Below, piece by piece: positions 1 to 64,000 of a stretch of DNA of 64,000 nucleotides. A program made the translations under genes and the position numbers. This DNA comes from an uncultured Eubacteriales bacterium (lineage in GTDB: Bacteria > Bacillota > Clostridia > Christensenellales > DTU072): assembly GCA_949292905.1 (NCBI GenBank), contig CASFAV010000006.1, positions 476-64,475 on the forward strand, read 5' to 3'. The notes below the pieces were generated by a model. It had not been told where the DNA came from, ran no database searches, and worked only from the letters and a program-made list of their open reading frames with translations. Positions within the stretch are counted from its first letter, which is position 1; each line of letters begins with the position of its first letter.

Positions 1-231
1 GTCGTGCTTGCTACGCTCAATCACGATCTTGATCCGGCGCGGCGCGCGTCAATGACCGCCGCGCCCATAAAAATAGGCAGAAACGTGTGGATAGGCTCGC
101 ATGCCACGGTGCTTTCGGGTGTTAAAATAGGCGACGGCGCCGTAGTTGCCGCGGGAGCCGTGGTGACTAAGGACGTGCCGCCTTATACCGTGGTCGGAGG
201 AGTGCCCGCCGGGATATTGAAAAACCTGTAG
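1..231 (+). CDS. Hexapeptide-repeat sugar O-acetyltransferase (Maa/LacA-like), 3' part only
   Basis: [49 protein letters not shown] is the typical left-handed beta-helix C-terminus. The gene runs in from the window edge. Confidence 0.85.
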
Positions 232-318
232 CTAATGTCGTATTTCTGATATGCAAGGTCCGCATATAGCATATACATTAAGTTCGGAATAATATGGCTT
301 ACTAATGGAAACGAAGTT

Positions 319-1890
319 ATGAATGAAAATTTAAGATTGATTCCTAAAGCTGCCGAAACGATTTTTAAGGGCGGTATAACTTTATTGAAGATCATCTCGT
401 TGCGCGGTGCAAGTTGCTTCCAAAGGGATTTTTTTGCTTCGCTCGGCGGTGCGTGCGGATTTACCGCATCGGAAGAGGAAGGTACACCCGTAACGTATTC
501 ATGCGGATACGGCGAGATCCCGCCCGAAGGATATATGCTCGAGCTTAAAGGCGACTGCGCGGAATTACGCGCTTCCGACTACGGAGGATTGTTTTACGGG
601 TTTGTTACGTTGGCGCAGCTGATACATAATTACGGAGGAGAAGTTCCTTCCGTCACCGTGCGAGACCGTCCGTCCTTGAACTATCGCGGTCTTATGCTTG
701 ACGTAGCAAGATATTTTTTCGATAAAGAGGATATATTTCGTTTCGCCGATTTTTGCGCGCTCCACAAACTTAACGTAATTCATCTTCATCTTACGGACGA
801 TCAGGGCTGGAGAATGCCTGTAAAGAAATACCCTTTGCTTACGGAAAAGGGCGGTTTCCGTTCTCACACCAATTTCGGCGTACGTCCTCACGGCGGTTAT
901 TATACCGAAGAAGATCTCAAGGAAATAATCGCTTATGCCAACGCACGCAATATAGAGGTAATACCTGAGATAGATATGCCCGGGCATATGCAGGCGGCTA
1001 TAGCGTCGTATCCTTATTTGGGCTGTTTCGGGCGCAAACTCGAGGTGGCTACTCATACCGGAGTGAAGCACGACGTGCTTTGCGCGGGTAAAGAAAGTAC
1101 ATATCGTTTTGTTTTCGATGTCATAGACGAAGCTGCGGAATTATTCGGAGGCAATACGCGGTATATTCATATAGGTGGCGACGAAGTGGTTACGCATCGC
1201 TGGAAGCACTGCCCCGATTGCCGTAAAAGAGCGGAGAAGGAGCGCATCGGAAGCGTGGAAAATTTGCAAAGCTATTTTATCTCGCGTGTTGCCGATTACG
1301 TGGAGTCCAAGGGATTTATACCCGTGATGTGGAACGAAAGCGAGGTGAGCGGCAGAGCGCCGCGTTCGGCGGTATGGCAATATTGGACTGACGACTCCGG
1401 CGAGAAAGAACGCGAAATACTTATGGCGGCATGCGCATCGCGCGGAGTGATCAACAGTTCCAGTAAGCATTGCTATATGGATCTTCCTTATGCTTACATA
1501 AATATCGAGAAAGCATATTCTTTCGTTCCGCGTCCCGCGGAAGTGCCGGCGAGTAAATTCGTAGGCGCCGAAATGGCGTTATGGACGGAATACGTACCCG
1601 ATTTCCGGACGGCTTGCCGTCGTTTGTTGCCGCGTAGCGCAGCGTTGGCGGAAGTCATGTGGAATTCTGCCGAAAAAGATTTCGGAAGTTTCAAGTCAAG
1701 GCTGAATTATACTCTCGGGTTTATGCGCGCAATAGGATTCGAAGGGGCTTTACAGAAATGCGCGTCGCCCGGGAAAACGCGCGCACTGTTTCAGAAACTA
1801 TGGTTTGAAAGGCGTCAATTGCATTGGCAAGGGCTTACAAACCTTTACAACGACATAAAAATAAGTTTGCGTTACGGCAAAAAACTATGA
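319..1890 (+). CDS. GH20 beta-N-acetylhexosaminidase
   Basis: YRGLMLDVARYF, HLHLTDDQGWR, PEIDMPGH, catalytic HIGGDE, LWTEY. The true start may be TTG at 385. Confidence 0.9.
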   Translation: MNENLRLIPKAAETIFKGGITLLKIISLRGASCFQRDFFASLGGACGFTASEEEGTPVTYSCGYGEIPPEGYMLELKGDCAELRASDYGGLFYGFVTLAQLIHNYGGEVPSVTVRDRPSLNYRGLMLDVARYFFDKEDIFRFADFCALHKLNVIHLHLTDDQGWRMPVKKYPLLTEKGGFRSHTNFGVRPHGGYYTEEDLKEIIAYANARNIEVIPEIDMPGHMQAAIASYPYLGCFGRKLEVATHTGVKHDVLCAGKESTYRFVFDVIDEAAELFGGNTRYIHIGGDEVVTHRWKHCPDCRKRAEKERIGSVENLQSYFISRVADYVESKGFIPVMWNESEVSGRAPRSAVWQYWTDDSGEKEREILMAACASRGVINSSSKHCYMDLPYAYINIEKAYSFVPRPAEVPASKFVGAEMALWTEYVPDFRTACRRLLPRSAALAEVMWNSAEKDFGSFKSRLNYTLGFMRAIGFEGALQKCASPGKTRALFQKLWFERRQLHWQGLTNLYNDIKISLRYGKKL

Positions 1891-1906
1891 AAATAAAAGG
1901 CGATAT

Positions 1907-3619
1907 ATGGCAAAAAGCAATCTTTTAAATCAAATCGTTTTTTTGGTAAAAGACTTTTTCGGACATTGGAATACTCCGGCCAAAGAAGGCTATTATCTGC
2001 CCAATAAGGAATTCGTCGCGTATTCGGTAGGCGGCATGGGCGTGCAGGGTATGGGAATACTTACGCAGTACTTTGCCATAAACATGGGTGTTCATTTGGC
2101 TTACGTGTACAATTTTGACCAGACAATTGTTCTTTACACGTCATGGATAGCCGCCGTTCTATCGATTTTCAGAGCGCCGCTGGTGGGTTGGATTATAGAC
2201 AATACCAATACAAAATGGGGTAAATACAGACCTTATCTGTTGTTTACCGGTTTTTTAAGCGTCGCTTGTTTCTGGTTGCTTGCTTTTATCCCGCAGATAT
2301 TTATGCCTGAAGCCGGACAAGAATATACGGTAGCGCGCAAATGGGCTGTCATAGGATCGTATCAGCTCATATATTTTATCGCGATGACCGTGTACGGATT
2401 TTTCTCTTTCGGCAGAGTAGGACTTTCGCAGGTTATTACGCCAAATACCAACGAACGCACAAAGCTGTATTCTATAGGCGGAGTCATCGATTCGCTCGGA
2501 CCATCGATAGTGCAAATGCTTTTCCCGTTAATCGCTAACTGGGTTTACGGGCAGAAAGGGCTGGTTTACGCAGAGCGCTACGGCAACCTCACCGCGGAAG
2601 AGTTGTCCGGCGTCGGAATGGGCTTCGGCATGGAGAACATTCATACTTATCAGATAATTTTCCCGATAATGGGTTGCGCCTGCGTTGCCGTTGCGCTGAT
2701 AATGTTTTTCGGGACCAAAGAAAGAATTATTCAAACCAAACGCAGCCGCGAAAAAATCAGATTTTTCGCAGGTATAGCGCAAAGCTTCAAAAATAAATAT
2801 TTTTGGATTTTCAATATATCCAACGTTCTGGCTTTCGGCAGAATTACGATATTCGCTTCCGTAAATTATATATGCGCTTACATGATAGGCGGCGATCTCG
2901 GCGGGAATTTGCGCGGCATTATGCCTACGCTCATGGCGGTGGGATTCGTGCCGGGCATGCTTTTTTCTCCCGTTATACAGAAATATATGGGCAAGAAAAA
3001 GATGACTTTGTTGTCTTTCGGCGGTTCGGCAACTCTGTCGGTTTTAATACTGTTTCTCGTTCTGTTTGCCTACGAAGCCGATTATACGCCGTACCTAATG
3101 TTTGCGGGGATATTCCTTCATAACATGTTTGCGGCGCTATGGACGGTCACTTCTCCCGCTATGACTGCCGATTATTGCGAGTATCAGCAGTGGAAAACGG
3201 GCGACAGGCTTGACGGATATATGTCGCAGTATACCTCGGTGGCAACTACCGTGTGCGGCATGGCGACGGGACTGCTTGTTTCGGAAATACTTAAGGCCTA
3301 CGGCGCCAATACTTCTCTGGACTACGAAAATCCCGAGGTGATGCGTAACGTATTCGTTATCTGGTCCGTGATGGGCGTCGCGTGCGGCATACTTGCGATG
3401 ATACCGTTTTTCTTCTGGAATCTTACCGAGGAAAAACAGCTTGCCATGGCTCGCGAACTTAAGATACGGGCTTATAAAGAGGAAATCGAGAACGGGGAAC
3501 TCGATCCGTCTCAGATCGGAGAAGCCGTTGAACTCGGAGTTATAAGCGCGGAACGCGCAGCCGAGATGGGGTACCTAGGCGACGAAGCGGCGGCAGCGGT
3601 AACGTCCGAAAAGGAATAA
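1907..3619 (+). CDS. MFS glycoside-pentoside-hexuronide (MelB-like) symporter
   Basis: About 12 hydrophobic segments; GWIIDNTNTKWGKYRPY and ADYCEYQQWKTGDRLDG are GPH-family motifs. Confidence 0.85.
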   Translation: MAKSNLLNQIVFLVKDFFGHWNTPAKEGYYLPNKEFVAYSVGGMGVQGMGILTQYFAINMGVHLAYVYNFDQTIVLYTSWIAAVLSIFRAPLVGWIIDNTNTKWGKYRPYLLFTGFLSVACFWLLAFIPQIFMPEAGQEYTVARKWAVIGSYQLIYFIAMTVYGFFSFGRVGLSQVITPNTNERTKLYSIGGVIDSLGPSIVQMLFPLIANWVYGQKGLVYAERYGNLTAEELSGVGMGFGMENIHTYQIIFPIMGCACVAVALIMFFGTKERIIQTKRSREKIRFFAGIAQSFKNKYFWIFNISNVLAFGRITIFASVNYICAYMIGGDLGGNLRGIMPTLMAVGFVPGMLFSPVIQKYMGKKKMTLLSFGGSATLSVLILFLVLFAYEADYTPYLMFAGIFLHNMFAALWTVTSPAMTADYCEYQQWKTGDRLDGYMSQYTSVATTVCGMATGLLVSEILKAYGANTSLDYENPEVMRNVFVIWSVMGVACGILAMIPFFFWNLTEEKQLAMARELKIRAYKEEIENGELDPSQIGEAVELGVISAERAAEMGYLGDEAAAAVTSEKE

Positions 3620-3706
3620 CTCTTCAGGCAAACTCACCGTTACGCGGTATGCGATCTTTATCTCGACATGGTAGAGAAGTCGCTCTGCGCGATAGCGAAA
3701 AAAGGA

Positions 3707-3787
3707 GGCGCGGTAGTGAATAAAGACGTGCCGCCTTATACTGTAGTCGGCGGCGTGCCCGCCAAGGAGATCAAAAAGCTGAACTGA
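3707..3787 (+). pseudogene. Remnant 3' end of a hexapeptide acetyltransferase (diverged second copy of 154-231)
   Basis: Translates [26 protein letters not shown]. The 17 nt GACGTGCCGCCTTATAC is identical at 172-188 and 3725-3741. Confidence 0.8.
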
Positions 3788-3802
3788 TTTGTCGGGGGAA
3801 AA

Positions 3803-4483
3803 ATGCCTGTTATCGAATTGAAGGGAGTTTCACACAGTTACGCGAGCGGCGTCAAAGTGCTTGACGGCGTCGATATCGCCGTGGAAAAGGGAGAATTCCT
3901 TTCGATACTCGGCGCTTCGGGCAGCGGTAAAACGACGCTGTTGTCCGTAATGGGCGGTATAGTTAAGCCCACCGAAGGCAAAGTGTATGTAGACGGGGAG
4001 GACGTCACCGCTTACACGGAGAAAAAGCTCGCCGTCATGAGACGTACCAAATTGAGTTTCGTATTTCAGTTTTTCAATCTCGCACCTTATCTTACCGTGG
4101 AACAGAATATTCTGGTACCCGCGCTTCTGCGGGGAAAAAGCAGAGCCGAGGTCAAAGACGATCTCGACGGACTGCTCGCTTATACGGGGCTCACGGCACG
4201 CAGGAACGCGTTGCCGGCAAGGATATCCGGAGGGGAGCAACAACGCACGGCTATCGCGCGCGGTCTTATCGTAAAGCCTGAAATAGTGCTTCTTGACGAG
4301 CCTACCGGGAACCTGGACAGCGTTAATTCGCGCGAGATAATGGAATTGCTCGCGAAGATCAACGCCGAGTACGGCGTCACCGTGGTGCAGGTGACGCACA
4401 GCGAGCGGAACGCTTTGTACGGTACGCGGATAGTCAACATAACGGACGGGAAGATATGTTCTTCGCCGGTGGTACGGGGGTAA
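3803..4483 (+). CDS. ABC transporter ATP-binding protein (LolD/MacB-like)
   Basis: Walker A GASGSGKT, signature ISGGEQQR, Walker B LLDEPTGNLD, VTH switch. Confidence 0.92.
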   Translation: MPVIELKGVSHSYASGVKVLDGVDIAVEKGEFLSILGASGSGKTTLLSVMGGIVKPTEGKVYVDGEDVTAYTEKKLAVMRRTKLSFVFQFFNLAPYLTVEQNILVPALLRGKSRAEVKDDLDGLLAYTGLTARRNALPARISGGEQQRTAIARGLIVKPEIVLLDEPTGNLDSVNSREIMELLAKINAEYGVTVVQVTHSERNALYGTRIVNITDGKICSSPVVRG

Positions 4484-7056
4484 ACGAAGCAGTGAAAGTT
4501 ATAGCGAAACACACTCTCAACAGCATACGCAAGAATCCTTTACAGTCCTTTGTGATAGTATTTTCGATAATGCTCGTCACGGCGTGTATGCTTTTTGCGT
4601 TCAGCGTGCGGACGATGTTTTACGATATTTCCTCTTTGTGGGCGGAGAGCAGGTTCAACGGCGGAGATATGCGCGTCGAACTGACGGAGCAAAACGATTG
4701 TGCGGAGCTTTTCGCCTATCTCGACGGATCGGAATATGTAAGGGATTATTTTGCCTACGGTTACATCGGCGGCAGCGCAGTCAAGACGGAAGACGTCACG
4801 CTCGCCGTGGAATGCGCGTTTACCGACGACGCGGAGGCGCTCAACAGATTGAGCGGATCCGAAGTTCTGCGGACGGCGGAGCCGCGCGAAGGCGAGCTTT
4901 CGGGGGCGGTTTCGCATAAATTCGCGGAAACGGCGGGAGCGGACGCGGGCGATACGGTAAAGCTTTGCGTGGAAGGAACGCCGCTCGATTACGAGGGCAC
5001 GGGCTACGTTACCGTGAGGATAACGTCCGTGTTCAATTCCACGGGATTTTATTATACCAACGGCGGTTCCGAGAAAATAGTCATCGATTATTCGGAACTC
5101 GAGGGTAAAGTCGCGACAAGGCGTTTCGGCAACTTTCTCATTTATCTGCACGAGCCGTACGCCGACGGCGAAGTAAGCGCCGTGGAAAAAGCGGTGCGCG
5201 AAATAACCGGCAACAAACTTACCGTATATATCGCCGACGGTTACGCCGAGAACGCCATAGAAGATTCCGTTTCGGGCAGTATGGAAACTCTCTCCATAGG
5301 CGTGGCGGCGGTGACGATGCTTATGGCGGTGATGATATATTTTTCTTATTCCGTCATAGCGAGGAACCGCACAGAAGAACTCGTGAAATTCAAAGCGTCC
5401 GGCGCAACTCCCGCCCAAAGCATAGCGATAATGTATGCGGAAGTATGCGTTTACGTCTTTACGGGCGGCGTTACGGGACTGGCGGCGGGAACGGGAGTGC
5501 TGAAACTTGCGGAAAACATATTGAGAGCGCAGGTGGCGGGCATTACCGTTTACGCCGAAGCGTGGAAGTATGCGTTGGCTTTCGCGGTTGCTGCGGCAGC
5601 GGCTTTCGCCGCGTGCGCGCCGCCCGCCGCGCGCATAGGTTATATGTCGATAACGGCGTTGCGCTCGGAGTCGGTGCGCTTCGCGCGCCGCGCGCCGGCA
5701 TGGCTAGCGATAGCTTCAACGGTGCTTTTCGCGGGAGCGCTCACCGGACTTTTCTTTGCAGAGGGCGACGCGCTCATGCCGATGATGATAGTATTCCTCG
5801 TATCCACCGTGATATGGGCTGTCGCGACCGTTCCGCACGTCCTCTCCGCCGCGGGAGCGCTGTGCGAAAGAATATTCCCGAAACGCGAAGCCAATATCGC
5901 CGCCATGGAAATGCCCGTAAACGCGGGAGTAACGACGGTAGCCGTGATGCTTTCGCTCGTGATAGCGTTCGTGTGGACGGGTTACTGCATTGTCGATCTC
6001 GTCAGAATGACTTCCGTACCCGCTGACGCACGCTTTACTTCCGATTTCGTTGTGCCGTCTTACGCCGTAGACGTCGAGGCGCAGAACGGGATACTGGCGG
6101 ATTATCTCGCCGTGGACGGCATTACCGACGGCTCTTACGCCGAAAAAATAGCTTTATACAATATACTGCGCGACGACGGCTCGTCTTATGAGTACGAAGG
6201 GGCGATACAGCTTTTGATGGTGCCGTCGAGCGAAGCTTTCCCTTACGTCTGTCCCGAAGTCGATCCCGAAGCCGCAGAAAAATTCGAAACCGTCACGCGC
6301 CCGATAATTTTACATTATTCCGCGATGGAGGAAGGCGGCTTCGAGATCGGAGACAAGGTGCGTTTGGAGGTATGGAGCCACGCGGGACATTGTTTCCTGG
6401 AGGGAGAATTCGAAGTGGTGGGCGCGGATTACACGTTTACGTGTTACGACAATATCGCGTTCATCCGCGCAAGCGACTGCGTGAACGAAGCGGGAGAAAG
6501 GATACTCGGCAATATTTTCTACTACCTTAACGGAGATAAAGACGCTTTCCCCGAAATTCGCGACGCGATCGACAAAAACAACGTGACAATATTCGAGCGC
6601 GAATACTATTATGCTCAAAACTCTTTCAACGCGGTACTGTTCGACATGCTGGGCGCATTCGTCGCGGTGATCTTCGCGGTGGCGGCGCTCGGTATGATCG
6701 ATCTCGTCGCGGTGACCGCCGCTGAAAGGAAACGCGAATTCGCCGTTTACCGTCTTTCCGGAATGACCGCTGGCGGCGCTTTCCGCCTTGCCCTCACGGA
6801 AGCGGCGGTCATATCGGTCACGGGGTTTGTTGCGGGCTTCCTTTTCTCGCTCGGTATCAATCAGACCGTGCCCGCGCTCGCGCTCATAGTCGGAAGGTAT
6901 GTGCCGCGAACGCTTTTCGAAACGGAAATAGCTTATATAGCTTTGTCGGGCGGCGGGATAGTCTTTCTCTGTTGGCTTGCGTTTACCTCGTTCACGGCGC
7001 TCGTTGCGCGCAAGTCGGACAGATTCAACGCGGGATCGGGACTCACGATCGAGTAG
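4456..7056 (+). CDS. FtsX/MacB-like ABC permease with two permease repeats
   Basis: Two TM clusters with RTEELVKFKASGAT and ERKREFAVYRLSGM motifs and large extracellular loops. Follows the ATPase; start uncertain. Confidence 0.8.
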   Translation: MFFAGGTGVNEAVKVIAKHTLNSIRKNPLQSFVIVFSIMLVTACMLFAFSVRTMFYDISSLWAESRFNGGDMRVELTEQNDCAELFAYLDGSEYVRDYFAYGYIGGSAVKTEDVTLAVECAFTDDAEALNRLSGSEVLRTAEPREGELSGAVSHKFAETAGADAGDTVKLCVEGTPLDYEGTGYVTVRITSVFNSTGFYYTNGGSEKIVIDYSELEGKVATRRFGNFLIYLHEPYADGEVSAVEKAVREITGNKLTVYIADGYAENAIEDSVSGSMETLSIGVAAVTMLMAVMIYFSYSVIARNRTEELVKFKASGATPAQSIAIMYAEVCVYVFTGGVTGLAAGTGVLKLAENILRAQVAGITVYAEAWKYALAFAVAAAAAFAACAPPAARIGYMSITALRSESVRFARRAPAWLAIASTVLFAGALTGLFFAEGDALMPMMIVFLVSTVIWAVATVPHVLSAAGALCERIFPKREANIAAMEMPVNAGVTTVAVMLSLVIAFVWTGYCIVDLVRMTSVPADARFTSDFVVPSYAVDVEAQNGILADYLAVDGITDGSYAEKIALYNILRDDGSSYEYEGAIQLLMVPSSEAFPYVCPEVDPEAAEKFETVTRPIILHYSAMEEGGFEIGDKVRLEVWSHAGHCFLEGEFEVVGADYTFTCYDNIAFIRASDCVNEAGERILGNIFYYLNGDKDAFPEIRDAIDKNNVTIFEREYYYAQNSFNAVLFDMLGAFVAVIFAVAALGMIDLVAVTAAERKREFAVYRLSGMTAGGAFRLALTEAAVISVTGFVAGFLFSLGINQTVPALALIVGRYVPRTLFETEIAYIALSGGGIVFLCWLAFTSFTALVARKSDRFNAGSGLTIE

Positions 7057-7104
7057 AACGTTCTTATTTACGCACTTTTTATCGGCGTCTTTTGCGCGCA
7101 CGCG

Positions 7105-7133
7105 TTGCATTGTGCGCGCTTATATTGTATAAT
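7105..7133 (+). promoter_or_regulatory. Sigma-A-type promoter
   Basis: TTGCAT-17 bp-TATAAT with TG extension, upstream of RBS AAGGAG and the ATG at 7167. Confidence 0.65.
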
Positions 7134-7166
7134 ACCCCGTATAAATCTTAAAAGGAGAACCGTAAT

Positions 7167-7937
7167 ATGCGTTTGCGTTTGAAAGCGCTCGTCGTAGTTT
7201 TGCTCGTGTCGTTGTTTGTCGCCGTGATGATACCTTGTATGTATAACCGTTACATACAGGGAGAAACGCTTTATTACGTGTCAAAAGTGGACGCTTTTCG
7301 TAAAGAAAACGAGACTCTGCCGCGCGGCGGAGTGGTCTTCGTGGGAGACAGTATTACGGATTTCTGCAATCTCGACAAGTTTTATCCCGGTCTCGACGCG
7401 GTAAACCGCGGAATAGCGGGCGACGTCACGTTCGGGGTTTTGCGGCGTATGGAAGAATCGGTCTACGCGCTCGCGCCGCGGCTCGTGGTGCTGCTTATCG
7501 GGATCAACGACATAGCGCGCGCTCATCGTCCGGAAACAACGCTCGAAAATATTCGGGAAATCGTCTCCGAAATAAAAACGAATTGCCCCGACACGAAAAT
7601 AATCATACAATCCGTTTACCCCGTCAATCCGAGGTGGCGCGAAAATTACGCCAAGCGCAATACGCCTCTCGTCAAGGAGCTTAACGCGGGGATAGAGGAA
7701 TTGGCGGCGGAGTTCGGATGCACGTTTGCAAACATTTATCCATATCTCGTGGGCGACGACGGCTATTTGATCGACGAATACACCAAAGACGGGCTACATC
7801 CCAACGACAAAGGCTACGAAGTCATATCGTCTCATCTCAGACCGATAATAGACGAAGTACTCGGGACCGACGTCGCGTCGGAGCGAGTAGCCGTATTCGA
7901 GCCGGTACGAAGCGATATACCCGTGCGGAAATTATGA
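7167..7937 (+). CDS. SGNH/GDSL lipase-esterase with N-terminal membrane anchor or signal
   Basis: FVGDSIT, NRGIAGD, IGIND and DGLHPN blocks. Confidence 0.88.
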   Translation: MRLRLKALVVVLLVSLFVAVMIPCMYNRYIQGETLYYVSKVDAFRKENETLPRGGVVFVGDSITDFCNLDKFYPGLDAVNRGIAGDVTFGVLRRMEESVYALAPRLVVLLIGINDIARAHRPETTLENIREIVSEIKTNCPDTKIIIQSVYPVNPRWRENYAKRNTPLVKELNAGIEELAAEFGCTFANIYPYLVGDDGYLIDEYTKDGLHPNDKGYEVISSHLRPIIDEVLGTDVASERVAVFEPVRSDIPVRKL

Positions 7938-7974
7938 CGCGCCGCGTTGATTATGCAAAATCCGCGTATAATCA

Positions 7975-8046
7975 ACGGATATATTCATTATTAAGCCCCT
8001 TATTCGTTTGCTATATACATTCGGGTGGGGTATAATCTATGCATAA
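7975..8046 (+). promoter_or_regulatory. arg operon promoter with overlapping ARG-box-like sites
   Basis: TTGCTA(8008)-17 bp-TATAAT(8031). GTATAATCTATGCATA, TATATACAT and TATATTCAT resemble ArgR boxes or half-boxes. Confidence 0.55.
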
Positions 8047-8074
8047 ACCAACTCAACCTACGGAGGCACATATC

Positions 8075-9304
8075 ATGGCTGACAAAAAGATAAAGAAAAT
8101 AGTTCTCGCGTATTCCGGCGGACTGGATACTTCGATAATAATTCCCTGGCTCAAAGAGAATTACGACGATCCCGAGATAATAGCGGTATCGGGCGACGTG
8201 GGACAGGGCACCGAGCTCGACGGGCTCGAGGAGAAAGCCATCAAAACGGGCGCGAGCAAGTTATACGTAGCGGACCTCAAAGAGGAATTCGTCAAGGATT
8301 ACGTATTCCCCACCCTCAAAGCGGGCGCTAAATACGAAGGCGATTACCTTCTGGGAACCTCTTTCGCCCGCCCGATAATAGCAAAAAGGATAGTGGAGAT
8401 CGCGCTTCAGGAAGGCGCCGACGCCATCTGCCACGGTTGCACCGGAAAGGGCAACGACCAGGTGCGTTTCGAGCTCACGATCAAGGCTTTCGCGCCCGAG
8501 ATGAAGATAATCGCTCCCTGGCGTATATGGAACATCAAGAGCCGCGAAGAGGAGATCGACTACGCCGAAGCTCACAATATCCCGCTCAAGATCAACCGCG
8601 AGACCAATTACAGCAAGGACAAGAACCTGTGGCATCTTTCGCACGAAGGACTCGATCTCGAAGATCCCGCCAACGAGCCGCAGTACGATAAACCCGGATT
8701 CCTCGAAATGGGCGTAAGTCCTTTCGCGGCGCCGGACAAACCCACCTACGTCACGATATCCTTCGTGAAGGGCGAACCCGTAGCCGTCGACGGCGAGAAG
8801 CTCTCTCCCGTGGCTATCGTAGAAAAACTTAATGCCCTGGGCGGCGCCAACGGCATAGGTCTTGCGGACATAGTGGAGAACAGGCTCGTCGGAATGAAAT
8901 CCCGCGGCGTGTACGAAACTCCCGGCGGCACGATCCTTTACCGCGCGCACGAAGTTCTCGAAACGCTCTGCCTCGACCGCGACACCGCGCACTATAAAGC
9001 GCTCGTCGCTCAGCAGTACGCCGAGCTCGTGTATTTCGGCAAGTGGTTCACCCCTCTGCGCGAAGCGCTCCAGGCGTTCGTCGACAAGACTCAGGAGAAC
9101 GTGACGGGCGACGTGAAGCTCAAGCTTTACAAGGGCAACATAATCAATGCCGGCACCACTTCGCCGTACTCGCTGTACAATCCCGAATTCGCCACTTTCG
9201 ACGAAGACGACGTGTACGATCAGAAGGATTCCGCAGGCTTCATCAACCTCTTCGGACTTCCGATCACGGTGAAGGCGCTTATGGATAAAGCGAACAAAAA
9301 ATAG
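8075..9304 (+). CDS. argG: Argininosuccinate synthase
   Basis: [34 protein letters not shown]. Start chosen after the GGAGG RBS. Confidence 0.97.
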
Positions 9305-9340
9305 CAATAATTCGTAGCTATGGCTACATAAGGAAGGTAT

Positions 9341-10720
9341 ATGGCTAATTTATGGTCGGCAAGGTTCTCCAAGGAACTCGACGCCGCGGTCAACGATTTC
9401 AACTCGTCGATAAAGGTCGACGGGTTGATGTATAAAGAGGATATCGAGGGAAGTATCGCTCACGCGAAGATGCTCGGAGCCTGCGGCATAATCCCCGCGG
9501 AGGACGCGGAAGCGATAGTATCCGCGCTTGCGGATATCCGTAAGGAAATAACTTCGGGCAAGCTCGTCATCGATCCCGAAGCGGAGGACATACATATGTT
9601 CGTCGAGGGCGAGCTTACGAAAAGGCTTCCCGAGGCGGGTAAACGCCTGCATACGGCGAGGAGCCGTAACGATCAGGTGGCGGTAGACGCAAGGCTTTAC
9701 CTCAGGGCGAAAACGGACGAACTCGTCGCGGCGGTGAAAAAGCTCGTCGAAGCGCTTTACGAAGTCGCTGAGAAGAACACCGCTACCGTGATGCCCGGAT
9801 ACACTCATCTTCAAAGAGCGCAACCCGTTACTCTCGCGCATCATCTCGCGGCGTACTGCGCCATGTTCATGCGCGACGCTTCCCGTCTTAAAGACTGCCG
9901 CAAGCGTATGAACGTTTCGCCTTTGGGCTCGGGAGCGCTTGCGGGCACGACTTATCCCATCGACAGGAGAATGACGGCGGAGCTTTTGGGATTCGACGGT
10001 ATTTCTTTCAACAGCATGGACGGCGTCAGCGACCGCGATTATCAGGTGGAGCTCGCTTCCGCCGCGGCGCTCATAATGACGCATTTGTCGCGCCTGTCGG
10101 AGGAGATAATTCTGTGGTGCTCGTGGGAATTCAGATTCGTGGAGCTCGACGACGCCTATTCCACCGGTTCGTCGATAATGCCGCAGAAGAAGAACCCCGA
10201 CATAGCCGAGCTCGTGCGCGGCAAGACCGGCAGGACTTACGGCGATCTCATTACGCTGCTCACCATGCTCAAAGGCATTCCGCTAGCGTACAACAAGGAT
10301 ATGCAGGAGGATAAAGAGGCGATATTCGATTCTGTGGAAACGACGCTTGCCTGCCTTACGCTTTTCGCGCCGATGCTCCTCACGATGAAAGTAAACGCGG
10401 ACAATATGGCAAAAGCGGCGCTCAAAGGCTACATCAACGCTACCGACCTTGCCGATTATCTCGCGAAGAAGGGTCTGCCTTTCCGCGCGGCTTATAAAGT
10501 TTCGGGGACTCTCGTCGCCGAATGCGTGAAGCGCGGTATCGCGCTCAACGACCTTACTTTGGACGAGCTCAGGAAAGAGAGCGGACTTTTCGAGGAAGAC
10601 GTTTACGAAGCTATATCCCTCGAAACCTGTCTCAACAAGCGTACTTCCGAAGGCGCGCCTTCGGAGGAGGCGGTGGCGAAGCAACTCTGTATCATAAAGG
10701 AGTTCCTCGATGAGCATTAA
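9341..10720 (+). CDS. argH: Argininosuccinate lyase
   Basis: HTARSRNDQ, GYTHLQRAQP, GSSIMPQKKNPD. Confidence 0.97.
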   Translation: MANLWSARFSKELDAAVNDFNSSIKVDGLMYKEDIEGSIAHAKMLGACGIIPAEDAEAIVSALADIRKEITSGKLVIDPEAEDIHMFVEGELTKRLPEAGKRLHTARSRNDQVAVDARLYLRAKTDELVAAVKKLVEALYEVAEKNTATVMPGYTHLQRAQPVTLAHHLAAYCAMFMRDASRLKDCRKRMNVSPLGSGALAGTTYPIDRRMTAELLGFDGISFNSMDGVSDRDYQVELASAAALIMTHLSRLSEEIILWCSWEFRFVELDDAYSTGSSIMPQKKNPDIAELVRGKTGRTYGDLITLLTMLKGIPLAYNKDMQEDKEAIFDSVETTLACLTLFAPMLLTMKVNADNMAKAALKGYINATDLADYLAKKGLPFRAAYKVSGTLVAECVKRGIALNDLTLDELRKESGLFEEDVYEAISLETCLNKRTSEGAPSEEAVAKQLCIIKEFLDEH

Positions 10721-11657
10721 GGTTTACATAGACGGCAGGGAGGGCACCACCGGGCTCAAGATATACGAGCGCCTCGGCGCGAGAGAGGATATCGAACTCC
10801 TTTACATACCCGACGAATACAGGAAAGACCCCGTCGCGCGTAAAGAATACATCAACGGAAGCGATATAACCTTTCTGTGCCTTCCGGACGCGGCGGCGAG
10901 GGAAGCCGTGGCTCTTGCAGGGGACAGGGTACGCATTATAGACGCTTCGACCGCTCATCGCGTTTCGCCCGGTTGGGCATACGGATTTCCGGAATTGGGA
11001 GCCCGTTTCAGAGAAAACATTGCTTCGGGCAAAAGAATAGCCGTTCCCGGCTGTCACGCGAGCGGCTTTATCGCGCTCGTGTATCCGCTCGTAAAGCTCG
11101 GCTTTATGAGCCCCGATTTTCCGGTGTGCGCGACTTCGCTGACGGGCTATTCGGGAGGCGGCAAGAAGATGATAGCCGCTTACGAAGGAGAGCGCGGCGC
11201 GGAGTACGACGCGCCGAGAATGTACGGCATAGGTCAGACTCACAAGCATCTTCCCGAAATGCGCGCCGTATGCGGGCTCGATAAAGCTCCCGTATTCCTG
11301 CCTATAGTGAGCGACTATTATTCGGGCATGGAAGTGATACTGCCTCTCGATCTCACCTGCCTGAAGGGCGTGGCTTCCGCGGACGAACTTCGCGGGATAT
11401 ATAAGGATTTTTACGCGGGCGCGGGACTTGTCAAGGTCCAAGACGCGGGCGCGGAGGGCGCTTCGGGCGGGGGATTCGCGGCGGCGAATAAGCTCTCCGG
11501 CAGGGACGATATGGAGATCTACGTCGCGGGGAGCGACGAACGCGCCGTGGCATACGCCGTTTTCGACAACCTCGGTAAAGGCGCTTCGGGAGCGGCGGTA
11601 CAGAATATGAACATAATGCTCGGTTTGGACGAGAAAAAAGGATTGATAACGGAATGA
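10710..11657 (+). CDS. argC: N-acetyl-gamma-glutamyl-phosphate reductase (type 2)
   Basis: IDGREGTTGL, DASTAHR, PGCH, GYSGGGK, DNLGKGASGAAVQN. Confidence 0.95.
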   Translation: MSIKVYIDGREGTTGLKIYERLGAREDIELLYIPDEYRKDPVARKEYINGSDITFLCLPDAAAREAVALAGDRVRIIDASTAHRVSPGWAYGFPELGARFRENIASGKRIAVPGCHASGFIALVYPLVKLGFMSPDFPVCATSLTGYSGGGKKMIAAYEGERGAEYDAPRMYGIGQTHKHLPEMRAVCGLDKAPVFLPIVSDYYSGMEVILPLDLTCLKGVASADELRGIYKDFYAGAGLVKVQDAGAEGASGGGFAAANKLSGRDDMEIYVAGSDERAVAYAVFDNLGKGASGAAVQNMNIMLGLDEKKGLITE

Positions 11658-12886
11658 ATACTAACGGTAACGGTATCGAATTTATATCGGGCGGCGTAGT
11701 CGCCGCCAAAGGTTTCAGAGCGACGGGTATACACGCGGGTATCCGCAAGAACAAGACGAAAAAGGATCTCGCGCTCATCATGGCGGACAAGCCCGTTTCT
11801 GCGGCGGCGGTCTACACCCGCAACCTCGTGAAAGGCGCTCCGCTCACGGTCACCGCGGAACATCTTAAAAACGGTCGCGCGCAGGCGATAATATGCAACA
11901 GCGGCAACGCCAATACCTGCAACGCGGACGGCATAGAGATAGCGGAAGCCACCTGCGATATACTCGCGGAAGCGGCGGGAATAGCGGCGGACGACGTGAT
12001 AGTGGCGTCCACGGGAGTGATAGGTCAACCGCTTTCCATAGAGCCTTTCAGGAAGGGCATACCGCTTCTCGTCGAAGCGCTCGGCGCGGATTCCGCGGGA
12101 GCGAACGAAGCCATAATGACCACCGACACGGTCATCAAGGAAGTCGCCGTGAAATTCACGCTCGGCGGCAAGGAATGTCATATCGGCGGCATAGCGAAAG
12201 GTTCGGGAATGATACATCCGAACATGGCGACGATGCTCGTATTCGTCACCGCCGACGCGGCGATATCTCCCGCGATCCTTGCCGAGATCGTGCGTAAGGA
12301 CGTCGTCACCTCTTTCAATATGGTATCGGTAGACGGCGACACTTCCACCAACGACATGCTCGCCGTAATGGCTTCCGGAGAAGCGGGCAACGCGGAAATT
12401 ACGGAGTATAACGAGGACGCGGAGAAGTTCGCGGAAGCGTTCGGCGTAGTGACGCGCGCGCTTTGCCGTAAGATAGCCGCCGACGGAGAAGGCGCAACAA
12501 AGCTCATCGAATGTAAGGTTTCGGGAGCCCGTAACGACGAAACGGCGCGCGTAGTCGCCAAGAGCGTCATCACGAGCTCGCTTATCAAGACCGCCATGTT
12601 CGGCGCGGACGCGAACTGGGGCAGGGTGCTTTGCGCGATAGGCTACGCGGGCACGGACACCGATATAAATAAAGTCGGAGTCGTTTTCCGTTCCGAAGCC
12701 GGCGCGGCGGAGGTATGCCGCGACGGACACGGCGTCGATTTCAGCGAGGAGCTTGCCAAGAAGGTGCTTACCGAAAAGGAAATAATCATAGACATTACTT
12801 TAGGCGACGGCGACGGCGAAGCCGTGGCGTGGGGCTGCGACCTCACTTACGAATATGTGAAAATAAACGGAGATTACCGCACCTGA
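11654..12886 (+). CDS. argJ: Ornithine acetyltransferase / N-acetylglutamate synthase
   Basis: NSGNANT, KGSGMIHPNMATML, DGDTSTND, DGEGATK, INGDYRT. Confidence 0.96.
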   Translation: MNTNGNGIEFISGGVVAAKGFRATGIHAGIRKNKTKKDLALIMADKPVSAAAVYTRNLVKGAPLTVTAEHLKNGRAQAIICNSGNANTCNADGIEIAEATCDILAEAAGIAADDVIVASTGVIGQPLSIEPFRKGIPLLVEALGADSAGANEAIMTTDTVIKEVAVKFTLGGKECHIGGIAKGSGMIHPNMATMLVFVTADAAISPAILAEIVRKDVVTSFNMVSVDGDTSTNDMLAVMASGEAGNAEITEYNEDAEKFAEAFGVVTRALCRKIAADGEGATKLIECKVSGARNDETARVVAKSVITSSLIKTAMFGADANWGRVLCAIGYAGTDTDINKVGVVFRSEAGAAEVCRDGHGVDFSEELAKKVLTEKEIIIDITLGDGDGEAVAWGCDLTYEYVKINGDYRT

Positions 12887-12908
12887 GGGGCGGAATATCG
12901 GAGGGAAT

Positions 12909-13760
12909 ATGAAACTTACCAACGAAGGAAAAGCGGAAATACTCGTACAGGCGTTGCCGTACATTCAGAAGTATTACGACCAGATAGTAGTCGTCAAGTA
13001 CGGCGGCAACGCGATGATCGACGAAGATCTCAAAAAAACGGTCATGCGCGACCTCGTTCTGCTCGCGCAGATAGGGGTCAAGGTGGTGCTCGTGCACGGT
13101 GGAGGACCGGAGATAACGGAAACGCTCGCGAAGATGAATATTGAATCGAAATTCGTGGACGGATTGCGCGTTACGGACCGCGAGCAGATCGACGTCGTGC
13201 AGATGGTGCTCGCGGGGAAGGTCAATAAGGATCTCGTCGCGCTCATCGGTAGCGCGGGCGGTAAGGCGATAGGACTGTGCGGCATAGACGGCGGAATGAT
13301 AGAAGCGCGCCCCGTAAGCAAGGCGCTCGGCTTCGTGGGGGAAGTGGTTTCCGTGGACACGAAGCCCGTTCTCGACGCTCTGAACGCAGGTTACATTCCC
13401 GTCATATCCTCGCTCGGTTACGACAAAGAGGGCAACGTTTACAATATCAACGCCGACACGGCGGCTTCGCGCATAGCGGGCGAACTGAAAGCTTCCTCTT
13501 TCATCAACATGACCGACATCAAGGGAATACTCGAAGATCCCGCCGACGAGAATTCGCTCATTAAGGAAGTCAACGCTTCCGAAGCGCTCGAACTTATCCG
13601 TGACGGAGTTATTTCGGGGGGCATGATACCGAAGGTGAAATGTTGCGTCGAAGCCATACGCCGCGGCGTGAAAAAAGTTTTCATCATCGACGGCAGAGTG
13701 CCGCACGCGATACTCATCGAAGTGCTTTCCGACGAAGGCATAGGCACGATGTTCTATTGA
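12909..13760 (+). CDS. argB: Acetylglutamate kinase
   Basis: VKYGGNAM, HGGGPEI, GLRVTD, YNINAD, GGMIPK. Confidence 0.96.
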   Translation: MKLTNEGKAEILVQALPYIQKYYDQIVVVKYGGNAMIDEDLKKTVMRDLVLLAQIGVKVVLVHGGGPEITETLAKMNIESKFVDGLRVTDREQIDVVQMVLAGKVNKDLVALIGSAGGKAIGLCGIDGGMIEARPVSKALGFVGEVVSVDTKPVLDALNAGYIPVISSLGYDKEGNVYNINADTAASRIAGELKASSFINMTDIKGILEDPADENSLIKEVNASEALELIRDGVISGGMIPKVKCCVEAIRRGVKKVFIIDGRVPHAILIEVLSDEGIGTMFY

Positions 13761-13780
13761 TATAAGGAAAGGAGAAAGCG

Positions 13781-14683
13781 ATGAAACATTTACTTAAACT
13801 TGCCGATCTTACTTCCAAAGAGATAATCGACCTTCTCAACATGGCGGATCAGCTCAAATTCGAGAAGAAGAACGGCATCGATCACCCTCATCTTAAAGGC
13901 AAAACTCTCGGAATGATATTCACCAAAGCCTCCACGCGTACCCGCGTTTCTTTCGAAGTGGGTATGTATCAACTGGGCGGCAACGCGCTTTTCCTGAGCG
14001 GCAACGACATGCAGATAGGCAGGGGCGAACCCGCCGAAGACACCGCGCGCGTGCTTTCCAAATACCTCGACGGTATCATGATACGCACTTACGAGCAGAG
14101 CGAAGTGGAGAAGCTCGCGGCTTTCGGCACGATACCCGTCATCAACGGGCTTACCGATTACTGCCATCCCTGCCAGGTGCTCGCCGACCTTATGACGATA
14201 AGGGAATTCAAAGGCAGCTTCAAAGGAAAGAAACTTTGCTTCGTGGGCGACGGCAACAATATGGCGAATTCGCTTATCGTAGGCTGTATCAAAGTGGGTA
14301 TGAATATATCGATTGCGTGCCCCAAAGGCTACGAACCGGATGCCGAACTTATCAAATGGGGATACGAATCCGGTAAATTACTGATAACCGACGACGTACG
14401 TAAGGCGGCGGAAGGCGCGGACGTATTGTACACCGACGTGTGGGCGAGCATGGGACAGGAAGCGGAAGCCAAAGCGCGCCGCGCGGCGTTCAAGGGCTTC
14501 TGCATAGACTCGGAACTCATGAAGGCGGCAAACCCCGGCGCCATGGTACTGCATTGTCTTCCCGCGCACCGCGGCGAGGAGATAACCGCCGAGGTGCTGG
14601 AGGCGCACGCCAAAGAAATATTCGAGGAAGCCGAGAACCGTATGCACGCGCAGAAAGCGGTCATGGTCACCCTTATGAAATAA
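13781..14683 (+). CDS. argF: Ornithine carbamoyltransferase
   Basis: STRTR, HPCQ, SMG, HCLP, EAENR. Confidence 0.96.
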   Translation: MKHLLKLADLTSKEIIDLLNMADQLKFEKKNGIDHPHLKGKTLGMIFTKASTRTRVSFEVGMYQLGGNALFLSGNDMQIGRGEPAEDTARVLSKYLDGIMIRTYEQSEVEKLAAFGTIPVINGLTDYCHPCQVLADLMTIREFKGSFKGKKLCFVGDGNNMANSLIVGCIKVGMNISIACPKGYEPDAELIKWGYESGKLLITDDVRKAAEGADVLYTDVWASMGQEAEAKARRAAFKGFCIDSELMKAANPGAMVLHCLPAHRGEEITAEVLEAHAKEIFEEAENRMHAQKAVMVTLMK

Positions 14684-14713
14684 ATTTACAAATCGTAAAT
14701 CCGGAAAAGGCTT

Positions 14714-15778
14714 ATGAAGAGATACATAGTACTTGAGAACGGCAAAATTTTCGAAGGCGAAGCGTTCGGCGCCGACGGAACGGCTATGGGCGAAACGGTA
14801 TTTTCCACGGGAGTGGTGGGATTTACCGAAACGCTCACCGATCCCAGTTATTACGGGCAGATAGTGGTACAGACTTTCCCCACGATAGGTAACTACGGGA
14901 TAATGTACGACGATATGGAGTCCGACAAGATATGGCCGGAAGCGTACGTCGTGCGCGAATACTGCAAAGCGCCTTCCAATTTCCGTATGGACACGGACGT
15001 GGACAGCTTCCTTAAAAAATACGGTACGGTAGGCGTATGCGGCGTGGACACGCGCGCGCTTACGAGAATTATCCGCGAATCCGGCGTAATGAACGCGGTC
15101 GTGACGGACGATCCACGGAGCGTCGATTTCAAGAAACTTTCCGAATACCGCATCGTGAACGCGGTGAAGGCGGTCACGGAGAGCAAGAAGGAATTTTATT
15201 TACCCGAAGGCGAACCGGTGTGCAAGGTCGCGTTGTACGATTACGGCGCCAAACGCAATATCATAAGGTCGCTTCTGAAGCGCGGTTGCGCGGTGACGAG
15301 CTATCCCGCGTTCACGCCCGCAGAGGAAGTGCTCGGGGACGATCCGGACGGTATAATGCTTTCCAACGGTCCCGGCGATCCTGCGGAAAACAAGGAAATA
15401 ATAGCGATAGTGAGAGATCTGCTCGGCAAGAAGCCGCTTTTCGGTATTTGTTTGGGGCACCAGCTCACGGCGCTCGCCACGGGCGGCAAGACCGTCAAAC
15501 TCAAGTACGGTCATCGCGGCGGCAACCAGCCCGTTAAAGACCTTAAGAGCGGCAGAACCGTGATCACCTCGCAGAATCACGGTTACGCCGTGGACGGCGC
15601 GTCGCTCAAAGAGGGTACGGTAAGCCATATCAACGTGAACGACGGTACCTGCGAAGGCGTCGTATATCCGGAGCTCGACGCGCAGACGGTGCAATTCCAT
15701 CCCGAAGCGTGCGCGGGTCCCAAGGATATGGAAGGCTTATTCGAGCAATTCATACGCAGGATGACGGAGGATAAATAG
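14714..15778 (+). CDS. carA: Carbamoyl-phosphate synthase small subunit
   Basis: TDPSY, LSNGPGDP, GICLGHQ, QFHPEA. Confidence 0.96.
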   Translation: MKRYIVLENGKIFEGEAFGADGTAMGETVFSTGVVGFTETLTDPSYYGQIVVQTFPTIGNYGIMYDDMESDKIWPEAYVVREYCKAPSNFRMDTDVDSFLKKYGTVGVCGVDTRALTRIIRESGVMNAVVTDDPRSVDFKKLSEYRIVNAVKAVTESKKEFYLPEGEPVCKVALYDYGAKRNIIRSLLKRGCAVTSYPAFTPAEEVLGDDPDGIMLSNGPGDPAENKEIIAIVRDLLGKKPLFGICLGHQLTALATGGKTVKLKYGHRGGNQPVKDLKSGRTVITSQNHGYAVDGASLKEGTVSHINVNDGTCEGVVYPELDAQTVQFHPEACAGPKDMEGLFEQFIRRMTEDK

Positions 15779-15779
15779 T

Positions 15780-18700
15780 ATGCCCCTTGACAAACGGATC
15801 AAAAAGGTACTCGTAATAGGTTCGGGACCTATAGTTATAGGACAGGCGGCGGAATTCGATTACGCGGGCACGCAGGCTTGCCGCGTGCTGAAGGCGGCGG
15901 GCATCGAAGTGGTGCTCGTCAATTCCAACCCCGCGACGATAATGACCGACAAGGCGCTCGCCGACGAAATTTATCTCGAACCGCTCACGTTGGAGACGGT
16001 CAAGCGTATCATCGTCAAGGAAAAGCCGGACAGCATACTCGGTACGTTGGGCGGACAGACGGGGCTGACGCTTTCGATGCAACTCGAAAAAGAAGGATTT
16101 TTGAAGGCGCACAACTGCAGGCTCATAGGCACCAACGCCGAAGCGATATGCAAAGCGGAGGACAGGGAGCTGTTCAAAGAAACTATGCAGAGCATCGGAC
16201 AGCCCTGTATACCTTCCGACATCGCCAACGAACTTTCGGAAGCGCTCGCGGTGGCGAAGCGCATAGGATATCCCGTCATCATACGTCCCGCGTTCACGCT
16301 GGGCGGTAACGGCGGCGGAGTGGCGTACAACGAGGAGGAACTCCGTTCGGTCGCGGCGACCGGACTTGACGTTTCGCCGATACATCAGGTGCTTGTAGAA
16401 AGATATATTTACGGTTGGAAGGAGATAGAATTCGAGACGATGCGCGACGCTATCGGCAACGCGATAGCGGTGTGCAGTATGGAGAACGTGGATCCCGTGG
16501 GCGTGCATACCGGCGACAGCATAGTGGTGGCGCCCGCGCTTACTCTTTCCGACAGAGAATACGAGATGCTGCGTTCCGCTTCCCTGGACATAGTGGCGGC
16601 GCTCGGCATCGTGGGCGGCTGTAACTGTCAGTACGCGCTCAATCCCGACTCGATGGAATACGCCGTTATCGAAGTGAACCCCCGCGTGTCGCGTTCGTCA
16701 GCGCTTGCGAGCAAGGCTACCGGCTATCCCATAGCGAAGGTTTCCACGAAAATAGCGCTCGGCTACACGTTGGACGAGATACCCAACGAGGTGACGGGCA
16801 AGACCTGCGCCTGCTTCGAACCGGCGATAGACTATATCGTGTGCAAGTTCCCGAAGTGGCCCTTCGACAAATTCGTATATGCCTCGCGCACTCTCGGCAC
16901 GCAGATGAAGGCGACGGGAGAGGTGATGAGTATCGGCTCCAATTTCGAGTCCGCGATAATGAAAGCGGTACGCGGCGCGGAGATAGGGCTCGACACCCTC
17001 AACGCCGGGGGCTACGACGGTAAAGACGTCGAAGCGATGCTGAAGAACATGGACGACTTAAGGCTTTTCACCGTCTTCCGCGCGATCAAGGAAGGGATAT
17101 CCCTGGACAGGATATTCGAGATAACCCGCATAGACCGCTTCTTCCTCAACAAACTCAAGAACCTTGTCGACTACGAGAAGGCGATAGAAGGTAAAGCGAT
17201 AGACGAAGAAACGTATCTCAAAGGCAAACGCTACGGATATACCGATAAAGCTATCGAACGCATAAGCGGACACAAGGTTCCCGTTCACCGCGATCCGGTA
17301 TACAAAATGGTCGATACTTGCGCCGCGGAATTCGACGCGGAGACGCCGTATTTCTACGCCGCGTACGACGAGGAGAACGAGGCTTTGGAGCACGTCGACC
17401 GCAACAAAAAGACGATACTCGTTCTGGGTTCGGGACCGATAAGGATAGGACAGGGCATAGAGTTCGACTATTCGAGCGTGCACTGCGCGTGGTCTATAAA
17501 GAAGTTGGGCTACGACGTCGCGATAGTCAACAACAACCCCGAAACCGTTTCCACCGATTTCGACGTGGCGGACAGGCTTTATTTCGAGCCTCTGACTCCT
17601 GAGGACATCGACGGCATACTCGCCGTGGAGAAGCCCGTAGGCGTAGTGGTAGCTTTCGGCGGTCAGACCGCCATCAAGCTCACCAAGCATCTCGACGGGA
17701 TAGGCGTTAAGGTCATGGGTACTTCCGCCGACTCGATAGACGCCGCCGAGGACAGAGAGCGTTTCGACGCCCTGCTCGAAAAGGTCAATTTCAAACGCCC
17801 CAAGGGCTTTGCCGTGACGAGCATTCAGGACGCCGTATCGGTAGCCAACGAGCTCGGCTATCCCGTGCTCGTGCGCCCTTCCTACGTTATCGGCGGGCAG
17901 AATATGACGATAGCGTATAACGATTTCGACGTCGAGGAATATATGAACATAATCCTCGCTCAGCACATCGATAACCCCGTGCTCATCGACAAGTACCTTA
18001 TGGGAACGGAGCTCGAAGTGGACGTCATAAGCGACGGTAAGGACGTGCTTCTGCCGGGCATAATGCAGCACGTGGAGCGCGCGGGCATACACAGCGGCGA
18101 TTCGATAGCGGTGTATCCTCCCTACAATATCAACGACGTGATGCGCGAAAAGATAGTGGACTGTTCGACTCGTCTCGCGCTTCTTCTGGGCACTCGCGGA
18201 CTCGTCAATATCCAGTACGTCATATACGAGAACGAGCTTTACGTCATCGAAGTCAATCCCCGCGCTTCGCGCACGATACCTTATATAAGTAAGGTGACCG
18301 GTATCCCCATGGTGGATATCGCCACGCGGATAATGCTCGGCGAAAACCTCGCGGATATGGGATACGGCACGGGACTTGCCAAGACCATTCCCTACGTTAC
18401 CGCGAAAGTGCCGGTATTCTCGTTCGAGAAGCTCAGCAACGTCAACTCCATTCTCGGACCGGAGATGAAATCTACGGGCGAAGTGCTCGGCATAGGTAAG
18501 ACCTTGCAGGAAGCGTTGTTCAAAGGACTCGTTTCGGCGGGCTTCAAGCTCAAGAGCGAGAAGGAAAACCGCGGCGTGTACATTTCGGTGCGCGACGTGG
18601 ATAAGTACGACGCAGTGAAACTCGCCAAGAAATTCATGGACGTGGGCGTCACGATATACGCGACGAAAGGCACCGCCGACGCTATCAAGGGGCTCGGTAA

Positions 18701-19796
18701 CGACTTCGTGCTCGTCCGCGACGACGATATCTACAAGTACCTTGAGGACGGCAAGATAGATTTCATAGTCAACACCTGCCCCAACACCCGTTCGTACATC
18801 GACGCTCACACTAAACTGCGCACCCGCGCGTTGCAATTGGGTATCGCGTGCATGACTTCTCTCGATACGGCGAACGCGCTTGCGGACATACTGGCGTCGA
18901 GATTCACGGAGCGCAACACGGAGCTCGTCAACCTCAACAAGATGCGTAAAGAAAAGTTGAAGATAAACTTCGTCAAAATGCAGTCTTTGGGTAACGACGG
19001 CGTTTATCTCAACAATTTCAACGGCGAAATAGTCTGCCCGGAGAGTATGGCGATACTGTTCTCGGACCGCAACTTCGGTATAGGCAGTAACGGGCTCGCG
19101 GTGATAGGCAAGTCCGACGTAGCCGACGCTAAAATGGAGATCTACAATAAGGACGGAAGCGACGGCAGAACGTCCGGCACTTCGCTGATATGCTCCGGCA
19201 AGTTCCTCTACGACAACGGCATAGTTCCGAAAACTACCATGACGATAGAGACTCTTTCCGGAATAAGACAACTCACGCTGTTCCTTTCGGACGGCAAGGT
19301 GTCCGGAACGAGCGCGGATATGGGTAAGCCCATCCTTGAGCCGAAGGACATACCCTGTTCGCTCGACGGCGACGCCGTCATAGACAGAGCGGTCAGATTG
19401 CGCGGCAAGGAATACCGCGTCACCTGCCTGTCGCTCGGCAACCCGCACATGGTGACTTTCGTGGACAGGGTGGACGACGTGGATCTAGCGAAGACGGGCA
19501 CGGCATTCGAATACGCTCCCTTCTTCCCCGACAGGGTGAACGCCGAATTCGTGCGCGTCGTCAATCCGAATACGCTCAAACTGCGCGTGTGGGAGCGCGC
19601 CAACGGCGAAGTTCTCGCTTCCGGTACCGGAGCGTGCGCGGCTGTGGTGGCGGCGGTCCTTAACGGCTATTGCGAGCGGGGCGCGGACGTTACGGTCAAG
19701 ACGCGCGGCGGCGACGTGGTGGTCAATTACGACGGCGAAAGAGTGGTGATGACGTCGAGCGCGAATCTCGTGTTCGAAGGCGTGATCAGGTTGTAA
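15780..19796 (+). CDS. carB: Carbamoyl-phosphate synthase large subunit fused to a C-terminal DapF-fold domain
   Basis: GSGPIVIGQAAEFDY, two ATP-grasp halves and an MGS domain. From about residue 1060 it reads FVKMQSLGND...DRNFGIG...SLGNPH...RVWER, as in diaminopimelate epimerase. Confidence 0.93.
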   Translation: MPLDKRIKKVLVIGSGPIVIGQAAEFDYAGTQACRVLKAAGIEVVLVNSNPATIMTDKALADEIYLEPLTLETVKRIIVKEKPDSILGTLGGQTGLTLSMQLEKEGFLKAHNCRLIGTNAEAICKAEDRELFKETMQSIGQPCIPSDIANELSEALAVAKRIGYPVIIRPAFTLGGNGGGVAYNEEELRSVAATGLDVSPIHQVLVERYIYGWKEIEFETMRDAIGNAIAVCSMENVDPVGVHTGDSIVVAPALTLSDREYEMLRSASLDIVAALGIVGGCNCQYALNPDSMEYAVIEVNPRVSRSSALASKATGYPIAKVSTKIALGYTLDEIPNEVTGKTCACFEPAIDYIVCKFPKWPFDKFVYASRTLGTQMKATGEVMSIGSNFESAIMKAVRGAEIGLDTLNAGGYDGKDVEAMLKNMDDLRLFTVFRAIKEGISLDRIFEITRIDRFFLNKLKNLVDYEKAIEGKAIDEETYLKGKRYGYTDKAIERISGHKVPVHRDPVYKMVDTCAAEFDAETPYFYAAYDEENEALEHVDRNKKTILVLGSGPIRIGQGIEFDYSSVHCAWSIKKLGYDVAIVNNNPETVSTDFDVADRLYFEPLTPEDIDGILAVEKPVGVVVAFGGQTAIKLTKHLDGIGVKVMGTSADSIDAAEDRERFDALLEKVNFKRPKGFAVTSIQDAVSVANELGYPVLVRPSYVIGGQNMTIAYNDFDVEEYMNIILAQHIDNPVLIDKYLMGTELEVDVISDGKDVLLPGIMQHVERAGIHSGDSIAVYPPYNINDVMREKIVDCSTRLALLLGTRGLVNIQYVIYENELYVIEVNPRASRTIPYISKVTGIPMVDIATRIMLGENLADMGYGTGLAKTIPYVTAKVPVFSFEKLSNVNSILGPEMKSTGEVLGIGKTLQEALFKGLVSAGFKLKSEKENRGVYISVRDVDKYDAVKLAKKFMDVGVTIYATKGTADAIKGLGNDFVLVRDDDIYKYLEDGKIDFIVNTCPNTRSYIDAHTKLRTRALQLGIACMTSLDTANALADILASRFTERNTELVNLNKMRKEKLKINFVKMQSLGNDGVYLNNFNGEIVCPESMAILFSDRNFGIGSNGLAVIGKSDVADAKMEIYNKDGSDGRTSGTSLICSGKFLYDNGIVPKTTMTIETLSGIRQLTLFLSDGKVSGTSADMGKPILEPKDIPCSLDGDAVIDRAVRLRGKEYRVTCLSLGNPHMVTFVDRVDDVDLAKTGTAFEYAPFFPDRVNAEFVRVVNPNTLKLRVWERANGEVLASGTGACAAVVAAVLNGYCERGADVTVKTRGGDVVVNYDGERVVMTSSANLVFEGVIRL

Positions 19797-19798
19797 AC

Positions 19799-20272
19799 AT
19801 GACTAAAAGGATATCGGACAGCACGGCGATCACCGCGATCTCGCTCATTATAATAGGTATTCTGTGTTGCGCGTTGCGCGCGGGAATGCTCAATGTCCTC
19901 GTGACTACGATAGGAGTATTGCTGATAGCGATAGGGCTTTACGACGTATTCGTGCGTAAAGAGACCTTGCTCGGCGTTATAGCCGTAGTCGCGGGAATAG
20001 TCGTGATAATTTTCGGCTGGACTATAGCGGAAGCGGCGTTGATACTTACCGGAATAATAGCGATAATTTACGGGATATTCATATTCGTGAAAAATATCGG
20101 CACGGTGAAAACGGGCGGCGCGCTCGCAAAAGCGGTGGCGGTGGTTAAGCCGCTCGTGATGATAATTTTCGGGATATTGCTTATCGTTGCCTACAACGTT
20201 ATGGCGGACGCCATGATGATAGCGCTCGGCATATTCTCGATCATAGGCGGCGTGCTGATGCTCGCCAAATAA
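19799..20272 (+). CDS. Small multi-pass membrane protein (HdeD/DUF308-like)
   Basis: About six short Gly/Ile-rich TM segments; ATG 2 nt after the carB stop. Confidence 0.65.
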   Translation: MTKRISDSTAITAISLIIIGILCCALRAGMLNVLVTTIGVLLIAIGLYDVFVRKETLLGVIAVVAGIVVIIFGWTIAEAALILTGIIAIIYGIFIFVKNIGTVKTGGALAKAVAVVKPLVMIIFGILLIVAYNVMADAMMIALGIFSIIGGVLMLAK

Positions 20273-20356
20273 ATAAAAAGCTGTATTTGTCCGATATAGG
20301 CTGACTAATGTTGCCAATTTTTACGGGAAGTGTTATTATGTTTACGGAGGTAGACT

Positions 20357-21763
20357 ATGATAACGCTTCTTATTATATGCCTGATCAGGGCGTTGCTTTT
20401 CAAGCCGAAAGCTAAAGCCGCCCGAAAACCCGAAGCAGTCGAATTCGACCGCGATAAAGCGGTGAACGATTTGAGAGAGCTTATCCGCATCAAGACGGTA
20501 AGCTATAACGACGTTGCGGACGAAGACGCCGCGGAATTCGAGAAACTGCGCCTGAAACTCAAAGAATTGTTCCCCGAAGTGCATAGAACCGCCACTCTTG
20601 AGCGTATCCCGCCGAAGGGGCTGTTATACAGATGGAAGGGGAAGAGCGAAGCGGAACCCACCGTGCTCATGGCGCACTACGACGTAGTGCCCGCGGACGA
20701 ATCGCGTTGGACGCGCCCCGCGTTCGAGGGTATCGTCGAAGGCGAAACGCTGTGGGGCAGGGGAACGCTCGATACCAAAGGCACGCTGAACGGGATATTG
20801 CAGGCGGCGGAAAAACTTATCAAAGAAGGCTTCGTGCCCGAACACGATATATATTTCGCGTTCGCGGGCGACGAGGAGACCGCCGGCGAGAGCGCTCCCA
20901 ACATAGTATCCGAACTGGAGCGCAGAGGTATCAAGCCCGCGCTCGTGGTGGACGAAGGCGGCGCGGTCGTCGAGAAGGTATTCCCCGGCGTGAAGGAGCG
21001 TTGCGCCGTGATAGGTATCGCCGAGAAGGGTATCACCAACATAAGATACACCGTCTTGAGCAACGGCGGACACGCTTCCACCCCTCCGAGACATACGCCG
21101 GTGGGCGTACTGTCGGCAGCCTGCAATAAGGTCGAGAACAATCCCTTCCCCGCGCGTCTTTCGGTACCCGCGCTCAAGATGTTCGACGCGCTCGGCAGGC
21201 ACAGCACCTTCGTTTACAGGCTGATATTTGCCAATCTGTGGCTCTTCAAGCCGTTGCTCGCGGCAATGGGCGCGAAGTCCGGCGGCGAGATGAACGCGCT
21301 CATGCGCACGACCTGCGCGTTCACCATGATGGAGGGAAGCGACGTTTACAACGTCATCCCCGCCAAAGCCACGATGACGAGCAATCTGCGGATAATAAGC
21401 GGCGAAACGATAGACTCTACCGTCGATTATCTCAGGAAAGTCATCGACGACGAAAACGTGAAGATAGAAGTTATCAACGGGTCCGAACCGTCGGTGGTTT
21501 CCTCCACGGACTGCGCGGGCTACGCCAAGCTTGCCGAAACGGTATCTGAAGTTTTCCCCGACGCCATAGTCGCGCCGTATCTGATGATCGCCTGCTCCGA
21601 TTCCCGCCATTACGGCAGAATATCCGACAAGGTGTACCGCTTCTCGGCGATGGCGATGAGCTCCGAGGAGAGGAAAATGGTGCACGGCAACGACGAGCGC
21701 ATCACCTTCCGCGGCATCTGGGAAGCGGTGGAATTCTATATAAGACTCATCAAGAAATGCTGA
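20357..21763 (+). CDS. M20-family metallopeptidase/amidohydrolase
   Basis: MAHYDVV, GRGTLDTK, DEE, DEGG, GGHAS, HGNDE. Confidence 0.9.
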   Translation: MITLLIICLIRALLFKPKAKAARKPEAVEFDRDKAVNDLRELIRIKTVSYNDVADEDAAEFEKLRLKLKELFPEVHRTATLERIPPKGLLYRWKGKSEAEPTVLMAHYDVVPADESRWTRPAFEGIVEGETLWGRGTLDTKGTLNGILQAAEKLIKEGFVPEHDIYFAFAGDEETAGESAPNIVSELERRGIKPALVVDEGGAVVEKVFPGVKERCAVIGIAEKGITNIRYTVLSNGGHASTPPRHTPVGVLSAACNKVENNPFPARLSVPALKMFDALGRHSTFVYRLIFANLWLFKPLLAAMGAKSGGEMNALMRTTCAFTMMEGSDVYNVIPAKATMTSNLRIISGETIDSTVDYLRKVIDDENVKIEVINGSEPSVVSSTDCAGYAKLAETVSEVFPDAIVAPYLMIACSDSRHYGRISDKVYRFSAMAMSSEERKMVHGNDERITFRGIWEAVEFYIRLIKKC

Positions 21764-21791
21764 TGCGGTCGGCTTAACGGAGAATAGAAAT

Positions 21792-22085
21792 ATGATAAAT
21801 TCGAGACAGAGAAGCGAGCTTCGCGCAATGGCTAACGGCGTCGAAGCGATATTTCAGATAGGTAAGGCGGGCGTTACCGAAACGCTCGCGGAGGAATTGA
21901 AGGACGCGCTCAAAGCGCGCGAGCTCGTCAAGATAACGGTGCTCAAGACCGCCGAAGGCACTATGAAGGAGATAATGGAAGAAGTATGCGATATGACGGG
22001 CGCGGACCCCGTGTCCGTATGCGGCAGGAAGCTCGTCGTTTATAAAGCTCCCGACGACAGAAGCAAAGCGAAAATCAAGGTTTAG
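21792..22085 (+). CDS. yhbY: CRM-domain RNA-binding protein
   Basis: QRSELR, QIGKAGV, ELVKITVL, GRKLVVY; 97 aa. Confidence 0.88.
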   Translation: MINSRQRSELRAMANGVEAIFQIGKAGVTETLAEELKDALKARELVKITVLKTAEGTMKEIMEEVCDMTGADPVSVCGRKLVVYKAPDDRSKAKIKV

Positions 22086-22125
22086 ACTACCGTATATCCG
22101 TTAAACGTCGCCCGTACGTGCGTTA

Positions 22126-23250
22126 TCATACGTACGAGCGGTCGTAATTGATGATGAAGAAGTACTGTTTGCCTTCGTCCGCGTAAGCGTCGGCGAAGGC
22201 TTTTTCTATCTCGTGAGGAGTCACTTTCGAGCCGAAAGGTATCACCACGTCGAAAAGGATATTCGTATGCGTGTCGCCGATGACCATTCTGAAGTCGTGC
22301 AGGCTGAGCCCCGCGTTCATCGAGGAGAGTATCTCTCTTGCGCGTTCGAGGTTCAGGCTCACTTCGGGGTTGTCGGTTTCGATGGGATCCATGTGCACGG
22401 TGAGGTTCAGACCTTCCTTGTGGAAGTCGCGTTCGATATTGTCTATCATATCGTGCGCTTTCATTATGTCGCCGCGCGCGTCCACTTCGACGTGTACCGA
22501 AACGTAGGTGGAGCTCGTCGCTCCGTAATTATGCACCATAAGATCGTGTATCCCGAGCACGCCGTCGTAGGATAGAAGCTTTTTACGCACGTTCTCGACG
22601 AATTCTTTCGTGGGCGGCTCTCCGAGCAGAGGGCTTACGGTGTCCTTGACGAGCAACAGGCTCGATACGACGATGAAAAGGCTTACGGCGAGTCCCATAT
22701 ATCCGTCGATATTGACTCCCGCCACGTCGGTGACTATCGCGGCTATCAGCACGGCGCCCGTGCTTAAACAGTCGTTCCGCGAATCGGCTGCCGCCGCGCG
22801 CAGGGAATCGGACGAGATCTTCTTCGAAAAATACAGATACATCGCCATTTGTCCGATCTTTAACGCTATAGCCACGGCAAGAACTATGTATGTGAGCGTC
22901 GTGACCGCCGTTTCTTCGGGCGTGATTATCTTTTCTATACTCGATTTTCCGAGCAGAACGCCGATGGCGAGCACGAGAATGGCGACGATGAGCGCCGATA
23001 TCTGCTCGTAACGGTGATGACCGAAAGGATGCTCCTTGTCCGCGGGACGCGCGCTTATGCGGAATCCGAATACCGTTATCACCGAGCTCATGGCGTCAGA
23101 AAGGTTGTTGACGGCGTCGGCGATTATCGTTATACTGTTGCCGATGAAGCCCACGATGAGCTTCGCTCCGCAGAGTATGGCGTTGGATATTATTCCGAGT
23201 ATACCCGCGGTCATACCGTATTTTATTCTTTTATCCGCAGTTTCCGGCAT
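22126..23250 (-). CDS. Cation diffusion facilitator transporter
   Basis: ADAVNNLSD, PADKEHPFGH, DSRND, HDLMVHNYG. Confidence 0.9.
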   Translation of the reverse strand: MPETADKRIKYGMTAGILGIISNAILCGAKLIVGFIGNSITIIADAVNNLSDAMSSVITVFGFRISARPADKEHPFGHHRYEQISALIVAILVLAIGVLLGKSSIEKIITPEETAVTTLTYIVLAVAIALKIGQMAMYLYFSKKISSDSLRAAAADSRNDCLSTGAVLIAAIVTDVAGVNIDGYMGLAVSLFIVVSSLLLVKDTVSPLLGEPPTKEFVENVRKKLLSYDGVLGIHDLMVHNYGATSSTYVSVHVEVDARGDIMKAHDMIDNIERDFHKEGLNLTVHMDPIETDNPEVSLNLERAREILSSMNAGLSLHDFRMVIGDTHTNILFDVVIPFGSKVTPHEIEKAFADAYADEGKQYFFIINYDRSYV

Positions 23251-23322
23251 GGTCTTTCTCCGTTTCTTTGATTTCCTAATATTATATTACTGTAAATAAA
23301 GTTATGCAACAGAAACGCGTTA

Positions 23323-24429
23323 TCAATAAAAATATAAAGTCGCTTCGAGCTCTGCGTTGTATAACTTACGCCGCTTTTTCGCTTTCGCGCCGAAAGCGCG
23401 CTCGAATGCGTAATACGAGGTTATGAGGGCGAGCCGCCAGTCGTCGAGCGAAAAATACACTTTCGCGAAATCGCGGTACAATACGTCGAGTTCCTTCCCG
23501 CGCATCATACGTTCGCCGTAAGGCGGATTGGTGACGATGTGCCCGTGAGCGAATCTCGAAGAAAACGCGCGCATATCTGCCGCTTGAAGGTGTATTTTGT
23601 CGCGCATACCCGCGTTTTCGGCGTGGCGAAGCGCGAGCCGCACCGCTTCGGGATTGACGTCAAAGCCGGATATGCGCGGCTTGACGTTGCTTTTGATAAG
23701 GTCGCGCGCCTCCTCTCTCACGTCCTCGTAAACTTCGGGCGCGAAGCGGAAGGCTTCGGAAGCAAAACTCCTGTTGAGTCCGGGAGCGGTGTTCGTTGCG
23801 ATGAGCGCCGCTTCCACCGGTAAAGTGCCCGATCCGCAGAAAGGATCCGCGAAGGGATATTCGGGCTTCCAGCCCGAAAGAAGTATCATCGCAGCGGCGA
23901 GCGTTTCTCTGAGAGGCGCTTCGCCCACGAAAGTGCGGTAACCGCGCTTATGCAGGGCGTTTCCCGATACGTCGAGCGCAAGCGTGACTTCGTCGTCGAC
24001 TATCACCGCGTCTACCGAGTACGTTTCGCCCGTCTCGGTAAGCCCCGAGGGATACGCCGAGGCTATCGCCTTCTTGACTACGCGCTGGATAGCGGAGAGC
24101 GCGAAAAGCTTGCTCCCGCGGGATCTCGCGTTGACGACGACTCTGCCGTTTACGGGCACGGAGTCGCGCCACTCGACTTTCTTTACCCCTTCGAAAAGCT
24201 CGTCGAAACTTTCGGCGCGGAATTTGCATATATTGATATATACTCTGTCCGCGGTGCGTAAGAAAATATTGCAACGCGCGGCGTCGCGGAAGGTGCCGCG
24301 GAAGGAAATTCTGCCGAATTCCGCTCCTCCCGGAGCGTATCCCAGGTCGAGAAGCTCTTTTTTGGTAACCGCCTCTATGCCGCTTGCCGCGGTGACGGAC
24401 AAGCCGAGGACGCCGTCGAATATGCTCAC
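23323..24429 (-). CDS. THUMP-domain SAM-dependent RNA methyltransferase (RlmL/YpsC-like)
   Basis: LRTADRV, LHKRGYR, APLRETLAA, DPFCGSGT, TNPPYGER. Confidence 0.9.
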   Translation of the reverse strand: MSIFDGVLGLSVTAASGIEAVTKKELLDLGYAPGGAEFGRISFRGTFRDAARCNIFLRTADRVYINICKFRAESFDELFEGVKKVEWRDSVPVNGRVVVNARSRGSKLFALSAIQRVVKKAIASAYPSGLTETGETYSVDAVIVDDEVTLALDVSGNALHKRGYRTFVGEAPLRETLAAAMILLSGWKPEYPFADPFCGSGTLPVEAALIATNTAPGLNRSFASEAFRFAPEVYEDVREEARDLIKSNVKPRISGFDVNPEAVRLALRHAENAGMRDKIHLQAADMRAFSSRFAHGHIVTNPPYGERMMRGKELDVLYRDFAKVYFSLDDWRLALITSYYAFERAFGAKAKKRRKLYNAELEATLYFY

Positions 24430-24590
24430 GACGGTATTATATCACAGCCGACGCCCGATGGATACCGAAACGCAAGCGATATTCCTTAAATAAACTTGAA
24501 AAACTCCGATAGCGTCGCTATACTTGTTATGAACGCGGGTTATATGGTATACTTTCAGATATTGAAGGCGTTTGAACGCACGGAGGCATT

Positions 24591-25505
24591 ATGTCATACG
24601 ATATAGCGATAATAGGAAGCGGCCCTGCGGGAATGAGTGCGGCGATATACGCCGCCCGCGGCGGGATGAAAACGCTCGTCATAGCGGGAGCGAACGCAGG
24701 CGGGCAGGTCACGCAGACCGAAGCCATCGAAAATTATGCCGGTATCCCGTCGGTGGACGGATATACGTTGTATTCGACGATGCTTGCGCAAGCCGAAAGT
24801 TTCGGCGCCGAGGTGCGGTACGAAACGGCGCTCTCCGTAGATGCCGAAGGCGACGAAAAACGGGTTGTAACGGACGGCGGCGAGTATGTCGCGCGCGCTT
24901 TGATAATAGCTACGGGAGCGAAGCACCGTAAGCTGGGGCTCGACAACGAGGAAGCTCTTACCGGTAAAGGCGTAAGCTATTGCGCTACCTGCGACGGCGG
25001 TTTTTTCCGTAACAAGGACGTAGCAGTCGTGGGCGGCGGAGATACCGCGCTTACGGAGGCGTTGTATCTTTCGCGCCTTTGCAGAAAGGTCTATATAGTT
25101 CACAGAAGGCGCGAATACCGCGCGGCAAAAATTCTCGTAGAAAGGCTGCGCGCGACGGAAAACGTCGAGGAAGTACTCGATTCCGTGGCGTACGGACTCG
25201 CGGGAAGCCCCGTCGAAGCGCTCGAAGTAGCCGACGTGCACGGAGACGGCGTGAGAAGGCTCGAAGTAAGCGGCGTGTTCGTTGCGATAGGAACGGAGCC
25301 CGACTCCGCACTCGTCGCCGACAAAGTCGACACCGAGCGCGGGTATATAGTCACCGACTCAGAGATGCGTACCTCGCTCGAAGGCGTATTCGCCGCCGGC
25401 GACGTCCGCGTGAGCCCGTTAAGGCAGGTCGTTACCGCCTGCGCTGACGGCGCGATAGCCGCGACGTACGCGACCGAGTACGTAAATCTTCATAAAAGAT
25501 CCTGA
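24591..25505 (+). CDS. trxB: Thioredoxin-disulfide reductase
   Basis: GSGPAG, CATCDG, GGGDTA, HRR, FAAGD. Confidence 0.93.
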   Translation: MSYDIAIIGSGPAGMSAAIYAARGGMKTLVIAGANAGGQVTQTEAIENYAGIPSVDGYTLYSTMLAQAESFGAEVRYETALSVDAEGDEKRVVTDGGEYVARALIIATGAKHRKLGLDNEEALTGKGVSYCATCDGGFFRNKDVAVVGGGDTALTEALYLSRLCRKVYIVHRRREYRAAKILVERLRATENVEEVLDSVAYGLAGSPVEALEVADVHGDGVRRLEVSGVFVAIGTEPDSALVADKVDTERGYIVTDSEMRTSLEGVFAAGDVRVSPLRQVVTACADGAIAATYATEYVNLHKRS

Positions 25506-25575
25506 AAATATCCGCTTTTCCTTTCCTTTTCCGCCTTTTCGTGTCGGGGCGTAGGAAAGAGAGGCAACGTAAGAG

Positions 25576-25611
25576 AAAAAGCGTTTTCCGTAAGGAAGAC
25601 GTCTTTTTTTT
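25576..25611 (+). terminator. Intrinsic terminator downstream of trxB
   Basis: GCGTTTTCC-GTAA-GGAAGACGT hairpin with G-U pairs, then a T tract; A tract on the other side. Confidence 0.6.
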
Positions 25612-25656
25612 GCGTAAAAGCGGTTATTCCGGTGATTTTTATACATTCCCGTATAT

Positions 25657-25730
25657 GCTAAAAAGGAACGATAAAAAACATCGTTCCTTCTTAGCTATGA
25701 TAAGGGGGAAAATTATGAGCTGTTTTGATG
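25657..25730 (-). ncRNA. Candidate ~70-80 nt small RNA with an anti-SD tract
   Basis: Minus-strand TGTACA-16 bp-TATAAT promoter with TG extension, then CUCAUAAUUUUCCCCCUUAU, then an AAGGAACGAU/AUCGUUCCUU hairpin with Us. Confidence 0.5.
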
Positions 25731-25868
25731 GTCTTATTATAGCATAAAAATTTCGGGTGTACATACTTTTGCTAAAATTTATTACAGTAAATTAAAAGTA
25801 AACAACGGGACAATGCCGACGCAGGTTCTAACGCAAATCGATATAGCATCAAATATTGCGGAGGTTGT

Positions 25869-27329
25869 ATGAAAAAAAGCATATTGTTCGCGTTGACGGT
25901 AGCGACGCTGTTTACTACGCTCGCGTTGCTCGCGTCGTGCGTGGGAAAAGAGGAAGAAGGCGGTAGCGGTAGCAAAGCGGCGTACGCCATAGATATAGCC
26001 GTGCGCGAAGGGCTTGACGAAGCTTATCTGACGGAGAAGGTGGTATTTACCAATTCGTCGTCCGTAGCTATCGACGAACTTGTTTTCTATCTCTATCCCA
26101 ACGCTTACCGTAAAGACTCCGCCAATTCCGCATATTTTGACGATATGTTGAAGACCAATACCGAATTCGGCGGTATAGACGTATCCGGAGTAAAGGTGAA
26201 CGGCGTCGAAGCCGCATTCGAAACGGAAGGGATCCTGCTCGAGGTGAGCCTTGCGGAAGAGCTCGGACCCGATAAGTCGTGTACCGTGGATCTCGGCGCT
26301 CGCATAGACGTGGCGGGCGGCACGCTCCGCTTCGGCAAAGACGGGAGCGTCGCGCGTCTTTCCAATTTCTATCCCGTGCTCGCGTATCTGGACGATAACG
26401 GATGGGAGCGTGCGGAGTATTCGAGGATAGGCGATCCCTTCCATACTGCGAGCGCCACTTACGAAGTGAAAATATCCGCCCCAAATAATGTAGCTATAGC
26501 TACAAGCGGACAACAAATTTCGGTGACGGAGAATAACGGGATAAGAACGGTGGAAGCTACGGCGGAGAACGCGATAGACTTCGCCGCGGTGCTGTCAGCG
26601 GAATACTCGCTCGAGGAAGCCACGAGCGGCGACGTTAAGATCAAGTATTATTCGAAGGGCGCGGGAAAGGCAGAATTTGTGGCTGAAGCAACAGATATAT
26701 TTACCGAATACTTCGGTGAATTCCCTTATCCCGAATTTTCGGTATGCGAATCGCCTTTCTATTACGGGGGCATGGAATATCCGGGGCTGGTCGTTATCAA
26801 CTCCGCGCTCTCCGACAGCGAAAAAGAAGAAGTCATCGTGCACGAGCTCGTGCACCAGTGGATAGGCTGCGCGGTTGGTTCGGACGGCGTGCACGAAGGA
26901 TGGGTGGACGAGAGTCTGACCACCTTCCTTGCGGCGTATTACTTCAAGCTTGCGGGCGACGAGAGCAGATATCTTTCGGAACTTGCGGACTGCGACAGGC
27001 AGTACGCAGCCTTCCTTATCACCGAGAAACTGTCTTCTCCGGGGTACGTACCGAGTATTGCAAGGAACGTATACGAATTCTCCACTTTGTACGAATACGA
27101 CGCGGTGGTGTACCGCAGGGGGTGCCGTATGTACGCAAGCCTTATGGAGCTCAGCGGCGAAAAGAAGTTTGCCAAAGCCGTCAAAGAGTATTACGAGCGT
27201 TATAAATACGCAGACGCGAGCGGTGAAGATCTTATCGCATGCTTCGACGACGCGCTGGGCGGGAAGGCGCGCGCGATAATGTATTCCTATCTTAATGCGG
27301 ACGTCAGGACGGGGAATATCGGAGTATAG
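25869..27329 (+). CDS. M1-family (gluzincin) metallopeptidase, lipoprotein
   Basis: Signal peptide with lipobox LASC, GGMEY, HELVH...E, VVYRRG. Confidence 0.85.
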   Translation: MKKSILFALTVATLFTTLALLASCVGKEEEGGSGSKAAYAIDIAVREGLDEAYLTEKVVFTNSSSVAIDELVFYLYPNAYRKDSANSAYFDDMLKTNTEFGGIDVSGVKVNGVEAAFETEGILLEVSLAEELGPDKSCTVDLGARIDVAGGTLRFGKDGSVARLSNFYPVLAYLDDNGWERAEYSRIGDPFHTASATYEVKISAPNNVAIATSGQQISVTENNGIRTVEATAENAIDFAAVLSAEYSLEEATSGDVKIKYYSKGAGKAEFVAEATDIFTEYFGEFPYPEFSVCESPFYYGGMEYPGLVVINSALSDSEKEEVIVHELVHQWIGCAVGSDGVHEGWVDESLTTFLAAYYFKLAGDESRYLSELADCDRQYAAFLITEKLSSPGYVPSIARNVYEFSTLYEYDAVVYRRGCRMYASLMELSGEKKFAKAVKEYYERYKYADASGEDLIACFDDALGGKARAIMYSYLNADVRTGNIGV

Positions 27330-27384
27330 GTATAATTAGTCCGCAGTCGGCAAAAATTCCTGTATCAAATCAGGAGGCGATAAT

Positions 27385-27966
27385 ATGACCAACAACAGTA
27401 AGATGTCCAACTGCGGCAGTCCCGACAAGAATTATTCCGGCGCAAACGGCTCCGGCAGATCGTCCGCGCGCGGCGCGAGGAATTCCGTGAACGGCAAAGC
27501 GGGCGCGAGAATGGAAGCCGCCGAAGAAAGCGGTCGCGGTTCTTCCGCACAGAATTGCTCGAACTCGGCACAGAACCGTTCGGGCGCGGCACAGAATTGC
27601 TCGAACTCCGCACAAAACTGCTCGAACTCGGCACAGAACCGTTCGGGCGCGGCACAGAACCGTTCGGGCGCGGCACAGAATTGCTCGAACTCGGCACAGA
27701 ACCGTTCGGGCGCGGCACAGAATTGCTCGAACTCCGCACAAAACTGCTCGAACTCGGCACAGAATTGCTCGAATTCCGCACAGAACTGTTCTAACTCGGC
27801 TACGAAAGGCGCTACTTCGAGAATGGAAGCAGCGGAAAGCGATTCTTCCTCTTCCGGGAAAGCGCTCAACCGTTACAAATGCAAGAACTGCGGCGCCATA
27901 CACGAAGGCGCAAGCGCACCGAAGAGCTGTATGAAATGCGATTCCGAGGAGTTCAGGAAGATCTGA
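27385..27966 (+). CDS. Low-complexity Asn/Ser/Ala/Gln/Cys heptad-repeat protein with C-terminal rubredoxin-like CxxC...CxxC
   Basis: Strong RBS AGGAGG; 12 heptads; tail YKCKNCGAIHEGASAPKSCMKC resembles the rubrerythrin rubredoxin domain. Confidence 0.75.
   Translation: MTNNSKMSNCGSPDKNYSGANGSGRSSARGARNSVNGKAGARMEAAEESGRGSSAQNCSNSAQNRSGAAQNCSNSAQNCSNSAQNRSGAAQNRSGAAQNCSNSAQNRSGAAQNCSNSAQNCSNSAQNCSNSAQNCSNSATKGATSRMEAAESDSSSSGKALNRYKCKNCGAIHEGASAPKSCMKCDSEEFRKI
27547..27798 (+). repeat. 12 x 21-bp in-frame tandem repeat with two unit types
   Basis: Eight units encode AQNCSNS and four encode AQNRSGA (GCACAGAACCGTTCGGGCGCG). Confidence 0.95.
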
Positions 27967-27979
27967 ACGCCGAATGGCG

Positions 27980-28038
27980 CGTAACGTCTCCGTAACGCGT
28001 TTGTAACGGTTACGGAGACGTTACGGAAATTCCGTAAC
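27980..28038. repeat. Overlapping inverted repeats built on CGTAAC/GTTACG
   Basis: CGTAACGTCTCCGTAAC-12 nt-GTTACGGAGACGTTACG (17-bp perfect arms) overlapped by GTTACGGA-AAT-TCCGTAAC. Confidence 0.85.
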
Positions 28039-28229
28039 GGCGACGCAACGGAAGCGCCGCCGTTTTTCCGCGCCCTGTGAGCTCGTCCGGCGCTTTACGC
28101 GCCGTCTTACGGGCTTTTGCGCCCGTCGTCCGTAGACAGGGACAGACGTGATCGTTCTTTTCCGCTCGAAAATAAGGCGACGCTTTACGCGCCGCCGAAT
28201 TTTTTCGGATACTTTACGTTACCGTTACG

Positions 28230-28904
28230 TTACGAACTTTTAGTAACGAGATCGGCTATTTTCCCTGCTTTTCTCGCGTTGGCTATCACTCTGTCCGTTA
28301 TAAGCGTACCCGCCATAAGCACGAAAGACCTGCTTATGTCCGCCACTTCGTATTTCAGTTTTCTTCCGAGCAGGAAACTGTAGTCGGCGGGCGCCTCGCT
28401 TATGCCTGCGTGCGCCGTTTCGGTAGGTATCTCGGGCGTTATAACCGTACCCGTAAGTACCTTACGCGAGGACTTCTCGGCAGGGGGGAGCAACGGCTTT
28501 TTTGCGGGATTTATTATCACCGCGTCGGCGGAAGATGCGACTACGTGTTTCAGTTTTACGGGTTTCCCGTCTGTGAGAAGCACGGGAGTTTTCCTGCGTG
28601 AGTTGATCTCCACGTCCTTGACGATACCGGCATATTCTCCGCTCACTCCGTAGATCGCGGTGCCGATCGTGAATGCGAGCATTCCCGCCGCGCGTTCGGG
28701 AGGCTCTCCGCACGCGTCGAGAACTGTCAATATGTCCTTATGTGCATATATCTTTTCGGGTGCGTACACGGCGATATTTTCATTCGTGAATATGTACTTC
28801 ACCCGATATGTGTCGCGGTCGATATATACCCCGCTTACGCTTCCCAGCACTTCGGCGTCGCGTAAAGACACCATTTTTTTGTTACGGATCTCGCTTAACA
28901 ACAT
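28230..28904 (-). CDS. Tandem PRC-barrel protein (YrrD-like, probably sporulation-associated)
   Basis: Two PRC-like units (KKMVSLRDAEVLGSVSGVYID; GTAIYGVSGEYAGIVKDVEI) and a C-terminal FLLGRK...AGTLITDRVI...AGK motif. Confidence 0.65.
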   Translation of the reverse strand: MLLSEIRNKKMVSLRDAEVLGSVSGVYIDRDTYRVKYIFTNENIAVYAPEKIYAHKDILTVLDACGEPPERAAGMLAFTIGTAIYGVSGEYAGIVKDVEINSRRKTPVLLTDGKPVKLKHVVASSADAVIINPAKKPLLPPAEKSSRKVLTGTVITPEIPTETAHAGISEAPADYSFLLGRKLKYEVADISRSFVLMAGTLITDRVIANARKAGKIADLVTKSS

Positions 28905-28977
28905 ATTTTCACCTCGCTGATTGTTTCCGCCCCGCGTTTTCCTTGCAAATCGGCGGTAATAATTGTATTATTAAGAT

Positions 28978-30579
28978 ATGAACGTCGATCAAAGTATATT
29001 CGGATACGTCAAAGATTATCTGAATGAGCCAGATAAAATCAAAATAGAATACTACGGCAGTTCTTTTACGGAAAGGGAATTCCTTTCGCACGCGTTGAGA
29101 GTAGGGGGGTACCTTACGGAAAAGGGCTTCGCGGGCAAAACGGCGGGGATAATGCTCCCCAATATCCCCGAAGCGGTTTTCGCGCTGTACGGAGCGAGCG
29201 CCGCGGGTTGCGCCGTCAATCTCATAAATCCGCGTTTCCGTACCGAAGCGCTGGAAAGGATACTGCTTTCTACGGGAACGAAAATACTTTTCATATACGA
29301 CAAAATTTATCCCGCGCACCGTAAAATGCTCGAAAAACACGGCATTGAAGCCGTCGTATGCAGTCCGTTCCGTTATAGAAAAATTCTTAAAATACTTTAT
29401 CCGTTTTCTTTTGCCGCCTGCGCAGGCGCCACGCGCTTTTCCGAAACGCTGAAAAGCGCCGAATGTATCCCGGTTGAGCGGAGCGGAGAAGACGTCGCCG
29501 TATATATCCACAGCGGAGGTACGACCGGGACTTCAAAAGCCGCGGAGATAAGCAACAGGGCTTTGAATTCGCTTGCCGAAGCGGTGGTGGACAGCGTGCA
29601 CCCGGGGCGCTCGGACATACCAGCGGACGGGGGGATGCTCGCGATACTTCCGATATTTCACGGCTTCGGGCTCGGAATATGCGTGCATACGGTGATATGT
29701 CACATAAGGGTGGTGCTGATGCCCCTTTTCAGGGCGAAAGAAGCCGCCCGCCTTATCAAAAAATACGCGATCACTCACATAGCGGGCGTGCCGCAAATGT
29801 TCGCAAAGCTCGCCGCGGAGCGTTCGTTCGGCGGTAAAGGGCTCGAAAAGATAGAATGCGTATTCTGCGGCGGAGACAAGCTCGCGCCGCAGGTCAAAGA
29901 ACGTTTCGACGCCATTCTTCGCGGAGCGGGCAGCGGCGGCGAAATATTGGAAGGATACGGACTTACGGAAACGGCTTCCGTAGTGACGGTCAATCCGCGC
30001 GGCGCTACCAGGGCGTGTTCGCAGGGACTTCCGCTCAAAGGAAACCGCGTGAAGATCACGAACGAGCGCGGCGAAACGCTTCCCGCGGGCGAGATCGGGA
30101 ATATAGAGCTTGCCGCCGTTTCTCTGATGAACGGGTACCTGAACGACGAAGAATGTACCGCCAAAGCGGTATATACCGACGACGAAGGAGTGAGATGGCT
30201 GCGTACCGGGGACTACGGTTGTCTGGACGCGGACGGATACCTGTATTTCAAGGAGCGCGTCAAGCGCACCGTGAAGATCGCCGCCATAAATATTTTCCCT
30301 TCCGACATAGAAGCCGTGGTGAACGCTATGGACGAGGTGGAGGAATGTTGCGCCGCGCGCGCCGCGGATTCTTCGGGTAAGCCATACGTCAGGCTGTACG
30401 TCAAGCGCGCCCGCGGGGCGGGCGGAGCGTCCGTAAATAATAAAATAGCTACGGAAGTGGCTTCGAAGATAGTGCGTTACGCCGTGCCGCGAGAGATAAT
30501 AGAAGTAGACGAATTGCGGCACACGCCTTTCGGGAAAGTGGATTACAGATTTTACGAAAAGGAATTACAGGGATCTTAA
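28978..30579 (+). CDS. AMP-binding acyl-CoA synthetase/ligase
   Basis: [36 protein letters not shown]. Confidence 0.88.
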
Positions 30580-30848
30580 CCGCAATTCTCGTCGAGAGTT
30601 CTGTAATATGCGTTGAGAACTGCTTCGGAGAGCTTGTCTCTCACTTCGCTTCTTATGGGGTGGGCGATGTCGCGGAAACTGCCGTCGGGAGCTTTGCGGG
30701 AGGGCATCACGATGAAATGACCTTCCGTGCCTTCGATGACTTTGATGTCGTGTACGGCGAATTCGTTATCTATGATAACGCTTGCGATGGCTCTGAGCTT
30801 TTTTTCGTCTTTGGGGATTATTCTGACTCGGACATCCGTGATGTTCAT
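30576..30848 (-). CDS. spoVG: Septation/RNA-binding regulator SpoVG
   Basis: [31 protein letters not shown]. Confidence 0.95.
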
Positions 30849-31007
30849 AAAAATTTCTCCTTATCATTCGAAAATGTAAAACCGACAGTTATTATACAAT
30901 GTATTCGCGAGTATTTCAATATTTTTATATAAAGAAAAAAATTTTTTTTATCGCGTAAATTTTATCGCCCGACTCACCAAAGGTAAAGGCGGAGCATATT
31001 ATAGAGT

Positions 31008-32363
31008 ATGCTTTTCGGGGACCGAATAAAAAGAATACATTTCATCGGTATAGGCGGGATAAGCATGTCCGCGCTCGCCAAACTGATGATCCTGAAAGGG
31101 TACGTCGTGACAGGCTCCGATAAAAGATATTCGGCGGAGGCGGAGTCGCTTGCCGCGTGGGGAGCTTACGTATACGTGGGCTCGGACGAGGAAATAATAA
31201 AAAATACCGATCTGGTCGTTTATTCGCAAGCGATACCTTCCGACGACGCCGAACTCGAATTCTGCAGACGGCATAACGTAAAGACCGTCAGGCGGGATTA
31301 TTTTCTTGCCGAAGTCGCTGCCCGCTACGACACCGTCGTGGCCGTCGCGGGCACGCACGGGAAAACGACCGCCACCGCCATGCTCGCGAGAATATTCAAG
31401 GAATCGGGCGAGCTGTTCACGGCGCACGTGGGAGGTAATACTTTCGACGCCGGCAATCTAATTTGCAAAGGCGACAAGTTTTTCGTGACCGAAGCTTGCG
31501 AATATAAAAGAAGTTTTCTTGCGTTGCGCCCCGACGTCGCCGTTATACTCAACGTCGAAGCAGATCATCCGGACACTTACCGGAGCAAGGACGAATTGTT
31601 CGCGGCTTTTGCGTCGTATGTCATGAACGTACGCGACGGCGGAGTCGCAGTCGTAAATGCCGACACCGAATTTTATCGTATGTACAAGTGCACATATAAA
31701 GATATGTACACGTTCTCCGTCGATACTCCCTCCGATTGCAGAGCCGTGAATATCAGACTACTTACGAATGGCAGATACGGCTTCTCAATATTCCATAAAG
31801 GGTACCCTGATTCCGATATTTCGCTGAAAGTGGCGGGCAGACACAACATATACAACGCGCTTGCCGCATACCTTGCCGCCACCGCCTGCGGGATAGAGCG
31901 CGAAGCGGTGATACGCGGGCTCGAGAGCTTCGGCGGCGTAGGCGGCAGATACGAATTCAAAGGGATATGTTCCGGCGCCGAGGTCTACGTGGACTACGCG
32001 CATCATCCCACGGAAATACGCGCCGCGATATCCACGGCTTTGCTCACCGCCCGCGGCGGCAGAGTGATAACGGTATTTCAGCCGCACACTCTGAGTCGCA
32101 CGGAAGCGCTGTTCGACGGATTCCTGAACGCCTTCTGCGATTCGGACGCCGTATTCGTTTTTAAGGAATACAAAGCGAGAGAGACTTCGGGCGGCAAGAC
32201 CGCTTACGAGCTGTACGAAGCGTTGCGCGCAAGGCACGAAGCGTATTATTTCGACGACACCATCGCGCTTGCCAACGCCGTGAGCGCGTATTGCCGCAAA
32301 GGCGACGTCTTGCTCATTCTCGGGGCGGGCGACATTTCCTCGCTTGCGTCGCTTATCGTATAA
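31008..32363 (+). CDS. murC: UDP-N-acetylmuramate--L-alanine ligase
   Basis: HFIGIGGISMS, GTHGKTT, EACEY, DYAHHPTE, FQPHT. Confidence 0.93.
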   Translation: MLFGDRIKRIHFIGIGGISMSALAKLMILKGYVVTGSDKRYSAEAESLAAWGAYVYVGSDEEIIKNTDLVVYSQAIPSDDAELEFCRRHNVKTVRRDYFLAEVAARYDTVVAVAGTHGKTTATAMLARIFKESGELFTAHVGGNTFDAGNLICKGDKFFVTEACEYKRSFLALRPDVAVILNVEADHPDTYRSKDELFAAFASYVMNVRDGGVAVVNADTEFYRMYKCTYKDMYTFSVDTPSDCRAVNIRLLTNGRYGFSIFHKGYPDSDISLKVAGRHNIYNALAAYLAATACGIEREAVIRGLESFGGVGGRYEFKGICSGAEVYVDYAHHPTEIRAAISTALLTARGGRVITVFQPHTLSRTEALFDGFLNAFCDSDAVFVFKEYKARETSGGKTAYELYEALRARHEAYYFDDTIALANAVSAYCRKGDVLLILGAGDISSLASLIV

Positions 32364-32460
32364 GTATTCGGAAAGGCATCTTAGTCCCTTCACCGCTTGC
32401 AAAAAGCGCCGTTTAATGTTATAATATAGCGCATAGGGCGTTAAGCCCACCGGAGAAGGT

Positions 32461-33438
32461 ATGAAATCTTATTACGCCACCGGCGACAGAATGTTCAAAA
32501 CGGTCGAGAGCGAGTCCACCGCGGGCGAACTCGTAAGACTCAAATTGAGTCTCATCTATCCCACTCTCGCGGACGTAGCGGTCTTCGAGGGCAAGCTCGG
32601 CATAGATTATCCGCGCATACCCTGCAGACTTGCCACCGCCGTATTGAGCGAGGACAGAGAGGAGCTCGGCCTCAAACTCGGCTCGCGCGTGCTGCTCAAT
32701 CCCTACGTCGATCCGTCCGCGCAGGACGACGAGCGCATCTACGGCGTGGACGAAGACGGCTTCCTGCGTGATTTTATCGCTGTCAACGCTGACAGCGTCG
32801 TGCCTTTCCCCGAGAACGTCAAAGAAGAGGAAGCTCTTTTCACCGATATAGTGGCGGTCGCGTTGCGTGCGCTCGGCTCTTTCCGGTTGCAGAAAGGCGA
32901 TTACGTGGCGATCGTGGGCGGCTCGTTGCTGGGCGTCGTGGTGGCGCAGCTCGCGTTGTATTATCAGGCGATACCCGTGCTCATATCCTCCGACGACAGG
33001 TACCTCAAACTCGCTGAGGAATGCGGGGTGTATTATACGGTCAACGAATTGAGCGAAAACGTGACGACCAAGCTTATGTCGATAACGGGCGGGAGAATGG
33101 CGGATCATACCGTATTGCACGCCATTCCCAATGTTTCGCCCAATTTCATACATATGCTCACGGCGTCGGGCGGAGACTGCGTGATAGCGGGGCTGAACGG
33201 CTCGTATCTTCCCAAGCTCGACGCGGACATTTCCGCCATCGCCGCCAAAAACCTCACGGTAAAAGGCGTTACCAACGGTAAAAGCGAATTCAACGCCGCG
33301 ATAAATTTGCTCGCGCAAAAGATATTGAAGTTCGACGGCTTCGTGGACAATACGGTCCCGCTTACCGAGGCGCAGAAGCTGTTCGAAGAGCTCGGCGCGG
33401 ACGCTCAGAGATACGTCGCGGCGGTGATCAAAGTATAG
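32461..33438 (+). CDS. Degenerate MDR-superfamily (alcohol/sorbitol dehydrogenase-like) protein
   Basis: GroES-like plus Rossmann layout (LKLGSRV, DGFLRDFI, GDYVAIVGGSLLG, ITGGRMAD), but the zinc ligands are absent. Confidence 0.7.
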   Translation: MKSYYATGDRMFKTVESESTAGELVRLKLSLIYPTLADVAVFEGKLGIDYPRIPCRLATAVLSEDREELGLKLGSRVLLNPYVDPSAQDDERIYGVDEDGFLRDFIAVNADSVVPFPENVKEEEALFTDIVAVALRALGSFRLQKGDYVAIVGGSLLGVVVAQLALYYQAIPVLISSDDRYLKLAEECGVYYTVNELSENVTTKLMSITGGRMADHTVLHAIPNVSPNFIHMLTASGGDCVIAGLNGSYLPKLDADISAIAAKNLTVKGVTNGKSEFNAAINLLAQKILKFDGFVDNTVPLTEAQKLFEELGADAQRYVAAVIKV

Positions 33439-33474
33439 TATCCTCGAGATCGGGTGAAATTTATACGAAAACAG

Positions 33475-33503
33475 TTGACAACGGAATTATATATTTATAT
33501 AAT
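33475..33503 (+). promoter_or_regulatory. Consensus sigma-A promoter of rpmE
   Basis: TTGACA-17 bp-TATAAT. Confidence 0.8.
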
Positions 33504-33541
33504 ATCGGAGCACTTAACTTAAAAATACGAGGTATTACGAA

Positions 33542-33748
33542 ATGAAAGAGAAACTTCATCCCAATTATAAAGTAGTCGACGTGGTCTGCGCATGCGGTGC
33601 GAAATTCAGAGCGGGCACCACGAAGAACGTTGACGTTCTCAAAGTCGATATCTGTAACCAATGCCATCCTTTCTACACCGGAAAGCAGAAGATCGTTGAC
33701 GCAGGCGGCCGCGTGGATTCCTTCTACAAGCGCTACGGCAGAAAGTAA
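33542..33748 (+). CDS. rpmE: 50S ribosomal protein L31 (zinc-binding form)
   Basis: [29 protein letters not shown]. Confidence 0.96.
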
Positions 33749-33777
33749 TCCGTTATTTCAAAAGCGATTGTTTAGGG

Positions 33778-33806
33778 TAGGTGCAGCGGTATACTGCACC
33801 TATTTT
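33778..33806 (+). terminator. Intrinsic terminator after rpmE
   Basis: TAGGTGCAG-7 nt-CTGCACCTA followed by TTTT. Confidence 0.65.
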
Positions 33807-33864
33807 GCTACAAAGCGGGCAGAGGGCGCGAGCCGGGCTCCGAAAACACGTTAACCGTACAGTT

Positions 33865-35709
33865 ATGGCGAGAAAGAATTGTTCCGAAATAGGCGGTCAG
33901 GCGGTCATCGAAGGCGTGATGATGCGCGGTAAAACGGCGGAAGCCGTCTCCGTGAGAGATCCGTACGGCAACATTCAGACCGAAAGCAGAAGGCTTCCCG
34001 AGAAGAAGCCCGCCGTTGCGCGGATACCCGTCGTCCGCGGGATATATTCTCTCGTCATGAGCCTTGTCGACGGCAACCGTATCCTTATGCGTTCCGCGGA
34101 GGTGTACGGCGACGAAGCGGAAGCGGAAGCCGAGAGTAAATTCGACAAGTTCCTCGTCAAGCATTTCAAAATAGACGCCGTAAAGTTCGCCACTTACGTG
34201 GGCGCGGTGCTGGGGATATTGCTTGCCGTGGCGTTGTTCATAATACTGCCCACTTACGTCAAAAAGGGTATTTTTGCGTTGCTCGACACCACGGGCATCG
34301 GGCTTTACTGGACCATTCTTCTCGAGAACCTCACCGTCGGCGTCGTCAAGATCGCGGTGCTGCTCGTATATCTTCTCGCGGTGTCGCGGATGAAAGAGAT
34401 CAAAAGGCTTTTCATGTACCACGGCGCGGAGCATAAGACGATAGCCTGCTTCGAAGCCGGCGAACCGCTCACCGTGGAAAACGTGAGGAAGCACGCGAGG
34501 ATACACGACAGGTGCGGCACGAATTTCATCTTCATAGTGATGATAGTGTCCATCGTCGTCAACGCAGTTTTCTTCGCCTTGCTCGGCTGGCAACCCTCCC
34601 GCACGATATACGAAGTGCTCGCGAGGATAGCCATGTTGCCCGTCATAGCGGGCGTGAGTTACGAGGTGTTGAAAGTACTCGCGAAATTCGATAATATCTT
34701 TGCTCGGGTACTCAAAGCTCCGGGTAGGGGACTCCAGAAGATAACTACCGCGGAGCCCGACGACTCGATGATAGAAGTGGCGATAACGGCTTTCGAAACG
34801 GTAAGGAAGCTGGAATCGGACAAGGAAGCTCCCACCTCGACGTTCGTGACTTTCGTGAAGTGCGGCGAGCTCATCAAGAAGCTTTCCGAGAAGATACCCG
34901 AGACCGAAGCGGAGCTCACGGTGATGCATTTCATGAAGTGGGACAAATTCTCCGACATAGACCCCAAAGCGCTTATGCCGGAGCCGGAAGCGGCGAAAGC
35001 GGAGAGCGTGGCGGAAGCGCGGCAAAAGGGAGAGCCTTTGCAGTATCTTTTGGGGACGGCTCCCTTCTACGGATACGATTTTTATGTGGACGGCAGGGTG
35101 CTGATACCGCGGTTCGATACCGAGATACTTGCCGAAAACGCAGTGAAATTCATCCGCGAGAACTGTTCGGGGAAGAAGGCTCGCGTGCTCGAATTATGCA
35201 CCGGTTCCGGGGCTCTTGCGGTAGTTATCGCCAAGGAAACGGGTGCGGAAGTCGTAGCGACCGACGTGAGCGCCGACGCGCTCGAAGTGGCGCGTAAAAA
35301 CGCAGCCAAATACGACGCGGAGATCGATTTCGTCGAAGGCGATCTTTTCGGCGGCGTTTTAGGCGCGTTCGACGCGATAGTCGCCAATCCTCCGTATATC
35401 CCCACGGCGGAGATAGCGACTCTCGCGGGCGAGGTCAGGGATCACGAGCCTTTGCTCGCGCTTGACGGCGGCGAGGACGGACTCGATTTCTACAGGCGGA
35501 TAGCCTCGGGATACGACGGATACCTTGCCGAGGGCGGGGCGCTCATGCTGGAAGTCGGCGCGGGGCAGGCGGAAGCCGTCGCTGCGCTTTTCGAGGGGGA
35601 GAAGGAGATATTTTACGATTACAACACTCCGCCCGTGGCGAGAGTCGTAAGGATAATAAAGTCAAAGAAAGCGCTTGCGGACGGCGCGGACGAGCGTCCG
35701 ATACAATAA
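33865..35709 (+). CDS. prmC: DUF1385 (YqhQ-like) membrane domain fused to release-factor glutamine methyltransferase
   Basis: N-half GGQAVIEGVMMR, YHGAEHK, HDRCGT; C-half GEPLQY, VLIPRFDTE, CTGSG, NPPY, ALDGGEDGL. Confidence 0.88.
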   Translation: MARKNCSEIGGQAVIEGVMMRGKTAEAVSVRDPYGNIQTESRRLPEKKPAVARIPVVRGIYSLVMSLVDGNRILMRSAEVYGDEAEAEAESKFDKFLVKHFKIDAVKFATYVGAVLGILLAVALFIILPTYVKKGIFALLDTTGIGLYWTILLENLTVGVVKIAVLLVYLLAVSRMKEIKRLFMYHGAEHKTIACFEAGEPLTVENVRKHARIHDRCGTNFIFIVMIVSIVVNAVFFALLGWQPSRTIYEVLARIAMLPVIAGVSYEVLKVLAKFDNIFARVLKAPGRGLQKITTAEPDDSMIEVAITAFETVRKLESDKEAPTSTFVTFVKCGELIKKLSEKIPETEAELTVMHFMKWDKFSDIDPKALMPEPEAAKAESVAEARQKGEPLQYLLGTAPFYGYDFYVDGRVLIPRFDTEILAENAVKFIRENCSGKKARVLELCTGSGALAVVIAKETGAEVVATDVSADALEVARKNAAKYDAEIDFVEGDLFGGVLGAFDAIVANPPYIPTAEIATLAGEVRDHEPLLALDGGEDGLDFYRRIASGYDGYLAEGGALMLEVGAGQAEAVAALFEGEKEIFYDYNTPPVARVVRIIKSKKALADGADERPIQ

Positions 35710-35718
35710 GGAGCGAAT

Positions 35719-36783
35719 ATGTTTGAAAAACTGGAAAATATGCGTAAGCGCTTTTACGAGCTCAATGAGCTCATTGCCGATCCCGCGGTCATGCAACGCA
35801 GGGAGGAGTGGCAGAACCTGGTAAAGGAGCACGCTTCCGCGGAACCCGTCGTGGAGACGTACGAGAAATATCTCAAAGCCAAGGAAGAAATGGAGAATTG
35901 TCGCGAGATGATGCACGGCGACAAGGAGATGGCGGAACTTGCGGAAGCGGAATATTACGAACTCCGCGACAAAACTGACAAGCTCGTAGAAGAACTCAAA
36001 ATACTGCTCCTTCCCAAAGACCCGATGGACGACAAGAACGTCATCATCGAGATACGCGGCGGCGCGGGCGGCGAGGAAGCGAGCCTTTTCGCGGGCGACC
36101 TTATGAGAATGTATCACCGTTTCGCCGAGCGTCTGAGATGGAAAGTCGAGGACATCAACGTCAACGAAACGGAGCTCGGCGGCGTGAAAGAAGCGGTATT
36201 CATGATAAACGGGAAGGGCGCCTATTCCAAAATGAAATACGAAAGCGGCGTGCACCGCGTTCAGCGCGTGCCGGAGACGGAGAGTCAGGGCAGGGTGCAT
36301 ACTTCAACCTGTACCGTGGCGGTGCTTCCCGAAGCCGAGGAAGTCGCCGTCGAATATAACGAAAAGGATTTCAAAATAGATACCTACCGCAGCGGCGGCG
36401 CAGGCGGTCAACACGTCAACAAGACGGAATCGGCGGTACGCATCACGCATTTACCGACGGGCATCGTCGTGGAATGTCAGGACGAACGCAGTCAGATAAA
36501 GAACAGGGAGAAGGCGTGGAAGGTGATGAATTCGCGTTTATACGATTTTTACCGTTCGCAGCGCGACAAGGAATACGCCGACAACCGCAAGACGCAGGTG
36601 GGAACGGGCGACCGCTCGGAGCGCATACGCACCTATAATTATCCGCAGGGAAGGGTGAGCGATCACCGCATAGGGCTTACTTTGTACAACCTCGCCGAAT
36701 TCCTCGACGGCGATATGTTCGAGATGGTGGAAGCCCTGGCTCTCGCCGATCAGAACGCCAAACTCAGCAAAATTTCGGATTGA
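35719..36783 (+). CDS. prfA: Peptide chain release factor 1
   Basis: ESGVHRVQRVPETE (PxT motif), GGQ, IRTYNYPQ. Confidence 0.96.
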   Translation: MFEKLENMRKRFYELNELIADPAVMQRREEWQNLVKEHASAEPVVETYEKYLKAKEEMENCREMMHGDKEMAELAEAEYYELRDKTDKLVEELKILLLPKDPMDDKNVIIEIRGGAGGEEASLFAGDLMRMYHRFAERLRWKVEDINVNETELGGVKEAVFMINGKGAYSKMKYESGVHRVQRVPETESQGRVHTSTCTVAVLPEAEEVAVEYNEKDFKIDTYRSGGAGGQHVNKTESAVRITHLPTGIVVECQDERSQIKNREKAWKVMNSRLYDFYRSQRDKEYADNRKTQVGTGDRSERIRTYNYPQGRVSDHRIGLTLYNLAEFLDGDMFEMVEALALADQNAKLSKISD

Positions 36784-36811
36784 AGATAAAGATCTTTAGG
36801 AGCATACACCG

Positions 36812-38212
36812 ATGAAAGACAGAATTTTCTACAACGACAACGTAAACCTTCTGGAAACGCACAACTTCACGCACAATCTTCAGGACGTGGACGAGCCTCA
36901 CCTTTTCAGAGAGATGTTCGACTACGAATCGGTGCCGAAGACGCTGTTCAACTTCATGAACGTTCCGATGAAATGCGCCAAAAACATCTGGATAACGGAC
37001 ACTACTTTCCGCGACGGACAGCAGGCGCAACAGCCTTTCACGGTGAAGCAGATAGTGGATCTTTACAAGATGATGAGCAGGCTCGGCGGTCCCAAAGGGC
37101 TTATCCGTCAGAGCGAATTCTTCATTTATTCCGACAAGGACAAGGAAGCCGTCAGAAAATGTATGGAGCTCGGACTGGAATTCCCCGAAGTGACGAGCTG
37201 GATACGCGCATCCGAGAAGGATTTCCGCCTCGTCAAGGAAATGGGACTCAAAGAAACGGGAATTCTTGTAAGCTGCTCCGATTACCATATTTTCAAGAAA
37301 ATGAACCTTACCCGCCGTCAGGCGATGGACAAATATCTGAGCGTCGTCAAACAGGCGCTCGAGATAGGGGTGCGTCCCCGTTGCCATTTCGAGGATATCA
37401 CGAGAGCGGACTATTACGGCTTCGTGGTGCCCTTCGCCTCCGCGCTCAAGGAGCTTATGGACGAGACGGGCATCCCGATCAAGATACGTTGCTGCGACAC
37501 GATGGGCTACGGCGTTTCTTACCCCGGAGCCGCCCTTCCGAGAAGCGTGCAGGGCATCATCTACGGTCTCAAGCACTATGCGGAATTTCCCAACGAGCTC
37601 CTCGAATGGCACGGACACAACGATTTCTATAAGGTAGTCACCAACGCGGCGACCGCGTGGCTGTACGGCGCGTCGGGCGTCAACTGCTCGTTGCTCGGCA
37701 TCGGCGAGCGTACCGGCAACTGTCCCCTCGAAGCGATGGCTATGGAATATTGCTCTCTGCGCGGCACGACCGACGGCATGGATCTCTCGGTCATTACCGA
37801 GATAGCGGAATACTTCGAACGCGAAATGGGCTACGTCATCCCTCCGCGCACTCCCTTCGTCGGAAGGTGCTTCAATCTCACCAAAGCGGGTATCCACGCC
37901 GACGGTATGCTCAAGGATCAGGAGATATACAATATTTTCGACACCGAGAAGATACTTGGAAGACCTCCGCTCGTGGCGATAGACAGCCATTCGGGGCTTG
38001 CGGGCATAGCGTACTGGATCAACGCCTTCTTCAAACTTCCCGAGGGCAAAAAGATCGACAAAAAAGATCCTCTCGTAGAGTCGCTCAAGGCGGAGATAGA
38101 CGCTCAGTACTCCGGCGGCAGGGATACCGTTCTCTCCGACGAAGAGCTGCTCGACCTCATAAAAGAAGCGGACGAGAAGCGTTTCCGCGGATTTATGAGA
38201 GGACATGCGTGA
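36812..38212 (+). CDS. DRE-TIM metallolyase, Re-citrate synthase-like (LeuA/homocitrate synthase family)
   Basis: DTTFRDGQQ, SCSDYHIF, HFEDITRAD, HGHNDF, GERTGN, AGIHADG. Confidence 0.8.
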   Translation: MKDRIFYNDNVNLLETHNFTHNLQDVDEPHLFREMFDYESVPKTLFNFMNVPMKCAKNIWITDTTFRDGQQAQQPFTVKQIVDLYKMMSRLGGPKGLIRQSEFFIYSDKDKEAVRKCMELGLEFPEVTSWIRASEKDFRLVKEMGLKETGILVSCSDYHIFKKMNLTRRQAMDKYLSVVKQALEIGVRPRCHFEDITRADYYGFVVPFASALKELMDETGIPIKIRCCDTMGYGVSYPGAALPRSVQGIIYGLKHYAEFPNELLEWHGHNDFYKVVTNAATAWLYGASGVNCSLLGIGERTGNCPLEAMAMEYCSLRGTTDGMDLSVITEIAEYFEREMGYVIPPRTPFVGRCFNLTKAGIHADGMLKDQEIYNIFDTEKILGRPPLVAIDSHSGLAGIAYWINAFFKLPEGKKIDKKDPLVESLKAEIDAQYSGGRDTVLSDEELLDLIKEADEKRFRGFMRGHA

Positions 38213-38333
38213 GCGCGTACGCACGAGCACGCATATTGAAATTCCCTCTTGAAATATTTATAAAAGATGGTACAATAGAAGTATCAATATAATATCGGCG
38301 GAAGCCGCCGAAAAAGTATTAAGAGAGGTTTTA

Positions 38334-38756
38334 ATGATCAAGATCATCTACGGCTCCAAAGGAACGGGTAAAACCAAAAAAATCATCGATACCGCCAACG
38401 CAAGCATCAACAAAGAACTCGGCGACATAGTTTTCATCACGGACACTTCGCGTTATATCAGGGAGATAAAGTATCAGATACGTTTTACCAATTCCAAAGA
38501 GAGCCAGATAGCTTCCGAGGACGGGCTCATAGGCTTTATCCAGGGAATGCTCGAAGCCAATTACGACATAAGGCTTATATTCATCGACGGCGCGGCGCGT
38601 ATGATAGGCAAACCCATTGACGAAATGGACAGCTTCTTCGAGAGACTGAAACGCATTTCGCACAAGACGGAAGCCACCTTCGTACTGACGATCTCGGCTG
38701 ATTACGAGGATCTGCCGGACTTTATCAAAGTTCTCGCGGATACCGATAAGGAGTAG
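38334..38756 (+). CDS. Small P-loop protein of unknown function
   Basis: GSKGTGKT Walker A and IFIDG Walker B-like motif; has an RBS and an upstream TTGAAA...TACAAT promoter. Confidence 0.7.
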   Translation: MIKIIYGSKGTGKTKKIIDTANASINKELGDIVFITDTSRYIREIKYQIRFTNSKESQIASEDGLIGFIQGMLEANYDIRLIFIDGAARMIGKPIDEMDSFFERLKRISHKTEATFVLTISADYEDLPDFIKVLADTDKE

Positions 38757-38758
38757 AT

Positions 38759-40237
38759 ATGGATTTTATCAGCACTCGCGGCGGCGGCGCTGTCAGCGCG
38801 GGCGCCGCAATCCTGAAAGGGATAGCGGAAGATGGCGGACTTTACGTACCGTCATTTTTTCCCGAATTGAGCAAGGAAGAACTGCGTAACATGATATCGA
38901 TGGACTACGCCGAACGCGCGGCGTGCATACTCGGTATGTATCTTACCGATTATACGGAGGCGGAGCTTCTCGATTACGCGCGTAAAGCGTACGCGCGCTT
39001 CGACGGAGAACCCGCTCCCGTGATAGGTTCGGACGACGAGACCTACATACTGGAGCTTTTCCACGGACCCACGCTCGCTTTCAAGGACATCGCGCTCACG
39101 ATGCTTCCCCACCTCATGACCGCCGCCCGCAAAAAAAGCGGTTCCTCCGATAAAACGCTCATTCTCGTGGCGACGTCGGGCGACACCGGCAAAGCCGCGC
39201 TCGAAGGCTTCAAGGACGTGGAGGGCACGGAAATAGTGGTCATTTATCCTTCCGAAGGCGTCAGTACGATGCAGAAACTGCAGATGCAGACCTCCGAAGG
39301 CAAGAACGTCCACGTCATAGGCATCAAAGGGAATTTCGACGACGCGCAGACCGCGGTCAAACGCATTTTCACGAGCGAGGAGTCGAAAAAGAAATTCAAG
39401 GAGCTCGGTTTTTCCTTCTCGTCCGCCAACTCCATCAACTGGGGAAGGCTCGTGCCGCAGATAGTGTATTACGTTTCGGCGTATCTCGACCTTCTCGGAA
39501 CGGACGTGATAGACGAGGACGAACCCGTCAATTTCGTGGTGCCTACGGGAAACTTCGGCAACATCCTCGCGGGATATTACGCAAAGAGAATGGGGCTTCC
39601 GATAAACAAGCTCATCGTCGCGAGCAACGTCAACAACGTTCTTACCGACTTTTTCAACGACGGCAAGTACGACGTCAACCGTCCCTTCCATAAGACGATG
39701 TCTCCTTCGATGGACATTCTCGTGAGCAGTAACCTGGAGAGACTTCTTTTCGAGCTCGGCGACAGGGATCCCGCTTTCGTCAGGAATATTATGGAGGAAT
39801 TGAAGATATACGGACGGTATACCGTCGATTCCGATACGATACGCGAGAAGCTTCCCGAATTCGTGGGATATTATTCCGACGAGCAGGATACCGCGGAAGC
39901 CATAGACAATTTCTTCGAGAATTACGATTATCTTCTCGACCCGCATACCGCCGTGGCGGTCAGCTCCTATTACGACTACGTCGCGGACACGGGAGATCAG
40001 ACCAAGAGCGTCGTGGTTTCCACCGCAAGCCCCTACAAATTCGCGCACGACGTGTACGAATGTCTTACCGGAAACGACGAGAAAGACCCGTTCAAAGCGG
40101 TCAAGCGCCTGCATCAGTACACGATGACCGAGGTGCCGAGACAGATAGCGGAGCTCAACGAACTGCCGATACTGCACGACGCCGTGGTAGAGACCAAAGA
40201 CATAGAGAACGCTATTTTAGCGTTATTCGATAAATAA
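38759..40237 (+). CDS. thrC: Threonine synthase
   Basis: ELFHGPTLAFKD, ATSGDTG, SANSINWGR, VPTGNFGN, SPSMDI. Confidence 0.95.
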   Translation: MDFISTRGGGAVSAGAAILKGIAEDGGLYVPSFFPELSKEELRNMISMDYAERAACILGMYLTDYTEAELLDYARKAYARFDGEPAPVIGSDDETYILELFHGPTLAFKDIALTMLPHLMTAARKKSGSSDKTLILVATSGDTGKAALEGFKDVEGTEIVVIYPSEGVSTMQKLQMQTSEGKNVHVIGIKGNFDDAQTAVKRIFTSEESKKKFKELGFSFSSANSINWGRLVPQIVYYVSAYLDLLGTDVIDEDEPVNFVVPTGNFGNILAGYYAKRMGLPINKLIVASNVNNVLTDFFNDGKYDVNRPFHKTMSPSMDILVSSNLERLLFELGDRDPAFVRNIMEELKIYGRYTVDSDTIREKLPEFVGYYSDEQDTAEAIDNFFENYDYLLDPHTAVAVSSYYDYVADTGDQTKSVVVSTASPYKFAHDVYECLTGNDEKDPFKAVKRLHQYTMTEVPRQIAELNELPILHDAVVETKDIENAILALFDK

Positions 40238-40248
40238 GCGGAGTTTAT

Positions 40249-41259
40249 ATGACCGAACAGAGCACCGAACGCAAAAAGATCGTTTACAGCGGCATACAGC
40301 CTACGGGGATAATAACGATAGGCAACTATATCGGAGCGATAAACAACTGGCTCGCGATGCAGGACGAATACGACTGCATATACGGCATAGCCGACCTTCA
40401 CGCGCTGACCGTAAGGCAGGTGCCTGCGGAATACAGAGCGAGGGCGACTTCCTTTTTCGCGCAATATCTCGCCTGCGGGCTCGATCCCGATAAGGCGATA
40501 TTGTATTTCCAGTCCCACGTCGCGGAGCACTCGGAGCTTGCGTGGATCTTGAACTGCTACACCTACGTGGGCGAGATGCAGCGTATGACGCAGTTCAAGG
40601 ATAAATCTGCAAAGCACGAGGACAACGTCAATATGGGACTACTGGACTATCCCGTACTGATGGCGGCGGACATACTTCTGTATCAGACTGCGCTCGTTCC
40701 CGTGGGGATAGATCAGAAGCAGCACCTCGAAATAGCGCGCGACATAGCGATACGTTTCAACAATCTCTATTCGCCCACGTTCACGGTGCCAGAAGCGTAT
40801 ATAGCGAAAAGCGGCGCGAAGATAGCGAGCCTTCAGAATCCTCTCGCCAAGATGAGCAAATCCGATCCCGATCCCAACGCGGCGGTTTCGATAATAGACG
40901 AGCCGGACGCGATAATGCGTAAGTTCAAGAGGGCGGTCACGGATTGCGAGCCCGTGGTGGAATACCGCGAGGACAAGCCGGGCGTGAGCAATCTCCTGAC
41001 GATATTCTCGGTGATGACGGGAAGGAGCATAGACTCGCTCGTAGCGGAATACCACGACGCGGGATACGCCAAATTCAAAGCCGACTGCGGCGAAGCCGTG
41101 ATAGAGAAACTGCGTCCCGTGCGCGAAGAATATCTGAGGCTCATGGGCGACAAGCAGTACCTTGCCGACGTGGCGGCGAAGGGCGCGGAGCGCGCGCGCA
41201 GGATAGCCGCGCGCACGATGGTTAAAGTCAAGAAGAAAATAGGTCTGGTATTACCGTAG
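40249..41259 (+). CDS. trpS: Tryptophanyl-tRNA synthetase
   Basis: SGIQPTG, TIGN, YPVLMAADIL, VGIDQ, KMSKS. Confidence 0.96.
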   Translation: MTEQSTERKKIVYSGIQPTGIITIGNYIGAINNWLAMQDEYDCIYGIADLHALTVRQVPAEYRARATSFFAQYLACGLDPDKAILYFQSHVAEHSELAWILNCYTYVGEMQRMTQFKDKSAKHEDNVNMGLLDYPVLMAADILLYQTALVPVGIDQKQHLEIARDIAIRFNNLYSPTFTVPEAYIAKSGAKIASLQNPLAKMSKSDPDPNAAVSIIDEPDAIMRKFKRAVTDCEPVVEYREDKPGVSNLLTIFSVMTGRSIDSLVAEYHDAGYAKFKADCGEAVIEKLRPVREEYLRLMGDKQYLADVAAKGAERARRIAARTMVKVKKKIGLVLP

Positions 41260-41260
41260 G

Positions 41261-42130
41261 ATGTTCGGATACGTTACGGCGGACAAGCCCAATATGCTTA
41301 TCAAGGATTACGCGACGTACCGCGCGTATTATTGCGGTTTATGCAAAACGATTGCCCGCAAATATCCGCCGTTAATGCGTATGACGGTCAATTACGACAT
41401 AGCTTTTCTGAGCCTTATCGCGCATAATTACGCGGGACTCGAACCCGTATTCGACAACGAGAGGTGCATTGCGCACCCCGTGGGCAAAAAATTCGCCGTG
41501 GTACGCAACGATCCCATACAGGAAAGAATCGTTGACATCAATACGATTTTAGGTTATTATAAGGTATACGACGACGTCACGGACAGAGGGGGAATACGAC
41601 ATCGTATCGCGCGCGCATATTTGAAGGGCAAATACAGGCGCGCGGCGCGTAAGTACCCCGAACTCGACGAAGCTTTACGTAAGTGCTTCGGAGAGCTTGC
41701 CGCTTTGGAGAAAGCCGATTCGGACGATATCGACGCATTGTGCGCGACGTCCGCGGATATGCTTATCGCGGTGGGGAAAGCGGCTTGCCCCGATCCCGAC
41801 GAAAATCTGTATACGTTGTGCGACAATCTCGGAAGGTGGATCTACCTTATCGACGCATACGACGATATGCGTAAGGACAAAGAGAAGGGCGCCTTCAATC
41901 CGCTTCTTCCGCGCGGCGGCGAATTAACGGAAGAAGTCTTGGATAAAATACAGAATAAAGTGAGCGAAAAGCTGTACGGTTACATACGCGAAATACGCGC
42001 GGCTTACGACCGTATGTGCATAACGGTATCCGAAGCGCCGCTCTCCAACGTAATATATTTAGGGCTGAGAGCGCGCACGGAAGAAGTACTCCAATCGAGA
42101 GGTATGAAATGCAGAAAGACCCTTTTGTGA
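41261..42130 (+). CDS. DUF5685-family protein
   Basis: MFGYV...YYCGLC...NYDIAF...GRWIYLIDAYDD pattern as I recall it for DUF5685. Confidence 0.75.
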   Translation: MFGYVTADKPNMLIKDYATYRAYYCGLCKTIARKYPPLMRMTVNYDIAFLSLIAHNYAGLEPVFDNERCIAHPVGKKFAVVRNDPIQERIVDINTILGYYKVYDDVTDRGGIRHRIARAYLKGKYRRAARKYPELDEALRKCFGELAALEKADSDDIDALCATSADMLIAVGKAACPDPDENLYTLCDNLGRWIYLIDAYDDMRKDKEKGAFNPLLPRGGELTEEVLDKIQNKVSEKLYGYIREIRAAYDRMCITVSEAPLSNVIYLGLRARTEEVLQSRGMKCRKTLL

Positions 42131-42759
42131 TACTCGGAGCAAACGATCAGGTTACCCAAAACGAGCTTTACGAAGCATATAAAGCGAAGCGCAGAGAGTG
42201 GGAACCGAAGCGGTTTGCGGTAGGTGACGAAGGCACGGAAGCGTGTGAGAAGCTCGACGAGATCGAGCAGGCTTACCGCGAGGCGGACGAGATACTGAAG
42301 TCGCGTTATTACGTGACGGACAGCCCCGACAAGCTGAAGGAAGCCGACGAACTCATCAAAAAAGCCAATTACGACGAAGCGCAGAAAGTGTTGGATACCG
42401 CTGCGGAGCGTACCGCGGAATGGTACTTTCTGCAATCCATAATATCTTATGCTAAAAAACGCGAAGCGGAAGCGTTGGAGCAGCTCCGCACCGCCGTATC
42501 GATGGAGCCCGGCAACGCAAAGTATGCCGAAGCGCTCAAGCACATGGAGGGGAAGAAAGTGAATTCTGCCTATAATAACGACGGAAGCGCGCGCAGCCGC
42601 GTGTATGCGTACCGTGACGATTCCGAGAGGTCTTACCGTGACGACGATCAGTACCGTTCTCCGCAGAGAGGCATGTCGCCCTGCGACTGTTGCGCGGGAC
42701 TGATGTGCGCCGATTGCTGCTGCGAATGTATGGGCGGCGATCTCATATCCTGTTGCTGA
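42109..42759 (+). CDS. J-domain-like/TPR protein with Cys-rich C-terminus
   Basis: DPFVILG J-domain start, TPR-like AEWYFL...AVSMEPGNAKY, tail CDCCAGLMCADCCCECMGGDLISCC. Confidence 0.75.
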   Translation: MQKDPFVILGANDQVTQNELYEAYKAKRREWEPKRFAVGDEGTEACEKLDEIEQAYREADEILKSRYYVTDSPDKLKEADELIKKANYDEAQKVLDTAAERTAEWYFLQSIISYAKKREAEALEQLRTAVSMEPGNAKYAEALKHMEGKKVNSAYNNDGSARSRVYAYRDDSERSYRDDDQYRSPQRGMSPCDCCAGLMCADCCCECMGGDLISCC

Positions 42760-43304
42760 TGCAGAGATTTTCCGCTAAAAAAATCGCTCTTGCCGGAATA
42801 GGAGCGTCTATAGCGTTGGGGGCGGTCATCGCCTCCTTTTACGTCCCTAACCTGTCGCTGACCTTCAATATCGTCGCGGCTGTCGGGATAATGCTCCCGC
42901 TCACGATGAAATACTACCGCGAAGCGATACTCGCTTACGTGGCGGTGTGCGGGCTCGGAGCGATATTCGCCAATATCCATATCCTTTCCTTCGTTCTGAT
43001 AGGGGGCGCGTACACGATAGCCACCGTAGCCATGCACAACAATAAGGGTAAGCTCAAACCGATATTCGCGTATCTTATAAAAATAGCGTATTCCTGTTTC
43101 GTATTCCTCGTAGTATATAAGCTTACCGACATACTTTTCATCGATCTCGAGGCGCTCCGTATCGATTTCGCTTCCGATTCGGTGGCGTATATCGTACTGA
43201 ATATCTGTTTCACGGTACTGTTCATAATTTACGACCTGCTTTTGAGGTGGGGATACGATTACGCCATTCCTATAGTGGAAAAAATAACGAGGAATATGCA
43301 CTGA
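42759..43304 (+). CDS. Membrane protein (about 5-6 TM)
   Basis: Hydrophobic throughout; TGATG overlap with the upstream stop. Confidence 0.7.
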   Translation: MQRFSAKKIALAGIGASIALGAVIASFYVPNLSLTFNIVAAVGIMLPLTMKYYREAILAYVAVCGLGAIFANIHILSFVLIGGAYTIATVAMHNNKGKLKPIFAYLIKIAYSCFVFLVVYKLTDILFIDLEALRIDFASDSVAYIVLNICFTVLFIIYDLLLRWGYDYAIPIVEKITRNMH

Positions 43305-43332
43305 AACGGTCATCTTTTAATATGTCATATAC

Positions 43333-43361
43333 GGAAAAGGCGCTCGTCGAGCGCCTTTTCC
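43333..43361. terminator. Bidirectional terminator between convergent genes
   Basis: GGAAAAGGCGCTC-GTC-GAGCGCCTTTTCC. Confidence 0.7.
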
Positions 43362-43392
43362 CGGTATAAGCGGAGGGTATTTTTTCGGACGC

Positions 43393-43758
43393 TTACGCCT
43401 CGCGTTTTCTTTCGGGCGGAAGTATTTCGCATAGGTATATCGCGCCCGTCATCATGACGTCGGCGATATGACGGTTCACTATCCTGTAAAAAATTATTTT
43501 CCCTTCTCTCCTTGTGGATACCGCACCCGCGTCCCTGAGAAGTTTGAGCTGGTGCGACACCGTGGTCTGATTGAGCCCGAGTATCATGGCGATGTCGCTT
43601 ACGCACAGCTCCGTTATGGATAACGCCGAGATCATTTTCATACGGGTCACGTCCGAAAACAGCGAGAAAAAGGCGCACATGTCCGAAAGATCCGCATTCG
43701 AGGGAAGATAGTGCCTGATAAGTGCGGCTGTCGATTCGCTTACTACCGGTTCTTCCAT
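43393..43758 (-). CDS. ArsR/SmtB-family metalloregulator
   Basis: FSDVTRMKMI, ELCVSDIA, TTVSHQLKLLR, RREGKIIFY; start placed after AAGGAGG. Confidence 0.88.
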   Translation of the reverse strand: MEEPVVSESTAALIRHYLPSNADLSDMCAFFSLFSDVTRMKMISALSITELCVSDIAMILGLNQTTVSHQLKLLRDAGAVSTRREGKIIFYRIVNRHIADVMMTGAIYLCEILPPERKREA

Positions 43759-43852
43759 ATTGCCTCCTTTGTCCGTCGACATTATAATGCCCGCACAAAC
43801 GCGCTTTCTCGTGCATATTGTGGAATGACTACAAATTTTGTCGGAGGTCATT

Positions 43853-44032
43853 ATGAACGGGAACAGCTCTACTCTTGCGATGTTGCTTATAGTACTCTGT
43901 TGCGGCTGCGGCGATAACGGCGGCTTCTGCAACAACCAGTGTCTTGCCCTTCTGTTGATAATGCTTTGTTGCGGAGGCGGGTGTCAGGGGAATAATTCTT
44001 TCAACGATTCTACGGTCACGAGCGTATTGTAG
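43853..44032 (+). CDS. Small Cys/Gly-rich hydrophobic peptide (59 aa), possibly spore-associated
   Basis: RBS GGAGG; two LLI(V/M)LCCG(C/G)G units. Confidence 0.6.
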   Translation: MNGNSSTLAMLLIVLCCGCGDNGGFCNNQCLALLLIMLCCGGGCQGNNSFNDSTVTSVL

Positions 44033-44078
44033 AGCTTTAGCCTTGACCGGGAGGGCGGTGGGGTGATATGATATCCCC

Positions 44079-44753
44079 ATGGTACATATTGGCAACGAAT
44101 GGGATCGAATACTCGAAGCGGATTTCCGCAGCGACTGGTACGCCGCGCTCCGCCGCTTCCTTGCGGAAGAATACCGTACTCACACCGTATATCCGGATAT
44201 GTACGATATTTTCAACGCCCTCAAGACCACATCGCTCGCCGATACGCGAGCGGTCATACTGGGACAGGACCCTTACCATAACCCCGGGGAAGCGCACGGT
44301 ATGTGCTTTTCCGTCAAACCCGGCGTGCGCGTGCCGCCTTCGCTCGCCAATATATTCAAAGAGCAAAGCGAGGATCTGGGTACTTTTATACCGAATAACG
44401 GATACCTGATGCCGTGGGCAAAGCAGGGCGTGCTTCTTCTCAACACGGTACTTACGGTAAGGAAAAACGAGCCTTTTTCGCATCGCGGAATGGGCTGGGA
44501 AAATCTTACCGATTCCGTGATACGGGCGCTTAACGCCCGCGAAGAACCGGTGGTGTTCCTCCTGTGGGGAAGCCCCGCCAGAGCTAAAAAGAAGCTTATC
44601 ACCGAAGGCAGACATTTCGTGCTCGAAGCGGCGCATCCGTCGCCGCTTTCGGCACATAACGGCTTTTTCGGTTGCAGGCATTTTTCCAAAACGAACGCCA
44701 TATTGAAGCGGCTCGGCAGAGGGCCCATAGACTGGCAGATACCCAATATATAA
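44079..44753 (+). CDS. ung: Uracil-DNA glycosylase
   Basis: GQDPYH, PPSLANI, GVLLLN, HPSPLS. Confidence 0.96.
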   Translation: MVHIGNEWDRILEADFRSDWYAALRRFLAEEYRTHTVYPDMYDIFNALKTTSLADTRAVILGQDPYHNPGEAHGMCFSVKPGVRVPPSLANIFKEQSEDLGTFIPNNGYLMPWAKQGVLLLNTVLTVRKNEPFSHRGMGWENLTDSVIRALNAREEPVVFLLWGSPARAKKKLITEGRHFVLEAAHPSPLSAHNGFFGCRHFSKTNAILKRLGRGPIDWQIPNI

Positions 44754-44887
44754 AGTGTATTTCTCACGCCCGCGTATATCGCGGGCGCATTTTTTCAAGG
44801 TTACCGTTGAAATTTGCATATATGCTATGATATAATTGTTTCAGCGTCCCGCGCGCGACGCAGCGCGCGGCGGAAGGAGCAGCTTTT

Positions 44888-45616
44888 ATGGATTTCGAAA
44901 AAGAAATTATGGCGCGCGCCGCCTGGATCCGCGAGGTGCTGGAGGAGTCCGGGGCGAAAGGTATAGTTTTCGGATCGAGCGGCGGTAAGGATTCGGCGCT
45001 CGTGGGTATTCTTTCGCGTATCGCCACGCCGAACGTCACCGGTATCGTCATGCCATGCGGTTCCAAGAGAAATTACGAGAAAGACAGGAATTACGCTCTC
45101 GACCTTGCGGAGAAATTCGACATCAAAACGCTCGAAGTCGATCTTACGCCGGTCAAGGAGGCTTTCGTCGCGGCGGTAGAGGCGCTCGACGAGTCGCAGA
45201 ATCCGATGGCTTACGCGAACATGAATCCTCGATTGAGAATGATAACCTTGTACAATTACGCTCAGCGCAAAGGTTATCTCGTCGCGGGTACCGGCAACCG
45301 CAGCGAGATCAGAATGGGATATTTCACCAAGTGGGGGGACGGCGCTTACGACCTCAATCCGATAGGCGACCTCACCGTCTCGGAAGTTTACAAGTTGCTT
45401 ACCTATCTCGAATGTCCGCAGGAGATCATCGACGAACCGCCGTCGGCGGCATTGTTCGAAGGACAGACCGACGAAGCGGAGATGGGCGTGAGTTACGCCG
45501 ATATCGACCGTTACATACTTACCGGTATCGCGGAACCGGACGTCAAAAAGATCATCGACGCCGCGGACAAACGCGCCGATCACAAACGCTCGTTAGGCAG
45601 GATATATCCGAGATAA
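44888..45616 (+). CDS. nadE: NH3-dependent NAD+ synthetase
   Basis: SGGKDSA, RLRM, GTGNRSE, GYFTKWGDG, PSAAL..GQTDE; no glutaminase domain. Confidence 0.92.
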   Translation: MDFEKEIMARAAWIREVLEESGAKGIVFGSSGGKDSALVGILSRIATPNVTGIVMPCGSKRNYEKDRNYALDLAEKFDIKTLEVDLTPVKEAFVAAVEALDESQNPMAYANMNPRLRMITLYNYAQRKGYLVAGTGNRSEIRMGYFTKWGDGAYDLNPIGDLTVSEVYKLLTYLECPQEIIDEPPSAALFEGQTDEAEMGVSYADIDRYILTGIAEPDVKKIIDAADKRADHKRSLGRIYPR

Positions 45617-45649
45617 CGAAGCGGTTACCTACAGATCAATCATGCAGGA

Positions 45650-46009
45650 GTGCGTATGAAAATAAAAGATATCGTTGATACCCTTGAGGCGACCGTATAT
45701 TACGGCGAAGAGCTTATGGACGTGGATATCCATTCCGCGTGCGCCTCTGATATGATGAGCGACGTGCTGGCATTCGTCAAGGATCAGGCGTTGCTTATTT
45801 CCGGATTGTGCAATCCGCAGGTCGTGCGTACCGCGGACATGATGGATATCAAGTGCATAGCTCTCGTTCGCGGCAAGCAGCCCACCGACGACATGCTCGC
45901 GATAGCGCGACAGAAAGAGATCGCCATAATTTCGAGCGATTACCGTATGTACACGGCGTGCGGCCTGCTGTATGCGCACGGATTACAGCCCGGGGACCGT
46001 AAAGTATGA
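45650..46009 (+). CDS. DRTGG-domain protein
   Basis: ASDMMSDVL, GLCNPQVVRTA, VRGK; first gene of the hydrogenase-associated cluster. Confidence 0.82.
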   Translation: MRMKIKDIVDTLEATVYYGEELMDVDIHSACASDMMSDVLAFVKDQALLISGLCNPQVVRTADMMDIKCIALVRGKQPTDDMLAIARQKEIAIISSDYRMYTACGLLYAHGLQPGDRKV

Positions 46010-46428
46010 GTGCGTTGCATCTCGAATTCGACGTGGCGGGCAACAATTTCGTGTCCGCGGGAAGCGCGTCCGACGAGGTCAAAAAGACCTTGAAAATGTT
46101 GGGCGTCGATCCCGTTGCGGTACGTAAAGTGGCTATCGCGATGTACGAAGGCGAAATTAACATGGTGATACACGCAGGCGGCGGCAAGGCTTCCGTGGAT
46201 ATAGACACGGACAAAGTGAAAATAGTGCTTGCCGACGAAGGACCGGGAATACCCGATATTGCGCTCGCGATGAAAGACGGATATTCCACAGCGCCGGACG
46301 CCATACGCGATCTGGGATTCGGCGCGGGAATGGGGCTTCCCAATATGAAAAAGTATTCCGACGAAATGCATATAGACAGTACCGTCGGAGTGGGTACGAC
46401 AGTGACTATGGTGGTCAACCTCCGTTGA
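46006..46428 (+). CDS. Anti-sigma-factor-like Ser/Thr kinase (HATPase_c)
   Basis: YEGEINMVIH, DEGPGI, GYST, GAGMGL, GTTV. Confidence 0.85.
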   Translation: MSALHLEFDVAGNNFVSAGSASDEVKKTLKMLGVDPVAVRKVAIAMYEGEINMVIHAGGGKASVDIDTDKVKIVLADEGPGIPDIALAMKDGYSTAPDAIRDLGFGAGMGLPNMKKYSDEMHIDSTVGVGTTVTMVVNLR

Positions 46429-46462
46429 ACCGCGTTCGCGGCAGGCGGAAAAGGAGCCGAAC

Positions 46463-47698
46463 ATGACCGATAAAAGTCTGAATACCGTTATGCTTGACGC
46501 CGACAGGTGCAAGGGGTGCATCTCTTGTATGAAGCGTTGCCCCACGGAGGCGATACGAGTCCGTAACGGGAAAGCGAAAGTTTTGTACGACCGCTGCATA
46601 GGATGCGGCGAATGTGTGAGGATGTGCCCGCATCAGGCTAAACTGCCCGCATACGATCCCTTCGATTCGATATTCGATTACAAATACCGTATCGCGGTGC
46701 CCGCGCCTTCGTTGATAGGGCAGTTCAACAATCTCGACAACGTCGATCTCGTGCTTAACGGGCTCATAGAGCTCGGATTCGACGACGTGTTCGAAGTGGC
46801 GCGCGGAGCGGAGCTCATCAGCGAAGAAACGCGCAACATCATGCGCGAGGGCAAGCTCAAAAAGCCTATCATAAGCTCCGCGTGTCCCGCCGTGCTCGAG
46901 CTCATAATGATGAAATACCATTCGCTCGCGTCGCACGTGCTCGATCTCGTGGCGCCCGCGGACGTTGCGCTCCGCCTCGCCAGAGAGGAAGCGGAAGCGA
47001 AGGGTATACCGCCCGAAGACATCGGCGTGTTCTTCATCTCTCCGTGTCCCGCCAAAGTGTACGCCTTGAAAACTGGTATGGGACTCAAGAAACCCGCCGC
47101 GGACGGCGTGCTCGCGGTAAACGAAGTCTACTTCAAACTGCTTTCCGTAATGCCCAAGTTAAAGGAATTGAAGCACCTCAGCAAGACGGGTATTTTAGGC
47201 GTAAGATGGGCGGCGTCGGGCGGCGAATCGCTGGGTATTTTCCAGGACAGGTATCTTGCCGCAGACGGAATAGAAAACGTCAATAACGTACTCCGTGCAA
47301 TGGAAGACGGGAACCTGAACTATATAGATTTCGTCGAGCTCAACGCTTGTACGAGCGGTTGCGTCGGCGGCGTTCTGAACGTGGAAAATCCCTTTGTAGC
47401 AAGGGTGAGAATACGCGCTTTGCGGCACAAGCTTCCGCCGTTAGACAATCATCTCGACGAGGTGAACAAGCCCCGCGAATTCTATCACTGGGAAGTCACT
47501 CCGGAAGCCAAGGACGTCTACAGACTCGATTCCGATTTCAGCGTGGCGATAGAGAAGATGAGAGCAATAGAGCAGATATACGCGGAGCTTCCGCACCTTG
47601 ACTGCGGCGGGTGCGGCGCGCCGAGTTGCAGAGCGTTCGCGGAGGACGTCGTCAACGGCGAAACGACGCTCGACATGTGTACGCGGAGGGAAAAATAA
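46463..47698 (+). CDS. [FeFe]-hydrogenase-like Fe-S protein (putative sensory type)
   Basis: Two CxxCxxCxxxCP; H-cluster-like SSACP, SPCPAK, ELNACTSGCVGG; C-terminal DCGGCGAPSC...C. Confidence 0.82.
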   Translation: MTDKSLNTVMLDADRCKGCISCMKRCPTEAIRVRNGKAKVLYDRCIGCGECVRMCPHQAKLPAYDPFDSIFDYKYRIAVPAPSLIGQFNNLDNVDLVLNGLIELGFDDVFEVARGAELISEETRNIMREGKLKKPIISSACPAVLELIMMKYHSLASHVLDLVAPADVALRLAREEAEAKGIPPEDIGVFFISPCPAKVYALKTGMGLKKPAADGVLAVNEVYFKLLSVMPKLKELKHLSKTGILGVRWAASGGESLGIFQDRYLAADGIENVNNVLRAMEDGNLNYIDFVELNACTSGCVGGVLNVENPFVARVRIRALRHKLPPLDNHLDEVNKPREFYHWEVTPEAKDVYRLDSDFSVAIEKMRAIEQIYAELPHLDCGGCGAPSCRAFAEDVVNGETTLDMCTRREK

Positions 47699-48018
47699 TG
47701 AAACTGAAAGACGTAATAGCCGCGCTCGACGCCGAAGTCGTTTACGCCGAGGATACCGAGAAGGAGATAAGCGGCGGATATTGCGGGGATTTTTTAAGTT
47801 TCGTGATGGCCAACGCGCCGGCGGGCTGCGCCTGGTTCACGGTGATGAGCAATCATAACGTCGCCGCCGTCGCGGCGCTCACGGAAGTGGGCGTCACGAT
47901 ACTTTGCGAGGGCGTCGAGCCCGACGATCAGCTCAAAGCTAAAGCCGTCGGCAGAGGACTCGATCTCATCGTCACGGCGAAGCCCGTCTACGAAGCGGTC
48001 AAAGCGCTCGCTCTCTGA
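47698..48018 (+). CDS. Second DRTGG-like small protein
   Basis: GGYCGDFLSFVM, WFTVMSNHNVAAVA; TAATG coupling with the upstream gene. Confidence 0.78.
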   Translation: MKLKDVIAALDAEVVYAEDTEKEISGGYCGDFLSFVMANAPAGCAWFTVMSNHNVAAVAALTEVGVTILCEGVEPDDQLKAKAVGRGLDLIVTAKPVYEAVKALAL

Positions 48019-48023
48019 TTCGG

Positions 48024-48707
48024 ATGAAGTATCTTTACGATCTGCACATACACAGCGCGCTGTCGCCGTGTGCGGACAATTCCATGACTCCCGTGTCGAT
48101 AGTGGCTCAGGCGAGCGCGATAGGGCTCGAGATCATCGCCGTGACCGATCACAACTCCTCACGTAACGTAAGGAGCGCCGTGGAAGTGGGCGAAGCGCTC
48201 GACGTGCTTGTCGTTCCCGGCGTCGAGATACAGACCAACGAGGACGTGCACGTCGTGTGCTATTTCCCCGACTGCGACTCTCTCGAAGCCTTTATGGAAG
48301 CCATTCCCTTCACCGACCTTCTCAACGACGCCGAAGTTTTCGGCGATCAGCTCGTGGTGAACAGCGACGACGAAGTTACCGACACCGAAAAAAGGCTTCT
48401 TCTGTGCGGCGCGGAAATAAGCGAAACGGAACTCAATAAACTTGCGCTCCGCTTCGGCGGCGTGGCAGTGCCCGCGCACGTTGACAGGGAGGCTTACGCG
48501 ATGCCCGCAGTTCTCGGCGGCGTGCCCGATTACTATAAAGCGGTGGAATTTTCCGCTTACGGCGGCGGTATGCCCGGCTTCGAGGACAAGGTCACGATAA
48601 CCGATTCCGACGCGCATTATCTCGAAGATATAGGAAAAAAACGCAATTTTATCGAGCTTCCCGAGCGTACCGCCGTAGCCCTTATAAAGAAGCTCCGCGG
48701 AGAATAG
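48024..48707 (+). CDS. PHP-domain phosphoesterase
   Basis: DLHIHS, TDHN, GVE, AHVDR, SDAH. Confidence 0.88.
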   Translation: MKYLYDLHIHSALSPCADNSMTPVSIVAQASAIGLEIIAVTDHNSSRNVRSAVEVGEALDVLVVPGVEIQTNEDVHVVCYFPDCDSLEAFMEAIPFTDLLNDAEVFGDQLVVNSDDEVTDTEKRLLLCGAEISETELNKLALRFGGVAVPAHVDREAYAMPAVLGGVPDYYKAVEFSAYGGGMPGFEDKVTITDSDAHYLEDIGKKRNFIELPERTAVALIKKLRGE

Positions 48708-48842
48708 GCGTTTCCCTTTATTTTCTTTTCGGATATTATATAAATATTCTTTCCACTCCGCGTTTTATATGTTATAATAATTCTGCACGTGTTTACGCGC
48801 GCGCATTATTAGCGTTAAATAACTCATTCTCTGGAGGAATCA

Positions 48843-49340
48843 ATGGCAAAGATCAAATTAACGAAAGTTCCTTTTGCCGGCACGCCCGAACAGGCGAAAC
48901 AACTCGAAGAAAGGCTCGAAGCGCTTAAATCGGTTCCGGGCGGGTTGATGCCGGCATTGCAGCAGGCGCAGGATATTTACGGATACCTGCCCATCGAAGT
49001 GCAGATGAAGATCGCCGACACTCTCAACGTTTCCCTCGAGGAAGTATTCGGCGTGGCGACTTTCTATTCGCAGTTCACCCTCAATTACCGCGGCGAATAT
49101 CAGGTTTCCGTATGTCTCGGCACCGCCTGCTACGTCAAGGGCGCCGGGGATATCATCAACGCCCTCAAACAGAAGATCGGCATCGAATCCGGAGAATGTA
49201 CAGAGGACGGGAAATTCAGTCTGGTCGAAACGCGTTGTATCGGCTGCTGCGGACTCGCGCCCGTGATGACCATAAATTCCAACGTCTACGGCAAGCTCAC
49301 CACGGATCAGCTTGACGGGATACTCAAGGAGTATATGTAA
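48843..49340 (+). CDS. Bifurcating [FeFe]-hydrogenase 2Fe-2S subunit (NuoE-like, HydC/HndA)
   Basis: GVATFY, CLGTAC, CIGCC. Confidence 0.92.
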   Translation: MAKIKLTKVPFAGTPEQAKQLEERLEALKSVPGGLMPALQQAQDIYGYLPIEVQMKIADTLNVSLEEVFGVATFYSQFTLNYRGEYQVSVCLGTACYVKGAGDIINALKQKIGIESGECTEDGKFSLVETRCIGCCGLAPVMTINSNVYGKLTTDQLDGILKEYM

Positions 49341-49883
49341 ATGCGGGAGATCGCGCTGCATATCCTCGATATCGTGGAGAATTCGGTGAAAGCCAAAGCC
49401 ACTCTCGTGGAGGTGATCATCGAAGCGAAGAATAATCTTCTCACCGTCACGATACGGGATAACGGCAAGGGGATGGATAAGGAATTTCTCGCGCGGGTAA
49501 CCGATCCGTTCACGACGACGAGAACGACGCGCAAGGTGGGAATGGGGATACCGCTCCTCAAGCAGGCGGCGGAAACGGCGGGAGGCGAATTCACGATAAC
49601 TTCCGAGCTCGGAAAGGGCACCGAAGTGAAAGCGAGTTTCGTTATCGACAACATCGACAGAATGCCTCTCGGCAACGTTGCGGAAACCGCCGTCACCGTT
49701 CTCAATCCCGAAGTGGATTTCGTGTGGGTCTACACGGTGGAAGACAGGACTTTCACTTTCGACACCCGCGAGGTCAAAGAGGAACTCGGAGATATTCCGA
49801 TAGACTCCCCCGAAATCGTGACTTTTCTTAAGTCGCTACTAACCGAAAATATCGAAAGCATAAACGGAGGTATAAATTTATGA
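49341..49883 (+). CDS. Stand-alone HATPase_c (histidine-kinase-like ATPase)
   Basis: DIVENS, DNGKGM, DPFTTTR, GMGIPL, GKGT; no HisKA domain. Confidence 0.85.
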   Translation: MREIALHILDIVENSVKAKATLVEVIIEAKNNLLTVTIRDNGKGMDKEFLARVTDPFTTTRTTRKVGMGIPLLKQAAETAGGEFTITSELGKGTEVKASFVIDNIDRMPLGNVAETAVTVLNPEVDFVWVYTVEDRTFTFDTREVKEELGDIPIDSPEIVTFLKSLLTENIESINGGINL

Positions 49884-50251
49884 AATCAATAGCCGATATC
49901 AAGGCGATCAGAGATAAGATGCAGGCTCAGATCGTCAACCGCGACAATAAAGACGCGGAACTCGAAACGCGTATCGTCGTAGGTATGGCTACTTGCGGCA
50001 TAGCGGCGGGCGCGAGACCGGTATTCAACGAACTCGTGGACCAGGTCACTTCCCGCGGGCTCACTAACGTAAAAGTTACCCGTTCCGGCTGTCTCGGAAT
50101 GTGCAAGCTCGAGCCCATCGTTGAAGTATTCGTACCCGGCGAGGAGAAAGTAACTTACGTCAAAGTCGACGCTCAGAAGGCGAAAGACATTATAGCCCGT
50201 CATATCGTGGGCGGACAGGTCTGCACCGATTATCTGATCGGCGAGGAGTAA
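49880..50251 (+). CDS. Thioredoxin-like ferredoxin subunit (HydD/HndB)
   Basis: VGMATCGIAAGA, GCLGMCKLEP. Confidence 0.88.
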   Translation: MKSIADIKAIRDKMQAQIVNRDNKDAELETRIVVGMATCGIAAGARPVFNELVDQVTSRGLTNVKVTRSGCLGMCKLEPIVEVFVPGEEKVTYVKVDAQKAKDIIARHIVGGQVCTDYLIGEE

Positions 50252-50267
50252 GCGAGGAGGACGAGAG

Positions 50268-52061
50268 ATGTTTAGAAGTACTGTACTGATTTGCGGCGGC
50301 ACCGGATGCCACTCCAATCACAGCGGGGAGATCTACGACGAATTCGTATCGCAGCTTGCCGCCAACAATCTTACCAACGACGTAATGTTGGTCAAGACCG
50401 GATGTTTCGGACTCTGCGCGGTAGGTCCCGTCGTCATCATCTATCCCGAAGGCGCTTTCTACAGCACCGTGAAAGTGGAAGACGTCAAAGAGCTCGTCGA
50501 GGAGCATCTTATCAAAGGACGTCTTGTCAGAAGGCTGCTTTACAAGGATCATAAGACCGAGGAGATGACCAAGGCTCTCTCCGAGACCAATTTCTATAAA
50601 AAGCAGACGCGCGTCGCGCTCCGTAACTGCGGCGTCATCAACCCCGAGAACATCGACGAATACATAGCGTACGACGGCTATCAGGCGCTCATCAAGGTGC
50701 TTACCGAGATGCAACCGCAGGAAGTCATCGACGTCATCAAGGCGAGCGGACTGCGCGGCAGAGGCGGCGCCGGCTTCCCGACGGGACTCAAGTGGCAGTT
50801 CTGCCGTAACGCCAAGGCGGACGAAACGGGCATCAAATACGTATGCTGCAACGCCGACGAAGGCGATCCCGGCGCGTTCATGGACAGATCGATACTCGAA
50901 GGAGATCCTCACGCGGTCATCGAAGCCATGGCTATAGCGGCTTACGCGATCGGCTCCTGCCAGGGCTTCATATATATCCGCGCGGAGTATCCTATCGCGG
51001 TCAGCAGAATACGTATAGCGATCGAGCAGGCGAAAGAATACGGATTGCTCGGTAAGAACATTCTCGGAACGGGCTTCGACTTCGACCTCGAAGTGCGTCT
51101 CGGTTCCGGCGCTTTCGTATGCGGCGAGGAAACGGCGCTCATGACGAGCATCGAAGGCAAGCGCGGCGAGCCGCGTCCCCGTCCTCCGTTCCCCGCGAAC
51201 AAAGGACTTTTCGGCAAGCCCACCATTCTCAATAACGTCGAGACTTACGCCAACGTCGCTCAGATAATTTTGAAAGGCGCCGACTGGTTCGCTTCGATGG
51301 GCTCCGAGAAGAGCAAGGGCACCAAGGTGTTCGCGCTCGGCGGCAAGATAGTCAATACCGGTCTCGTCGAAATACCCATGGGCACCACGCTCCGCACCGT
51401 TATCGAAGATATCGGCGGCGGCATACCTCACGGCAAAAAGTTCAAAGCGGCTCAGACGGGCGGTCCTTCGGGCGGCTGTATCCCCGCAGAACTTATCGAC
51501 GTTCCGATCGACTACGAGAATCTTGCCGCGATAGGCTCGATAATGGGCTCCGGCGGACTCATCGTCATGGACGAGGATAACTGTATGGTCGACATAGCCA
51601 AATTCTTCCTCGAGTTCACCAAGGACGAGAGCTGCGGCAAATGTACTCCCTGCCGTATCGGTACGACGAGACTGCTCGAGTATCTTAACAAGATAACCTC
51701 CGGCAAAGCGACTCTTCAGGATCTCGACGATATGGAGAAACTGTGCTACTACATCAAAGACAACGCGCTGTGCGGACTGGGACAGACCGCTCCCAACCCC
51801 GTGCTTTCGACGCTGCGTTATTTCCGCGACGAATATATCGCGCACATAGTGGACAAGAAATGTCCCGCCGGCGTATGTAAAGCGTTGTTGTCCTTCGAGA
51901 TCACCGACGCATGTAAAGGTTGTACGCTCTGCGCGCGCAACTGCCCCGTCAACGCGATCTCCGGCGCCGTCAGGACCAAGCACGTCATCGACAAGTCGAA
52001 GTGTATCAAGTGCGGCGTATGTATGGACAACTGTAAGTTCGGCGCCATCGTGAAGAAGTAA
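50268..52061 (+). CDS. Bifurcating hydrogenase NADH/FMN subunit (NuoF-like, HydB/HndC)
   Basis: GRGGAGFPTG, NADEGDPGAFMDR, CGEET, ESCGKCTPCR, C-terminal 2x[4Fe-4S]. Confidence 0.95.
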   Translation: MFRSTVLICGGTGCHSNHSGEIYDEFVSQLAANNLTNDVMLVKTGCFGLCAVGPVVIIYPEGAFYSTVKVEDVKELVEEHLIKGRLVRRLLYKDHKTEEMTKALSETNFYKKQTRVALRNCGVINPENIDEYIAYDGYQALIKVLTEMQPQEVIDVIKASGLRGRGGAGFPTGLKWQFCRNAKADETGIKYVCCNADEGDPGAFMDRSILEGDPHAVIEAMAIAAYAIGSCQGFIYIRAEYPIAVSRIRIAIEQAKEYGLLGKNILGTGFDFDLEVRLGSGAFVCGEETALMTSIEGKRGEPRPRPPFPANKGLFGKPTILNNVETYANVAQIILKGADWFASMGSEKSKGTKVFALGGKIVNTGLVEIPMGTTLRTVIEDIGGGIPHGKKFKAAQTGGPSGGCIPAELIDVPIDYENLAAIGSIMGSGGLIVMDEDNCMVDIAKFFLEFTKDESCGKCTPCRIGTTRLLEYLNKITSGKATLQDLDDMEKLCYYIKDNALCGLGQTAPNPVLSTLRYFRDEYIAHIVDKKCPAGVCKALLSFEITDACKGCTLCARNCPVNAISGAVRTKHVIDKSKCIKCGVCMDNCKFGAIVKK

Positions 52062-52079
52062 TCGGGAGGAAGTGATAAA

Positions 52080-53828
52080 ATGGACGACATCAAAATGGTA
52101 AACCTTAAAATAAACGGTCAGGACGTAAGCGTTCCGGAAGGCACGACCGTACTTGACGCCGCCAAGAAGGCGGGTATCAGAATACCCACGCTGTGCTACC
52201 TCCGCGACATCAACGCGATAGGGGCGTGCCGCGTGTGCGTTGTCGAAGTCAAAGGCGCGAGATCGCTCGTGGCTTCCTGCGTGTATCCCGTAAGCGAGGG
52301 TATGGAAGTGACGACCAACAGTCAGAGAGTCATCGATTCCCGTCGCACGACGGTGGAGCTCATTCTTTCCGATCACAAGAAGGAATGTCTTTCCTGCGTG
52401 CGCAACGGAAACTGCGAGCTTCAGACTCTGTCCGAGGAACTGCGTTGCGACGGCGAAAAATACAAAGGCGCCGTCAGCGATTATCCCATCGACGAGAGCA
52501 CTCCTTATATAGTGAGAGACAACAATAAGTGCGTGCTTTGCCGTAGATGCGTCGCGGCGTGCAAGAACTATCAGGGCATCGCGGTAATAGGCGCCAACGC
52601 GAGAGGCTTCGACACCCATATCGCCTGCGCTTTCGAGAAAAATCTCGCCGACGTTCCCTGCGTGGGCTGCGGACAGTGCATAGCGGCTTGCCCCACCGGC
52701 GCGCTCCACGAGAGAGAGGAGATCGACGACGTGATATCCGTGCTCGCGGATAAATCGAAGTACGTTATCATCGCGACCGCTCCTTCGGTGCGCGTAGGCC
52801 TCGGCGAAGAATTCGGCTATCCCGTAGGCACCAACGTCGAAGGTAAGATGGTCACCGCGATGCGCAAGATGGGCTTCAAAGCGGTATTCGACGTCGACTT
52901 CACCGCCGACCTCACGATAATGGAAGAGGGCGCGGAGTTCATTTCGAGAGTGAAGAACGGCGGCGTACTGCCCATGTTCACTAGCTGCTCGCCCGCATGG
53001 ATCAAATTCGTGGAGCATTATTATCCCGAATTCATCCCCAACCTTTCCACCTGCAAATCCCCGCAACAGATGTTCGGCGCGATATGCAAAACTTATTACG
53101 CCGAGAAGCTTGGCGTCGATCCCAAGGACATGGTAGTGGTATCGGTCATGCCCTGTACCGCGAAGAAATTCGAGAAGGGCAGAGCCGACCAGTCGGCGGC
53201 GGGCGTTCCTGACATCGATATCACGCTCACCACGAGAGAGCTTGCCAAGCTCATCAAGATGCAGGGCATAATGTTCAGAGAGCTCGAGGACGGCGAATTC
53301 GACGCGCCTCTCGGCATAGCCTCTACGGCGGGACTTCTTTTCGGAGCTACCGGCGGCGTTATGGAAGCGGCGCTCCGTACCGTGGCGGACGTGCTCGAGA
53401 ACAAGGACCTCAAAGCCATCGATTATAAAGACGTTCGCGGCACCAAGGGCATAAAGGAAGCTACCGTCAAAGTAGCCGGAATGGAAGTCAAAGTCGCCGT
53501 CGCGAGCGGACTCGCGAATGCCAGGGAGCTTCTCGAGAAGATCAAGAAGGGCGAGGCGAATTATCACTTCATCGAGATAATGAGCTGCCCCGGCGGTTGC
53601 GTGAACGGCGGCGGGCAGCCGATCAGAAGCGCGTACGAGCGTAACAATATCGATATCAGAGCGCTTCGCGCGGCGGCTATATACGACGCCGACCAAAAGA
53701 GCAAGCTCCGCAAGTCGCACAAGAACCCCATCATCAAAGAGCTCTACGACACCTATCTCGGAGAGCCCAACAGCCATAAGGCGCACAGTATCCTGCATAC
53801 TTCTTACGAGAAGCGCAAGAAATATTAA
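52080..53828 (+). CDS. [FeFe]-hydrogenase catalytic subunit, group A (HydA/HndD)
   Basis: FTSCSPAW, MPCTAKKFE, EIMSCPGGCVNGGGQP; N-terminal 2Fe-2S and 4Fe-4S motifs. Confidence 0.95.
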   Translation: MDDIKMVNLKINGQDVSVPEGTTVLDAAKKAGIRIPTLCYLRDINAIGACRVCVVEVKGARSLVASCVYPVSEGMEVTTNSQRVIDSRRTTVELILSDHKKECLSCVRNGNCELQTLSEELRCDGEKYKGAVSDYPIDESTPYIVRDNNKCVLCRRCVAACKNYQGIAVIGANARGFDTHIACAFEKNLADVPCVGCGQCIAACPTGALHEREEIDDVISVLADKSKYVIIATAPSVRVGLGEEFGYPVGTNVEGKMVTAMRKMGFKAVFDVDFTADLTIMEEGAEFISRVKNGGVLPMFTSCSPAWIKFVEHYYPEFIPNLSTCKSPQQMFGAICKTYYAEKLGVDPKDMVVVSVMPCTAKKFEKGRADQSAAGVPDIDITLTTRELAKLIKMQGIMFRELEDGEFDAPLGIASTAGLLFGATGGVMEAALRTVADVLENKDLKAIDYKDVRGTKGIKEATVKVAGMEVKVAVASGLANARELLEKIKKGEANYHFIEIMSCPGGCVNGGGQPIRSAYERNNIDIRALRAAAIYDADQKSKLRKSHKNPIIKELYDTYLGEPNSHKAHSILHTSYEKRKKY

Positions 53829-53840
53829 TATACGCCGCGG

Positions 53841-53870
53841 AAACGCGGTTCCTTGTCGGAGCCGCGTTTT
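53841..53870 (+). terminator. Intrinsic terminator after the hydrogenase operon
   Basis: AAACGCGGTTCC-TTGTC-GGAGCCGCGTTTT. Confidence 0.6.
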
Positions 53871-53891
53871 CCCGTATAAAAAAGGAGCATA

Positions 53892-54938
53892 ATGAGTAAT
53901 AACAACCGTCACAGGTTCAACAACAGGAAGAAGAAACCGTATCTCGACGAATCTTACGTGCCGCCTTTCGACGCGGGGGTACTCGGGCAGGGACTCGACT
54001 ATCTCAAGATCTCCGATACGGTGACCGAGAAGCTGACGGGCGCAGGAATAACCACGATATTCGAAGTGGTACGCAGAGAGGAACGCGATTTTTACCGCAT
54101 CCCCACGTTTGACAAACGCAATTTAGGCGAGCTGAAGAACGCTTTGAACAACAGAAGATTGCGCCTGAAGCCGCCTCAGGAAAAGCCGGAAAAGGCTCCC
54201 AAACCTTCCAAACAGGACGCCGAAAACAAGCCGGACGAGAATAAAGACAACAATCGCCGCGAAGGACGCGGACGCGACAATAAGGGGAGAGAGCCGTTGC
54301 AGATGCAACGCGCGGACAACCGCAGGGACAATTTCAGAGCCCGCGAGCAATCCGCTAAAGAGGATAGGACTCAGGAGAGGGGAGCGCGGAACGAGCGGCA
54401 GGATAACGCTAGGCGCGACAGGGAGCAGCAATCCCGTAAGGAAGCGCCGCGCCGCGCCATTCTCAATCCCGACGGCGTCAGCGAGAAGCGCACGAAGGAG
54501 GAGCACGAGAAACTGCGTCCCAAGCGTCCCAAGACGGAGCATCCTTCCGACATATATATCAAGATTAACCGCAACAACAAGTGGGGATTCGCCACCCGCG
54601 ACGGCAAAGAGGTCATCAGACCCGAATACGACGACGTGTTCTCCTTCAAAGAAGATCTGTGCTGCGTGGAGCGCGAGGACGCATTCGGTTTCATCGACCG
54701 CGCGGGCGAAGTGGTCATACCGCTCGTTTACGAATGTGCCGCGAGCTTCAGCGAAGGCTACGCCTGCGTATTCAAAGGTGGCGTATGCGGTTATATCGAC
54801 AAGCAGGGCAACACCGTGATACCTTTCGAATTCGACGCGGGCACAGCCGTTACGGGCGGCGAATGTCGCGTGAAGAAGGCGGGCAAGTGGGGAGAACTCC
54901 ACGTGGACAATCCCTCCGAAATACGTTGGATCAACTGA
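53892..54938 (+). CDS. RNA polymerase alpha-CTD-like domain + charged linker + WG repeats
   Basis: LDYLKIS...KLTGAGITTIFEVVRREERDFYRIPTFDKRNLGELKNAL; C-terminal KWGF / FGFID / CGYID / KWG repeats with F(K/S)E. Confidence 0.75.
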   Translation: MSNNNRHRFNNRKKKPYLDESYVPPFDAGVLGQGLDYLKISDTVTEKLTGAGITTIFEVVRREERDFYRIPTFDKRNLGELKNALNNRRLRLKPPQEKPEKAPKPSKQDAENKPDENKDNNRREGRGRDNKGREPLQMQRADNRRDNFRAREQSAKEDRTQERGARNERQDNARRDREQQSRKEAPRRAILNPDGVSEKRTKEEHEKLRPKRPKTEHPSDIYIKINRNNKWGFATRDGKEVIRPEYDDVFSFKEDLCCVEREDAFGFIDRAGEVVIPLVYECAASFSEGYACVFKGGVCGYIDKQGNTVIPFEFDAGTAVTGGECRVKKAGKWGELHVDNPSEIRWIN

Positions 54939-54939
54939 T

Positions 54940-55602
54940 ATGAAAAAATTACTCGTCGTCTTGATATGTTTAACGATGCTCATAGCCGTTGCGCCTTCGG
55001 TGCTCGTTGCCGAGGCTTCGGGCGAAAGCGCGTACGTATTGCACGACGGAGTGAAGATGTATTCGGACGCTACGCTCAGCACGGTCGTGGCGGAACCCGC
55101 AATAAACGCCCCTCTCACCGTGACGGGCAGCGAACGGATAGGGAACGAGATTTATTACGTCGCGGAATATAACGGAATTGCAGGCTACGTCAAGGCTGCT
55201 TACGTTTATTACGCCGAATTCTACGACGTGGAGCTGAACGTCAAAGCGGCGAAATGCCTTGCGGACAAGGTGGGCGGCAGGATAAACGTGTACGCTTCGC
55301 CTTCGGAAGGCGCGGAAGTGCTTTACACGTTGTCCGACGGCGTGAGAATCGACGTGGCGGAATGTGGCTCGGACGAATATTATTTCCTTATAAGGAGCGA
55401 CGGCAACGGTTACGTCAAGAAGTCTGAAGTGACGGAGGGGCTTTCGCGCAATCTCAGAGTGGCGTTGGCGGTCACGCTCATATCCGTGGTATGCGTGATA
55501 GGCATATTCGCGCTCATTTACGTACAGCGGAACAAGGAATATCTCGCGGCGCGTAAAGCGCGAAGAAACGCTTTGAAAAAGGGTGGCGATTTTCCCGAAT
55601 AA
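54940..55602 (+). CDS. Exported protein with two SH3b-like domains and a C-terminal TM anchor
   Basis: Signal peptide; YYVAEYNGIAGYV and YYFLIRSDGNGYV; INVYASPS; C-terminal TM and basic tail. Confidence 0.65.
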   Translation: MKKLLVVLICLTMLIAVAPSVLVAEASGESAYVLHDGVKMYSDATLSTVVAEPAINAPLTVTGSERIGNEIYYVAEYNGIAGYVKAAYVYYAEFYDVELNVKAAKCLADKVGGRINVYASPSEGAEVLYTLSDGVRIDVAECGSDEYYFLIRSDGNGYVKKSEVTEGLSRNLRVALAVTLISVVCVIGIFALIYVQRNKEYLAARKARRNALKKGGDFPE

Positions 55603-55641
55603 CGGTAAAGGTATAACGAAAATAAACCTCACGGGTAAAAG

Positions 55642-55672
55642 AAAAAACGCGCTTTCGGGCGCGTTTCCTTTT
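55642..55672. terminator. Bidirectional terminator
   Basis: AAACGCGCT-TTCG-GGCGCGTTT flanked by A and T tracts between convergent genes. Confidence 0.65.
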
Positions 55673-55723
55673 GTCGGCGGCGGTTGCCGACAGAGAACGG
55701 GGCGCGTATTCTTCCGGCGAAGG

Positions 55724-57133
55724 TTACGCTTCGAATATCACGTTCGCGCCGTTTACGAAAGGAACGGCGTTGTATAATTTCACTTCGGCGGTGTTGTCCC
55801 GCGAGGAATATATGCGTACGGCTACGTCGCCTCCCGAATACGGCGCGCTGAAGACGCGCTGCCCGAATTGATTGAGGGAGGAGAGGTCGCCGTCTCCCGT
55901 GAACCCCGTGACTTTGCCGTCGCAAATAACTTCGAGGCGGAAGCCGTGCGCCGCCGCCATTCCGTAATTCGTTATCATAAATGAAACCGTGCCGTCGGAA
56001 ACCGTGAGATTGCTCGCCGCGAGCTGATATCCCAGATGGTGTTTGAGATAGTCGAATACCGTTATCCCGTTTTCGGTAAGGAGCGCGGGATTGTATGGGA
56101 GAGAATTGGCTTCGAGCTCCGTTCCCGTAAGATAGACCGACTGCCACTTCTTGAGATAATAGGCGTTGCCTTCTTCGATATAGTTGTGCTCGATCGAAAG
56201 GCTGGTGAGTCCGTATCCCGCGCATTGTTTGAGGACTCCGAGCATGTCTATCCCCTCTATACCCGCGTCGCCCCAGGGCATTTCGCCGTCGGTCAGAGCG
56301 TGTTTAGATTTGTTCAGAAGCTTTGGATATGCGGGATCGTCGAAGGATATCATTCCCCATTCGTGGTCGTATCCCACAAGGAAATCGTCGTGTATTCCGA
56401 AGCGGTGTTCCTCATCTTCGGGTACCAGACTCAATAATTCGGGAGTCCTCACCATTATGAATATGTCGTCGGGCACCATATCCGCCACTGCGGCTATCAC
56501 TTTGCGCTTATTGAGATAATGCACGTTGCCGTGACCTTCGCCCCACAGACCTATCATTCCGAGTTGCACGGCGTAGACGGTCTTGTCGATAAGCTCGGCG
56601 TTTTCTTCGAAAAAGGTTTTGAGCCGCTTACAGTGTTTGACTATATCCGACGTGCGCGGACCCGTCTTTTGCTCCGAGGTGTATTCGTACGCGAAGCGAA
56701 GGAGCATTTTCACGCCGCGGCGTTCTATTTCCTCGAAGTAGGCTTTGAGCTCGTTAAGCGCGGAATCGGTCAGATCGGTATTAGCGTATTTCGTGAGATA
56801 TACGTAGACCTGCAGGAGCGCTATACCGTCGGGCGCGTATTTGTCAAGCTGGTCGTCGAGCCTTGAGTAGGGGTCTTCTCCGCTACCCGGGAAGGCTTCG
56901 TTTCCGCCGAGCGTTATATACGTTTCTCCGCGCATGCCGCGCGAAGGATTGATAACGTAACCGGAGTTCGGATCGTACGGCGCCACGCTCCCGTCTACGG
57001 GATAGATATAAGAGGTGCCCGTAGCGGGGTAATCTGAAATTTTTATCTTGTTGCACGAGGTAAGAAATACCGCCGCCAAACACATTGCCGCAAGCAATAT
57101 GGAAGTTATCGTTTTATATGCAAGTTTACGCAT
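55724..57133 (-). CDS. Lipoprotein of DUF4874/DUF4832 type (glycoside-hydrolase-like)
   Basis: Lipobox LTSC; NPSRG, LLRFAY, GMIGLWGEGH, GIHDDFL, DGE, HLGY. Confidence 0.65.
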   Translation of the reverse strand: MRKLAYKTITSILLAAMCLAAVFLTSCNKIKISDYPATGTSYIYPVDGSVAPYDPNSGYVINPSRGMRGETYITLGGNEAFPGSGEDPYSRLDDQLDKYAPDGIALLQVYVYLTKYANTDLTDSALNELKAYFEEIERRGVKMLLRFAYEYTSEQKTGPRTSDIVKHCKRLKTFFEENAELIDKTVYAVQLGMIGLWGEGHGNVHYLNKRKVIAAVADMVPDDIFIMVRTPELLSLVPEDEEHRFGIHDDFLVGYDHEWGMISFDDPAYPKLLNKSKHALTDGEMPWGDAGIEGIDMLGVLKQCAGYGLTSLSIEHNYIEEGNAYYLKKWQSVYLTGTELEANSLPYNPALLTENGITVFDYLKHHLGYQLAASNLTVSDGTVSFMITNYGMAAAHGFRLEVICDGKVTGFTGDGDLSSLNQFGQRVFSAPYSGGDVAVRIYSSRDNTAEVKLYNAVPFVNGANVIFEA

Positions 57134-57236
57134 GTACGTCCTCCCGCGCAGGCGCGCACAAAAATTCATATTGTCCGTCTGGTTTATATATCGATTATAA
57201 CCCGTGACGCGCTCCGTTGTCCATACCGTACGCGTG

Positions 57237-57269
57237 AAAAAGCCGTCCTGTTTTCGGACGGCGTTTTTT
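57237..57269 (-). terminator. Terminator after the TrkA-family gene
   Basis: AAAAAGCCGTCC-TGTTTTC-GGACGGCGTTTTTT. Confidence 0.6.
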
Positions 57270-57309
57270 AACGATTAGCGCGCTTATGACAGCCCGTATG
57301 CCGAGAAAT

Positions 57310-57960
57310 TTATATTTTGAAGCACTTTTGGATGTCTTTTTCTCTGCCCAGTACCAAAAGCGAGTCCGTTGCCTGAAGCTCGTCGTCGAGTACCGCTTCC
57401 ACTTTGAGATCGCCGTGCTTGCGTACCGCCAGCACGTTCAGGTTGAATTTGCGCCGTACGTCGAGCTCGAGTATGCTCTTGCCCACCCAGTTTTCGGGGA
57501 CTTCTATCTCGAATATGGAATAATCGTTGCCGAGCTCGATATAGTCGAGCACGTTGTCGGATACGCATCTTACCGCGGTCCAGGCGGCGAGCTGCTTTTC
57601 GGGATAGACCACTTCGTCGGCGCCGTTACGCAGGAGGAATTTTTCCTGCACGCCGCGCGAAGCGCGTGCAATGACCTTTTTCGCGCCGAGTTCCTTGAGC
57701 AGGGAAGCGGTTTCCAGAGAACTTTGGAAGTCGTCGCCGATAGCCACGATGCAGGCGTCGTAATCATTTACTCCGAGAGAGGAGAGGAAATTCTCGTTGG
57801 TACTGTCCCCGATGATGCCGTCCGTAACATACGGTAAAACCGCGTTTACGCGCTCTTCGTTGTCGTCTACAGCCATGACATGACAGTTCATGCTGTTGAG
57901 TTTCATCGCTATGTGTCTGCCGAATCGGCCGAGTCCAATCAATAATACCGATTTCATCAT
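57310..57960 (-). CDS. TrkA/KtrA-family potassium uptake RCK subunit
   Basis: GLGRFG, GDST, IVAIGDD, GADEVVYPE, RCK_C domain. Confidence 0.92.
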   Translation of the reverse strand: MMKSVLLIGLGRFGRHIAMKLNSMNCHVMAVDDNEERVNAVLPYVTDGIIGDSTNENFLSSLGVNDYDACIVAIGDDFQSSLETASLLKELGAKKVIARASRGVQEKFLLRNGADEVVYPEKQLAAWTAVRCVSDNVLDYIELGNDYSIFEIEVPENWVGKSILELDVRRKFNLNVLAVRKHGDLKVEAVLDDELQATDSLLVLGREKDIQKCFKI

Positions 57961-58017
57961 AACTCCTTTATGTCACGGCTTGAGCCGATTTAATATATTT
58001 ATCTTTTTTTGCGTCGT

Positions 58018-59343
58018 TCAGCCGACGGTAAGCTTTTCCTGCGGTAGTTGCGCGCCGTTATGGCGTACTCCGGGCAGTGTGGCGAATATGAGAGTGAGCC
58101 CGCCGACTCTGCCGAAAAACATCAACAATATCAGTATACATCTCGACAACGCTCCGAGTTCGGGCGTTATGCCGAGAGTGAGCCCGACGGTGCCTATAGC
58201 GGAAGCCGTTTCGAAAAGGCAGGAAAGAATGGGTAAATTTTCCACTTTCGAAATTATAAGTCCTCCGAGGAGGAAAAGTACGAGGTACAGTATAAATATC
58301 GTAGCGGCGCTGCGCACTATGCCTTCGGGCGCGCGGCGTCTGAAGAATTGCGGTTGCTCCTTACGACGGAATACCGAAAACGCGTTCGCGAACAGTACGG
58401 CGACGGTAGTCGTTTTCATACCGCCCGCGGTTGAGCCAGGGGAACCGCCTATAAGCATAAGCGCCATCATCAGCGTCAGTCCCGCCTCGCTTATGGCGGT
58501 AAGATTGACGGTATTGAAGCCCGCCGTTCGCGGCGTTACGGACTGGAAAAGTGATACGAGCAGTCTTTTGCCGAACGGAAGATCGCCGAACTCGAAGAAA
58601 AAGTAATACAGCGTCGGCACGAATATAAGTATCGCGGTCGTAGTGAGAACAACTTTGCTTTGCATACGGTAACGCGAAAACCGCCATTTATTTTTGCGTA
58701 TGTCGTCCCAGGTAACGAAACCTATACCGCCGATTATTATGAGCAACATAACGGGGATATTTACGAGCGGATCGTAGGCAAAAGAGGTAAGCGAGGAGAA
58801 TTCTCCGCGTTCGCCCATAAGGTCGAAGCCTGCGTTGCAGAAAGCGGATACCGAATGGAAAATGCTGTACCATATACCTTTACCCGCGCCGAAAGCCTTG
58901 ATGAAAGAGGGCATCATCACGAGTGCGCCGATAAGCTCGAATATCAATATACCGAGAATTATGAAGCCGTTGAGTTTAACGAGTCCTTTGAAGTCCGGCG
59001 CGGAGATGGCTTCGCGTAAAGTGCTTCTTTCTTTAAGATTGATTTTTTTGCCTGCCGCCATGGCGAAAGCCACGGTGAGCGTCACCACGCCCATTCCGCC
59101 GATCTGTATCAGAATGAGGATGATTGCCTGACCGAAGCCCGACCAATACAAAGCCGTGTCTTTAACTACGAGACCGGTGACGCAGACTGCGGAAGTGGCG
59201 GTGAAAAGAGAGTCGAAGAAAGAGGCGCCGCGCCCGTCTCTTGTCGCAAAGGGAAGCATCAGCAGGAGACTTCCGAGAAGAATGACCGCGGCGAAACCAA
59301 TAATTATTATTTGAAACGACGATAATTTTCTACGTAATTTCAT
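58018..59343 (-). CDS. TrkH/KtrB-family potassium transporter membrane subunit
   Basis: SAVCVTGL, SAFCNAGF, RTAGF, SAIGTVGL pore loops. Confidence 0.93.
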   Translation of the reverse strand: MKLRRKLSSFQIIIIGFAAVILLGSLLLMLPFATRDGRGASFFDSLFTATSAVCVTGLVVKDTALYWSGFGQAIILILIQIGGMGVVTLTVAFAMAAGKKINLKERSTLREAISAPDFKGLVKLNGFIILGILIFELIGALVMMPSFIKAFGAGKGIWYSIFHSVSAFCNAGFDLMGERGEFSSLTSFAYDPLVNIPVMLLIIIGGIGFVTWDDIRKNKWRFSRYRMQSKVVLTTTAILIFVPTLYYFFFEFGDLPFGKRLLVSLFQSVTPRTAGFNTVNLTAISEAGLTLMMALMLIGGSPGSTAGGMKTTTVAVLFANAFSVFRRKEQPQFFRRRAPEGIVRSAATIFILYLVLFLLGGLIISKVENLPILSCLFETASAIGTVGLTLGITPELGALSRCILILLMFFGRVGGLTLIFATLPGVRHNGAQLPQEKLTVG

Positions 59344-59354
59344 AATTCTAAAAC

Positions 59355-59383
59355 ATTATAGCATAGCGCGGCGCGATAGGCAA
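59355..59383 (-). promoter_or_regulatory. Sigma-A-type promoter for the potassium uptake pair
   Basis: Minus strand TTGCCT-17 bp-TATAAT with TG extension; very short leader before the ATG. Confidence 0.6.
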
Positions 59384-59405
59384 GCGTATTGCATAAAGAA
59401 CGCCG

Positions 59406-59774
59406 CTTCCGGGCGGGCAGATGCAGCGCGTGGCGATCGCGAGATCTATAGTCAACGAACCCGACATCATACTTGCCGACGAACCCACGGGCGCGCTCGA
59501 TTCCGTCTCCGGCGTACAGGTCATGGAGCTTCTCAAAGAAATATCTTCCGAGCGTCTGGTCATCATGGTCACCCATAACGAGCAACTTGCCCGCGAATAC
59601 GCCACCCGCATCATAGACCTTAAAGACGGCATAGTGACGAGCGACTCCAATCCTTCAGAACTTCCCGAAGCGGACGGTATACCTGCCGAAACCATCGAAG
59701 AGGGCGCGGTAAGCGAAAAAGCCGCCCCGATGAGGGCGGCTTTTTTTACGCTTTTTATTATTATTCGAGCTTAG
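59406..59774 (+). pseudogene. 5'-truncated ABC ATPase fragment
   Basis: LPGGQMQRVAIAR...LADEPTGALD...MVTHN. No Walker A or RBS, and the frame runs through a terminator. Confidence 0.8.
59716..59747. terminator. Bidirectional terminator
   Basis: AAAAAGCCGCCC-CGATGA-GGGCGGCTTTTTTT. Confidence 0.75.
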
Positions 59775-61146
59775 TCGAAGGCGCTTCGGCAGCCGCAGCT
59801 TCTGCGGAAACTTCCGGTGTGCCGGAGTCGGTCGTGGTTTCCGTGTTCGCAGTCGTAACGGTAGGATTCAATACTCTTTGAACTTTTTTGACGGCGTTTT
59901 TGTCTGGAAGCAGAACCGACTTTTTCGCAAAGAATATCGTTCCGAATACCGCTAGTGTCAGTATCGTCAGTATGATGCCCGATATGATCGAGCCGATGAA
60001 AGAGAACAGGCTCGTGAGAAGGGATACCGCAAAAAGACTGATGAAAATTATGAACTTCTTTTTGTCTGCGGTGACGGGCACTTCTTCTTCGATGATAACG
60101 GGTTGCTCCTCTTTCTTTTTGATAGCGGCGGCTTTATAATCGGTAATTTGTCGCGCGGTAACGCTTTCTTTGTCGATCTCCGGTTTTTCTTCGTTGTATT
60201 TTTCCGTTCTGATGAGGTAACGTTTCAGCGCGAAATCTTTTTCCGCTTCCGTAAGCGTTACCGGGAAATCGGGGTATCGGCTGTGGATCTCCGCTTTTTT
60301 CTCGTATGCGGCAAGCGACAGTTCCGCGAGTTCGTTTTCCATTTCTTTTTTGATACGCTCTTTCTGCAAAGAATAGTATTCTTCTTTGATCGTTTCGTGC
60401 ATATTGTCCGCAAAAGAAATTTTCTGTATAACAATATTTGTTACTTCTGCGCCGAACGGGGCAAGTACGGCATTCAGATTGTCGCACAGTTCGGCTTTTA
60501 ATTCGGTGTATTTACCGCACAGAGCATAGAAACCTATTCCGTTTTCGTCCAGGAAATTTTGTAGAGTATGACGGTATTCGGTATTGACGAGATCCGACAG
60601 GGCTTCCAACGTATCGGGAAGATTTATCGAAGCTACGTCTATATCCAGAAAATCGAAAAATTTACAAGCGTTTTTCAGTTTTACCGAGAAGCGCACCTCG
60701 CTGAGAAGCGCGGCGGGAATATGTAACTCTTTATCGAAATAATATACTTCTTCGCCTTTATGCGAAACGTAGTTAAAAACGATGACCAGTTTGCCGTCGA
60801 GGCTTTTTCTGAGAGCGAAAGCGTCGCCGTTCCACTTGGAAGATGTCGCTTTCAGCCTCTGGGCAAAAAATATCTGCGCGATCTTATCGTAATACTGTTT
60901 TTCGGTCAGGTATATAAAGTTGCTATAGCTTTGATTTATCGCCAGCTCCAGAATGGCTTTGCCGTTCGGAGCGTCCTTGTCGAGCGTAGCGAGCAAAGAC
61001 GGTCTTTCCGAGATCAGTCTGACAATGGCTTTATTGTCGACAGGGTTTTCCGGGTCCAGACTTCCCAACGCCTGTTTACCCGATAATACGTTCATACACG
61101 TTTGTCTGATGTCTTCGGGGAATGTATCTTTGATTTGATTGTCCAT
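59761..61146 (-). CDS. Hypothetical protein with SPFH/band-7-like core, coiled coil and two C-terminal TM helices
   Basis: LNAVLAPFGAEVTNIVIQKISF followed by an E/K-rich helix; hydrophobic hairpin near residues 365-407; RBS AAGGAGG. Confidence 0.55.
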   Translation of the reverse strand: MDNQIKDTFPEDIRQTCMNVLSGKQALGSLDPENPVDNKAIVRLISERPSLLATLDKDAPNGKAILELAINQSYSNFIYLTEKQYYDKIAQIFFAQRLKATSSKWNGDAFALRKSLDGKLVIVFNYVSHKGEEVYYFDKELHIPAALLSEVRFSVKLKNACKFFDFLDIDVASINLPDTLEALSDLVNTEYRHTLQNFLDENGIGFYALCGKYTELKAELCDNLNAVLAPFGAEVTNIVIQKISFADNMHETIKEEYYSLQKERIKKEMENELAELSLAAYEKKAEIHSRYPDFPVTLTEAEKDFALKRYLIRTEKYNEEKPEIDKESVTARQITDYKAAAIKKKEEQPVIIEEEVPVTADKKKFIIFISLFAVSLLTSLFSFIGSIISGIILTILTLAVFGTIFFAKKSVLLPDKNAVKKVQRVLNPTVTTANTETTTDSGTPEVSAEAAAAEAPSTKLE

Positions 61147-61163
61147 AATTTAATCTGTCCTCC

Positions 61164-61352
61164 TTAAAATAAATAATTACTGCACATTTTACAAATGCCG
61201 TCGTTTTTTTTGTTGGCGTGACCGCAAACGGGACAGATCACTGCGTCGTCATAGCGTTCAGCTGCCTCAAGCAGACGCTTAAGTTCTTTTGCAGAGATTT
61301 GTACTTGATCGTTTGTGTCGGATTCAGGCTTTCTTCCCGAAAAATCTTCCAT
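61164..61352 (-). CDS. Small zinc-ribbon protein
   Basis: CPVCGHAN...CKMC; RBS AAGGGAGG; directly upstream of the SPFH-like gene. Confidence 0.7.
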   Translation of the reverse strand: MEDFSGRKPESDTNDQVQISAKELKRLLEAAERYDDAVICPVCGHANKKNDGICKMCSNYLF

Positions 61353-61497
61353 AAAACATATCCTCCCTTACTTATTGTTATTTATTTTATAATAATTCTA
61401 TGATAAAGTCAATATGGTATGATTAAATAGTACTTTCAACTTATTTATCTTGAAAACGTGCCGATCTGAAATAAACCTTCGATAGGGTAAAGCATAA

Positions 61498-61528
61498 TAA
61501 AAAACCGTTCCCATACGGAAACGGTTTT
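61498..61528 (-). terminator. Terminator after tRNA-Pro
   Basis: Minus strand AAAACCGTTTCC-GTATG-GGAACGGTTTTTT. Confidence 0.65.
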
Positions 61529-61604
61529 GGTCTGGGTGAGAAGATTTGAACTTCCGGCCTCTTGAACCCCATTCAAGCGCGCTACCAAGCTGCGCCACAC
61601 CCAG
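61528..61604 (-). tRNA. tRNA-Pro(GGG)
   Basis: 77-nt cloverleaf: CTGGGTG acceptor stem, CTTGA-ATGGGGT-TCAAG anticodon arm, TTCAAAT T-loop, encoded CCA. Confidence 0.95.
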
Positions 61605-61642
61605 ATATGAGCCTTACGGCTCGGGATATAAATAAGACTTCG

Positions 61643-61903
61643 TTAGGCTTTCTTCAGATCGGAAAGCATCTTGCTCAAACGCGCCACCTTGCGACTCACG
61701 GTGTTATCCTTGTAGATGCCCGCTTTGGTGATGGTGCTGACGGTCACGGGGAGAAGCTCCTCGGCGAGGGCTACGTTGCCTTCGGCGATAGCAGCTTCGT
61801 ATTTTTTGACAGCGTTCTTGCACTTGGTGCGCAGGCTGGTGTTCTTCGCGTTTTCTTCCTTCGTTATCAGGATCCTTTTTTTCTGGGACTTAATGTTTGC
61901 CAT
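61643..61903 (-). CDS. rpsT: 30S ribosomal protein S20
   Basis: MANIKSQKKRI...NTVSRKVARL. Confidence 0.96.
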   Translation of the reverse strand: MANIKSQKKRILITKEENAKNTSLRTKCKNAVKKYEAAIAEGNVALAEELLPVTVSTITKAGIYKDNTVSRKVARLSKMLSDLKKA

Positions 61904-62028
61904 TATTATCTCCTTATTTTTGCTTGACTATCATATCGTATCTCACGTGCCTAAATATAATATCACAATAGTTTTAAGTTTGCAATCGATTTTCGAATTA
62001 TTTTTTGAGTTGTGCCAACACTATTTTT

Positions 62029-62862
62029 ATGAGCGAATTTTGCGAACTGGTAGCCGAATACGAAACGATGAACGCCGCGCGCCTTGCGGGGGCGTTCGCG
62101 GCGGAAGGAAAAATATCTCTCGACAGACGCGACGACGGCGGAAACAGTACGTATTTCATAACTCTCGGAGAAGACCTGTATTACGATCCCGAGTTGAAAG
62201 CGGAGCTTGCGGACAGAGTCGCGCGCGTATTGCGCGCGCTGTTGAAGAAGCACGGCGTGACCAAGCGCGATCTCGTGATGACGGTGGGAGTAGGCAACGA
62301 GGGTATGACTGCCGACGCTCTGGGCGCTAAAACCCTGAAGTACCTCGATATAACGGAACACCTTTACGCCGCCAAGCTCAAACCGAGAGGCAAAGGACGC
62401 CTGTCCGGAGTGGCGAGCGGGGTGAGCGGCGTTACGGGGCTCGAATCCTACGAGATAGTGCGCGGGGTGACGGACAGAGTGTCCCCGAAACTCGTCATAG
62501 CGGTGGATACGCTTGCGGCAAGACAGGCTTCGAGGCTCAAGCGCGTCGTGCAGATATCGGACAGAGGGCTGATACCGGGCTCCGGAGTCAGTAACGCCAG
62601 AGCGCCGCTCAACGCCGAAAGTCTCGGCGTTCCCGTCGTGGCGATAGGAGTGCCGCTGGTGATATACGCAAGGAATATCCTTCTCGAATACGCCGGAGGA
62701 TACAGACTTTCCGACCTCGCGGGAGGGAAAGACAACGCCTATAACCGTTCGGCTCGCGAACTCGAGGATCTCGTGGTCACGCTGAAAGAGATAGACCTCG
62801 CGGTGGAGGACTTCGCGGAAGCTTTGGGCAGAGGCATCAACGCGGCGGTGCACGGTATGTAA
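62029..62862 (+). CDS. gpr: GPR germination endopeptidase
   Basis: VGVGN..MTADALG, IAVDTLAAR, QISDRGLIPGSGV, LGVPVVAIGVP; divergent from rpsT as is typical in Firmicutes. Start uncertain. Confidence 0.88.
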   Translation: MSEFCELVAEYETMNAARLAGAFAAEGKISLDRRDDGGNSTYFITLGEDLYYDPELKAELADRVARVLRALLKKHGVTKRDLVMTVGVGNEGMTADALGAKTLKYLDITEHLYAAKLKPRGKGRLSGVASGVSGVTGLESYEIVRGVTDRVSPKLVIAVDTLAARQASRLKRVVQISDRGLIPGSGVSNARAPLNAESLGVPVVAIGVPLVIYARNILLEYAGGYRLSDLAGGKDNAYNRSARELEDLVVTLKEIDLAVEDFAEALGRGINAAVHGM

Positions 62863-62893
62863 CACGCTTGAAGCGGTACGCATATATTGGCGT

Positions 62894-63592
62894 ATGCACA
62901 TAGGCGTTACGGACTCGGGAATAGGCGGGCTCGCGCTTCTTGCAGAGCTCGTCAAAAAATTTCCGGATAATCGATTTACATATTACTCGGATAACCGATA
63001 CGCTCCTTACGGTAGCCGAAACATCGATTATCTGAGACGGCGTGTGTATAGCGTCTGCGACGAACTCATAGGTCGCGGAGCGCAGGCGATAGCCTTGGGG
63101 TGCAATACGGCGGGGAGTAATCTCGCAAGCGAACTGCGCGCCTCGTATGCCCTGCCCGTCGCCGCCGTTTCTCCCGAAGCTTATCCCGAAAAAGAAAAGA
63201 CGCTCGTCATGTGCACGCCGCTCACCGCGCTTTCGCGGGGAGTAAAAGAGTACGTTGCGCGCGGAGCCGCGGTGTACGCGGATCCCGCGCTCGTACCGCT
63301 CATCGAAAGGCACCGCTTCGATCTTACTCCCGTTACCGAATACGTTTTGCCTAAAATAGAGGAGTACGCTCCCGAAGCCGTGTCGCTCGGTTGTACCCAT
63401 TACGTATATCTTGCCGGGCATATCTCTTCCGCCATAAGCGTGAAGCTGTACGACGGCTGCGCGCGCGCCGCGAAAGAACTTGCCCCCTTAGTCTGCGGCG
63501 GCGAGCGCGGCTCCGTTTCTTTCGTTTTCAGCGGCGAAAACGAAAGCGAAGCGTACGGAATTTTATTGCGCAGACTTATTTCGCGCGATTAG
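62894..63592 (+). CDS. murI: Glutamate racemase
   Basis: DSGIGG, APYG, CNTA, LGCTHY. Confidence 0.88.
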   Translation: MHIGVTDSGIGGLALLAELVKKFPDNRFTYYSDNRYAPYGSRNIDYLRRRVYSVCDELIGRGAQAIALGCNTAGSNLASELRASYALPVAAVSPEAYPEKEKTLVMCTPLTALSRGVKEYVARGAAVYADPALVPLIERHRFDLTPVTEYVLPKIEEYAPEAVSLGCTHYVYLAGHISSAISVKLYDGCARAAKELAPLVCGGERGSVSFVFSGENESEAYGILLRRLISRD

Positions 63593-63685
63593 AAGCGCAA
63601 ATTTCGAAATTTGGAAAATTTCCTTGAAATTTATCCCCGCATATAGTATCATAGATGTACTGTTAATTAAAGGAGATAATTATAG

Positions 63686-64000
63686 ATGGCAGTTTTTCAC
63701 AAGGATAAAATCAGAAATATAGCCTTGATAGGTCACGGCGGCGAGGGCAAGACTTCTTTGCTCGAAGCCATGCTTTACAAGACGAAGGCTATCGACCGTC
63801 TCGGCAAAGTCGACGACGGCAACTCGGTATCCGACTACGATCAGGAAGAAATAGCGCGTAAAATGTCCATCGGACTTTCGATGGCATACGTTCAATATAA
63901 AGATTACAAATTCAATATCCTCGACTGTCCCGGATTTTTCGATTTCGAAGGCGAGATGACGGCGGCTCTTGCGGTAGCGGACGCGGCAATACTCGTTACG
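63686..64000 (+). CDS. Elongation factor G-like GTPase (EF-G paralog), 5' part only
   Basis: RBS AAGGAG; MAVFHKDKIRNIALIGHGGEGKTSL...EIARKMSI...NILDCPGFFDF. Absent from the ORF track because it runs off the window. Confidence 0.88.
   Translation, partial: MAVFHKDKIRNIALIGHGGEGKTSLLEAMLYKTKAIDRLGKVDDGNSVSDYDQEEIARKMSIGLSMAYVQYKDYKFNILDCPGFFDFEGEMTAALAVADAAILVT

Follow-up and report, generated by a model that had tools for sequence, protein, structure and literature searches.

A carbamoyl-phosphate synthetase of a clostridial arginine operon carries a DapF-fold domain with serine at both catalytic cysteine positions

The large subunit of a carbamoyl-phosphate synthetase (CPS) from an uncultured Eubacteriales bacterium ends in a domain with the fold of diaminopimelate (DAP) epimerase (DapF) in which both catalytic cysteines are replaced by serine, and this domain is held under purifying selection. 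From the comparisons below, we consider that the domain has about an even chance of being a non-catalytic ligand-binding module that regulates the attached CPS. The DNA analyzed, referred to here as the window, is a stretch of 64,000 nucleotides (contig CASFAV010000006.1, positions 476 to 64,475). The fusion gene and its parts are as follows.

15780 to 19796, plus strand: carB::dapF-like fusion gene, 1338 aa, with the CPS large subunit at aa 1-1040 and the DapF-fold domain at aa 1061-1338
18612 to 18857, plus strand: MGS-like allosteric domain, aa 945-1026, from comparison with E. coli CarB
18960 to 19796, plus strand: DapF-fold domain, a complete two-lobed fold, from profile match, structure alignment and predicted model
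18999 to 19190, plus strand: span with lineage-specific changes near the catalytic sub-site (G1074, N1104, T1134 and I1137), from alignment
19146 to 19598, plus strand: span with the retained L-amino-acid recognition residues N1123, N1221, N1254, E1272 and R1273 (N66, N164, N197, E215 and R216 of 9mro)
19173 to 19175, plus strand: S1132 (TCC), first catalytic cysteine position (C73 of E. coli, C75 of 9mro), from structure-based alignment
19620 to 19622, plus strand: S1281 (TCC), second catalytic cysteine position (C217 of E. coli, C224 of 9mro), from structure-based alignment
19755 to 19757, plus strand: S1326, a further lineage-specific change, from alignment

The gene is a single open frame. 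Residues 1-1040 matched TIGR01369 with 1386.8 bits (cut-off 1027) and contain two ATP-grasp halves and all CPS domains, and residues 1062-1336 gave a full-length match to TIGR00652 of 212.8-213.9 bits (cut-off 114.65). The AlphaFold2 model of the fused DapF domain had a pLDDT of 97.2, and its best match among DapF structures was the inhibitor-bound 9mro (TM 0.94, rmsd 1.5 A). A sequence-only reading of this DNA had described the CarB C-terminus as a DapF-fold domain with both catalytic cysteines changed to serine in an otherwise intact fold. The profile and structure matches bear out the first point, and the TCC codons at 19173 and 19620 do align with the catalytic cysteines of 2otn, 9mro, and 3ejx. 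The fold is indeed intact, but the serines are not the sole active-site changes, as five more are present in 10 of 10 Ser/Ser sequences. In a single-chain predicted model of aa 540-1338 (the CPS C-half plus the domain, 799 aa), the pTM of 0.79 weakly suggests that the DapF domain would have a fixed placement on the CPS C-half. A search of proteins clustered at 50% with the domain returned DapFs and fusion fragments only, a search of the ESM Atlas returned DapF clusters only, and no Ser/Ser structure was recognized among the DapF structures matched to the fused domain.

We then compared the active-site residues. The DapF site consists of a catalytic and a recognition sub-site, as described for the C. 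glutamicum and Anabaena enzymes in PMC5296763 and PMC12039745, from which the residue roles used here were taken. The five recognition (distal-site) residues were invariant in all 10 Ser/Ser sequences and strongly conserved in the Ala/Cys sequences, and the catalytic sub-site of the fused domain retains N1072, G1133, G1282, and T/S1283. The five additional changes, Y/F to G1074, D to N1104, N to T1134, R to I/V1137, and G to S1326, were each found in all 10 Ser/Ser sequences; at position 1134, the other 54 fusions all have N. The equivalent of this residue is the proximal-site N85 of C. glutamicum DapF, for which PMC5296763 reports that N85A nearly abolishes activity. Positions D1104 and R1137 changed jointly in the Ser/Ser sequences and in G185/G261, which may represent a lost salt bridge. 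In the 14 Ala/Cys sequences of the clade described below (mean identity 56%), polar positions had a conservation of 0.95 in the pocket and 0.61 elsewhere (0 of 100000 permutations), and in the Ser/Ser sequences, the two values were 0.96 and 0.80 (p=0.017). The DapF fold does not require this pocket, since the pocket of the DapF-fold protein HisR, as PMC11602996 describes it, is without a basic residue. For position 1275 (S to N/I), the counts relative to first-cysteine loss were 34/37 versus 2/27, but the covariation was not significant on independent pairs, and co-evolution of the two positions was dropped.

The fusion gene is the last member of an operon with the order argG-argH-argC-argJ-argB-argF-carA-carB, whose upstream genes are as follows.

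8039 to 9304, plus strand: presumably argG, named from a sequence motif
9341 to 10720, plus strand: argH, arginine operon upstream of carA
10710 to 11657, plus strand: argC, arginine operon upstream of carA
11654 to 12886, plus strand: argJ, arginine operon upstream of carA
12909 to 13760, plus strand: argB, arginine operon upstream of carA
13781 to 14683, plus strand: argF, arginine operon upstream of carA
14714 to 15778, plus strand: carA, CPS small subunit, TIGR01368 over cut-off

argD lies outside this arginine operon (8039-14683), on another contig; most operons of the Ala/Cys clade include argD. Two genes downstream of carB is a gene for an M20-family peptidase (PF01546, the family of ArgE/DapE; 20357-21763, plus strand). 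A 193-aa ORF at 27385-27966 on the minus strand contains numerous short tandem repeats in which S, A, Q, N, and C are abundant; after these, at the C-terminus, comes a CxxC...CxxC segment that we take to be rubredoxin-like.

The genome is 99% complete. It contains a second, unfused carB within a pyrB-pyrC-carA-carB-pyrD-pyrF cluster, a lysA-like gene with a score just below the cut-off, and a separate DapF of 263 aa with both cysteines, encoded directly before dapL (L145:9970-11935, G000:C16); a profile search for Ddh gave no match in this genome. The sequence-only reading had left it to be seen whether a separate intact dapF or ddh exists, and the Cys/Cys dapF beside dapL answers this. From that dapF and the carB of the pyrimidine cluster, we infer that the fused protein is the arginine-pathway CPS and that its domain would be dispensable for meso-DAP. 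The 263-aa DapF lacks about 15 residues before its N-x-E motif and evolves quickly genus-wide. The idea that it is fast because the fused domain took over was unsupported, as members of the genus without the fusion have the same short, long-branched DapF.

CarB-DapF fusions, which had been surmised to exist in databases for some Clostridia, proved to be common in that class. They were found in 65 distinct genomes (22 of 61 relatives and at least 44 of 300 class-wide genomes), all with open frames, which rules out an assembly or frame artifact of one genome; a one-genome error is also ruled out by the Ser/Ser state of 68 of the 120 best long homologues and by the Ser/Ser fusions carried by 10 of 22 genomes of the same genus. 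The states in 64 aligned fusions were Cys/Cys (27), Ala/Cys (16), Ser/Ser (10), Gly/Cys (7), Ser/Cys (3), and Gly/Ser (1), so that 27 of the 64 keep both cysteines and 37 do not; the fusion of G312, outside this alignment, is Ala/Cys. All 10 Ser/Ser genomes have full-length open frames, at 72-98% identity. The long-homologue search, restricted to proteins of 735-2342 aa, gave 3570 matches among 7994 scored candidates, and 68 of the best 120 of these were Ser/Ser, including many near-identical strains, the others being Ala/Cys (44), Gly/Cys (4), and Cys/Cys (4). A scan of GTDB loci gave 3 Ser/Ser fusions and 57 Cys/Cys among 60 readable of 80 loci. One UniRef label starts with 'Multifunctional f', so automatic annotation sees the fusion. 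A literature search, with most subscription journals outside its coverage, found no description of a CarB-DapF fusion. Other long DapF-domain proteins of 687-1046 aa were also observed (L122 of G270, P0190, P0212, P0259, and P0269), and that of G270 has no CarB part. In G247 (L120), a Cys/Cys carB::dapF fusion has a further dapF, this one standalone, directly behind it, and then dapL.

Furthermore, all 37 genomes with a non-Cys/Cys fusion have another meso-DAP route, namely, a second DapF gene (24) and/or Ddh (24). Neither was found in five genomes, all with Cys/Cys fusions (Fisher p=0.011, with kin not independent and G047 51% complete). The first batch of second DapFs that was read, including those of all 10 Ser/Ser genomes, was Cys/Cys; a motif search of 14 further second DapFs read the first cysteine in 13 and the second in 9. 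In 13 tabulated genomes, the sole full DapF match is a non-Cys/Cys fusion, and all of these genomes have Ddh.

The order of changes was followed on trees. On quick trees with 14 unfused CarBs as outgroup, which carried a long-branch warning, all fusions formed one branch (SH-aLRT 100), with Cys/Cys forms basal. Cys/Cys fusions often occur in a gltB-glnA-carA-carB context, with dapL downstream within the locus in 9 of 26 loci, which suggests that read-through in a carB-dapF-dapL operon gave rise to the fusion. The first cysteine changed at least 8 times on the CPS-half tree and 7 times on the full-length tree (60 sequences), and the second changed twice; a single origin of first-cysteine loss was rejected (p-AU 0.0006). 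The 10 Ser/Ser sequences are nested in a clade of 24 that both the body tree and the domain tree support; its remaining 14 members are Ala/Cys. The first cysteine was therefore probably lost first: it likely became Ala, and a later step turned this Ala and the second cysteine into Ser. The symmetric double change read from the single sequence was thus probably a two-step one. The sister of the Ser/Ser sequences is that of G034 (Ala/Cys), and holding the 14 Ala/Cys sequences together was weakly rejected (p-AU 0.03). Within the clade, the domain is retained across 13 families, and arginine genes are present in the locus for 18 of 24 members (most misses being short contigs) versus 2 of 37 other loci examined. 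In G055, the arginine-clade CarB stops exactly at the fusion junction, without the domain and with argF next (L244:1-4057, L071); this genome also carries a separate, degenerate Cys/Ser DapF-like gene.

In the MGS-like domain of the fused CarB, at the UMP/IMP effector site, K993 of E. coli CarB is replaced by D and 994-998 are deleted, with the equivalents of S948, T977, and T1042 retained. The residue roles were taken from PMC6245113, where K993 is described as crucial to UMP binding in E. coli CPS and dimer formation as dependent on the regulatory domains. The motif GRxPx[RK]D[SD]V of the nucleotide site was absent from all 24 clade members and present in 38 of 40 other fusions, and the K993 column had K in 3/24 versus 40/40. 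Loss of the UMP site is expected anyway in an arginine-specific CPS, and the loss of the motif fits a possible shift of regulation. Outside the arginine clade, 13 fusions also lack the first cysteine, and the motif is mostly intact there, so the two losses are not coupled.

Selection on the domain was measured as dN/dS (Nei-Gojobori) for 7 closely related pairs selected out of the 45 that the 10 Ser/Ser genomes form. The values were 0.017-0.078 for the domain (bootstrap upper bounds of at most 0.12), 0.013-0.054 for the CPS body, and 0.12-0.33 for the separate Cys/Cys DapF. The sequence-only reading had named neutral evolution as what would speak for simple decay; the domain instead evolves like the CPS body, and neutral decay in the Ser/Ser lineage is refuted. 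Over all 45 Ser/Ser pairs, many of the distant ones with saturated dS, the ratio of domain to body dN was 1.5, equal to that of the Cys/Cys genus g98. The domain/body rate ratio was 3.2 in g112 (Gly/Cys) and 3.5 in g131 (Ala/Cys), compared with 1.5-2.1 in three Cys/Cys genera and 0 in a fourth; the domain is partly relaxed in g112 and g131. Of the conserved positions, 15 of 101 in the domain and 18 of 532 in the body had changed in all 10 Ser/Ser sequences (p=4e-5), and the domain changes on the branch to the Ser/Ser genus cluster around the first catalytic helix. The serine pair is fixed in all 10 genomes, though the codons vary. These patterns point to a burst of change in the Ser/Ser genus, then fixation. 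In genus g23 (G043 and G312), the domain is kept and its pocket is decaying; G312 has the equivalents of N1123K, N1221S, N1254H, E1272D, and R1273K. Purifying selection, the separate Cys/Cys dapF, and the kept DAP recognition residues together refute simple decay and favor the retained pseudo-enzyme that had been proposed from the sequence, although Ser/Ser alone does not prove inactivity.

Two serines do not by themselves mean an inactive enzyme, since natural DapFs that carry serine at both catalytic positions are reported to be active, and Ser-to-Cys is reported to inactivate the Anabaena enzyme (PMC13728532 citing Lamer 2025, J Mol Biol 437:169375). We therefore collected standalone counterparts with a DNA pattern scan of metagenomes, which gave at least 120 loci; since M-S-G-N was fixed by the pattern, the Asn that follows the serine is uninformative in this set. 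Among these loci (L280-L399), 119 DapF-like frames were read, of which 56 were Ser/Ser, 11 were Ser/Cys, 49 were without the second site, and 3 were misaligned; 56 of the 70 listed matches with both sites covered were Ser/Ser. Standalone Ser/Ser and Ser/Cys DapF-like genes are plentiful in metagenomes and fall into several distinct sequence types. Four unforced positions were near-invariant in the standalone Ser/Ser proteins, an aromatic residue at 1074 (55/55), D1104 (56/56), R1137 (56/56), and G1326 (54/54), where the fused domain has G, N, I/V, and S. The standalone Ser/Ser proteins found are ~24-35% identical to the fused domain, and one clade of fused and standalone Ser/Ser sequences was rejected (p-AU 0.0036; with 15 of the 56 standalone sequences and 5 of the 10 fused ones). 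By these comparisons, the fused domain appears unrelated to the standalone Ser/Ser DapFs found in metagenomes, and the differences would lower the chance that it is active. It shares with the natural Ser/Ser DapFs known via PMC13728532 a serine at both catalytic positions of the DapF fold but differs from the metagenome set, which may not be the family assayed by Lamer 2025, in that the latter forms a separate clade and keeps Y/F, D, R, and G. In a class-wide DapF search around G358 for cyanobacterial Ser/Ser second copies, 1 of 151 genomes had two full matches.

According to the trees, the domain would have arisen from one fusion in a carA-carB-dapF-dapL operon, giving a bifunctional Cys/Cys protein; the arginine-operon branch would then have lost the first cysteine to Ala, and in the Ser/Ser genus, both this Ala and the second Cys would later have become Ser, with a remodeled catalytic sub-site that was then held fixed. 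Under the regulatory reading, the domain likely no longer epimerizes DAP but likely still binds an amino acid, either DAP itself or one of the arginine pathway, and this putative binding would tune the attached synthetase. The low dN/dS, the pocket conservation, the redundancy of the meso-DAP route, the loss of the MGS motif, and the burst followed by fixation speak for this reading. Also relevant are the closure of DapF on its ligand described in PMC5296763 and the activation of RppH by DapF, for which epimerase activity is described as not required (PMC6061791, PMC13728532). The pocket decay in g23, the domain loss in G055, the uncoupled losses of cysteine and MGS motif, the relaxation in g112 and g131, the non-significance of position 1275, and the active Ser/Ser DapFs speak against it. 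It is possible, though on the doubtful side, that regulation of the arginine CPS was swapped throughout the 13-family clade, with the MGS nucleotide site lost and the silenced DapF acting as an effector-binding domain that links the supply of carbamoyl phosphate to the pools of DAP or of the arginine pathway; in the Ser/Ser genus, the pocket would then have been adapted to a different ligand, or a serine dyad enzyme would have arisen anew and independently.

An unlikely but serious candidate is that, after fusion, the CPS came to depend on the domain to fold, remain stable, or assemble into oligomers, with the pocket kept by lag or packing rather than for a ligand. The retention of the domain in G043 and G312 despite pocket decay would agree with this, as would purifying selection across the whole domain, the dimerization of DapF (PMC6061791), the reliance of the E. 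coli CPS dimer on regulatory domains that are remodeled here (PMC6245113), and the precedent of yeast URA2, whose dihydroorotase-like domain is defective (PMC11818841); however, pocket polar residues are conserved far above other polar residues in Ala/Cys sequences of 41-56% identity, and the clade member G055 does without the domain altogether. That the two serines form the acid/base dyad of an active epimerase or racemase, acting on DAP or another amino acid after catalysis was regained from an Ala/Cys ancestor, appears quite unlikely. The reported activity of natural Ser/Ser DapFs and the loss of activity on Ser-to-Cys in Anabaena (PMC13728532 citing Lamer 2025), the fixed serines with varying codons, the abundance of standalone Ser/Ser DapFs (56/70), and the retention of most substrate-contact residues would allow it, but the nearest relatives have Ala at the first catalytic position, N1134 is T where N85A nearly abolishes C. 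glutamicum activity (PMC5296763), the four positions near-invariant in standalone Ser/Ser proteins are changed, a common clade with these is rejected, and a separate Cys/Cys dapF is kept in 10 of 10 genomes. That a redundant epimerase domain is decaying neutrally and awaits deletion is highly improbable: cysteine loss is indeed confined to genomes with another meso-DAP route, and decay in g23 and loss in G055 are visible, but it is countered by the dN/dS of 0.017-0.078 with its low upper bounds, the 10 of 10 full-length frames, and retention over 13 clade families.

Compared with known systems, the domain resembles DapF (TIGR00652, PF01678; 2otn, 9mro, 3ejx, and 5m47) in its predicted fold, distal-site residues, and GN/GT helix caps, whereas it is Ser/Ser rather than Cys/Cys, has N77 to T and F15 to G among other changes (9mro numbering), sits on CarB, and occurs in a genome with another DapF. 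The CPS part resembles CarB (TIGR01369, NF003671; 1a9x) in having all CPS domains over cut-off, an adjacent carA, and an arginine operon, but has an extra C-terminal domain of 278 aa, a shortened MGS loop around K993, and no nucleotide-site motif. In yeast URA2 (CPS-ATCase), too, a CPS polypeptide retains an enzyme domain with defective catalysis (PMC11818841), although of another fold and pathway; here, the domain is terminal and derives from lysine synthesis. In E. coli DapF-RppH (6d13, 5ygu), the DapF fold likewise serves as a non-catalytic activator of another enzyme, but in that case, the DapF is standalone and active, and its target in trans is a Nudix hydrolase. A pseudo-enzyme domain on a CPS is an already known kind; the DapF-derived domain, a likely variant of that kind, is real and under selection.

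The fused domain passes the DapF equivalog cut-off, so that 13 genomes, all with Ddh, would be credited with an epimerase that is probably absent. If the domain is active, it would be an independent origin of a serine-dyad epimerase. If it is a sensor, it would be an undescribed way of regulating CPS, and the fusions would provide, as Cys/Cys, Ala or Gly/Cys, Ser/Ser, decayed, and deleted forms, a natural series leading from an enzyme to a regulatory domain, with 7-8 independent starts.
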